57,088 nucleotides of DNA from Chiloscyllium plagiosum (GCF_004010195.1 NC_057727.1:28570684-28627771), one strand, 5' to 3'. Numbered from the stretch's first letter, positions 1-57,088 are shown. Notes: generated from the letters alone by a model not told the origin. Translations and numbers: made by a program.

Positions 1-200
1 CTATCACCCTCATCTTAACCTCCTTCCACCTATCGCATTTCCAACGCCCCTCCCCCAAGTCCCTCCTCCCTACCTTTTATCTTAGCTTGCTTGGCACACT
101 CTCCTCATTCCTGAAGAAGGGCTTATGCCCGAAACGTCGATTCTCCTGCTCCCTGGATGCTGCCTGACCTGCTGCACTTTTCCGGCAACACATTTTCAGC
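1..200 (+). mobile_element. Penelope-like element 3' end (pseudo-LTR) with minimal hammerhead ribozyme motif
   Basis: CTGAAGA-AGGGC-TTAT-GCCC-GAAACGTC at 111-138; the same terminus follows GIY-YIG-derived sequence at 24609-25129. Confidence 0.75.
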
Positions 201-307
201 CAACATCCTGGTTAAGCCTTTCTGTACCCACTCCAAATCTTTCGGGTAAAAAGGAGAAAGTGAGGACTGCAGATGCTGGAGATCAGAGCTGAAAAATGTG
301 TGGCTTG

Positions 308-550
308 AGGCATGGCACTCATCCACAGATTCAAATCAATAAACACATCGACCTGGATCCAATATACCGACCACTGCAATGGACAGCTGGAACTGACAAC
401 CGGAAGCGGCAGATTCAAACCACTACAAATGCCGGAAAAAACATCACAGAAGTGTTTCACAGGAAGCTCCCAAGCACTGAGGATGTCACCTAGACAGGGG
501 ACGAAACGTCTGCAACACAAATTCCCAGCTCGACGAACAGAACCACAACA
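308..550 (+). mobile_element. Penelope-like element 3' fragment (second family)
   Basis: Nearly identical to 18944-19183; EAWHS-type GIY-YIG C-terminus plus CTGAGGA...GAAACGTC motif. Confidence 0.8.
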
Positions 551-720
551 GCTTTTAAAAGATTCCCACATGCCAGATCTGGAATTACCCTTAAATAGCT
601 GCCCCCAATTTACATTCCCCTGACCTGCCTAATATTGTGATAGCTAGCCTTTCCTTAATTAAGTCCTTTCACCCAAGGTCTATTCTTATCTGTTAATAGA
701 CCTTTCACCCAAGGTCTATT

Positions 721-812
721 ATTCCTGAAGAAGGGCCTGTGCCGAAACGTCGAATCTCCTGTTCCCTGGATGCTGCCTGACCTGCTGCGCTGTTCCAGCA
801 ATAAAGTTTCAA
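721..812 (+). mobile_element. Short PLE pseudo-LTR insertion with hammerhead motif
   Basis: ATTC-CTGAAGA-AGGGCCTGTGCC-GAAACGTC-GAAT; flanked by direct repeat CTATTCTTATCTGT at 680-693 and 813-826. Confidence 0.75.
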
Positions 813-2311
813 CTATTCTTATCTGTAATAACTTAGAACTTACAGAATTATGCTCACTGTTAATGTTTTTAAATTTATAAAAAGCTGCCCATTTTGAATG
901 CTAATTTTGCATACTTTTATAGAATATTTGATGTAATGATCCACATACATCGCTTTCTCATTAAATCATAAATTATTTGACCAAACAAAAAACATATTTA
1001 CAAATTTGAAGCTTATCGCTGACTACACTAACCAGTCCCATGCTACAGGATCTGTATTATGTTTTCCATGGATCTTCTGCAGAGTCTAAGTTAGACGTGA
1101 GAAAGCTGAACCGAAATACATCATCACCAGACTACTTCACTTCCCAAAACATTGCTTGTAGATACTATAATTGGATGGGAAGACAAAGGGTTCACTTCAC
1201 CATAAGCTAACTGGTGTCACCAAATGGCAAATGTATCACTGAACATGGAAAATGAATTTGGAAAATCTGTAGTTTTCTTAAAGTTACTAATTTTTGTTTC
1301 TAGGTGGCCAGTAAATTAAATGAACTTAGGCAGTGCCCTCCAATGGAAGCTATACAATGAAACAAGAAAATGTTTGAAATATAGCATTCATACTTTAACC
1401 ATAAAGCAAATAGACTTACAAATGAACAAATCAGTTGACATAAAATCTCTTTTTGTAGATCAAAGTTCTTGTTCCTCAATGATCTTTCCCTCACAAAAAA
1501 CAACAAATGATATTTTTCACATCCTGAGCATGTCCATGACTAGTAGGCATCACATGGTATACAGGGTCTTGCAGACAAATATATTTTAGCTTAATGGCAA
1601 GATATCCTTTCGTCTTTGTTGGAACCTTGTTACATTTTGACTCATTTTAGTCTAATTGGACAACATTGCTCCCTGCTGTTCCTAAACAGGGCACTTTCTG
1701 CAATGAGTGATTGGCACCCTTATTTCTCTAATAAAAGCCCAAGTGTTTGCAAGTCAAACAATTACTTTTAAGGAACTGTCATCATTGCATTGGTAAATAC
1801 CAGCAACCACTTCTTGTACAGCCAGATCCAAAGCAGCACTGACATAACTACTTCACCTTTCGAGACATTGAGTGATAACTACTAGTGAAGATTCTTCCCC
1901 TGCTTTTCTTGAAACAGTAATAATTGGATCTTTCAAATCCACACAATTAGCATCTTGACAATGCAGTATTCTTTCAGCAATATTATGAATGGTCTAACTA
2001 GATTATTTGGTCTCACTATTGTGTCTTATTTCCTTCACTGGCTGAAACTGGGACATTGAGCACAGTCACTGAGCAACATTTTAACAGTTGATTACAAATA
2101 TTAGTTCACTTAATCATTACATTTAATATGGTATTGAAATATATCACAGAACAGTTTTCATTCTTCACTTGCCCCTCCAAACCAGCAAGTGGTGGTGAAT
2201 TATATGCTTGTTAAAGTATGTTCTCCTGCTTTGGGATATAGAAGAGTAAACCTTGAAAAACAATTCACTGGAAGTTGCATTTAAAAACATTCCTGGTATA
2301 CACAAACATAC

Positions 2312-2352
2312 CTGGTATATACAAACAAAGTACCTTCTACATCAGTCTTCTC
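2312..2352 (-). CDS. DCP1A: mRNA-decapping enzyme subunit DCP1, coding exon 2 (EKTDVEGTLFVYTR, 41 nt)
   Basis: Minus strand reads polypyrimidine tract, CACAG|GAGAAGACTGATGTAGAAGGTACTTTGTTTGTATATACCAG|GTATGT; peptide matches the DCP1 EVH1 domain; phase 0 joins exon 1. Confidence 0.93.
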
Positions 2353-3679
2353 CTGTGTGAAGAAAAGAAAACAAAGTTAAGCCATCCAATGGCAAGGCTC
2401 TCACAATTCTGAAATAAAGCATTCATTGTAACCTGCAAAACTTACCTCTTGCCCTGCAACACTTCATTTGTTAACTACAAGAAATTCTTCATAACTCAAA
2501 AGACAATTAGATTACACGCTAGTTTAACAACTAGCTAATTCAAGCTGAACGTCTCTCAATTATGAGGTCCACTACTTTCCTGCAGACTACTAGGTGCAGT
2601 ATGATCGTCCACTCTGTCAAAACAGTAATATAACTGAAGTAAGTATGATGCAGACTTTAATGACAGTAGCCAAGAAGTTGTCAGTTTGCCCCATCAAGGT
2701 TCTTACCAAATGAAATGATGTGGAGATACCACTGTTGAACTGGAGTGGACACAGTCTGAAATCACGCAACAAATTGATTTGAAAGCACAAGCTTTCGGAG
2801 CTTAACCCCTTCATTCTACGCTCCAAAACCTTGTAATTTCAAATAAACCTGATGGACTATAACTTAGTGCTGTGTGATTACTAAAAGAAAACCATTCAAT
2901 GGAAGGTTAAATAGAGTCATGGAATAGTCATAGCACAGAAGATGGTAATTTAGCTAGTCATGCTCACACCAACTCCCTGAACAGCAAATCAGCTAGTCTC
3001 ATTCCACAATCCTTTCCACGTAGCTGTGAAACCTTTGTTTCCCTTCAAATCCTTAGCCAATTGTCTTCTGCCAATGACCCTATTCAAGACCATCAGTTAG
3101 AAGAAGAAATCCAGCTACCAGTAATTAAATGACAACTACACGACATTTCACTTGTTTAATAAAATCAAAAACTGTATTATACATCAGGAAGAATTCAACA
3201 AATTAAGCTTGATTACATCAACCCAATCACTGATTAGGACTTACGCTGTAAACTCACTTCTACCTTAAGAGTTTCCTTCCTGTACCAACTCCACAGGGTT
3301 GTTATTTTTTGTATAAATCAATTCAAAAAATGTAATGGAAGTCCTTCTGTTAATTTCTCTTAAGCTCTAGCACTGACTGTTGAGTCTCCAGCAGTGGCTC
3401 AAAACATTAGAGAACACCCCTTGGTCTTCTATAGTTTCAAACCGGAACCAAGCTGATTACTTCTAGCAGGACTCCAGTTGCAACTCGATTAACTGACTCT
3501 TAGAGGATTTCAATAGATTGATTTCATTAACTTATGGCTAAATAAATATTCCAACTTTTAACTTTTGCCAATTTTGGCTTATGGAAAATATCAGCTCCAA
3601 ATTGCAGGCTACAGCATTGTCTATCAATCTTGTATTTATGCTGTTTAAGATGGAGGATGTCTGTTTTTCTCTCTTGTAC

Positions 3680-5225
3680 TATAGCCAAATTTGTGGATTC
3701 CACAAGAATAGGTAGGAAGGCAAGTGGTAAGCATGGCACAAAAAGTGTCTGCACAGGTTAAGCAAGTGGACCAAAATTTTACAGATGGAATATAATGTGG
3801 GGAAATGTGAGGTTATACACGTTGGCAGGAAGATTAGAAGAGTTGAATATTATTTAAGTGAAAAAGGACTACAGAAAGTCACCAAACAGATGGATTTGGG
3901 AGTCCTTGCACATGAATCATAAAATGCTAGCAAAAGTTCAACAGATAATAGGGAAGGCAAAAAGAATGTTGGTCTTTATTTCAAAGGGAACAGGAATCTA
4001 AAAAGAGAGATTTTGCGAAATCTATACAAGGCAATAGTCAGACTGCAGCTGCAATACGGTGAAAAGGGATCCAAAATTTATGTCAGGGTAGATAATTTGA
4101 CACTCTCAAGATTGGAATAATAAAAACTTTCATTTTACTGAAAGTCTATTTTATTTCTGCTGTCAGTTTCATGCTGAAACACTACAAAGGTATTTTAATC
4201 AAATATAGGAGTTTGGAAGTCATGTTACATCTGGACAGGACATTGGTCTTAGAATATTGTGTGCAATTCTAGTCTCCCTGCTGTTGGAACGATGTTGTGA
4301 AACATGAAAGGGTTCAAAAAAGATTTACAAGATGTTGCCAGGGTTGGAGGATTTGAGCCATAGGGAGAGGCTGAATAGGCTGGGGCCGTTTGTCCTGGAA
4401 CATCAGAGGCTGAGGGGTAACCTTTATGGAGGTTTATAAAATCATGAGGGGTGTGGATAGGATAAATAGGCAAAGTCTGTTCCCTGGGGTGGGGGAGTCC
4501 AGAACTAGAGGGCATAGGTTTAGGGGGAGATGGGAAAGATTCTTTCACGCATGCATGGAATGAGGTGCCAGAGGAAGTAGTGGAGGCTGGTACAATTGCA
4601 ACATTTAAAACACATTTGGATGGATGTATGAGTAGGAAGTATTCAGAAGGATATGGGTCAAGTGCCTGCAACGGGACGAGATAAGGTTGGGATATCTGGT
4701 CGTCACGGAGGGGTTGGACCAAAGGGTCTGTTTCCATGCTGTACATCTTTATGACTGAGATAATGCTGGCATTGGAGGCAATCCAAAGAAGGTTCAGTGA
4801 GCTGATCCCAGGTACAGAGGAACGATACAGTGAGTAGAGATTGGGCCTGTACTCACTAGAACATAGAAGTATAACAGGTCACCTCATTGAAATATGAGAT
4901 TCTTAAGAGACTTGGGGTAAATGCAGTATGGTTGTTTCTTCTTCTGAGAGAGTTTAGGGCTGGGGCCTAATCTCAGCCTGAGGGGTCACACATCTAAAAT
5001 TGTGATAACGAAAAATTGTGACAAGGAGAAATTTCTTCTGAAGCTAGTGAATCAGTGGAAATCTTCATTGCAGAAGGCTGAAGTTGATTTTTAATTAGTA
5101 ACAAGGGTAATGGAGAAAAAGCAGGAAAGTAGAATTGAGGACACAGATCAGCTATGATCTTATTGAATGGCAGAGCAGATTTGATGGACTGAATGGCCTA
5201 CTTCTACTCCCATCTCTTATGGACT
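3680..5225 (+). mobile_element. Old CR1-type LINE RT/3' fragments with a younger CR1 3' end nested at about 4200-4755
   Basis: Degenerate WQMEYNVGKCEV-like and LEYCVQFWS-like segments; CR1 3' UTR. Confidence 0.75.
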
Positions 5226-5714
5226 TCCAAGGAACTACAACTACAGAAGACCCAAAGATAACACAGTCTCTTAGCTGCCTTATCAAATACAGTCAGTCTT
5301 GCTTGCCATGGCTAAACTAAATTTAGAAATAGATGAAAAAAAAAATTCTCTTCATTCCAAGCATCGCAAAAGACAACGTTACACAAATGGTCAGTTCCCA
5401 GATAAAAGTTCTAATTAATTTCCTTTTTATTCCAAGACTTTTGTTTAATGTGGGAAATCACATGAATAACTGGTCAATTAGTGCAATAACTACAAACATC
5501 ATAGCCAGCATTTTTCAATGGCCAGATTGTGATTTCTGCAGCCTGGAGGAGAGTGGCACACAGGAACCCTGTGGAATACCTGATGCAATAGACTCTAAAG
5601 GAATCGACTGAGAAATAGAATCTATCCTTTACACCATGGTCCTGACACCCTGCAGTCTAACCTCAACACCCAACCCTGCCATTCCCTAAATTCTAAAATC
5701 AACCCGTTTGGAAA

Positions 5715-5892
5715 TATTTGTACATACTCCTGCAGCAAGTGAGACTGGAGCCTGGGCTTCCTAGCAACCCACTTTTTTTTCAAATTTCTGAATCAACCCC
5801 TTCAGAGACGTTATCACGTAACTCTGGGTACTTGAACCCAAGCCTCCTGGTCCAAAGATACAGACATTCCCACTGTACCACAATAGCCCTCA
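5715..5892 (-). mobile_element. tRNA-derived SINE remnant
   Basis: Minus strand TGGTACAGTGG (A box) and GGTTCAAGTACC (B box); head related to copies at 26561 and 36466. Confidence 0.55.
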
Positions 5893-5989
5893 TTCCCATG
5901 TCTCCAGTTCTTTCATTCAGCCCACCTGCTGTTTATGATCTTAAATTTCTAGCTGTTCACTTCCTAAGTTACAATAGCCCTGATCTTTT

Positions 5990-8900
5990 AAGTACAATGT
6001 TGTGGCTATTACGGAGACATGGGTAGAACAGGGACAGGATTGGCTGTTGCAGGTCCCAGGGTTTAAATGTTTTAGTAGGGTCAGAGGTGGGAGTAAAAGA
6101 GGGGGAGGTGTGGCATTGCTTGTCAAAGATAGTATTACAGCTGTGGAAAGGACGATGGATGAAGACTCGCCATCTGAGGTAGTTTGGGCTGAGGTTAGGA
6201 ATAGGAAAGGTGAGCTCACCCTGTTAGGAGTTTCTTACAGACCTCCTAATAGTCCTAGAAACGTAGAAAGGATTGCGAGGATGATTCAAGAGAAGAGGGA
6301 AAGTAATAGGGTGGTTGTTATGGGGGACTTTAACTTTCCTGATATTGATTGGGAAAGCTATAGCTCAAGTTCGTTAGATGGGTCAGTGTTTGTCCAATGT
6401 GTGCAGGAGGGTTTCCTGACACAATATGTAGATAGGCCAACAAGAGGTGAGGCCATACTGGATTTGGTTCTGGGTAATGAACCAGGCCAGGTGTTAGAAT
6501 TAGAGGTAGGTGAGCACTTTGGGGACAGTGACCACAATTCGGTGACTTTTACTCTAGTGATGGAGAGGGATAAGTGTGCACTACAGGGCAAGAGTTATAG
6601 CTGGGGGCAGGGAAATTATGATGCGGGGAGGCATGACTTAGGATGTGTGGCTTGGAAAAGTAACTCCAAGGCAAGAGTGTAAATGATATGTGGAACTTGT
6701 CCAAGGGGCAACTATTGAGTGTCCTTGATAATTATGTACCTGTCAGGCAGGGAGGAAAGGGTCATGCGAGGGAGCCGTGGTTTAATAAGGAATTGGAATC
6801 CCTTGTAAAATGGAAGAGGGCGGCCTATCTCAAGATGAGACGTGAAGGTTCAATTGGGGCGATTGAGAGTTATAGGGTAGCCAGGAAGGACCTGAAGAGA
6901 GAGCTAAAAGCAGCAAGGAGGGGACATGAAAGGTCCTTAGTAGATAGGATTAGGGAAAACCCTAAGGCTTTCTATAGGTATGTTAGGAATAAAAGAATGA
7001 CTAGGGTAGGAATAGGTCCAGTCAAGGATAGTAGTGGGAAGTTGCGTGTGGAGGCGGAAGAGATTGGGGAGACACTGAATGAATACTTTTCTTCAGTATT
7101 CACTCAGGAACAGGGCATTGTTGTCGATGAGAATACTGAGGCACAAATAAGTAGAATGGATGGCTTTGAGGTATGTAGAGAAGAGGTGTTGGAAATCCTG
7201 GAAAAGGTGAAAATAGATAAGTCCCCTGGGCCTGATGGCATTTATCCTAGGATTCTCTGGGAAGCAAGGGAGGAGATTGCAGAGCCATTGGCCTTGATTT
7301 TTATGTCCTCTTTGTCTACAGGAGTAGTCCCAGAAGACTGGAGGATAGCAAATGTGGTTCCCTTGTTCAAAAAGGGGAGTAGGGATAGCCCTAGTAACTA
7401 TAGGCCGGTGAGTCTCACTTCTGTTGTGGGCAAAGTCTTAGAGAGAATTGTAAGGGATAGGATTTATGAACATCTGGATAGGAATAATGTGATCAAGGAT
7501 AGTCAGCATGGTTTTGTGAAGGGAAAGTCGTGCCTCACAAACCTTATTGAATTCTTTGAAAAGGTGACAAAGGAGGTTGATGAGGGGAAAGCGGTAGATG
7601 TGGTATAAATGGATNNNNNNNNNNNNNNNNNNNNNNNNNNNNNNNNNNNNNNNNNNNNNNNNNNNNNNNNNNNNNNNNNNNNNNNNNNNNNNNNNNNNNN
7701 NNNNNNNNNNNNNNNNNNNNNNNNNNNNNNNNNNNNNNNNNNNNNNNNNNNNNNNNNNNNNNNNNNNNNNNNNNNNNNNNNNNNNNNNNNNNNNNNNNNN
7801 NNNNNNNNNNNNNNNNNNNNNNNNNNNNNNNNNNNNNNNNNNNNNNNNNNNNNNNNNNNNNNNNNNNNNNNNNNNNNNNNNNNNNNNNNNNNNNNNNNNN
7901 NNNNNNNNNNNNNNNNNNNNNNNNNNNNNNNNNNNNNNNNNNNNNNNNNNNNNNNNNNNNNNNNNNNNNNNNNNNNNNNNNNNNNNNNNNNNNNNNNNNN
8001 NNNNNNNNNNNNNNNNNNNNNNNNNNNNNNNNNNNNNNNNNNNNNNNNNNNNNNNNNNNNNNNNNNNNNNNNNNNNNNNNNNNNNNNNNNNNNNNNNNNN
8101 NNNNNNNNNNNNNNNNNNNNNNNNNNNNNNNNNNNNNNNNNNNNNNNNNNNNNNNNNNNNNNNNNNNNNNNNNNNNNNNNNNNNNNNNNNNNNNNNNNNN
8201 NNNNNNNNNNNNNNNNNNNNNNNNNNNNNNNNNNNNNNNNNNNNNNNNNNNNNNNNNNNNNNNNNNNNNNNNNNNNNNNNNNNNNNNNNNNNNNNNNNNN
8301 NNNNNNNNNNNNNNNNNNNNNNNNNNNNNNNNNNNNNNNNNNNNNNNNNNNNNNNNNNNNNNNNNNNNNNNNNNNNNNNNNNNNNNNNNNNNNNNNNNNN
8401 NNNNNNNNNNNNNNNNNNNNNNNNNNNNNNNNNNNNNNNNNNNNNNNNNNNNNNNNNNNNNNNNNNNNNNNNNNNNNNNNNNNNNNNNNNNNNNNNNNNN
8501 NNNNNNNNNNNNNNNNNNNNNNNNNNNNNNNNNNNNNNNNNNNNNNNNNNNNGGGTTCAGAGGAGGTTTACCAGGATGTTGCTTGGTATGGTAGAAAGAT
8601 CGTATGAGGAAAGGTTGAGGCACTTGGGGTTGTTTTCATTGGAGAAAAGAAGGTTTAGGGGTGACTTGATAGAGGTGTACAAGATGATTAGGGGTTTAGA
8701 TAGGGTCGACAGTGAGAATCTTTTTCCACGTATGGAGTCAGCTATTACAGGGGGGAAAACCTTTAAATTAAGGGGGGATACGTATAGGACAGATGTTAGG
8801 GGTAGGTTCTTTACTCAGCGGGTCGTGGGTTCATGGAATGCCCTGCCAGTAGCAGTGGTGGACTCTCCCTCATTATGGGCATTTAAGTGGGCATTGGATA

Positions 8901-9006
8901 GGCATATGGAGGATACTGGGCTAGTGTAGGTTAGGTGGGCTTGGATTGGCGCAACATCAAGGGCCGAAGGGCCTGTACTGCGCTGTATTCTTCTATGTTC
9001 TATGTA
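5990..9006 (+). mobile_element. CR1 LINE ORF2 (APE endonuclease + reverse transcriptase), disrupted, with assembly gap 7615-8552
   Basis: AITETW, GDFNFPDIDW, LDLVL, SDHN, KSPGPDGI, NYRPVSLTS and SQHGF motifs; (TTCTATG)n tail. Confidence 0.95.
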
Positions 9007-9249
9007 CAAAAACTTCTAAGCCTGTTTGAATTTTATTTACTTCAGGGTTATTTTACCAGGTTCTCAACCAGATACCACCATTTTCTGCAAATGAAAACAT
9101 TAATCCGAAAATCCAAGAGTTATATTCTAAAATATACAATAGATTAGATACTCAACATTTTTCAAAACACAACTGAATCAACCTCCACTACATGCTCAGG
9201 GGTTACATTCAAGATCCTTCTGTTTGACTCTAAGATGAGCAAAAGTCCG

Positions 9250-10252
9250 ATAGCACGGAGAAAGGCCCTTTGGCCCAAACTGGTACATGTCAACCAAAAA
9301 TGTCCACCTACCCTAACCTTACTTCCCTGCACTTGGCCCATATCCTTCTAAGCCTTTCCTATCCATGTATTTATCCAAATGCCTTTTAACTGTTGTTAAA
9401 TGTGCTTGGCTCAACCACTTCCACTAACAGCTTATTCCATACGCGTACCACTCTGTGTAAAAAAGTTACCCCTCAGGTTTCCTTTTATTCCTTCCCCTCT
9501 AACCTTAAACTGATGCCCTCTAGTCCTCGATTCCCAAATCCTGGGAAAAAGACTGAGTGCATTCATCCCATCCATGCCTCTCATGATCTTATACACCTCT
9601 AAGGAGCTCCCTCAGTCTCATATACTCTAAAGAAAAACGTCAGAGCTTGTCCAACCTCTCCCTATAACTTAGACCCTCGAGTCCTGACAACGTCCTTGCA
9701 AATTCCTTCTGCACTCTTTCCAGTTTGATAACATCCTTCCCACAGCAAGGTGACCAAAACTGAACACAATACTCCAAGTACAACCTCACCAACATCCTGT
9801 ACAATTGCATCATAACTTTCCAACTTCTATGAAGGCCAGTGTGCCAAAACCTTTCTTCACTGCCCGATGTACCCATGACTCCACTTTGAGAGAACCTTGC
9901 ACCCGGAGTCTAAGATCCCTCTGTTCCACTACACTCCTTAAGGCCCTACCATTCGCCATGAAACTCCTACCTTGATTTGACTTTCCAAAACACAAGTCTT
10001 CACACTTAGCTATATTCAACTCCATTTGGCATTTCTCAGCCCAGCTGGTCAAAGCCCTGCTGCAATTTGTGACAACCTTCCTCTCTGTCCCTATTACCTC
10101 CTATTTTAGTGCCATCTGCAAACTTACTAATCATATCTTGCACATTCTCATCCAAATCATTGGTATAGATAATAAACAGCAATGGGTCCAGCACCAATCC
10201 CCAAGGAACTCCACTCATCACAGGCCTCCATTCCGACAAGCATCCTACCATC
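9250..10252 (-). mobile_element. CR1 LINE RT/3' fragment
   Basis: ORFs with SGVP.G.VL.PLLF, SKFADGTK and LEYCVQFWSP. Confidence 0.9.
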
Positions 10253-12289
10253 AAGCCAAATCATGTTGAGTTTGTTGGAGTTATATTTGCTGCAAGCTCC
10301 GGAGAGGTTTCTCATTGAATCTTACCACATTAATTGTTGTTCCCACCCCAAAGATTTGTATCATATCCATTTTTCATCTCATCCTACCACACACTGTTCT
10401 CAGAACAGCTCTCTACACACTGGATATCCTAGAACTGACCAACATTCCTGATGCAAATACCATTTTCAAAAGCACATTATACAACCAGACACACACTCAC
10501 TGTCAGTCCAGAGCTGCCTTGCATGGTTTCTGACACTGGGCTCAGACTTGGCAAATGGGGAGATCTGTGCCCCATTTTGCAGACAGTGGCCTGGAGGTCC
10601 TGCTAGAAGGGACAGCATACAGGTGGGACATCTTCTTCTCAAGGACTAGGGTTGGAAGCCATATCATCAGATCATGATAAACTGCTCTGAGTTTGCCACT
10701 GTTATAAAACACAAAGTTTGCCACCTGGAGGAAAGCCCAGCATCTTCTGTTACCTCACACTCACTCTCTGCTATTGTATTCACCTCCCTCAAAGCTTTAA
10801 CACTGTATTGCCTTAAATACCTTCCTCACTTGCCATCCCCCACACCAACAATCCCCATTACCACTAACCTTGCATGCCCTTTGTGCTGGCTACTCATTCA
10901 CTTGGGATACTTTCCCATTTCCACCTGCAGTATTAGTTGCGCCACTCACTTTCACCTTCAGTTTGCTGTTGGTTCTTTTGCAGTCACATTATACCAACAC
11001 CCCGTGGTTCTTCACCCTTCTGCAAATTAGAACATTTTCCTCCATTTTCTGTGCCTGGGCCATTCAATGTTTCAGTCACCCTGACCAAACTTTGGTAAGC
11101 AAAACAAACCCAGCTACTCCAATTTATTTATTACTTAAAAACTGGAACAGAAATGGAAACAATAAATTCACAAGTTTTCTATTAATAAAGAATCTTTCAC
11201 AGATTTCACTAAGTCAATTAAAATGAGAGTTTTCCTCAAAGTTGACATGTCATCTCTCTCGTTCTAAGTGGCCTTCAGATCTTGAAAATTTTAACTTGAG
11301 GTTAGTCACACAGAAAAAAGGATTAAATGAGCCCCCTCAAAAAAGGACAGAGAATAGAGTGGGAATTATTAGTACCCGATGTTGAGGCGTTGGGAGTGGG
11401 GGGGAAAGGTTTGTCAGATGTAATTAATTGAAACATTTAATGTAAATTGAACAGATGCTCAATATGTCAATTGCTTCAGTCAGTTGATAAATCATAACTC
11501 AGACGATGAATAGGGTTTTAAACTAAAACAGTGGGGTGGTGGGAGTCTATTTGAAGGAAAGTTTAGAAATATAAAAAGAAACCAAGGAAACTGCAATTTC
11601 GCACTTTGGTAAAGACAAGGGAATGGGACAGAACATGATATACAGCCTACAAGCCAGTTATGCTAATCAATATGACCAATGCGAATCAGATTGTAGCCTT
11701 TGTGCCACTCTTGTTCCCTCACAACTCAAGTCTTCCAAAGTCCCAGAAAGATACTTAGGTAAGGTTATAAATATTTGAGCATAGGCTGTCCATATATTTA
11801 TGAAAAGGTTCTGGGATAAGATAGCTAATTAGTTTTGTGCCTGATGCAAGGTTAATATGTTTCATGTTCTCATGGCAAGGAGGGCAGAGGAGGATATTCC
11901 TGCAATCAGGTAATAGGCTTCTTTACAAATCAATGAACATAAGTGACAATAAAGGTTCTTTGTGGTCAGAGAGAGAAAACACTGCTTGATGTTGCAAGGT
12001 ACAACAGCCGGATGCAAAGGGAAGATGGTCTTTATTCAAGGAGGTATATTCTGCAATCTTCTACAAATCCTTGGAGATGGATTCTGTTTCCCCCAGCATA
12101 ACAAAAGAGGCTTTGTTGCCAGTAGTAGCCTTAAGAATCATCTCCAAAAAAATGAGGAAAGCATTTAGAGACATTAATCAAAATAATACTGCTCATTAAG
12201 AGCAGATAAAAACTCATTGGAAACTGAATAAAAACTGTAGACTGCTTGAGAAAACTGTACGCCCCTGGAGAGTACATAGGGTCTACGAA

Positions 12290-13420
12290 TACAATGGTAA
12301 TGTAGATTCTACAGAAGAATAGGAAAATAATGTCTAAATAGCTAGCTGGAGTTTTTTGAAGTAACAGAAAAGTTCAATGAGATTCATGCTGTTGATGTGT
12401 ATATGGAATTTCAGAAGGTATTAGATTAAGTGCCAAACAACAGATTTGGGAGGAAAGTTATTGGTCATGGTATATGAGGGACAGTAACAATGTGGATACA
12501 CAATCAGCATTGACAATAATGGTTAATGAATATTTTTCAGGCTGGAAGATGATTAGCAATGCGGTTCACACAGATCAGCATTGGGACCTTTCCTTTACTA
12601 ATATAGAAACATAGAAAATAGGAACAGGAGTGGGCTATTCAGGTCTTTTAAATCTCCTCTACCATTCAATATGATCACTGCTAATTATCCTATGCAGCAT
12701 CACGATTCCACTTTCTCCCCATACCTTTTAATCCCTTTTGCTCCAAGGAATGTATCTAACTCACTCCTTCTTGAAAATACATATTATGATCTAGCTCTTG
12801 GTGTGTAGGAGGTAATTTCAAAGTTTGTAGATAACACAAAACTTAAGAGTTGTAAAATGTAAGGATGACAGTATCAGACTCCAGGGGACATTGACAAGTT
12901 TAGGGCGTGGGCAGATAAATGGCAGATGAGTTTCAAAGCTGAGAAGAATTTTAGTAGGAAGAACATTAAGAAAATAAAGGATAAAATTCTAAGGGAGTGT
13001 AGGAGCAGAAGGACCTAGGTCTGAATGTCCAGAGATCACTGAAAGTGGTGGGAAAGATATAGAGTGTACTAAGTTAAGCATACAGTATCCTTGGGTGAAG
13101 GATTATTGAACCAGATACCTGATGTGGTGTCACTTGACTGAGATACCTAAAGTCAGATATTTGATTGATATTCAGTGACTTCCCTGTTGGAACCAGGGGT
13201 GAAGATGAGGAGAAACCTTTTCACTCCACAGGAAGTTAGGGTCTGGAATGCACTTGAAGTGTGGTGAAGGCAGATCCCATTCAGGCATTCAAGAGAGTGG
13301 GGTTGGGAGATAATCTGGATAAAAATAATGTGCAAGGTTGTGGGGAAAGGCACTTGCTAATGTTGCCTATTAATAAGCAGGTATCGACACAATGGCCTCC
13401 TTCTGCACTGTAACACTTGT
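12290..13420 (+). mobile_element. Old CR1 LINE fragments, interrupted by a minus-strand CR1 3' end (about 12603-12780) and a 91-bp templated insert
   Basis: Degenerate VDVYMEFQK, SKFVDNTK and WADKWQM segments. Confidence 0.7.
13100..13190. repeat. Arm 1 of a perfect 91-bp inverted repeat (partner 13798-13888)
   Basis: Exact reverse complement of 13798-13888 by manual comparison. Confidence 0.93.
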
Positions 13421-13797
13421 GAAAGTATAAGTTGCTGACAAAAAGGAAACAGTCTTTTAATATATTTCAATCATTTGTGACAAAATTTTAAAGTGTGAAA
13501 CCTTATTGGGTAATCCTTTGAACCAGTATTGAAAATTCAAGTATCTTTTTAAAAATGTTTCCAATCTCAAATAATACATCATAGCAAATTCAAAATAAAA
13601 ATTGCAGGATGCCAGGAGTCTGATGAAGAATAGGTAGATACTCTATTGATTCAACATAGATTGCTCTTAATATGTACCTTCTTCCTCAATATAATTTTGA
13701 TCCTGATGAATAAAACCTTTGGCGGTGCATTTGAAGAATCCCAGCATTCAATATTTAACAAGGTCCTGTCCTGCTCCATTTACTAAACAAATACTTG

Positions 13798-13888
13798 CCA
13801 ACAGGGAAGTCACTGAATATCAATCAAATATCTGACTTTAGGTATCTCAGTCAAGTGACACCACATCAGGTATCTGGTTCAATAATCC
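13798..13888. repeat. Arm 2 of the perfect 91-bp inverted repeat
   Basis: CCAACAGGGAAG...TTCAATAATCC is the reverse complement of 13100-13190. Confidence 0.93.
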
Positions 13889-15044
13889 ATCCACATTATG
13901 TTAACTAAAGAGCAAATGACCTTTCTTGTTGAATTCTAACAAAAATTACAACCAATTTACAGTTATAATGCTCAATTTTTTTGCATGCACTATTCAATCA
14001 AAGGTAATTACATATTAGTTATACAGAGATTCAGCCTATCAATTCTGTCCTGGTCATCTCAAGAAATAAGTGACAATAAAAATCATGAAAATAAAAAGCA
14101 TACAATATGTAAAAATAACCTTGATCAACTCAGGGATGTTCATCAAGTGCAAAATAAAGTGAGCAGAAAAAATGCAAGGGATATCAATTTTTTTAAAATT
14201 ATGTTCAAAAAAGATGGAGTGGGAGCATATCGTTAATTAAAATTAGAAAATGGTGAACATGCTTAATAATTACCTTGTATCAGCAGACAAAATAATCAGC
14301 ATGCTTAACATCCAGAAGTAACTACCATTAAATGAGGGACAGTGATGAACCAAAAATAATACAAGGACCTAAAGGAAAATTGTTACCCTGGTTAGGTAAT
14401 CTGCTGAGTGGTTGGAAATGAGAAAATAAATGTGACAGCGAGGTTCTCTATTTGGCAGGATGTGACTTTAGCGTAATGCAAGGATCTGCATTGGGGACTT
14501 CAATCAATCATGGAGATGCTAAGGTAGAACACCACATATCCAAGCTTGTCCAGGATATATAGATAAGCAACACATGTTGTACAAACAAAATCATATTGCA
14601 TCAATAGCTCTAATTTTATTTGAATTAACAATATTAGCAAATGAATTAATGTGGGCAACGTATGTACTTGAGCTATGCAAAGCCCTGGTTTGACAACAGC
14701 TGAACTACTATGAGCAGTTCAACCAATAGGATTGTCCCATTCCATTTCCAGTGATGTAACTTGTCCTATATTTCTTTCATGAGCTAGTCATCTGAGAATC
14801 ACCTTTTGCAGCTTGTGTAGTGACAATATGTTCCCATTAACCTGAAGCTGATGGTAAAATGCTCAAATAGCAGCCAAACTTACAGACAGCAGATTCAAAA
14901 TTCCATGTATTTTCATTCACTGAAAATCTTAAACACCCCATCAACCCCAGTTGAAGTGGCACTTCCTTCATTTCATTTTTAAAAAAGTTGATCACTGCCT
15001 GGACTCCACAGGTTAAATTACAATGGACAGATCACATACTAGGC

Positions 15045-17240
15045 GACATAGCTATGGAGAAGGAGAGGACTAGGCAAAATGGAAGGATATTTAATTGGGG
15101 AAGAGGAAACTATGATGTGATTAGACATGAGTTAGGAAGCATGGATTGGGAGCAATTGTTCCATGGTCAAGGCACTATAGACATGTGGAGACTGTTTAAG
15201 GAACAGTTGTTGCAAGTGATGAATAAATATGTCCCTCTGAGACAGGCAAGAAGTGGTAAGATAAAGGAACCTTGGATGACAAGAGCGGTGGAGCTTCTCA
15301 TCAAAAGGAAAAAGGTAGCTTACATAAGGTGGAGGATGCTAGGGTCAAGCTCAGCTCGAGCGGATTACAGGCAGGCAAGGAAGGAGCTCAAAAATTGTCT
15401 GAGGAGAGCCAGGAGGGGGCACGAGAAAGGCTTGGCAGAACGGATTAGGGAGAACACAAAGGCATTTTAAACGTATGTGAGGAATAAGAGAATGGTCAAA
15501 GAAAGAGTAGGGCCGATCAGGGATAGCACAGGGAATTTGTGTGTGGAGTCTGAGGAGTTAGGGGAAGCCCTAAATGAGTTTTTTGCTTCTGCCTTTACGA
15601 AAGAAACGAACTTTGTAGTGAATGAAACCTTTGAAGAGCAGGTATGCATGCTGGAATGGATAGAGATAGAGGAAGCTGATGTGCTGAAAATTTGTCAAAC
15701 ATTAAAGATTGACAAGTCACCAGGGCCGGACCAGATTTGTCCTTGGCTGCTTTGGGAAAAGAGAAATGCAATTGCTTCGCCACTTGCGAAGATCTTTGCA
15801 TCCTCGCTCTCCACTGGAGTCGTACCTGAGGAATGGAGAGAGGCAAATGTAATTCCTCTCTTCAAGAAAGGAAATAGGGAAATCCCCAGCAATTACAGAC
15901 CAGTAAGTCTCACGTCTGTCGTCTGCAAGGTGTTAGAAAGGATTCTGAGGGATAGGATTTATGACCATCTGGAAGAGTATGGCTTGATTAAATGCAGTCA
16001 ACATGGCTTTGTGAGGGGCAGGTCATGCCTCACAAACCTTATCGAGTTCTTTGAGGATGTGACTAGAAAAGTTGATGAGGATTGAGCAGTGGATGTGGTG
16101 TATATGGACTTCAGCAAGGCATTTGATAAGGTTCCCCATGGTATGCTCATTCAGAAGGCCAGGAGGAATGGGATACAGGGGAACTTAGCTGTCTGGATAC
16201 TGAATTGGCTGGCCAACAGAAGACAGCGAGTGGTAGTAGAAGGAAAATATTCTGCCTGGAAGTCTGTGGTGAGTGGTGTTCCACAGGGCTCTGTCCTTGG
16301 GCCTCTACGGTTTGTAATTTTTATTAATGACTTGGATGAGGGGATTGAAGGAAGGGTCAGCAAGTTTGCAGATGACACAAAGGTTGGAGGTGTCGTTGAC
16401 AGTACAGAGGGCTGTTGTAGGCTGCAGCAGGACATTGACAGGATGCAGAGATTGGCTGAGAGGTGGCAGATGGAGTTCAACCTGGATAAATGTGAGGTGA
16501 TGCATTTTGGAAGGTCGAATATGAAAGATAAGTACAGGATTAAGGATAGGATTCTTGCCAGTGTGCAGGAACAGAGGGATCTTGGTGTGCAGGTACATAG
16601 ATCCCTTAAAATGGCCACCCAAGTGGACAGTGTTGTTAAGAAAGCATATGGTGTTTCGGCTTTCATTAACGGGGGATTGAGTTTAAGAGTCGTGAGATCT
16701 TGTTGCAGCTCTATAAAACTTTGGTTAGACCACACTTGGAATACTGCATCCAGTTTCTGGTTGCCCTATTATAGGAAAGATGTGGATGCTTTGGAGAGGG
16801 TTCAGAGGAGGTTTACCAGGATGCTGCCTGGAATGGAGGGCTTATCTTATGAAGAGAGGTTGACTGAGCTCGGACTTTTTTCATTGGAGAAAAAGAGGAG
16901 GAGAAGGGACCTAACTGAGGTATTCAAGATAATGAGAGGCATAGATAGAGTCAATAGCCAGAGACTATTTCCCAGGGCAGAAATGACTAACTTGAGGGGT
17001 CATAGTTTTAAGCTGGTTGGAGGAAAGTATAGAGGCGGGTTCTTTACAGAGAGTTGAGAGAGCATGGAATGCATTGCCAGCAGCAGTTGTGGAAGCAAGG
17101 TCATTGGGGACATTTAAGAGACTACTGACATGCATATGGTCACCGAAATTTGAAGGTGCATACATGAGGATCAGTGGTCGGCACAACATCATGGGCTGAA
17201 GGGCCTGTTCTGTGCTGTACTGTACTGTTCTATGTTCTAT
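15045..17240 (+). mobile_element. 5'-truncated CR1 LINE ORF2 (RT) with stops and frameshifts
   Basis: DFSKAFDKV, GVPQGSVLGP, FADDTK motifs; TTCTATGTTCTAT tail. Confidence 0.95.
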
Positions 17241-17261
17241 TAATGACTATTTAGAAGGTTG

Positions 17262-19221
17262 TTGTGGTTCTGTTCGCCGAGCTGGGAATTTGTGTTGCAG
17301 ACATTTCGTCCCCTATCTAGGTGACATCCTCAGTGCTTGGGAGCCTCCTGTGAAGCGCTTCTGGTGATCTTTCCTCCGGCATTTGTAGTGGTTTGAATCT
17401 GCCGCTCCCGGTTGTCAGTTCCAGCTATCCGTTGCAGTGGCCAGTATATTGGTTCCAGGTCGATGTGCTTATTGATTGAATCTGTGGATGAGTGCCATGC
17501 CTCTAGGAATTCCCTGGCTGTTCTCTGTTTGGCTTGTCCTATAATACTAGTGTTGTCCCAGTCGAATTCATGTTACTTGTCATCTGCGTGTGTGGCTACT
17601 AAGGATAGCTGGTTGTGTTGTTTCGTGGCTAGTTGGTGTTCATGGATGCGGATCGTTAGCTGTCTTCCCGTTTGTCTGTGTAATGTTTTGCGCAGTCCTT
17701 GCATGGCATTTTGTACACTACATTGGTTTTGCTCATGCTGGGTATCGGGTCCTTCGTCCTGGTGAGTTCTTGTCTGAGAGTGGCTGTTGGTTTGTGTGCT
17801 GTTATGAGTCCTAGTGGTTGCAGTAGTCTGGCTATCAGTTCGGAAATGCTCTTGATGTATGGTAGTGTGGCTAATTCTTTGGGTTGCGGCATGTCCTCGT
17901 TCCGTTGTCTTTCCCTTAGGCATCTGTTGATGAAATTGCACTGGTATCTGTTTTTGGCGAATACATTGTAGAGGTGTTCTTCTTCCTCTTTTTGCAGTTC
18001 TGGTGTACTGCAGTGTGTTATGGCCCTTTTGAATAGAGTCTTGATGCAACTTCTTTTGTGTGTGTTGGGGTGGTTGCTTTCGTAGTTCAGGACTTGGTCT
18101 GTGTGTGTGGCTTTCCTGTATAACTTTGTGGTGAATTCTCCATTAGGTGTTCTCTGTACCATCACGTCTAGGAATGGGAGTTGGTTGTCCTTTTCTTCCT
18201 CTCTAGTGAATCGGATTCCTGTGAGTGTGGCATTCATGATCCAGTGTGTGTTCTCTGTTTCTGTGTTTTTAATGATTACAAAAGGTATCATCCACATATT
18301 TGACCCAGAGTTTGGGTTGACTTTGCAGTAAGACTGTTTGTTCTAATCTTTGCATTACCGCTTCTGCTATGGAGTCCAGAGATGGGTGAGCCCAGGGTGT
18401 GCTGGTTGTTGAATGTGAAGTGTGTTGTGAGACACAGGTCCAGTAGTTTGAGTATGCAGTCTTTGTTGATAGGTTTCCCCGTCTTGTTGTCTGTTCTGTA
18501 TGTCCAGCAGGTTGGCTATTGTTTCTCTGGCTAGGGTTTTGGCTAGCCACTCTCAGACAACAACTCACCAGAACGAAAGACCCGATACCCAGCATGAGCA
18601 AAACCAATGTAGTGTACAAAATCCCATGCAAGGACTGCAAAAACACTACACAGACAAATAGGAAGACAGCTAACGATCCGCATCCATGAACANNNNNNNN
18701 NNNNNNNNNNNNNNGCAAAACCAATGTAGTGTACAAAATCCCATGCAAGGACTGCAAAAAACACTACACAGACAAATAGGAAGACAGCTAACGATCCGCA
18801 TCCATGAACACCAACTAGCCACGAAACAACACAACCAGCTATCCTTAGTAGCCACACACGCAGATGACAAGCAACATGAATTCGACGGGACAACACTACT
18901 ATTATAGGACAAGCTAAACAGAGAACAGCCAGGGAATTCCTAGAGGCATGGCACTCATCCACAGATTCAAATCAATAAGCACATCGACCTGGACCCAATA
19001 TACCGGCCACTGCAACGGTCAGCTGGAACTGACAACCGGAAGCGGCAGATTCAAACCACTACAAATGCCGGAGGAAAGATCACAGGAGCGCTTCACAGGA
19101 GGCTCCCAAGCACTGAGGATGTCACCCAGAGGGGACGAAATGTCTGCAACACAATTCCCAGCTCGGTGAACAGAACCACAACAACGACCACCCGAGCTAC
19201 AAATCTTTTCACAAACTTTGA
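17262..19221. mobile_element. Penelope-like element, head-to-head inverted structure (minus-strand RT + GIY-YIG 18543-17262; plus-strand 3' end 18544-19221)
   Basis: KYVDDTF, LPFLDV, YRKATHTD and VVYKMPCKDC motifs; 13-bp TSD ATTTAGAAGGTTG at 17249-17261 and 19222-19234. Confidence 0.92.
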
Positions 19222-19539
19222 ATTTAGAAGGTTGATTGGAACAAATAGGGGAGGTAGAGAGTCTGGTGAGTCTGATAACAAAAAGGTACAGTACAGAGAA
19301 CTTGAACCAGGCATTTAAGGAGTACAATTAGAAAATACTTTTACAAACAAAGTTTAGACACTTCTTTTAACAGTAAAAGATGTAAGGTCTATCATATTTT
19401 ACTTAAAGAAATTGAAGGATTTGGCCAGGGAAAAGAATATAGACTCACATCACAACTCAGTGCTAGACTAATGTTATTTGAACCTTTTTAACAAATTTTA
19501 ATAACATTATTTGATGATTAATGGAAGATGTTGTATAAA

Positions 19540-20330
19540 CATACTCGGGTGAAAGGAATAGAAGGCTACGTTTCATAATAAAAGTCTGGTGCGAACAGGT
19601 TCGTGAGCAATATGAAACTGCTGAGCATGAAGGTCTTTAAACTCTAATGCAGGCTGTTAAGTGTCTATCTTCTCATCTAACTTCGATACTCAGTGCTTCA
19701 AGATATTAGATTTGAACAAGTTTAAGTTACAGGGCAAAAGCAAACAGCAGAGACACAGCCGCGTTTCGAAATCTTCAAAGGCTTCCCAGAGAAGTAAAGC
19801 AGTTGGTACAGATCGCTACCGTTTTGCTCATTTTTTTTTTCCGCACGAAATTAAGAAACACTATCTTACCCACTCACTAGCCTTTGGGTTAAAAGTGTAC
19901 AACGCAACTTGGCTGGTCACATCAACGATACTTGAGATAAAAGGATCATTTTGCTTCAAAGCAGAGAGGCTTATATCGCGGCCTTTACTCAGGGCCTCCA
20001 TGTTGGATTTCCTAAGCTGTGTAAAGGAGAAACTCAAAAACTGTTCCCTCCCCCTGACCTCCTTCCCGGAAAGACAAACCATTCACTGCAGCAAAATATC
20101 CGCACGCTTAAACAACTCACTTTGCAGAATCAAATGGAGGAGTTTTTTTTCCCCCTTTCAATTCCCATCAGTAAAACATTAACGCATTTTGCTTAATGAG
20201 AGGTGAAACTGTAAAGGTCTGTTGACCCAAAATAAAAAAAATCCCTCCTCTTATAATAAAGGATTTTTTTTTTACGATGATTTTGCAGCCGTCTCTTCAG
20301 AAATTTCCTGGCGCACAGAATTCACTGCAA
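19540..20330. promoter_or_regulatory. CpG-retaining region around the DCP1A first exon and promoter
   Basis: Visible excess of CpG relative to flanks, surrounding the start codon. Confidence 0.6.
19870..20001 (-). CDS. DCP1A: DCP1 coding exon 1 (MEALSKGRDISLSALKQNDPFISSIVDVTSQVALYTFNPKASEW)
   Basis: ATG at 20001-19999, 44 codons, donor TGG|GTAAGA; DCP1 N-terminus; A paralog assigned from the MEALS start and divergent linkage to CACNA1D. Confidence 0.92.
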
Positions 20331-20469
20331 AGTTCTGACCATACCTTGAAATATAATAACTGATTAGTGTACACACGTTGATTTATTATTGAGAATTGAT
20401 TTTTCAAAAATTATAAAATGCCAGTGGGATGCTACTCAACCACAAAAACTCCCATTTCCTTTAAACAAA

Positions 20470-20596
20470 AATGAACTGCGGATGCTAGAAATCAGAAACA
20501 AAAACATTAAGTGCTGGAAAAACAGCAGACCTGGTAGCATCTGTAGAGACAAGCAGGGTCAATATTTCGCGTCCAATGGCCCATCTGAAGAAGGTA
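20470..20596 (-). mobile_element. Degraded PLE-type pseudo-LTR
   Basis: Reverse complement of the AGATGCTGCCAGACCTGCTG...CCAGCA terminus seen at 49415-49545. Confidence 0.55.
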
Positions 20597-21079
20597 ATTT
20601 CTGTTTTGATATCCAAATTCTCAAGACACAGAGAACACACACAAGGTGTCCAATTCTTTATTCAATTTCCACCACAGGAAGAAAGGAAACACCCAAGTGG
20701 CCAGTGACAAGCAGTGCCCTTCTCAGAGGGCATTGCTGTGTGATCAAACAGTAAAGGGGAGGGCAGGGATTAAATCAAAATAGAGTGGGGGGGGGGGGAA
20801 GACATCCCAGTTCTTCTATTCTGCAGACGAACAATCTCATTGATCAAGTCTGAATAAACGATTTTGCAATTTTAGAGACATATCAATTGTTACTTGTTTG
20901 AAACAATTATTTGTTTTATTCTACAAAACTTGAGTCTTACTAAAAACAGACAAATTTTGTCAAAGCTGTTCATCTTTAAATCATCAGGACATTCCAATAC
21001 ATATATCATATTTTACACTGAATGAATAAAGATAAAGTGATCAAAGTTTTACCATGTCATTAAAGTGATCAAAGTCTTG

Positions 21080-21230
21080 CGCTGTCATTAGAGAGACAAG
21101 GGTGGTTTAACTTGCAGTAAGGGGAGAGGTTGATAAAGGTTAATCTTTTTTAGTAATTATCTATTGTGCAGGAATTGAACCCACTGTACTTAAATATTAA
21201 CTGTATGTTGCAAACCAACTGAGCTGAAGG
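21080..21230 (-). mobile_element. tRNA-derived SINE remnant
   Basis: Minus strand AGCTCAGTTGGTT (A box) and GGTTCAATTCC (B box). Confidence 0.5.
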
Positions 21231-21934
21231 AACCTTCTCAAAGAGAGTGCTGCTTGATTGATAAATGGACTCTGTTAATAATGATTGACAGTTTACCACC
21301 AAGCTTTATTTACATGCAAACCAGGAATGTTTGCTCTGATTGGTCAAGCCATTATCCTGAGGAATGAAAAAAGGGAATACGGTCATGGTTCAGTAAAATT
21401 GTTGTGGAGAATGAAGATCCAAAGACTAGATAATAATGATTTTGAAAGTGTAATTGTAAATGAATCAGAACAGAGTTTTGTTTTCTGGCATGGTCACAAA
21501 AGGAGGTTGGGTTGTGAATGAGCGGCGAGTGAGACTGATATAAACAGACTGTGAGGTTGGACTCTTAGTCTAGGAAATGATTCTTGCTTTGGGAGTTTTG
21601 TTGAATGAATGTGCATCAGGACCTATGTTCCAATCTTGGATGAACCCTTCTGTCATGTTTCCTGTAGTCCAAGGCAAAGATTATATATAGAGAAACTTTC
21701 TCATCAACAATTGAAACATGCTGTGGCGTAATGTTCTGCCATCTGGAGGTAGCAAGAGTTCTGCAATCATTGGGTACCTCAGGGGCAGGTGTGCATCTTG
21801 TCTGTTCTCTTGTCTTGAGAAGCCTGTGTTATCTAAGGATGTATGCCTCTTTCAATATTTGAGGTGCTGTTCCTCAACATTTTGTTGCATTTTAGCCACC
21901 CATTGCAATGTGGGGCAGTCAGATTGGAGGACTT

Positions 21935-22246
21935 AGAAGATTAGAATCCCGACAGTATGGAAACAGGCCCTTCGACCCACCCAGACCCATTTCCCTATCC
22001 TATATTTACCCCGACTAATGCACCTAACACGCTGGGCAATTTAGCATGGCCAATTCACCTAACCTGCACGTCTTTGGATTGTGGGAGGAAACTGGACCAC
22101 CCAGAGGAAACCCATGCAGACACAAGAAGAATGTGCAAACTCCATACAGACAACTCGGGTTCCTGGCACTGTGAAGCAGCAGTGCTAAACATTGAGCCAC
22201 TGTGCTGCTCCAGGCCACCGTGCCGCACCTGAGCCACCGTGGCGCA
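21935..22246 (-). mobile_element. HE1-like SINE
   Basis: Reverse complement resembles 42625-42955; the 5' end GCCACCGTGCCGC motif is triplicated. Confidence 0.8.
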
Positions 22247-23254
22247 GACTATTTTTTAGTCTGCTCATGGAACTGGCCTTTAACAGGTCCAGTCAGTGAG
22301 CTGTTGAGGAAGTTAATTGATCCAATTATCTGATTCTTTTTCTCGGATATATCTGGTGTCTATGTAGATGGAGAATCAGTATCCACCAAGACTAGAATTT
22401 GTCTGTAATCCGTTATGAGGAGCACATAGCACCCTTTTTGAGGCATATTGGAAGGCTCCACTACAGCTATCTATCAATCATTCTCATAGTCCCATGGCCT
22501 GCTTGATAATTGCTTGAATTAACCCTAGAAAATGTTGTATTTCTCCCCTGCGTATGTGTTGGATCCCTAACAGGCAATAGCAGCTGTGTCTTCAATGAAC
22601 AGCCCTTGTCAACCAATATCATTCTTGACGGTGGAATGAACAAATGTTGGGGTACCTCATTGGGTCTGACATCTGGGATTTCCTCAGTATGTAAGTGTCA
22701 CAGTTGCTTGACTGAAATGTTGCAAAGACCTGGGGAATCCTTCTGTGCAGTTGCGGACAAAATGCACATTGATTGGAAGGCATTCCTGTTGATAAAGGCT
22801 GTTGGCTACATGCATGAAAACCTACACCTTGTGGGGGTGGAATCCAGAAATGTCCCTAAATCCTTCAGTACTGTCAGCCTAGCTGTCTACATTGGTACAA
22901 GAGTCCACATATTGATAGTCACTATATTCAGGAGAGCCGATCTTGATGCAGAGATGAGCTACAGACTGGGAGTTCCCACACATGTTTCCAATAGATTCCT
23001 GGAATGATCCTGAGGCAAAGAAATTCAGCACCACATCGCTCTTTCATGCCACAAACATTGAGTGCCTACCACAATGATGCAGCTCAACCCATTTGCCAAC
23101 ATAGCACATAGCTCTGTGCAAACCGACCTAGAGAGGCACAGTCCCTGGTGACACTATTTATCTGACAATTGAAGGTCGTTGAGGCTCAGCTAGTAACCCC
23201 TGTATGGCTGGTGACTTCTTCTTCATACAGGAAACTGGATGCTTGTTGATTAGT

Positions 23255-23785
23255 TTGATTTTATTCTGCTTTATTGTTGTCACATGTAACTAAGTACAGT
23301 GAAAAGTTCTGTCTTGCGAACAACATAGGCAGATTATAGCAGACAAAGACATACAGAACATAGGGTGCTTAGACAGTGAGGCATACAAAGTTACAGCTAC
23401 ATAGGCAGTGCACAAAGCTTAGATCAACACTGGATCAACATTAGGTTTGAAATTTGAGAGGTCTATTTAGCAGTTAAATAGCAGCAGGGAAGAAACTGTT
23501 CTTGTACCTGCTGGTGCATGTTTTCAAGCATCTGCATCTTCTGCCTAATGTAAGATTGGAAGAGAGTATAACTGGAGTGGGAGGAGTCTTTGATGTTGGC
23601 TGCCTTTCTACAGCAATGAGAAATATAGTTGGAGTCCATCGATGGGAGGTTGGCTTCCGTGATGATCTGGGCTGTCTGTCATTTCTTATGGTCCTGGGCA
23701 GAACAGTTGACCTGCCAAGCCATTATGGACCCAAATAGAATGCTTTCTCATCTGTAAAAGTTGGTGAGGGTCCTTATTGACCTGC
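23255..23785 (-). mobile_element. Rex1/Babar-type LINE 3' fragment
   Basis: Minus-strand LLPSGRR/NSFFP-like terminus and GACAATAAA 3' UTR; related to 27190-27600. Confidence 0.7.
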
Positions 23786-24608
23786 CAAAATTTTTGTTTA
23801 GTTTTGTTAATTGTGTTCAATTCCCAGGAAAAATGGCTGTTGCACTTTAGAAATTGTGTATTCTTGATTGCCATTTCCCTGGTTACAAAGGCGGTAGTTT
23901 ATTTTGTACTTGACAAACTCTGCAACTGTTTCAATCTGTGTTCTTTGTCCTTACCTATCCTGGACACCAAAGAGGACATCTAATTAAATGCTTTGTGAAA
24001 CATATACTGAGATATGGATCAAGACAATCCCATTGGAATTGTAATTTTTACCTTTTCAGAAATTACATACTTGACTCCCCACATAGCATAACTTTTAATG
24101 ACTGACAATTCACTCTTTTAGTCAGTGATTGTGTTGTCATCCATTTGAAATATAATTGTATACTCTTGCCAATACAGGATACCTACCAATTGTTCTACTA
24201 ATGTCTTTCAGAGCGACTGACAATTCATTAATGAAAGGAAGATACATTAGCCCCATTTGTCTCTATCTCAGCTGAGGATGTGAATCCAAACAATGCTTTG
24301 GCAATATTATGATCTCCTAACTGCTTGTACTTAATGTTTTACTGTTAGGCAGACATAATCAAAGCCTGCCTCTGCTTTCTGGTTGTTATTAAAGTGGCTA
24401 CTGGTGACTTTAGATTCAAAATAGCTCTCAATAGCTTTTAATCAGCTTTGATTGTGTGAAACTACAACATACAAGTGCGTGTGAAATTGTCTCACTCCAA
24501 AACTACGGTTTCATGTTTATCTGAATATAATGTCACTCATTGGCACAAAGAGACCATGTAGCAAATGCAACTGGTCTCTGTTTATCATACATGAGGGATA
24601 AAAGTACT

Positions 24609-25129
24609 GTACCACCCTGTAGCTCAACATTTCAATTCCCCCTCCCACTCCACCAAGGATATGCAGGTCTTTGGACTCCTCCATCGTCAGACCACAACAA
24701 AATGACGGTTGGAGGAAGAACGCCTCATCTTCCGGCTAGGAACCCTCCAACCACAAGGGATGAACTCGGATTTCACCAGTTCCCTCATTTCCCCTCCCCC
24801 CAGCCTGTCTCAGTCAAATCCATCAAATTCAGCACCACCTTCCTAACCTGCAATCTTCTTCCCGACCTCTCCGCCCCCACTCCCGTCTGACCTATCACCC
24901 TCACCTTGACCTCTTTCCACCTATCACATTTCCGACGCCCCTCCCCCAAGTCCCTCCTCCCTACCTTTTATCTTAGCCTGCTGGACAAACTTTCCCCATT
25001 CCTGAAGAAGGGCTTATGCCCGAAACATCGATTCTCCTGTTCCCTGGATGCTGCCTGACCTGCTGCGCTTTTCCAGCAACACATTTCCAGCTCTGATCTC
25101 CAGCATCTGCAGACCTCACTTTCTCCCCT
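24609..25129 (+). mobile_element. 5'-truncated Penelope-like element with hammerhead-like motif
   Basis: LEEERLIFRLGTLQPQGMN GIY-YIG C-terminus; 12-bp TSD GATAAAAGTACT at 24597-24608 and 25130-25141. Confidence 0.88.
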
Positions 25130-26560
25130 GATAAAAGTACTAACCCTGTATGGAGAGGCATCACATGCTAACTTAATCTTTTGGATGCAGCGTAATGTAT
25201 GAGCATTATACCTTCTTCCAATTTAATTTTTAAAAACTGGTATGCCTCGTACCACATTCTTATTCAATTCCATGGAACACTCAGTATTAATTCAATGGTA
25301 CAATAGGTTGTCAATTTTGATATAAACTTATTGTCATAATTCACTAAACCCAAAAATGTCCGAGCTCACAGACCATCTGAGGTGCATTTCTTAGTTCCTG
25401 AATATTATTTTAAGTAGGATATGATCCATCTTTATTTACCCTGTGACTCAAATACCGTATAGAACATTGAAACATTTCACATTGGTATCCCTTACTTGAA
25501 CTTCAACCCTATTCGAAATGTTGAAGCAACATATTCAGCCTGTCATCATGACTGTCAACTTCAAGCTGAAATAAGTATGCTATCTAAATACCAACTACTT
25601 CATGAATTCCTTTCAAAATTTGGTTCAATACCCCTTGAAAAATTCCAGGAGCTGAAGAAGAACTAAATGGCAGCCTATGAAACTGCAATAGACCCATGTG
25701 CGTATTAAGAATTAAATATGACTCTGACTCATCATCTCCCTCAAGTTGCAGACAAGCATTTTTTAAATCTAATTTTGGAGAAATCTGGCCACCTGACAAG
25801 ATTATGAATGGATTCTTCATATTTGGCAAGGTATCAGGTGGATTACATTCTAGTACATAATTTATGGTTACTTTATTATCCCCACATATTCTTGCACAAT
25901 CTTTTGACTTTGATACTACCACAATGGGAGCAGCCAACTAACTCTGTTCTATTTTAAAGATTATGTTATCAGTGTCAAGTCTTTTCAGTTCTTGATCTCT
26001 TTCTCCCTTATAGCATTGGACACTGTTCGAGGCCTGTAATAAAACCTACCTGTGTTCCTTTGTACGATGTACATTAGCCTTAAATCTTTTAATCAGTTTT
26101 CTGTTTCAGTGAATACCTGGGAAATCTTAACAATCATGTTATCATCTGTTGTGAATTTTGTTTATATGTGAAAAGCTCATTCCAATTTAATTTAAGTGCT
26201 GCTGGCTAGTTTCTTTCCTAAGAAGGTTGGCTTTTCACCTTTCACCACAATGATGTGCAATGATTCTTGAAAGCGACAGGAACCAACACATCCCCTTATG
26301 GAGATTTTCTCTTCACCATAACTTGATAACTGAGTGGTTTCTCCCTCTGATACTGACTGAACCTTTGACTTATAGAGATTTAGTATTCATGGATGCACCC
26401 ACATCAAATTCCAAGTTCACCAGTCCTCCAACCACCGCTACATGAATGACAATACAAAGTGAATTGAAAAAGGATGTTCTTCTGCTTTGGATTGTACAGG
26501 CTTCAATTTATCCCTCAATGACCTCATGCTATTTGGCCACTGAATGCAAGTGACTGCCAT

Positions 26561-26680
26561 AGGGTCGTCTTGTGCTGCAGTGGTAGTATCCCTACCCTGA
26601 ACTGAGGGGCCCGGATTCAAGTCCTACATGCTCCATAAGTGTGTAATAACATCTCTTAAAGGGTGATTAGGAAAATATTT
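26561..26680 (+). mobile_element. Short tRNA-derived SINE
   Basis: A/B-box-like head (GATTCAAGTCC); homologous copy at 36466-36576. Confidence 0.6.
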
Positions 26681-27189
26681 TTTCATTATGCATACTAGTC
26701 TCCTTTCTTTCTGCAATAACATTTTCACAGCTTTTACTCAAAATTTCATTCTGAATGTTTTGTCTTGGTTATGGAGATAAGGCCTCAAATTCTGCTGCAC
26801 CACAGATATTAATCCAATGCACTTTGATTCTCTCTGTCACACACACTTGGAAAGGCATTTGTGTACTGTCAGTTAATTATTGACATTCGTTAGACCACAT
26901 TTAAGCCTGCACTAGCAATAAATGCCACTATATAAAGAGGAAAAATAAGTATCTTGGACCACTAGTGTTTAGAATATCATTAGTACTACAAAAAGTTCCT
27001 ACTCAGCTGTCAGTATTAATGGCAACATTACCAGTATTATTGGTCCCATCACCAATGTTAATGAGCCATCACCATATTACTGGCACAATAATCAGTTTTA
27101 CTGGTACCATTAATGTGACTGTAATGGTACCAAAATCATTGGTAAAATTGTCAGTTTGACAGGCTGTCATGACTGGCAAGCTAGTCTTC

Positions 27190-27602
27190 AAAAACAGAGT
27201 TGCAAACACAACCCAGTCCTTCACACATGCCAATCTTCCAATCATTGGCTCCATCTACACTTCTCACTAGCTTGGAAAAGCAGCCAATATCATCAAAGAC
27301 CCTTCCCAATCTGGTTATAGTGTCTTCTAACTGCTTTCATCAGACAGAAGGTAGAAAGCTTAAAAACACGTACCAACAGGTTCAAGAACAGCTTCTTCTC
27401 TGCTGTTATTAGACTTGCGAGTGAACATCTCAAATTTCAAATCTAATATTGATCTTGCTTTTTGTGCACCTTCTTTACAGCTGTAACTTTGTATTTCTTG
27501 CTCTATTAAATCTTTGACTGCTATGACCTGCCTGTACTGTACACAAAACAAAACTTTTCAATGTACCCAGGTACATGTGACAATAATAAATCAAATCAAA
27601 TG
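27190..27602 (+). mobile_element. Rex1/Babar-type LINE 3' end
   Basis: QRVANTTQS...KAANIIKDPS...FKNSFF; AATAAA followed by a (TCAAA)n tail. Confidence 0.8.
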
Positions 27603-28068
27603 AAATAACAATTTTCTGTCAAATACAGATACTGGTATTACTGTGTTATTCCTGTTGACAATTTGAGGATATTGGGCTTCCATTGTCTTGCTTTCCATCC
27701 AAATATTCAGACCTCTTCTGCATCCCTCATCTATTCTAATGGCCTGGGGAAATTAAAATGTTAGTAATCACCATAAAGATGATCTATGTGAAAATCTGGA
27801 TTCACAGGGAAGGTGAGGGGATATTAAAGCAGAGAGAGGATCCACAAAGACAGGAAGAATCAATAAGGAGATTGTGGTACCTGCTGCCCTAAATTTCATA
27901 TCAAAGCTCTGTTTGTATTTCAGTAGTGTGAATCAGCCTGATAAATTGTTTAGTAGGGTGGGTTCATTCAGCTTGACCCACTTAGCTTCTGGGCCTGAAT
28001 CAAGTTTCAACGTGGACCAATCTTCCAACATATATGTATCTTGACAGGAGATAGTTATTAAAAATCTT

Positions 28069-30507
28069 AAGAATCACACAACACCAGGTTATAGTCCAAT
28101 AGGTTTATTTGGAAGCCATAACTTTCAAAGCGCTGCTCCTTCATCAGGTAGCTGTGGAGCTGGATCATAAGACACAGAATCTATAGCAAAAGATTACAGT
28201 GTGACACAACTGAAATGATATATTGAACAAACCTAGATTGCTGTTAAGTCTTTCACCTTTTAGAATGGGTTTTGATTGATTAATATATACATCACAGAAC
28301 TTCTTTTAAGGTTAATGTTCCAGTATACAAATACTATGGGAAGGATAGAAAGAGGGGCAAGAGAGGAGGGGGAGTGGTGTTTTTGATAAGGGATAGCATT
28401 ACTGCTGTACTTAGGGAGGATATTCTTGGGAATACATCGAGGGATGTTATTTAGGTGAACTGAGAAATAAGAAAGGGGTGATCACCTTATTGGGATTGTA
28501 TTATAGATCTCCTAATAGTCAATAGGAAATTAAGAAACAAATTTGTCAGGACATTTCAATTATCTGTAAAAATAATATGGTAGGGGATTTTAACTTTACA
28601 AACATAGATTGGAACTGCCATAATGTCAAGGGTTGAGATGGAGAGGAATTTGTTAAGTGTGTACAAGAACATTTCTGATTCAGTATGTGGATTATCTACT
28701 AGTGAAGGTGCAAAACTTGACCTATTCTTGGGAAATAAGGCAGGGCAGGTGACTGAGGTGTCAGGAGGGCAAAAGGGGACATGAGATAGCTTTGGCAAAT
28801 AGAGTTAAGGAGAATCCAATGGGATACTATCAATACATTAAGGTCAAAAGGGTAACTAGGGAGAGAATAGGGCCCCTCAAAGAACTGCAAGGCAACCCAT
28901 TTGTGCAGCTGCGGGAGATGGGGGAGATACTAAACAAGTATTTTGCATCAGCATTTACTGTGGAGAGGACATGGAAGATATAGAATATGGGGAAATAAAT
29001 GGTGACATCTTGAAAAATGTCCATATTAGAGAGGAGGATGTGCTGGATGTTTTGAAACACACAAAACTGGGTAAATCCCGAGACCTGATCAGGTGTAACT
29101 TAGAAATCTGTGGGAAGCTTAGGAAGTGATTGCTGGGCCCCTTGCTGAGATAAGGAAAAGCCAGGGAACTATAGGCCAGTGAGCCTGACATTGGTTGTAG
29201 AAACATTGTTGAAGAGAATCCTAAGGAACAGGATTTACAGGTATTTGGAAAGGCAAGGACTGATTAGGGATAGTCAGAGCTTTGAGTATAGGAGTTAGGA
29301 GGTCATTGTAGCTGTACAGGACATGGGCTAAGCCACGTTAGGAATATTGTATGCAATTCTGGTCTCGTTCCTATTGGAAGGATGTTGTGAAACTTGACAG
29401 GGTTCAGAAAAGATCTACAAGGATGTTGCCAGGGTTGGAGGGTTTGAGCAATAGGGAGAGGCTGAATAGGCTGGGTCTGTTTTCCCTGGAGCATCGGAGG
29501 CTGAGGGGTGACCTTATAAAGATTTATAAAATCATGAGGGGCATGGATGGGATAAATAGAAAAGGATTTTTCCCTGGGGGAGTCCAGAACTAGAGGGCAT
29601 AGATTTAGGGTAAGAGGGGAAAGATATAAAAGGGACCTCAGCGGTAACTTTTTCATCCAGAGGGTGGTATGTGTATGGAATAAGCTGCCAGAGGAAGTGG
29701 TGGAGGCTGGTGCAATTACAGCAATTAAAAGGCATCTGAATGGGTATATGTATAGGAAGGTTTAGAGGGATATGGGCCAAGTGCTGGCAAATGAGACAAG
29801 ATTAGGTTGGGATATCTGGTCAACATGGACAAGTTGGACTGAAGGTTCTGTTTCCATGCTGTACATCTCTATGATTTTATGACTCCAAGTCACATTCTCG
29901 AAATAACTTAAGGTTGTTTAAAAAAAAGGTGACATCTCAGGTCAGACAATGTATTAAAGGTGTGAGGTTGAGTCTGTCTGTATCCCAATCTTGAATCAGA
30001 CTAGTTCTATTTCCAAAAGGAATTTATAAAATATTAAATGGATTAACTGCCTGCAGATTTTGTGCTTTTTGAGCAAAATAGAATATGTCTGCAAATATAA
30101 TTCTACGAGTACAAATTCACCCCATATACTTATATGTGTGCGTGCATGCATAAGAAAGAGAGTATGTGCATTTGATTGTGAGTGCATGTGTCACCTTTTT
30201 TATAAAACCTTAAGTTATCTAAAGAATGTGACTTAAAAGAAGTTCTGGGATTTACATATTAATGAACCGAAACCTGCAAGACATTGTAAAAGATAATTTA
30301 GGTTTGTTCAATATATCATTTCAGTTTCATGACACTGCAATCTTTTGCCGTAAATTATGTGTCTTATGATCCTGCTCTACAGCTACCTGATGAAGGAGCA
30401 GTGCCCCAAAAGCTAGTACTTCTAAATAAACACGTTGGACTATAACCTGGTGTGTGATTTTTAACTATGTCCACCCCAGTCCTACACCAGCTCCTCCACA
30501 TCATTTG
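28069..30507. mobile_element. PLE-derived inverted element (arms about 28069-28310 plus 29888-30180, and 30188-30507) split by a CR1 insertion
   Basis: Left and right ends are reverse complements (CACACAACACCAGGTTATAGTCCAA / TTGGACTATAACCTGGTGTGTG); CTGATGA motif; possible TSD AAAAATCTT at 28060-28068 and 30508-30516. Confidence 0.75.
28311..29887 (+). mobile_element. Internally deleted CR1 LINE (EN, linker, RT and 3' pieces)
   Basis: KRGGGV, YRSPNS, GDFNF, NYRPVSLT and CMQFWS pieces in order with large gaps. Confidence 0.85.
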
Positions 30508-31802
30508 AAAAATCTTGACATTTTTCACTTACAAATTGACAAATGAAGTAAAGGAGGTATGTCTACCCCTTTAAACTTCAACTATAGTAGCGATCAGATT
30601 TTGCATAGATTAGCATGCAACACGAATTGAATGCATCATATGAGACCGCACTGCATCATCACCACCCAGGCAAAACAAACTGAGCCATCTCAAGACCGGG
30701 TCACGAGCGGGCATGTGTGCTCGCTTTAGTCAGTGTCTATATAATTGCTTACTATTACTTTTTATTCTTTTTTACAAACATTTTATGGCTTCTGTCCAAT
30801 TCATGACATAATTTGTCCGCATGTTTGCAACAAACATTGCAATTAAAAATGTAGAACGGTGTTCAGTCACGTGGCTCTTTAATTTGCTCTTCGTTTATTC
30901 CTTTTTATCAAATTACAGTAAAGGTTTAACTGATACCTTTCGTCATGTAATCTGATCATTTTCATTGTAGTCGACTGTATTGTGCAATTTTAAGGTTTTT
31001 CTTTATAATTAACAAAGATCCAATAGATACGTCTTAATAAATAATTCATCTTTAATAAATGCGATACGACACATCTCATTCTGCCTATATATTATTTAAA
31101 ACCAGAGTCTTAAATAAGTGACTTCACATTTATAGGCTTTTCTTATTCAATGTTAAAGTTGTGCCATAAAACACAAACAATGAACTTGATTGTTGTAATA
31201 ATTGTTGAATTCGATTTGCTTTTTTGACACTATCTAATGTTGGAGTAAAGTGGGTCATTACCGCGTCTCTATGTTTCGCTCGAGTAACTCAGACGAATTA
31301 ATAATTCATGTATTAAGCTCCGAGGAACAATGATTTCCTGCAACCTGAAATCCAATATCCGACAGTATTTTACATCGTGGTTTTACATTCGTTTATAACT
31401 GTAGTTGTAAGCCCAGCGGAAAGTTATGTTCCCTTTCCAAAAACATTACCGATAGCTTTATTTCCTTCGTGAGACTTTGGAACATGGCTGTATCCCATGT
31501 TGAATTGAGCAGGCAAGTACGATTTTTAAAATTTCATTTCCTCAGTGGTATAAAACTTTGTTCCCCGCCCCCTTCTTTTTATGTTAACTTCAATCATACT
31601 TAATCAAAATGTAAGAATCGTCCACTCACTGACAGATTCTTAAAATTCATTAACACAATTAGTTTAATATACATTTCGAAATATTTCATTAACGCTTTCA
31701 TAGTGCAGGCTACTGTGTCTATGTCCGAAATCCGATAATTGTAAATAGTTTTATTATTGCACATAATAAAAACAATAAAATAAACTATAATAACAGTATA
31801 AT

Positions 31803-31975
31803 TACTGCGGGTGCTGACACAAACACAAGGAATGCTGGAGAAACTCAGCAGGTCTGGCGGCATTTAGGGAGAGAAATACCTCTGTTATAATTCTTCACCG
31901 GACTCCAAACGTTAATTCTGTTTATCTCCACAGATGCTCCCGCACCTGCTTCGTTTCTCCAGCATTCTCTGTGTA
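31803..31975. mobile_element. Old palindromic PLE-terminus mini-element
   Basis: ACACAAGGAATGCTGGAGAAAC...GCAGGT pairs with ACCTGC...GTTTCTCCAGCATTCTCTGTGT. Confidence 0.65.
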
Positions 31976-33225
31976 GTTTGATGAGCTGAACTGTTGTCTT
32001 TAGATACAGCATTTTAAAAAACTAAACAACAAACTGGAGAAAAGTATCTTTAATTCTTAGATAAAACAATGACCTCAGCAAATGTGTCTAGAAATATTAC
32101 ATTTTACAATATCTCGTCTTTACTAATAACCTACTTATTCTATGTGACAATTAATTTATTAATCCTGAACAAAATATTGAATTGTAAAAATATAAATCTC
32201 AGCTTCTTGGTTTCTGAAGATGTAGATTTCAATTACATCTTCTTGATCTAATTGTTAAATGCACTTGTTTACATTTCTAGGTCTTAACAGTAGTCAGTAG
32301 CTGTAACTTAATACTCTCAACATTTACTAATTAGTTAAACCTTGTTTAATTTTAATCAAAGGTTTTTTCAAAGATGTTGTGATTTTATATATTGATTTGC
32401 AGTATCTGCAGCACTTTTATGGTGAACTAATTTAAATGAAAACTTGCTTTGAAATCAATGTGTTTTGCATCCCTTACTTTAATTCTGTATGTATCAAAAT
32501 TATTTATAGTTGTGCACTATTACATTAATATTGAACATACACCATGTTAACATAATGAACTTTTGTGTGTAGTCCATTGTATCTGCGATAACATATTTTA
32601 TGGGTGCCTTATTGTCAGCATTTTTACCATTTGTAATAAGTGTGTTGTCATAATTGAAACATTTTCCTAATTTTGAAGGAATTGACTTAAAAAAATTACT
32701 TAATGCATTGCCAAAATTTAAAATAAACTCTCCTCTGCATGGGAATAATAGTACATATTATAGTTGTCATATGTAGAATAATTTGACTCCATGATTTATT
32801 GAAAATATAACTATTTTGGCAGGAATGTTACTTTTTTAAAAAAATCCTAAAAGGATAATGCAATATATTCTTAATTAGTAATGTACAAGTGTGAGTTGAA
32901 ATAGATCCAAATATGTCAGTGATGTTGTGTAGATTTAACATTATTAAATATTGCTTCATATTAACAAGATAAGGGAAATAAAAGAAGAAAAACAAACAAA
33001 TTTGGGCAATTAAAAATAAATCAGCAGAGTTAGGAGGGTTTAAGACTTTAATTTGTGCTTTTTTTCTGTTTGTAAAACATATGTCAAAACTGAGGAATAA
33101 ACACATGGGGAAAATAGTAAAACCTGTTTCCATCAATGCTCCTTGAAGTAAGTCAAATGTCAATGTTCTCTCTGTTAATTTTTGTGAAAAAGTAGATATT
33201 CATAGACTGGCAACTGTCAGAATGA

Positions 33226-33439
33226 GCTGAAAATGTGTTGCTGGAAAAGTGCAGCAGGTCAGGCAGCATCCAAGGAGCAGGAGAATCGACGTTTCGGGCA
33301 TAAGCCCTTCTTCCTGAAGAAGGGCTTATGCCCGAAACGTCGATTCTCCTGCTCCTTGGATGCTGCCTGACCTGTTGCGCTTTTCCAGCAACACATTTTC
33401 AGCTCTGATCTCCAGCATCTGTAGACCTCACTTTCTCCT
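33226..33439. mobile_element. Young palindromic PLE-terminus mini-element with an intact hammerhead motif on the plus strand
   Basis: 90-bp arms 33224-33313 and 33316-33405 (2 mismatches); 15-bp TSD CAACTGTCAGAATGA at 33211-33225 and 33440-33454. Confidence 0.92.
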
Positions 33440-35550
33440 CAACTGTCAGAATGAAGTGCCAATGGACAGCTCTGATAATTGCTACCCTGTCCAAACATGA
33501 TTAAGAAGCACAACAATTATTAAGGAGAACAGCTAACTGGTACCTCTTCCAAAAGGGAGCAAGACACATGACAAACATTAATTAAACAACTTTTATTAGG
33601 ACAATATTAAAGAATTTTTGATGAACATTTGCAACATCATACAGCCAGAAAATTAAATTCTGGATCAGTAAGTTTAATCACGGGGAATTATTCAAAGTAT
33701 TACACAGAAGTGCTTGTAATGAGGAATTTCCCATTAGTCAGAATGGGTATAGTGGCTATTATTAACATATGAAAACATTTTAAGGTGCTTCACAAATGAG
33801 AATATATGATGGCGAGATGTGCTGTGCAGTACGTTGGGTAAAAAGATAGGCTTTAAAAGGTTTTACAGATGGAGAGAGAAATGAAGATGAAAAAATTTAT
33901 GATTTTCCCATATCAATAAATAGAAATATGTATTATGTGACATAAAATAGAAAACTTTATTCCTTACACTTTTCTGATTTACTTCTTCATTATGTTTGCA
34001 TTTTCTTTGACATATTTCTCTTATTTTGTTGCTATTTCTTGCCTACTATTAAATGAGACACAATATTGTAATTGGAAATGGAGTCATCATCACACAGCAG
34101 CAGGAGGAAAAGGCAGCCCTGGGACTACAGAGAACAAAAAAACTCTGTGTGATTCACAGTAGGTGCTGCTATAGGCAGCAAATGCATTTAACAGAGTCAA
34201 TTACTTAAGCATAATGAATAAGCTGTGCATAATGAGAAACAGACTCATCAAAGAGACTCAGGCTGATCTACGCCACATTTGCCATAAATGCCTGGGGGAT
34301 GGTCATCAGTAGAATTTAGAATTTAACTTATTATCATGTATACTGGGGCATAGCGAAAAGCTTTGTCTTGCGAGCAATTTCGGTAGATCACATAGTTAAA
34401 TAGCATAGAAGCAAATAATAGGTAAACAGTGGCAAAATCAAAAACACAGAAACAGACGTATGTTATGTATTACCAATGGCATTAAAGGCAATCACCTACC
34501 CTCTCCACTTATATCACAAAAATATTCCATGTAATCACAGGGGAAAGCCTCAGACTTAGACTTTTCTTTAGGTTTATGAACATTCAACATTTTTTAGTGT
34601 ACAGTATAATGAAAGAATGACAAACAAATGGTGTGAATTTATGTTACTTTGTTAGTTACTATGTTTTTTTGATTTTGTATTTTTGCCTTTGATCATCATT
34701 TTGCCCTTTTGATTCAGATACCTTAGTAATAAGTTTGCTTTTAGTGAGGAAACAGCACTGGTGGATGATTACATGGACAACTGGCAAGCTGCAGGGCATT
34801 TGGAAAGGTGCCATTTATACCATGACTAACTCAGAAGGACTTATCCTACTGCCAGAGATCTGCTTCATCTAGTGTTATTTGTTAATGCTTTGTAAGGGTA
34901 AATAATTACCAAAGATGTGAGTATTCATCAGCTGCTCCTATGCAACTCGATATGTGCCATTGGTGGAGGGTATTGGCTCACATTAGACATTTATCTGAGT
35001 GAGCAAAAAAGTAGTGTTGCCTACAACTCTTCAGTAAACATCCTGAAGCTGAACATAATTACATGGTGGATTGTGGGAACAAAGTCTTAGTATTGCAGTA
35101 TAATAATCCATGAGATACTCCCGAAGTACTCATGTCATATTTAACCAAGACATACACTGCAAAGGCCATTGATTTTTCCAAGTACTCAGTGGTATCCTGT
35201 AATGCAAATCCTGCCACACCATCTAATTATGTGGGAAATGGAATTACTGTGTGGCTGTAAAGTTGGTCAATATTCAAACCATCTTCCAATCAATGCATTG
35301 AAGCAAATAAACTCTAAGTGTGATGCTGCTGCTCTTACACTTTTTGTTTGAAGGGAGCAACATGAAGATTTTTATTTCCACTTACTTGTAGGACAGAGGT
35401 TCAGGATACTATCAATCACTTTCCATCACCCCATGACTTGATACCCTTTAGGGGTGACTCACCTTTTTTATGAGCAGCTCAAAGAGTGATTTGGCTTTTT
35501 TTAAAAGCCCTTCTTTGTCAGTCATGAAAAATGTGTTTATTTCTTTTTAG

Positions 35551-35895
35551 AATGGATTGGATGAATAGACAAGGTCTTTACTCCAGGTGGGGGAAGTCCA
35601 AAACTAGAGGGCATAGGTTTAAGGTGAGAGGGGAAAGATTTAAGAGGGAACTAAGGGACAACTTTTTCATGCAGACGGTGATGCTTGTATGGAATGAGCT
35701 TCCAGAGGAAGTGGTGGAGGCTGGTACAATTACAACATTTAAAAGACATCTGGATGGGTATATGAATAGGAAGGATTTAGAGGGATATGGGCCAAGTGCT
35801 CGCAAATGGAACTAGTTTTAATAAGGATGAATAGTTGGCATGGACGACATGGACCAAAAAATCTGTTTCCATATTGTATAGCTTTATGACTCTAT
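35551..35895 (+). mobile_element. CR1 LINE 3' end
   Basis: KTRGHRFKVRGERFK...WNELPEEVVEAG; GACTCTAT tail. Confidence 0.9.
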
Positions 35896-36465
35896 GTAGT
35901 TTTCATAGTTGAATTAAAATGTCACAGAAGTTGAGTTGAAATTACGAAACAAATTATAAAGGCTTATTAAGTGAAATAAAAAGGAATTTTATTATCTATT
36001 AAGTTCTAGAAAAAGGTTATAAAATTGCAACATCAAATACATATACAGGTACATGTGGTAAGTTTAAAAAGGAGTGTGTATCTAGTACAGACAAGAATAA
36101 TAAACTTTATACAGTTTGAAAGTCCTTAGATTGCTTGCTGTGCTCAATTTTTAACCTAAAACTAGAGTTGTTTAATTGTTGATTGGTATTCTCAGCAGTA
36201 ATAAAGTTTGTAGATGTCTTGATGTCCTTGGGGAATTATTGTTTCCACAATTCACTTCTTCACTGGGGACAGTCTTTTGAGAGAGTGAGATGGGAGTGGG
36301 ACTTTCAGCTTGTTGTTCCAAATTCATTTTTCTTTCTTCCTGCACAAAAACAGTCAATGAAATTTCGTTTGATTGTATATTCCCAAATTTGGCTTCATTG
36401 TCTTCTCAAACTGAACATTTTGATGTCCAATATATATACTTGCTATACAAATGTGCATGAAGGTA

Positions 36466-36576
36466 CTTTTGGCACAGTAATAATGTCGCAACTCTGAGCC
36501 AGGAGGCCCAGATTCAAGTCCCACGTACTCCAGAGGTGTGTAATACCATCACTAAATAGGTGATTGAAAATATCTA
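36466..36576 (+). mobile_element. Short tRNA-derived SINE
   Basis: TGGCACAGT...GATTCAAGTCC head; matches 26561-26680. Confidence 0.55.
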
Positions 36577-36829
36577 GAAGTATAAATTACCCAGGAGATG
36601 TGAATTTTTTAAGGCTGCCCCATCTGCCTGGTTTCAATGACTTCAGACAAACATGGGAATATCCATTCAACTAGTTTTGTTTCCTCCCATATTAGTTTCC
36701 TGAAACTGCTTCAATCTGTGGTCAGGTGATCATGGTAGCCATTTTAAGTCAGTGTTTTGTTTTAATCTATTTGTGCCTACAGAATGTCTCACGTGTAATA
36801 ATCAGATGATGCAAGTTAACATTTGATAA

Positions 36830-37715
36830 TGCATGATTGTAGTGGGTCTCATCAGCAGTAATAATGAGTCAGCATACATAGAGGAGGTGCATTGGCTAAT
36901 GGACTGGTGCAGAGCCAACAACTTGTCTCTGAACATGGACAAAATAAAAGAGATGGTTGTTGACTTCAGGAGGGCACAGAGCGACCACGCTCCACTGGAC
37001 ATCGATTGCTCCCCTGAGGAGATCGTGAGCAGCACCAAATTTCTCACCTGGTTCCTCACCACCAACTCCATAGCCAGAAAGTCCAGCAGTATCTTTACTT
37101 TCTGCGTAGACTGAGGGAAACCCACCTCCTACCCCCCAGCTGCACCACATTCTACAGAGGGTTCATTGAGAGTACCCTGAGCTGCTGCATCATTGCTTAG
37201 AATTGCACCATCTTGGTTGTAAGACCCTACAATGGATAGTGAGGAGACCTGAGAAGATCATTGGGGTCTCTCTTCCCTCCATTACAGGCATTTACACCAC
37301 ACGCTGCATCCAAAAGGCTAAGAGCAATGTGAAAGACCCCACGCACCCCTCACTCAAACTCTTCTCCCTCCTGCCATCTGGCAGATAACGGGACATTCGG
37401 TCTCTCATGGCCAGACTGTGCAACAGTTTCTTCCCCCAAGCCATCAGGCTCCTTAACACTGTATGACCGGACTCTTTTCCATCTGAAATTCTTTGCACGA
37501 CTTCGAATTGCTGCTAGAACAATGTCTATTAATTATCATTAATTGTAATTTGCGTGTTTTACACTTCTTATATACTTTATGCTGCCCTTTGTATGATCGT
37601 GTATTTTGTGCTGTCCATGTAGCACCTTGGTTCTGGAGGAATGCTGTCTCATTTTTTACTGTATCAGTTGTATATGGTAGAAATGACAAATAAAAACTAC
37701 TCTACTCTACTCTAC
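36830..37715 (+). mobile_element. Rex1/Babar LINE RT C-terminus and 3' UTR
   Basis: VVGLISSNNESAYIEEV..LMDWCRANNLSLN.DK.KEMVVDFRR; LLPSGR; (CTCTA)n tail. Confidence 0.88.
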
Positions 37716-39811
37716 ATTCACCAGTATTATAATACCCATTGTATGATTGTTATCTTTTCCTATGGTACATCTATCTGTGCTGATCTCTGCTTAGAGGTGG
37801 AGTACTGAATGTTATTCAGGGTCACCTGACGAACCACTGTATTTTCTTTTCTCAATAAGGAGAATGGGTGCAACATACGTTTATTTATCCATCGAAGGAC
37901 AACATCACTTAACATGCATTATTTATCAGTTACACACAATGTGTAACACACATTGATGAAACATTTTGAAAAAGTCATAAAAGACATGAATATGGAATAT
38001 ACCAGTCGTCTGTTAACATTTCCAAATTTCACATTACTAATTTCTTTCAGATTCTCTGTCTAAATATGTCAACTTTTATTTCCTCATCAATGGGCAATTT
38101 TCACAACAACCTGTATTTATACATGCAGTCTTTTTAACAATGAAAAACATTTCAAGATACTTCATAAGGATGCAAGGAAAACATCTGAATGTAGATCCAG
38201 AGATGAAATTAGAGGGGAAAAGTAACATTTTGCAAAACTGCATTTTAAAGAGGCAAGGGAGGTAGAGAGTTTTAAAGAGAAAATTCCATGATTCAAGAGA
38301 CACCGCTGAAAGCATGCCTACTATTTGTTGGATGAAGAGGAGGTGGTGTACAAGAGTCTGGAGTTACAGGAGCAGAACATTCAGGGAAGAGGGAACATGG
38401 TGGTGCAGAAGTGACAAATACAAGGAGTTATAAGACCAAGTAATTCAAGTACAAGATTTAAATTGTCATTTAAATAATACATTATAAATTGAGAAAAAAC
38501 ATATTTACATAAATAAATCTGTTTTATTTCTACTACTTCACTACATTCTTGCTATTTATGTACCAGTAAACTACAATTTTCAACAAGGGATCATATATGG
38601 GATCATGTTTATAAGTTGGAAGTTCATTTATCAGGGACCCCTTGAGCAAATTAAAACATTTATCTCATTATAAATTCTTCCTTACACACATGCAGACAGA
38701 TAAACAGTTAGAGGGAAATAGTTATAGGCCAAGGTAGTTCAGTGGTTCCTACTCATGGGTTGCTGAGATGATATTTATGCTGGAAAGAACATTGTCTTAG
38801 AGTTGTCTGTCCCCAGATGGTTCCACTGACTTTTCAAGAAACACTAATAAAAGGTAGCTGACTTACCAATTAAAAGTCACAGCTTTTACCAACTGCTGAA
38901 GAAAAGATGAATTAGTTTTCTTCAGGTTTAAAATGGTTCTTAACTGAAGAGAACAGAGAGACAGTGTCTGAGGTGGAGATCAAAACACTTTCTATCTAGC
39001 TTGTTCCCAGCCTGAGAACCAATCACACAGTTGTTGGAAGGAGAAAGGATTTTGTCATTGATAATTGGTCACTGGTCCAGAAACTAATCAACTTCTTGTT
39101 GCCACCCATCTGTATCTGTACCATGAACCCCTTGGCTCTAATTTGCCCGCATTCACTTCAATTATTGCTTGTTCAAACAGACATTTGCACAACACTTGCA
39201 GTAAGTCTCAGGTTACTTGCTTTGCAAAACATGCAACAATCCTTTAAAATACTAGTTTTAAAACAGTATTTTAATTATTAATCCACAATTCTGAACAGCA
39301 TAAAAATAAAAAGACACAGACATTACAAGGTTCATTAAAGGATTTATTTATACGTTCTTGAGAATTGGCATCACTCAAAAGGCCAGAAGTTATTTCTCAT
39401 CCTTAAGTTGCCCTTTGTGATGATGGTAAGCAGCTTTTTTGAATAGCTGAAATCCCTGTGATAAAGCTACTCCCAATGTGGTGTTAAGTTGAGAGTTCCA
39501 GAAATTTGGCCAACAACAGTGACAGTGAAAGATGGACATTGATTTTGAAGTCAGGATAGTCTGCACTCAGAGGAGAATTTGCAAATGATGCAGTTCCTAT
39601 TTGCCTACTGTTCTTGCAATCATGATTGTCATTGTTGCTCTTAAAGTTTTATTCTGAGATATTGTTTCAAAGCAATACCTCTTTTTGATTTTGTTAGCTG
39701 ATCATTGAAGTAAATGCATGGGAACTCATTTCTCCAAGTAGAATTTCTTAAATGACAAAACAATAGCTGAATTCTGATTCCAATTTAAAATATTGCACAT
39801 TACTTTTGATT

Positions 39812-41720
39812 TAAGATTTTGGAGAAGATTTGTAGCTCAGGTTGTGAGTCAGTTTGTCAGTTTGCTGCTGAGCTGATGGGTTTGTTCTCAGACATTTCAT
39901 CAGCATGCTAGGTAACATCATCAGTGAGTCTCCAGTGAAGCGTTGGTGTTTTGTCCTGCTTGCTATTTATGTGACTTGGTTTGTTGTGATGGGTGATATC
40001 ATTTCCAATTCTGTTTCTAAGAGGTTGGTAAATGGGGTCCAAATCTATATGTTTGTTAATAGAGTTCTGGTTTGAATGCCAGGCCTCAAGGAATTCCCCA
40101 CATGTCATTGTTTGATCTGGACCAGGATGGATCCCAGTCGACCTGGTGTCCCTCTTCGTCTGCGTGTATGGATACCAGTGATAGTTGGTCATGCTAATTG
40201 GTGGCTAGTTTGTGCTCATGTATCTTGGTGGCTAGTTTTCTGCTGATTGTGCAATGTAATGTTTGCTGCAGTCCTTGCAGGATATTTTGTATATTACATT
40301 CATTCTGCTGGCTGTGGGTATGGGATCATTTAAATTCATCGGTAGTTGTTTTAGTGTGGCAGTAGGTTTGTGGGCTAGCATGATGCCAAAGGGCCAGAGT
40401 AGTCCAGTGATCATCTCTGAAATGTCTTTCATGTATGATAGGGTTGCTAGAGTCTCCTGGCTTGTTGTGTCTTGCTGTTTTGGTCTGTTGTGCAGGGATC
40501 GGTGGTCTGCACTTATCATACTTCCAGAGTGCTGCAGTGTGTTGTGGCTTGTCTAAATAGTGTCCTGATGCAGCTCCGTTTGTGGGTGTTGGGATATTTG
40601 CTTCTATAGTTGAGCATCTAGTCTCTGTGCGTGTGTCTTTTCTGTAAATGCTCATCAGCAGTTATTCATTGGCTTTTCGTTCTACCATGACGTTCAAGAA
40701 GTGGAGTTGGCTATTATTCTCTTCTTCTTTGGTGAACTTTAGACTGATAAGGATGTTGTTTATGTGTTTGTGGGTTTCTTCTAGTTTGTTGCATTTCATG
40801 ATGACAAAGGTGTCATCCACATAGTGGATCAAAGCTTGGGTTCGATCATGGGAAGGGGTGTATATTCTAACCTCTGTATAACTGCTTCTACTATAAGTCG
40901 TGATATTGGTAATCCCACAGGCAATCCATTGATTTCTTTGGATATCTATTGTTGAAGGTGAAGTGGGTTGTGAGGCATAGGTTCAGTAGTTTAAGGGTGC
41001 TGTCCTTGCTATGGAGTTGGTGCTGTCAGGCATTTGTATTGCTGGTTTGTCTGGCAGTGAGGCAAGTGTTTTTTTGGCAAGGGTGATGTTTATTGATTTG
41101 AAGGAGACCATAACCTCGCCGTCCTCTATCTTGGTGTCTTTGATGGTGTTAAGGAATTCTTGGGTGGAGTGGATGAAGTGAGTTGAGTCTTCTGCCAGGT
41201 GTTTTAGATTTTTTGCAGTTAGTTTTGAGTCCATTCAAAACATTAATTTTATCTGTTATAATGTGCTACTTTTACTTTTTTATTAATTTAATTTACATTC
41301 AGAGACAGACATCAAACCGGCAGGTAACTAGCCATCAGGATCTATGAGTACAAACTAGCCACCAAAAGGCATGATCATCTATCACTTGTATCCACATACA
41401 CGGACAAAGAAGGACATCACTGACTGGGACAATGCATCCATCCTGGGACAGGCCAAACAAAGATGCGCGGGAATTCCTAGAGGCCTGGCATTCAAATTGG
41501 AACTGCATTAACAAACATATATATTTGGACCCCATTTACTAACCTCTCAGAAACAGAACTGGAAATGATATCACCCAACACAACAAATCAAGACACATAA
41601 ATAGCAAATGGACACAACACCAATGCTTCACCGGAGGCTCACTGATGATGTTACCTAGCACGGTGACGAAATGCCTGAGAAGAAACCCAACCAGCTCAGT
41701 GAGCAAACTGATAATCTGAA
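39812..41720. mobile_element. Older Penelope-like element: minus-strand RT/GIY-YIG (41235-39812) with inverted 3' segment (41303-41720)
   Basis: STQEFLNTIKD.KIE..EVMVSF, YVDDTF-like segment and NVIYKISCKDCSKHYI; CTGATGA...GAAA motifs at both ends. Confidence 0.85.
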
Positions 41721-42004
41721 CTTTTGGTTTAATTAAGTTCACTAATTTTAGCTGAATATCTGTTATAATGTATAATAAAAACAGAAAGTACAAGATAAAT
41801 TAGGCAAGTTTGTTGCAAATGTGGATAGAGAAACAGTTATTTTTGAGTCCCTTCAAAACATTTATTTCTTCTGTAACAATATGTTGCTTTTATTTCTTTT
41901 TTTTACATTCAGAAACTAAATTAACATTTTATATTTGATATTTATTCTGAGCCCACTGTATCTTTCATCTAAGTATTATCTGTATGACAGCCACAAGGGA
42001 GTGT

Positions 42005-42395
42005 TACATAGAACATAGAAGAATACAGCGCAGTACAGGCCCTTCGGCCCTCGATGTTGCGCCGATCCAAGCCCACCTAACCTACACTAGCCCAGTATCC
42101 TCCATATGCATATCCAATGCCCGCTTAAATGCCCATAATGAGGGAGAGTCCACCACTGCTACTGGCAGGGCATTCCATGAACTCACGACACGCTGAGTAA
42201 AGAACCTACCCCTAACATCTGTCCTATACCTACCCCCCCCCCTTAATTTAAAGCTATGTTCCTATAGTATGGCGACCAAAACTGCACACAATACTCCAGA
42301 TGCGGCCGCACCAGAGTCTGATATAACTGCAACATGACCTCAGTGCTCCGGAACTCAATTCCTCTACCAATAAAAGCCAGTACGCCATATGCTTA
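42005..42395 (-). mobile_element. CR1 3' end (same young family as 5990-9006) with internal deletion
   Basis: 42005-42255 is nearly the reverse complement of 8760-9006. Confidence 0.9.
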
Positions 42396-42624
42396 CACTC
42401 CTAGGCTCCCATTGAAATAGTGCCACTTATTGTATTTTGAATTCTTCTTTGAAATTCATATACATATAACTGTGTTACTAAACATGTCAACACAAACAAA
42501 AACAGTATTTATTTCTATTTAAAATAAACTTCATATTCAATATCAAACAAGTGAAGAGGGGACTCAGTAGCGCACACACTTCCTTCAAGTTGTGTTAACT
42601 CAACCTATTACCATAACGTGGCAC

Positions 42625-42956
42625 TGGGCGGCACGGTGGCACAGTGGTTAGCACTGCTGCCTCACAGCGCCAGAGACCTGGGTTCAATTCCTGACTCAGG
42701 CGACTGACTGTGTGGAGTTTGCACGTTCTCCCCGTGTCTGCGTGGGTTTCCTCCGGGTGCTCCGGTTTCCTCCCACAGTCCAAAGATGTGCAGGTCAGGT
42801 GAATTGGCTATGCTAAATTGCCCGTAGTGTTAGGTAAGGGGTAAATGTAAGGGTATGGGTGGATTGCGCTTCGGCGGGTCGGTGTGGACTTGTTGGGCCG
42901 AAGGGCCTGTTTCCACACTGTAAGTAATCTAACCTAAGTAATCTAATCTAATCTAA
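42625..42956 (+). mobile_element. Full-length HE1-like SINE
   Basis: A box TGGCACAGTGG, B box GGTTCAATTCC, V-domain-like TGTGGAGTTTGCAC...GGGTTTCCTCCGGGTGCTCCGG, CR1-like tail and (AATCT)n. Confidence 0.9.
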
Positions 42957-43236
42957 ACGTAACTTTTCCTTGAGGCTTTTCTGTACCTTGATGATGCTTT
43001 GTAATGACAAAGCTAATAAAATAAATATTTTAATTAAGAACTTCCTTCTCACTGATCAAGCTTTACACCAAATCACACTCACCAACTTGCGATGAAAACT
43101 CTGTTTAAATCTGTATGGCTATATGATGTTTTACGACATCAGCTGAGACAATCTATGATATTCTGAATCAACAGTGCACAACACTTGTGAATGTTTCCTA
43201 TCTCTCAATGTTAGTGGATTCTTTAAAATATTCAGG

Positions 43237-43626
43237 TGAGATGTTAAAGGATTATTTTTTTCTGCTGCCATGTAAAGAAATTGAATGTCCTTGGGGATGT
43301 GTTTTTCTGTCTTGCAGGCAGGATGTGACAATCTAATCACACTGTTTTAAGGAATAACCTAATCACTTTACATTGCTTTTGAGTGGCATGTGACTATGGG
43401 GGAGTGGCAGGGGGTTGTGTCTTGCATGCATGACTGACTGTGATGGAAAATCCTGTATAAAGGGAGATGGTTCCTTTGTTCAGGGAGCCTCACTTGACAC
43501 ACTCCGCAAGCATCACGAAGAGTGTTAAGTGATCCTCCAAAAGCTGAAATTAATTGTGGCTGTTTGCAGAGGTTGGTGTTTTGCAGTTGCATTAAGTGTT
43601 TAAAATCTCAAAAAGGCAATCTAACA
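43237..43626 (+). repeat. ERV 5' LTR
   Basis: TG...CA termini (TGAGATGTTAAAGG...AATCTAACA); TATAAA at about 43456; aligns to 47232-47671. Confidence 0.88.
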
Positions 43627-43628
43627 TT

Positions 43629-43646
43629 TGGCGATAAGTGTTGGAT
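43629..43646 (+). other. Primer binding site (tRNA-Ser-like, degenerate)
   Basis: TGGCGATAAGTGTTGGAT 2 nt after the LTR; resembles the complement of a tRNA-Ser(GCT) 3' end as recalled (TGGCGACGAGGATGGGAT). Confidence 0.7.
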
Positions 43647-44127
43647 TCCAACATATATGGAGCATCTAGGCGGACTGAGTAAATGATCGCCTGCGGGACA
43701 TAACGTGAGACAGATGGGCCCACTCGGTAAGATTTACCTTGATCTCTCTCACTAACCAATCACTCAGTTGACCATTCTTCTCCAGGACTCTGTAGTGACT
43801 GAATCTCTGAGATAACTTATGCATTTGTATGCCAATGAGTTCGTCCCAGGGAAGTTCAACTCCCCCTGAAGTTTGGAGGTGAGAGTCCTCAGAACTATAA
43901 ATTACTGGAAAGTGAGGTTCGAGTCCCCCTGGAATTCAGAGGTGGGACTTGAGGCCCTGGAACACTGTACATTGATAAAGGATAACTACTGTGTCTGTCT
44001 CAATCACCCTCCGTCGACCGGCTGTTAAGAGGGAAAATCCCTCACGCGAAGGTCAGGACCAGGAAGTGGGTATAGAGGACACTGAACTAGTACATAGAGA
44101 TAAGTTAGGAAGTTGAGACATTAAAAA

Positions 44128-44367
44128 ATGGGACAGACGTTGGATAAGTCAGGTGTCTGAACCCCTCTGCATTGGTTATGCCGGGAAGACCCCCAAAATG
44201 AGGAACGATCCAGGCACCTGTCAGGATGCTCAAATAAAAAAATTGGGAAATGAAATTTGGCTGATGGGAGGGACTTGGGACATAGAAAAATGTTTAAAAG
44301 CAGAGGAGGCAATTTGGAAATGTAATACGGGGACTAATTGGAAAACTTCAATATCCATATGGAGAAA
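44128..44367 (+). pseudogene. ERV gag matrix remnant
   Basis: MGQTLDK myristoylation-type start; W..GGTWD motif like gammaretroviral MA WPxxGTF; contains a stop and a frameshift. Confidence 0.7.
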
Positions 44368-45447
44368 GTTAAAAATCACACAACACCAGGTTATAGTCCA
44401 ACAGGTTTAATTGGAAGCACACTAGCTTTTGGAGCGACGCTCCTTCATCAGGTGATTGTGGAGGGCTCGATCGTAACACAGAATTTATAGCAAAAATTTG
44501 CACTGTGATGTAACTGAAATTATACATTGAAAAATTGATTGTCTGTTAAGCCTTTCATCTGTTAGAATACAGTGATATTTTCACTTCTTTCATGTGTAAA
44601 TCACAAAACCCTTTTTTTAAAAGTTGCATTCTCGGGTTAGCTGTTAACAATGGTGATAGCTAGACAATATGTTGAAGGTGTTAGCCCCCTGTGTTCTCTG
44701 ACTATGACCTGATGTTTAGATTGATTCTAATCTAAAAAGTGAGATTACAGAGTTTTACATAAATTCATGCAGTTTTTGAGCTCAGAGTTCTACCTGAATG
44801 TATGCAGCTTTTGAGCAAAGTGCAATGTAACTCTGCAAGTACAAATTCACCACACAAAATATATGTGTGCATGTGGGTCTTTGTCTGTCTGTGTGTGTGT
44901 GTGTCTGTCTGGGGTGGGGGTTGTGAGTGTGAGAAAGTGAGTGTGAGAAAGTGTGTGTGTGTGTGTGTGTAGTGAGTGCAAAGTGTCTTAAGTCTGTGAG
45001 GGGGTGCATGTGTGAGTGTGGGAGTGTGTGTGTCTTTCAGGGTGTGTGTCGGTAGCTAAGTTCGATACCCATAGGGAGGGCCTCAACCGGGACTTTGGGT
45101 TCATGTCACATTACAGGTGATCACCATTGCACTACACACACACACACAGATATTCCTACACACACATACTCTCACATACACACGGACACAGGTAGATACA
45201 GACGTGCACACGGACACCCACACACACCCTAATAGACACACACACTCCCACACTGACACATGCACCCCCTCACAGACTTAAGACACTCTGCACTCACACA
45301 CACACATGCACACACGCACACACACTTTCTCACACTCACAAACCCCACCCCAGACAGACACACACACACACAGACAGACAAAGACCCACATGCACACATA
45401 TATTTTGTGTGGTGAATTTGTACTTGCAGAGTTACATTGGACTTTGC
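44368..45447. mobile_element. PLE-derived inverted element inserted in ERV gag; (TG)n and (CA)n arms
   Basis: Same family as 28069-30507; about 44815-45050 is the reverse complement of about 45225-45447. Confidence 0.82.
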
Positions 45448-45694
45448 ACACTTTCCTCGTGTGTGATCATGAGGGAAACCCTAAGTCTTGGGAGGTGCTG
45501 AAGAGTCAGTGTGAGGATTATGATATTGTAGAGAAAAACAGGAAAAATTGAGAAAGGAAAGGCAAAATAAGGAATGAGGGTTGAAATGCCAAGCCAGACT
45601 ATCAAGTGGGAATAAAATAGAGGTACCTCCTGGCATGTCTGGTCTGCCAATAATGTTTCAAAATCATGACACCAATGACCAGCTATGGTCACAA

Positions 45695-46150
45695 TGCAGA
45701 TTGCTGACCTCCTCAGGGGCATCTATTCAGAACTCACTATATGTCTGAAATCTCCTCAAAGCTATCCTCCTCCCTCAGCAATTGGCCATAATCAAGTGTG
45801 CTGCCCATGTAATAGTTAATACAGACATCAGCAATGGCAATGCTAGAGCTGATCGAGCTGCCAAAGACATGGCAACAGCCTGCAATTCTTTGTGCCCTCT
45901 GTGAACCGCAAGTGCTAAATCGATTACCTGCCTCAAAAACAATGGGCATACCAGACATCGTCACAGTGCAGCGTTTCCGGGGGGACATCCCTGACCCAGA
46001 AAAACAAATATGGAAGGTGCATGAGTTTTCACACTCTGCACCAAAACGGATCTAGATCACTCCAGTTCGCCAAGTGTGTATACCTGATTCTTTGTCACCA
46101 ATGCTTATTGACTATGTTCATACTGATACCCACCTTGGCAAGGAGGGAAA
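45695..46150 (+). pseudogene. ERV pol remnant (RNase H C-terminus and integrase N-terminus)
   Basis: LLTSSGASIQN...LLKAILLPQQLAIIKCAAH...GNARADRAAK, then VCIPDSLSPMLIDYVHTDTHLGKEG. Confidence 0.85.
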
Positions 46151-46473
46151 GAGGGAGGAAATGTAAAGATGCTTTCAGCAGCTAACATAATCTCTAAAGT
46201 TTCTCCATTCACAGGTAAGGGATGCCTTCGGACTACCGCCCGCCCCTTCACAACCTGATCCAAGTCCCACTTGACTTACCCATCCCCCTGGAAATGTTAC
46301 TCATTGCGCACTCAGCGGCATAGTCACTTTCCTGGGAACCTTGCTCAGTGTTTCTGGTGGACAATTGACCCCAGAATGTCTTGCACTCATTCTGGCAATC
46401 CCTCCTGCTCTCCCAGCACCAGCACTGTCTGCTGGACTAGGGGGTCACAATGGATTCAATCAGCTCCCTACTC

Positions 46474-46930
46474 ATGAGCACGAAAAGTGATGAAGCTAAC
46501 AACAGTGAAGAAGAGGTCTGTAGGCTTTTTGTCAGTGGCTTTCCTATGGATATTAAACCACGTGAACTTCACTTTCTCTTTCGACCAGTTAAGGGTTATG
46601 AAGGTTCACTGATCAAGCTAACATCAAAACAACCAGTTGGCTTTGTTACATTTGACAGCAGAGCAGGAGCAGAAGCAGCAAAGAATGCATTGAATGGCAT
46701 TCAGTGTGATCCCGAAAATCCTCAGATGCTCCGGTTGGACTTTGCAAAAGTGAACACAAAGATGGCCAAAACTGATGGCTCCACCTTACCCCACAAATAT
46801 ACACCCTGCCTTGGGAGCACATTTCATTGCATGGGATCCTTACAACCTTGCAGGAACAGTACTGATCCCTGCATCTCTGGAGGCCTGGACTCCCTATCCA
46901 CTATACACAACAGAACTGACCCCTGCCATA
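46474..46930 (+). pseudogene. RBPMS2: Intronless RBPMS2 (Hermes) retrocopy; RRM open, frameshift near 46770, 3'-truncated
   Basis: [64 protein letters not shown], then in the shifted frame [15 protein letters not shown]...[16 protein letters not shown] (RBPMS2-type); spans several parental exons without introns. Confidence 0.93.
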
Positions 46931-47219
46931 TTGGATTTTGTTTTCAGGTTGGGCTTTACTAAAGGAGATTTTAGATAACTGGCTCGATTCCAGTGAACTT
47001 GGAGGGGGTGGAGTGGTCACTAAGGACTGTGGATTTAAGAACTTTACTGGTGAACACTTTTTTTTCCACTTGGGAAGACCCTGGGGATCTAGTAATTCTT
47101 GTTGTTATAGTCATTGTATGTGTGTGTCAATAACTTGCTGAAATTCTGGCTGTCAGATTCTTATGAATAAGCTGGTAGCGCCTTTTTCAGCCCCATTTAG
47201 TTAGTTATCATGGAATCAT

Positions 47220-47231
47220 AAATGGAGGGAA
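47220..47231 (+). other. Polypurine tract
   Basis: AAATGGAGGGAA immediately before the 3' LTR. Confidence 0.7.
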
Positions 47232-47671
47232 TTAGATGTTTAAAGGTTAATTTGTTCTTCTGACATGTAAGAAAATTGGATGCCCTGAGTGGTGTGTTTT
47301 GTCTTGCATGGGCAGGATGTGACAATCTAATCATACTCTATAAATGCTGTAGTTTAAGGAATAACCTAATCACATATTGTTCTAAGGAATAACCTAATCA
47401 CTTTACATTGTTTTTGGGTGGCATGCGACCAGGGGGAGTGGCTGGGAGTTGTGTTTTGCGTGCATGACTGACTGTGATGGAAAACCTTGTATAAAGGGAG
47501 GATGGTTCCCTTGTTCAGGGGGCCTTGCTTGACATGCTCCGCAAGCATTGCAAAGAGTGTTAAATGATCCTCCAAAAATTGTACTTGCTGAAACAAATCA
47601 TGGTTGTTCACAGAAGTTGGCGTATTGCAGTTGCATCAAGTGTGTAAGAATCTCAAGAAGGCAACCTAACA
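47232..47671 (+). repeat. ERV 3' LTR
   Basis: Aligns to the 5' LTR (roughly 85-90% in the core, by eye); extra copy of TAAGGAATAACCTAATCAC; ends AACCTAACA. Confidence 0.88.
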
Positions 47672-47809
47672 CAGAATCGAAATCTATATTGTTGCCAAAA
47701 AGCTAATCAGTACTTCCTTTGCCGATACCATATCTGTATTTCAAGTTTTACTGAAATCCATCCATTTCTTTTTGACTAATGCTTTCTCCAGTGATAGTCT
47801 CCAGACAGG

Positions 47810-49025
47810 CATTTACTATAAACCCACAAACTCCCAAAGCTACCTGGACTACACCTCCTCCCACCCAGTATTCTGCAAGGTCCTGTTTTCCCATTTCCTC
47901 TGCCATATCTGCTCAGATGAGAAGACATTCCATTCCCAAGCATCCTAGATGCCCACCTCTTTTGAACAACATGCTGATCCCCCCTCTGTCATCCAGACAG
48001 CCCTCCACTGCACCTCCTCCATTCCCTGCTCTACTGCTCTTAAACTGCCCCCTCCCCGCCAAACACAATAAAGACAGGGTTCCTGTTGTCCTCACCTAAC
48101 ACCCCACCAATCTCTGCATCCAACGTATCATTCTTACACATTTCCATCAACTCCAATTCGACCTCACCACCAAGAACATCTTCCCCTCCCCACCCCTCTC
48201 TGCCTTCTGCAAGGTCTGTTCCCTTCTCCAATCCTTGGTTCGTGGATCTCTCCTCATCAATCCCCCTGAATCTCCAGGTATCTTCCTCATAACCGTAAAA
48301 GTTGCAAAACCTGCCAACACACTAACCCCTCACCTCCATCTAGGGCACCAAACAGTCCTTTCAGGTGAGACAGAAGTTCATCTGCCTCTCCTCCAACTTA
48401 GTTTACTGTATCTGGTGCCCCCAATATGTTCTTCTCTACATCGGTGAGAGCAAACATAAACTCAGGACATGTTTCACTGAGTATCTCAGCAGGGCCCGCA
48501 GGAGTTGACCTGACTTCCCAGTCATGGCCCATTTTAATTTCCCTTCCCACTTCCTTTCCAACATGACCAACCTTGGTTTCCCCTATTGTCACAGTGAATC
48601 AGATCGCAAATTGGAGGAACAACACCTCATCTTCCACCTGGGCAGTCTACAGCCTGGAGGACTCAATTTCAAATGACCTCCCTTCAGATCCCCTGACTCC
48701 CTTTCCAGCCCCTCCCCCACCCTTCCATTCCTCTGATTGATCCCTCCAGCTACCAACTGGATTCATTCCTCCCATTGACCAACCAGATGGTACCCTCTAC
48801 TTGTGTTCACCTTTCCTACCTCACCATCCCACCCCTCTCCCCACCCAAAACCCTCCAATATTCCCCCTTTTGTCTGCAGCTCCCCTTACACCCACTCCCA
48901 TCCCTGAAGACGACTTACACCTGAAACATTGACTTCTCCACTTCCTGATGCTGCCTGGCTTCCTGTGTTTTTTTAGCCACCTGCTGGTCTACCTTCGATT
49001 CCAGCATCTGCAGTTTTTTTGCCTC
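47810..49025 (+). mobile_element. Degraded Penelope-like element (RT C-terminus, GIY-YIG, pseudo-LTR)
   Basis: YYKPT.S.SYLDY-like, RVP.VLT, LYIGE.K and LEEQHLIF.LG segments; decayed CTGAAGA...GAAAC motif. Confidence 0.82.
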
Positions 49026-49414
49026 TAACATTACCTCGCCTACCTTCAGTACAATAACTTTGTCTAATTCTGTATATTTGAGCTAATTCATTAAAATCCT
49101 TTGTTGTAGATATTCACAACCTCTTTGTCACATAGATGCAATAGCTAATGATTTCCCAATGCATTGCTCACAGTATGTTGGTAGGGGAGTATTAGAAGTG
49201 GGGTACTTTAGATAATGGACGACTTCAGGTTTGTGGTGAATATTAATATTTAAGGTCAATTAATGTATATCAATCATTTGGTCTGCTAATGTCAACCTTT
49301 ATTGTAAATCACAGGATACAATGACTCCGTAATGTGTTCTATTTTCTCTATTTCCTCTTCTGTTCTCCTGCTTCATTTATTCACCTGCATAACTCTCTAT
49401 AGTCCTGAGCTTTT

Positions 49415-49545
49415 ACAAAGGGTCAGTTCGACTCGAAACGTCAGCTCTTTTCTCTCCTTATAGATGCTGCCAGACCTGCTGAGATTTTCCAGCATTTTCT
49501 CTTCTGGTTTCAGATTCCAGCATCCGCAGTAATTTGCTTTTATCT
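49415..49545 (+). mobile_element. PLE pseudo-LTR fragment
   Basis: GAAACGTC...AGATGCTGCCAGACCTGCTGAG...CCAGCATCCGCAG. Confidence 0.65.
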
Positions 49546-51329
49546 CTATAATCCTCTGTTCTCTCTTTTTTTGTCTCCTTTCCTGAGTCTTGCTCGATCC
49601 TGTTTTCCCTTTCCCACTCTCTTATTTTGGTCTAAAATGTAGATCTTGTTCAATAGGTAGTATAAGCAATGGTCCAGAGAAATGTAGCCTAAGTTAGATT
49701 TCGAGATGGGGAGCAACAGAGCTCTGAGTTAGAAGTTCCATAATCCCCTCCTCCCTCCCCTAATCCTTATTATCCCTTTGTTCCCTCTCCCTCACTCCCC
49801 ATTTCCACTTCTCTTCATCCACCACTTACAATTTTAATTGTCACTCTTACCCCATCTCTCACTCCTGCATCAGTTTTGTCCCAAAGCCATTTTTTTTTCC
49901 GGAATTGAGTCACAAATTTTTCAAATTGTTTTTTCTTTAGGCATTTAGTCTATCATAAATACATTTTAAAATAAAAAACACTGTTAAAGATATTGTTAGT
50001 CTCACTGCTTAGTGCTGTGCAAATGGTGAAGAGAAACCAGCTCATTGCAGTGCAAATCAAGACTTTGTGTTCAGCCTCTTGAGCATGGGATTTAAAATCA
50101 CTGAAACCCTTTGACTCAGGAAAAAGCGAAACACAGCTGACATTAGACTCTCTCATGTCTGCAGAACATTTTATCTCTTGTAAGTTTGTTATTTAAGATG
50201 ACCAGGCAATCTAAATGGTAGAGGTTAAACTATTCATCATAAAGGGGTAGAAATTATGTATTGCTGATATACAATAAAAACTGGGTATGGGAAAAATGTC
50301 TGTGCCAAAACAAGTAGGCATAAGGCCCAATCAAAATTGCATCTTAAACTACACTTAGACTGTTGACTGTAGACCCAAATGCATAACTCCAGATAGCTTG
50401 GTAGCCAAGCAGACATTATTGTTGAGTTCTTTGTTCTTTTTGTTTATCATTGAGTATATATGGTCCAGATAGCAGCTTCTGATATGCCCGAGAAGACGTG
50501 GAGTGTCACAATGCTTATGGAGTTTATAGAGCATATTCCGCTTTCTTGGTTCTTTTTCTTTGAAGAAATTTTGCCACTTTACATTCATTGGTGTTGCCAC
50601 AGTTGCTGAAGAACATTGAGTGGGACAAGGTTCAATGTCTATTTTTAATGCCTGAAAGAATGGGCATCACAAATTTAGAAGTGAGACCAACAACTGTGCA
50701 GAATGAATGCAAGCAGACTCATTGTTAAATTGGTATGCTGTGCATCTGAAACAAAAAATCCACAAATAATTCCAATATCAACCTGAATATATTCACAGGG
50801 AGATGGAAGAAGTAATGTTTGATAAACTTATACCTAATGTGGAAAATTCTATGTGTGGAGGGGTTTGGACTTGCTTTTATCACTCACAATCATAATTATA
50901 AGAAGCATGGAAAGGTTCAATCAATAAGGTTTTTTATGTGTTATGTGTTATAAGGTTCTTCGCTATTATTTGTGTCTTGAAAATTATTTTGAGTACGCCA
51001 TTATGTGTGCAACTTTCAAGCTTTGAAACACTGACGATTTCTTTCCGATTAGTTAATATACACATTTGGACAGAAAAAAAAATCAAAGGTACGCTGAAAA
51101 AACAAAGTCCTGCCAGTTTTCTGATGTAGGATAATAACGTTTTCTATTTCACTCCTGGAACTATTGACACACTGACAGTCCCAAGTTGCTGCCATTAAAA
51201 GTAGAACGCTTACCTGAAATGCTAGTCTTATTTGATACACGGCTAAAAGCAGATGCATACTCCTTACGCAAATATATCCATTTGAACAAATGGTGACCTG
51301 CTGCAGAGGTGGGGGTAAATGATGGTTCT

Positions 51330-52070
51330 CCAACCCCCATCTTGTCCCCGGTTGCTTGGCAACAGCACTTTTGCCCACTGTAACTCTAGGCCGATTGGGA
51401 TTCAGATGCCTCTGCCCTTCGGGAGAGGGTTCGATGCTTGGAGATGGGAGGGGTGGCATTTTCCATTCCTCGCCCCCCCCTTTCCTAAACCAGGGATGAT
51501 GTTCAAATGAAGCGAGAGAGGACACCTGAAAGCGCGCTCCCGTCACCCCGGCCGTGAGCGTCCTCCTCCTCACACGAGCGCGCCCCTTATCTCTGTCACA
51601 CGAGCTCGCGCCCTGTACCATCGAGCGCGCTTTCTCAACGTCTCCCCACGCGCCCGCATCCCCCAAATACCTCCCGACCCCGCACCTCCCACCATCTCGC
51701 GCGCACCCTCAGTCGCCGCTCGAGCCCAGTGTGCAGCTCATCCCTGCTCCGCTCCACTGCTCGCACGGTTCCTGTCAAAGTCAGGCCGACAGCAGCGGCC
51801 GGGGGCCGGCAGAGAGAGGGATACAGGGACAGGGGCGCACCGAGCCAACAACGATGAAACCCGTCGGCTAAACACCAACGGAGCCCGGATGTTACACAAT
51901 GATGCTGGATAAAAAAACGGAGGGAAACGAAATAGCGGCCGCTGTTTGACTATCATGGGGGTCTGGGGAAGAAAAGCCGCCTCGTCATTTCATTTTTAGT
52001 AAATTTATTTTTCGATGCAATACGAAAGTGGCGAGAATGTATGAATTAAAGGAGCCCTACGAAGGCAAGT
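51330..52070 (+). promoter_or_regulatory. CpG island, probable CACNA1D promoter and 5' UTR
   Basis: GC- and CpG-rich (GCGCGC runs) immediately upstream of CACNA1D exon 2. Confidence 0.8.
52037..52064 (+). CDS. CACNA1D: Candidate CACNA1D coding exon 1 (MYELKEPYE/G) ending at a GC donor
   Basis: ATG...GAAG|GCAAGT, phase 1 matches exon 2 (G+GA=Gly); resembles the Cav1.2 exon-1 end RMYIPEENHQG; inference only. Confidence 0.5.
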
Positions 52071-52774
52071 GATGTGAGGTTGATTACAGTTGCACAATCG
52101 AGGATGCTGTAGTGACTTTGAAGGTTTTAATTCATATATCTGACATTTGCCCTAAGCTATTTTCTTTCTATTTGATTTACGGTAGATATTTCACTTCTGA
52201 CAAAGGAGCAGAAGAGTCGACCGTTCTTTCGGATTATAGCATAATTCGGTTAAACCTGGTGGTTAATAAACATTTGGATTTTAAATAACTTTTTACTTAA
52301 ACAGTTTTAGTCCATCTAAGATTTAATTATCGCATCATGCTGAATAGGGGGAAACACCCTTGGTTGTGGATATTGCAGACTTCGATTTCAGTATACCTGC
52401 TTCAATGGAATACATTTTGTGACAGTTAATGTGCCAGAAAGATACACACGCCGTCCTCGTCTGTTTAAATAAACACAATTTGTTTCAGATTGGTGTGTAA
52501 GGCAGTGGTGACATGAAGCCTCTGAATGTAGCCTTAAAGTAACCTCGCAATAATGCCAGCTGTTGAACCGTTGTGTTGGATATTTTTGCAGTTTTCACAT
52601 GTTCGCTGTTGTTGGTTTTAAATACAAAATCATGGTGTGTTTACTCTCGACGATTTCAAAAACGGGTTTGTTATTTAGTTTGAAGGATTGCTTTAAAGCA
52701 TTACACCTGGTAAACATACCACCCTTTTAGATGAAAAGGTCACTTCCACATCTGATTATGTCTTTCTTTCACAG

Positions 52775-53087
52775 GAGTAAATTATGCCAGCAACAGACTC
52801 CCTCTATCTAGCGACGGACGGGGTTTCCAGTCAAACTCCGAATTACCCAGGCCAGCAGCACTATCCTGGCAAGCTGCTATTGACGCGGCTAGGCAAGCTA
52901 AAGCTGCCGCAACCATGAACTCGACCACGGAATCCAACAGTGCAGCAGCCCAAAGAAAACGCCAGCAATTCGCCAAGAGCAAGAAGCAGCAGGGCAGTAC
53001 TGTGAATAACAGGCCAGCCCGTGCCCTATTCTGTTTAAATCTCAACAACCCCATAAGAAGAGCATGTATTAGTATTGTAGAATGGAA
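52775..53087 (+). CDS. CACNA1D: Voltage-dependent L-type calcium channel alpha-1D (Cav1.3), exon 2
   Basis: TTTCTTTCACAG|; [14 protein letters not shown]...[16 protein letters not shown]...[13 protein letters not shown]...[26 protein letters not shown]; RLPLS, AKSKK and ALFCL.LNNP are 1D-type rather than 1C-type. Confidence 0.95.
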
Positions 53088-53096
53088 GTATCCTTT
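53088..53096 (+). other. U12-type (minor spliceosome) 5' splice site
   Basis: GTATCCTTT directly after GAATGGAA. Confidence 0.92.
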
Positions 53097-53825
53097 TTCC
53101 TTTGCTCTTTGTCACGCGTATGATGTGCGTAAGAGCTTTAACACAACACCGTGAAAAATCAGAAGCTGCGTGTTCTACTTTTTGAGTATCTTCCTGCAAG
53201 GTCACCGCAGCATTTACATATTGCACATAAAATGCGACTGAATATATAGGATACTGTATTTGCAGGCAAAACGGTAGCAAATCCTCAGCAAAACTAATTC
53301 TAGTGGAAAATATCATTCAGCAAATTACATGTAAGGACAATATGCCATCAGCATTAACCTCAAAGTTTCTTGCATCGTTTTATAAAAATAACAAAATCAG
53401 GGCAAATTGAATGAACTGAATTCAATTGAACAAAGTGTTTTCTTAGGAAATCTATGATACTTCAATAAGCCCAATTACAGTACGTTACGATTGGCTATTT
53501 ATCTGAAGGTGAACTCAAACTTTGGCACGTTGTATCTGGAAAACTTTTCAAGCTCATTCATTATGTATGTTCCATAATAGTGACAAACAAATATGTGTTC
53601 TTGTAAGTTAATTGCGCAACCATAATTTTCTAACTTAAGTAATATTAGAAAATGCTGTAAGTACTCAGAGGTTAGGCAACATGTGTGGAATGAAAAACAG
53701 AGTTAACATTTCAGCTGGATGGATGACCTATCATTAAAACTCAGTACCAAACAACTGATTCCCTGAAATGGATATCTGTTGGCACCAAACATTAGTGCTT
53801 CAATATTTGAAACATTTTACACTTA

Positions 53826-55215
53826 GTCATAGAGTCATAGAGATGTACAGCACGGGAATGAGACCCTTCAGTCCAATTCGTCCAAGCCAACCAGATATCC
53901 CAACCTAATCTAGTTCCATGTGCCAGCACTTGGCCCATATCCCTCTAAACCCTTCCTATTCATATACCCATCCAGATGCCTTGTGGGCGGCACGGTGGCA
54001 CAGTGCCAGAGACCCGGGTTCAATTCCCGCCTCAGGCGACTGACTGTGTGGAGTTTGCACATTCTCCCCGTGTCTGCGTGGGTTTCCTCCGGGTGCTCCG
54101 GTTTCCTCCGGGTGCTCCGGTTTCCTCCCACAGTCCAAAGATGTGCAGGCCAGGTGAATTGGCCATGCTAAATTGCCCGTAGTGTTAGGTAAGGGGTAAA
54201 GGTAGGGGTATGGGTGGGTTGCGCTTCGGCGGGGTGGTGTGGATTTGTTGGGCCGAAGGGCCTGTTTCCACACTGTAAGTAATCTAATCTAATCTAATCT
54301 AAAACTCTTGTAATTGCACCAGCCTCCACGACTTCCTCTGGTACCTCATTCCATACATGCACCACCCTCTGCGTGAAAAAGTGGTCCCTTTTAAATCTTT
54401 CCCCTCTCACCTTAAACCTATGCCTTTTAGTTTTGGACTCACCCACCCCAGGGAAAAGACCTTGTCTATTTACCCTATCTATGCCACTCATGATTTCATA
54501 AACCTCTTTTAGGTCATTTCTCAGCCTCTGACGTTCCAGGGAAAATAGCCCCAGACTATTCAGCCTCTGATTATAGCTCAATGAGTCGATACTGACTATC
54601 TCAATACTCTGCACTGACCAAAAAAGGCAAGCATACCAAACATGTTCTTCACTATCTGATCTGCCTGCAACTTCACTTTCAAGGAACTATGAATGTGGAC
54701 GACAAGGTCTCTTTGTTCAACAACACTCCCCAGGACCTTACCATAAGTCATGCCCATTTGTCATTCCGGAATACAGCACCTCACATTTATCTAAATTAGA
54801 GTGTGTCTGCCACTCCTTGGCCCATTGGCTCATCTGATCAAGATCCTGCTGTACTGCGAGGTAACCTTCATTGCTGTCCACTGCACCTCTCATCTTGGTG
54901 TCATCTGCAAACTTACTAACTATGCCTTCTATGTTCATATCCAAATCATTTATAGAAATGATGAAAAGCAGTGCACCTAGCACTGATCCTTGTCTGAAGG
55001 GCAACCCTCCACCACCGCCCTCTGTCTCCTACCTTTGAATGGTATCCAAATGGCTAGTTCTCCCTGTATTCCATGTGATCTAACCTTGCTAACCAGTCTA
55101 CCATGAGGAACCTTGTTGCATGCCTTAGTGAAATCCATATAGATCACATCCATCACTCTAACGTCATTAATCTTCTTTGTTACTTCGAAAAACTCAATTA
55201 AGTTAGTGAAACACT
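53826..55215 (-). mobile_element. CR1 LINE RT/3' portion interrupted by a SINE
   Basis: MDFTKACNKVPHGRL, QGSVLG.LLF, SKFADDTK; GACTCTATGACT tail. Confidence 0.9.
53985..54301 (+). mobile_element. HE1-like SINE nested in CR1, with a head deletion and an internal tandem duplication
   Basis: Matches 42625-42956; GGGTGCTCCGGTTTCCTCC duplicated; (AATCT)n tail. Confidence 0.9.
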
Positions 55216-55348
55216 TGTATGCTAACAAAATATGTAATCAATTTTAATTGGCCACAAATTTGTTTTCTTTTGCATAATGTTTTCCAAAATTACTTGTAAT
55301 GAAACTACTGTATTTCATGACTCAGAGATTTGAAGGTGAACCCAATCC

Positions 55349-55621
55349 AGATTAGATTACCTACAGTATGGAAACAGGCCCATCAGCCCACACTAACCCT
55401 CCAAAAAGAACCCACCCAGACCTATTCCCCTATCCATCTCTGACTAATGCACCTAACACTATGAGTAATTTAGCATGGGCAATTCACCTGTGGGAGGAAA
55501 CCTGCACATACCCAGGGAGAATGTGCGAACTCCATACAGGCAGACACCCAAGACAGGAATTGAACTCAGGTCCCTGGTATTGTGTGGTAGCAGTGCTAAC
55601 CACTGAGCCACCATGCCACCC
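55349..55621 (-). mobile_element. HE1-like SINE
   Basis: Reverse complement of the SINE head and tail; AGATTAGATT tail. Confidence 0.82.
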
Positions 55622-56825
55622 ACAAACTATCCAGTGATTTAAGATGTTTATGAAAAATTAAAGGATTTTGTTGATCTTCATTAATTATTTAGTTTAATTT
55701 TCATTGAATCAGTGCATTCCTTAACAAGACGTGCAGGCCATTTGATATCTTTATATTGATTGCTATTTTTGCCAATTGTGTGGCCTTAGCTGTTTACATA
55801 CCTTTCCCAGAAGATGACTCAAACTCAACTAATCATGACCTGGTAAGTGCTCTGATTACTTCTACCTAATTACTCCTGTTAGTCTTATTTAAATATAGAT
55901 AGATAAGCAACAGAAGAATCTTACCATGGGCTCAATTCTGCCTAAAAAGGCAACATTACTATTGTGGTCCAATATTCTGGATATAATATTGGATATAATG
56001 TTGCTATCAATGAAAACACCTCTAGATGCACAGATTGTCAAATTTCTTAAGATGGTACAATGTTTTCTTGTGCAGTGCAGTGCAGTGCTCACTTTCTGCA
56101 GACTTGATTGATTTTCATAGACTACACTTATTTTTGTAAAAGGGCAGGTGTATTACAAAGTTTGTGTTTTTCGTTCAGAATTGCAGAATTATACAGTGAA
56201 AAGTGAATTACTTTCCAGTGTTGATATAAACTCTTTTCCTGGTGGTGATAAAGTCTTTATCAATACTGCTGTTAGTATTTAAATATTTGAAGCAGGGAAA
56301 ATGAAGTGTAGTGAAACTATTGTCCACAGTAATTTTCCTAGCATTTTATATTGTACTGCTTCTTGACTTTTCTCCCCAAATCTCATTAATGCATCAAGAT
56401 TGTTTTTCTTTGAACTGATTATGCTTACTTGTTGGTCTGCTAGAGCTGAATAATGAGTTGTAACAGTAATCATGTTGAATAATTTCATTCATAAGTAATT
56501 AATTCATTAATTCCAATCATAAAATAAAGATCAAACAGATAAGCAAGTACTCCAGATATGAGCAATTTGTTTGTGATGGGGAGTCTTAATTGGCATTGTG
56601 ATTGTAGAGGAGCCTTTTGCAGACAATGTTGTACTATTTTCTGTCTGATGTGGTTAGAATTTAAGTTCAGCTTTGATACCAATCAGATGAATAATACTTC
56701 AAAAATTTTTTCCCTTTCCTTTTGCATGTAAAAAAAAGTTTAACTTCTGAATGTACATGTGGCCAAATGAGTAACAATGGTGCTCATCAACATGCAAGCG
56801 TTGCTGGGATGTGGCTACACAATAG

Positions 56826-57088
56826 GTAAAAACAATGACTGCAGATGCTGGAAAACAGATTCTGGATTAGTGGTGCTGGAAGAGCACAGCAGTTCAGGCA
56901 GCATCCAAGGAGCTTCGAAATCGACGTTTCGGGCAAATGCCCTTCATCAGGAATAAAGGCAGTGAGCCTGGAGCGTGGAGAGATAAGCTAGAGGATGTTG
57001 GGGGTGGGGAGAAAGTAGCATAGAGTACAATGGGTGAGTGGGGGAGGGGATGAAGGTGATAGGTCAGGGAGGAGAGGGTGGAGTGGAT
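56826..57088 (-). mobile_element. PLE pseudo-LTR with hammerhead motif (runs off the window)
   Basis: Minus strand CTGATGA-AGGGCATTTGCCC-GAAACGTC at about 56949-56922. Confidence 0.78.

Follow-up and report, generated by a model that had tools for sequence, protein, structure and literature searches.

The element at positions 43237..47671 of the window, the 57,088-nt stretch of Chiloscyllium plagiosum DNA analysed here (NC_057727.1:28570684-28627771; coordinates are counted from its first letter), is very probably a defective class I endogenous retrovirus (ERV) that carries a spliced RBPMS2 mRNA sequence, likely acquired through two microhomology-guided switches, and that was likely multiplied by helpers with this cargo as a neutral passenger. 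An earlier note on the locus had proposed ERV capture of an RBPMS2 cDNA by template switching, and both the capture junctions and the cargo-free relatives of the element support that proposal.

Structure of the provirus

The LTR pair, PBS, polypurine tract and flanking duplication recognised earlier proved to be real. The 5′ LTR (43237..43626, 390 nt, TG...CA) and the 3′ LTR (47232..47671, 440 nt) differ by a K2P distance of 0.152 over 386 sites (15% diverged) and are flanked by the target-site duplication (TSD), CAGG on the left (43233..43236) and CAGA on the right (47672..47675); these and the features below lie on the + strand unless stated otherwise. The PBS (43629..43646) is tRNA-Ser(GCT)-like, with 16/20 letters matching the 3′ end plus CCA of the genomic tRNA-Ser(GCT) genes, and the polypurine tract occupies 47220..47231. 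A decayed gag is split into part 1 (43990..44368; 72-75% identical to cargo-free proviruses) and part 2 (45459..45682) by high-copy host repeats that include a CA/TG-rich inverted repeat (44369..45458, no strand assigned), a later insertion missing from sister copies. After gag part 2, the remaining gag, the protease and most of RT, ~4.2 kb in relatives, are deleted. A remnant of the RNase H end and integrase N-terminus (45679..46153), from which the integrase core is deleted, and an integrase tail remnant (46155..46240; 72-83% identical to relatives) come next, followed by a ~65-nt segment (46241..46305) that is common to cargo copies and missing in the cargo-free loci aligned, and by a displaced RT fragment corresponding to the end of the polymerase core (46306..46405). 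Overall, the gag and RNase H/IN remnants aligned to cargo-free proviruses at 67-83% identity. This alignment bears out the gag part of the gag(MA) label given earlier; its MA part was assigned from position, and Pfam and PDB searches for it, including a gag profile tried against PDB, yielded no match. The IN core fragment also gave no match in a PDB sequence search. LINE remnants are present within the window.

The RBPMS2 cargo and its parent gene

The frame starting at 46474 hit RRM_1 in Pfam (E 1.5e-9), and its best protein matches were shark RBPMS2 (86%). The parent RBPMS2 gene, located at G000:C40 with two peptides missing from the cargo, has 8 exons across ~106 kb, of which exons 1-6 translate to C. 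plagiosum protein P0001. Alignment of the window cargo to the parent matched exons 1-6 and 8 at 83-98% in sense orientation with all introns gone, in agreement with the earlier description of an intronless segment on the same strand. The cargo comprises RBPMS2 5′ UTR from exon 1 (46400..46473), CDS from spliced exons 1-6 including the RRM domain (46474..46926, ~aa 1-153), which is frameshifted near 46770 in the window copy, and 3′ UTR from exon 8 (46927..47078), an 85% match to the non-coding exon 8 of the parent. Exon 8 sequence is joined via a 184-nt internal deletion that spans the CDS end and has a 2-nt overlap at the break. With that deletion set aside, the captured span runs from 77 nt 5′ of the ATG to ~215 nt past the stop, and the parent exon extends more than 1.5 kb beyond the 3′ end of the cargo.

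Several details of the earlier description therefore change. The host segment starts near 46400, inside the 5′ UTR, rather than at 46474; a 3′ UTR, said to be missing, is present at 46927-47078, which removes the argument that had been built on its absence; and the end of the coding region at ELTPAI is not the limit of the capture but the secondary 184-nt deletion, as 9/115 typed copies keep the entire CDS and stop. The statement that the cargo has neither poly(A) nor its own TSD held on alignment to the parent, and neither was seen bounding the cargo in any aligned copy; the mark of LINE-type insertion, namely the 3′ end of the mRNA with its poly(A) tail and a flanking TSD, is thus absent.

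Cargo-free relatives and virus class

One copy of the family, belonging to form B (see below), keeps an integrase-core frame (Pfam rve), which was used to retrieve cargo-free relatives. These match the element up to the end of integrase, beyond which lies ~1.5 kb of env. Their gene order is gag-PR-RT-RNaseH-IN-env, with a protease, an RT containing YVDD, an RNase H, an integrase bearing MLVIN_C and a gamma-type TM that gave an Ebola-like HR1-HR2 match, and they are 67-83% identical to the corresponding parts of the window. The best PDB matches of one pol segment of the relatives were 'Reverse transcriptase/ribonuclease H p80' chains (E 4e-38), which we take to be the XMRV and MLV enzymes. Every cargo-free relative examined carries stops and frameshifts. 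The element itself has class I marks, namely TG..CA LTRs, a tRNA PBS, a polypurine tract and a 4-bp TSD. Placed by domain content and motifs, the element and its relatives fit a class I (gamma/epsilon-like) ERV. In a Pfam env search of the genome, 0/30 loci taken matched the env tail of the element at the DNA level, the likeness being weak and confined to the peptide level; an env-tail pattern search returned 4 matches, all cargo-bearing.

Capture junctions

Downstream, the cargo joins the env tail (47071..47219), which comprises the membrane-spanning and cytoplasmic part, and host and env have TGGGAGGA in common at this junction (47071-47078, the end of the RBPMS2 3′ UTR segment). Among 10 cargo-free loci with a recognised site, 8/8 letters of the 3′ overlap were present in 2 and 7/8 in 2, and the overlap was shorter in more distant loci. 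Upstream, the host sequence is joined to the end of the RT polymerase core, not to integrase or env, and the RT fragment terminates in the 5′ capture microhomology, CCCCTC(C); the CCCCTC core was found in 7/10 cargo-free loci, 4 of which share 7-8 letters. The closest cargo-free loci thus show an overlap of 7 nt at the 5′ point and 8 nt at the 3′ point, compared with random-junction null values of 5.6e-4 for an overlap of at least 7 and 1.8e-4 for at least 8. A point against the capture reading is that the 5′ overlap falls in a C-rich stretch. The breakpoint comparison with cargo-free relatives suggested in the earlier note therefore gave microhomology at both capture points.

The two capture points are ~3.2 kb apart in a cargo-free relative. 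The claim that RBPMS2 stands in place of env is accurate as to net effect, but the final ~150 nt of env are still there, and at its 5′ end the cargo is joined to the RT fragment. As this 100-nt fragment now sits 3′ of the integrase tail and the 65-nt segment, at least one further jump is required. A first form in which a long RT immediately precedes the cargo, which the proposed order of events predicts, was absent among the copies examined, and this counts against that order. The 65 nt before the RT fragment had no source in the aligned cargo-free loci, which counts against the explanation preferred here.

Copy number and forms of the family

Searching the genome with the window segment gave 657 DNA candidates, the best 40 of which were scored, and a protein-level search gave 689 candidates, the best 150 of which were scored. 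A 24-mer spanning the exon 3/4 junction had 304 genome matches with up to 2 mismatches, vs 0 for the reversed control. Among loci selected by the leader of form C (see below), a sequence unrelated to the cargo, 29/31 had cargo and 13 of these 29 passed the 24-mer pattern, which scales to ~680 copies; among loci selected by similarity, and hence biased, 39/50 passed, which scales to ~390. The family total is accordingly about 400-700 copies. The copies have unrelated flanks, occur on the majority of large contigs and share 75-88% identity. Exact 4-bp TSDs were found in 5/16 class-1 copies with recognised ends (21 tried), and one-off TSDs in 4/16. Amplification after capture, as proposed earlier, is confirmed by these many loci with common junctions and different flanks.

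Typing of 115 distinct loci, a non-random sample, distinguished three forms, all of which retain codons 1-71 and the beginning of the 3′ UTR. Form B (9/115) keeps the whole CDS and stop codon, form A (22/115) has the 184-nt deletion of the window copy, and form C (80/115) is without the RT fragment, a portion of the 5′ UTR and 255 nt of coding sequence; 4/115 were of unclear form. A C-type start was found in 65/70 loci taken from the 24-mer pattern list, and the window type is therefore a minority. Form C has an AT-rich leader of ~1.2 kb that gave no Pfam match in the 4 frames tried. A search with this leader gave 619 candidates, of which the best 40 were scored; it lay upstream of cargo in 29/31 loci examined, and no host source for it was seen among them.

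The 3′ LTRs of 87 copies fell into four groups, and three PBS types (Ser-GCT-like, Leu-like and a third) were present. Three same-chromosome copy pairs have cargo changes in common, two of them across LTR types, and gene conversion may explain part of this LTR mixing. When retrocopies in other sharks were sought at the protein level, the best 120 of 866 matches contained just three copies, all of the same species.

Selection on the cargo

The cargo decays neutrally, with omega about 1 and without detectable protein-level constraint, although the selection tests draw on small numbers of shared alleles. Low-frequency omega was 0.97 for form A, 0.95 for form B, 0.96 (0.82-1.17) for A and B pooled and 1.30 (1.03-1.65) for form C, reaching 1.79 in the short exon 7 segment of form C. 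Changes common within the C lineage were 8 nonsynonymous (N) : 1 synonymous (S), where neutrality predicts a synonymous share of 26%. The differences separating all forms from the parent were 1 N : 11 S, and the method is therefore able to detect constraint. Undisrupted copies numbered 0/31 for A/B and 5/80 for C, vs ~3 expected by chance. Form A is without the conserved C-terminus and stop codon, and form C without the RRM end (profile positions after 58 of 70). An intact ORF under purifying selection, the mark of a functional gene, was not found. The benefit of an RRM protein as cargo that the earlier note implied consequently finds no support in the omega near 1 or the 8 N : 1 S ratio. Observations counting against a passenger reading are that the 255-nt deletion of form C is in frame (a 1-in-3 chance), that the integrase tail is in the cargo frame in 36/52 anchored copies (also a 1-in-3 chance), and that mid-frequency alleles taken without the lineage filter were 12 N : 9 S, slightly synonymous-leaning.

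Age and orthology

Median LTR divergence was 0.15 for form A (n=14), 0.175 for B (n=3) and 0.14 for C (n=27); a small number of the pairs behind these values (L077, L040) probably represent other repeats. A tree of the cargo, built from 104 rows and 390 columns, was star-like with end branches near 0.09, which is consistent with one old burst; it is poorly resolved, such that forms and LTR swaps cannot be ordered on it. In two related organisms, contigs were found that cross the RT-cargo junction as well as both flank-LTR junctions at ~3-7% difference, and a contig of one of the two organisms bridges the form A deletion. Orthology was pieced together from separate contigs, none covering the whole element. 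The insertion is therefore older than the split of these organisms, and judging from sequence divergence it may be roughly three times older than the split from them. An orthologous provirus lacking the insert, which the earlier note had named as evidence for an ordinary retrocopy, was not found among the contigs of the two related organisms. The available text of PMC10587355 gives no per-year substitution rate for absolute dating.

Origin of the family and alternative explanations

The cargo is spliced, in sense orientation and truncated at both ends, with short overlaps to env at the 3′ and RT at the 5′ side. In the order of events that we consider most probable, RT copying viral RNA from its 3′ end would have switched within env onto an RBPMS2 mRNA co-packaged in the germline, copied ~880 nt of it and then returned to the viral template in the RT gene, so that ~3.2 kb of virus was replaced. 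A further recombination, in the same or a later round, would have put the RT-cargo-env piece behind the integrase remnant. Later internal deletions gave rise to forms B, A and C, with C dominant, and the forms are distributed over four LTR types with three types of PBS. The family presumably spread in one old burst with intact relatives helping in trans, and recombination, to which gene conversion may contribute, would have transferred the cargo between LTR types. RBPMS2 mRNA would be a plausible substrate because maternal rbpms2 mRNA is abundant in zebrafish, according to the available text of PMC6049948.

The same capture could have been followed by spread that the cargo aided, either through a protein whose RRM was intact or truncated or through an RNA element targeting oocyte germ plasm, but we regard this as unlikely. 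The very high copy number, the retention of the first 71 codons and the 3′ UTR start in all forms and the in-frame deletion of form C would fit such a role, as would the description of zebrafish Rbpms2 as a protein of oocytes and germ granules whose maternal mRNA is abundant (available text of PMC6049948). However, the same text makes germ-granule localisation dependent on an intact RRM, whose end is missing from form C; form A is without C-terminus and stop, the C-lineage changes show no purifying selection, and internal deletions leave both ends of the cargo in place whatever its function. A variant in which the captured RNA serves as a cis germline address label, its retained pieces steering or stabilising defective viral RNA in oocytes, seems similarly improbable. 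If it were true, a selfish module would have outcompeted its helpers, moved among four types of LTR and three primer tRNAs and reached several hundred copies without the need for a protein.

An origin as a LINE-made RBPMS2 retrocopy that landed in a resident provirus, lost its tail and TSD by deletion and was then amplified with the provirus is very unlikely. LINE-made retrocopies are common, and LINE remnants occur in the window; however, this origin requires two independent deletions that took out over 1.5 kb of 3′ UTR as well as 3.2 kb of virus and that both stopped where host and virus overlap by 7-8 nt, and poly(A) and TSD are absent from every aligned copy. Segmental duplication or assembly artefact, suggested by a few close pairs on one chromosome, is refuted as a general cause by the unrelated flanks, own TSDs and 75-88% identity of copies on most large contigs and by the presence of the window locus in sequencing runs of three organisms, and its probability is negligible.

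Comparison with known captures

The captured and amplified RBPMS2 cargo has the marks of an LTR-mediated retrocopy: it is an intron-less sense cDNA flanked by parts of one LTR element, with microhomology at both ends and viral sequence lost, and was retrotransposed as a unit. Acutely transforming retroviruses share the same capture chemistry and helper dependence, and their cargo is expressed and selected. Unlike cargo of the RSV src type, the shark cargo shows no sign of such selection. RSV src is named among such captures in the available text of Chong et al. 2014 (PMC4299795), which also describes captures by crocodilian ERV4, of nectin3 in CrocERV31 and of KIT-ligand in CrocERV29. As with nectin3 in CrocERV31, a host mRNA inside an ERV replaced env and replicated further. 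According to that text, the crocodilian captures number 6 and 9 copies, and purifying selection acts on their ORFs, whereas the shark family has ~400-700 copies in neutral decay in a class I ERV, three deletion forms, four LTR types, and both junctions, one of them on the RT side, mapped on cargo-free relatives.

LTR-mediated retroposition is described by Tan et al. 2016 (PMC5131818, available text) with microsimilarity at each of the two switch points (6 bp in the median). The shark case resembles it in having an internal sense retrocopy between discontinuous parts of an LTR element, microsimilarity, no poly(A) or TSD, and further rounds as a non-autonomous element. The events in that text are young with one or few insertion sites, whereas the shark family is old, has become fixed across related organisms and has reached a high copy number. 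FAM8A1 mRNA captured by HERV-K, cited there and now a pseudogene, is likewise an ERV-captured mRNA with junction microsimilarity, in a different virus class.

ERV capture of host mRNA is thus already known, and amplification on the present scale is rare. A search of the literature, with repeat libraries (Repbase, Dfam) and supplements outside its scope, found no report of RBPMS2 capture by an ERV in sharks. The family is an unusually complete capture fossil from a cartilaginous fish, with the parent, the cargo-free virus, the junctions and several hundred descendants in one genome, and shows that hundreds-fold amplification of a captured host mRNA does not require selection at the protein level. 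It provides a neutral null for judging selected captures such as crocodilian nectin3 and KIT-ligand, and its ~500 neutral copies can be used to calibrate shark substitution rates. Hundreds of copies of a germline-regulator mRNA could also affect the parent gene via small RNAs. The family accounts for spurious 'RBPMS2-like' gene annotations, and three copies bear such NCBI names, which are annotation rather than expression evidence.

Cargo copies and their relatives

Three pairs of cargo copies lie on one chromosome at spacings of 0.9-1.6 Mb (L036 and L230, L211 and L212, L042 and L043), and cargo substitutions are common to both members of each pair. Two of these three pairs combine different LTR types (the groups of 3′ LTRs among cargo copies). 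The common substitutions suggest gene conversion or local duplication. The L036 copy, which belongs to the dominant form C (255-nt in-frame CDS deletion), contains a single open frame in which the integrase tail runs on into a shortened RBPMS2 (L036:3980-4504). NCBI 'RBPMS2-like' names are placed on L036 and two further copies. The private changes of L036, 7 nonsynonymous to 3 synonymous, show the pattern of neutral decay. At another locus, L172, part of the cargo is duplicated in inverted orientation beside an integrase remnant.

Form C copies carry an AT-rich, non-coding leader of roughly 1.2 kb (34% GC; L047:4466-5556, minus strand, and likewise in the others), which three LTR types have in common and which is missing from forms A (the window type) and B (whole CDS) and from the cargo-free relatives examined. 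The leader has 619 candidates across the genome, and no source for it was found among the loci examined; it is possibly a second captured sequence. Cargo-free proviruses have an extra segment in the protease/RT interval (L175:2837-3187 and L163:7107-7622), which contains two HxT-like motifs and resembles a 2H phosphoesterase; a Pfam search of this segment gave no match.

Repeats in the parent gene and the window

The alternative last exon of annotated RBPMS2 isoform P0001 (G000:C40:25109262-25109402) is repeat-derived, since it has 111,515 candidates across the genome. In the window element, nested repeats inserted in gag (44369-45458), accompanied by a gag loss of about 72 nt at the insertion site, include a CA/TG-rich inverted repeat (44812-45450, 92-94% complementary). 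A 1.8-kb imperfect inverted repeat at window 39877-41689 (arms 79-91% complementary) is probably a non-autonomous transposon, and LINE remnants with endonuclease and RT domains lie at window 5984-6682 and 15471-17057.
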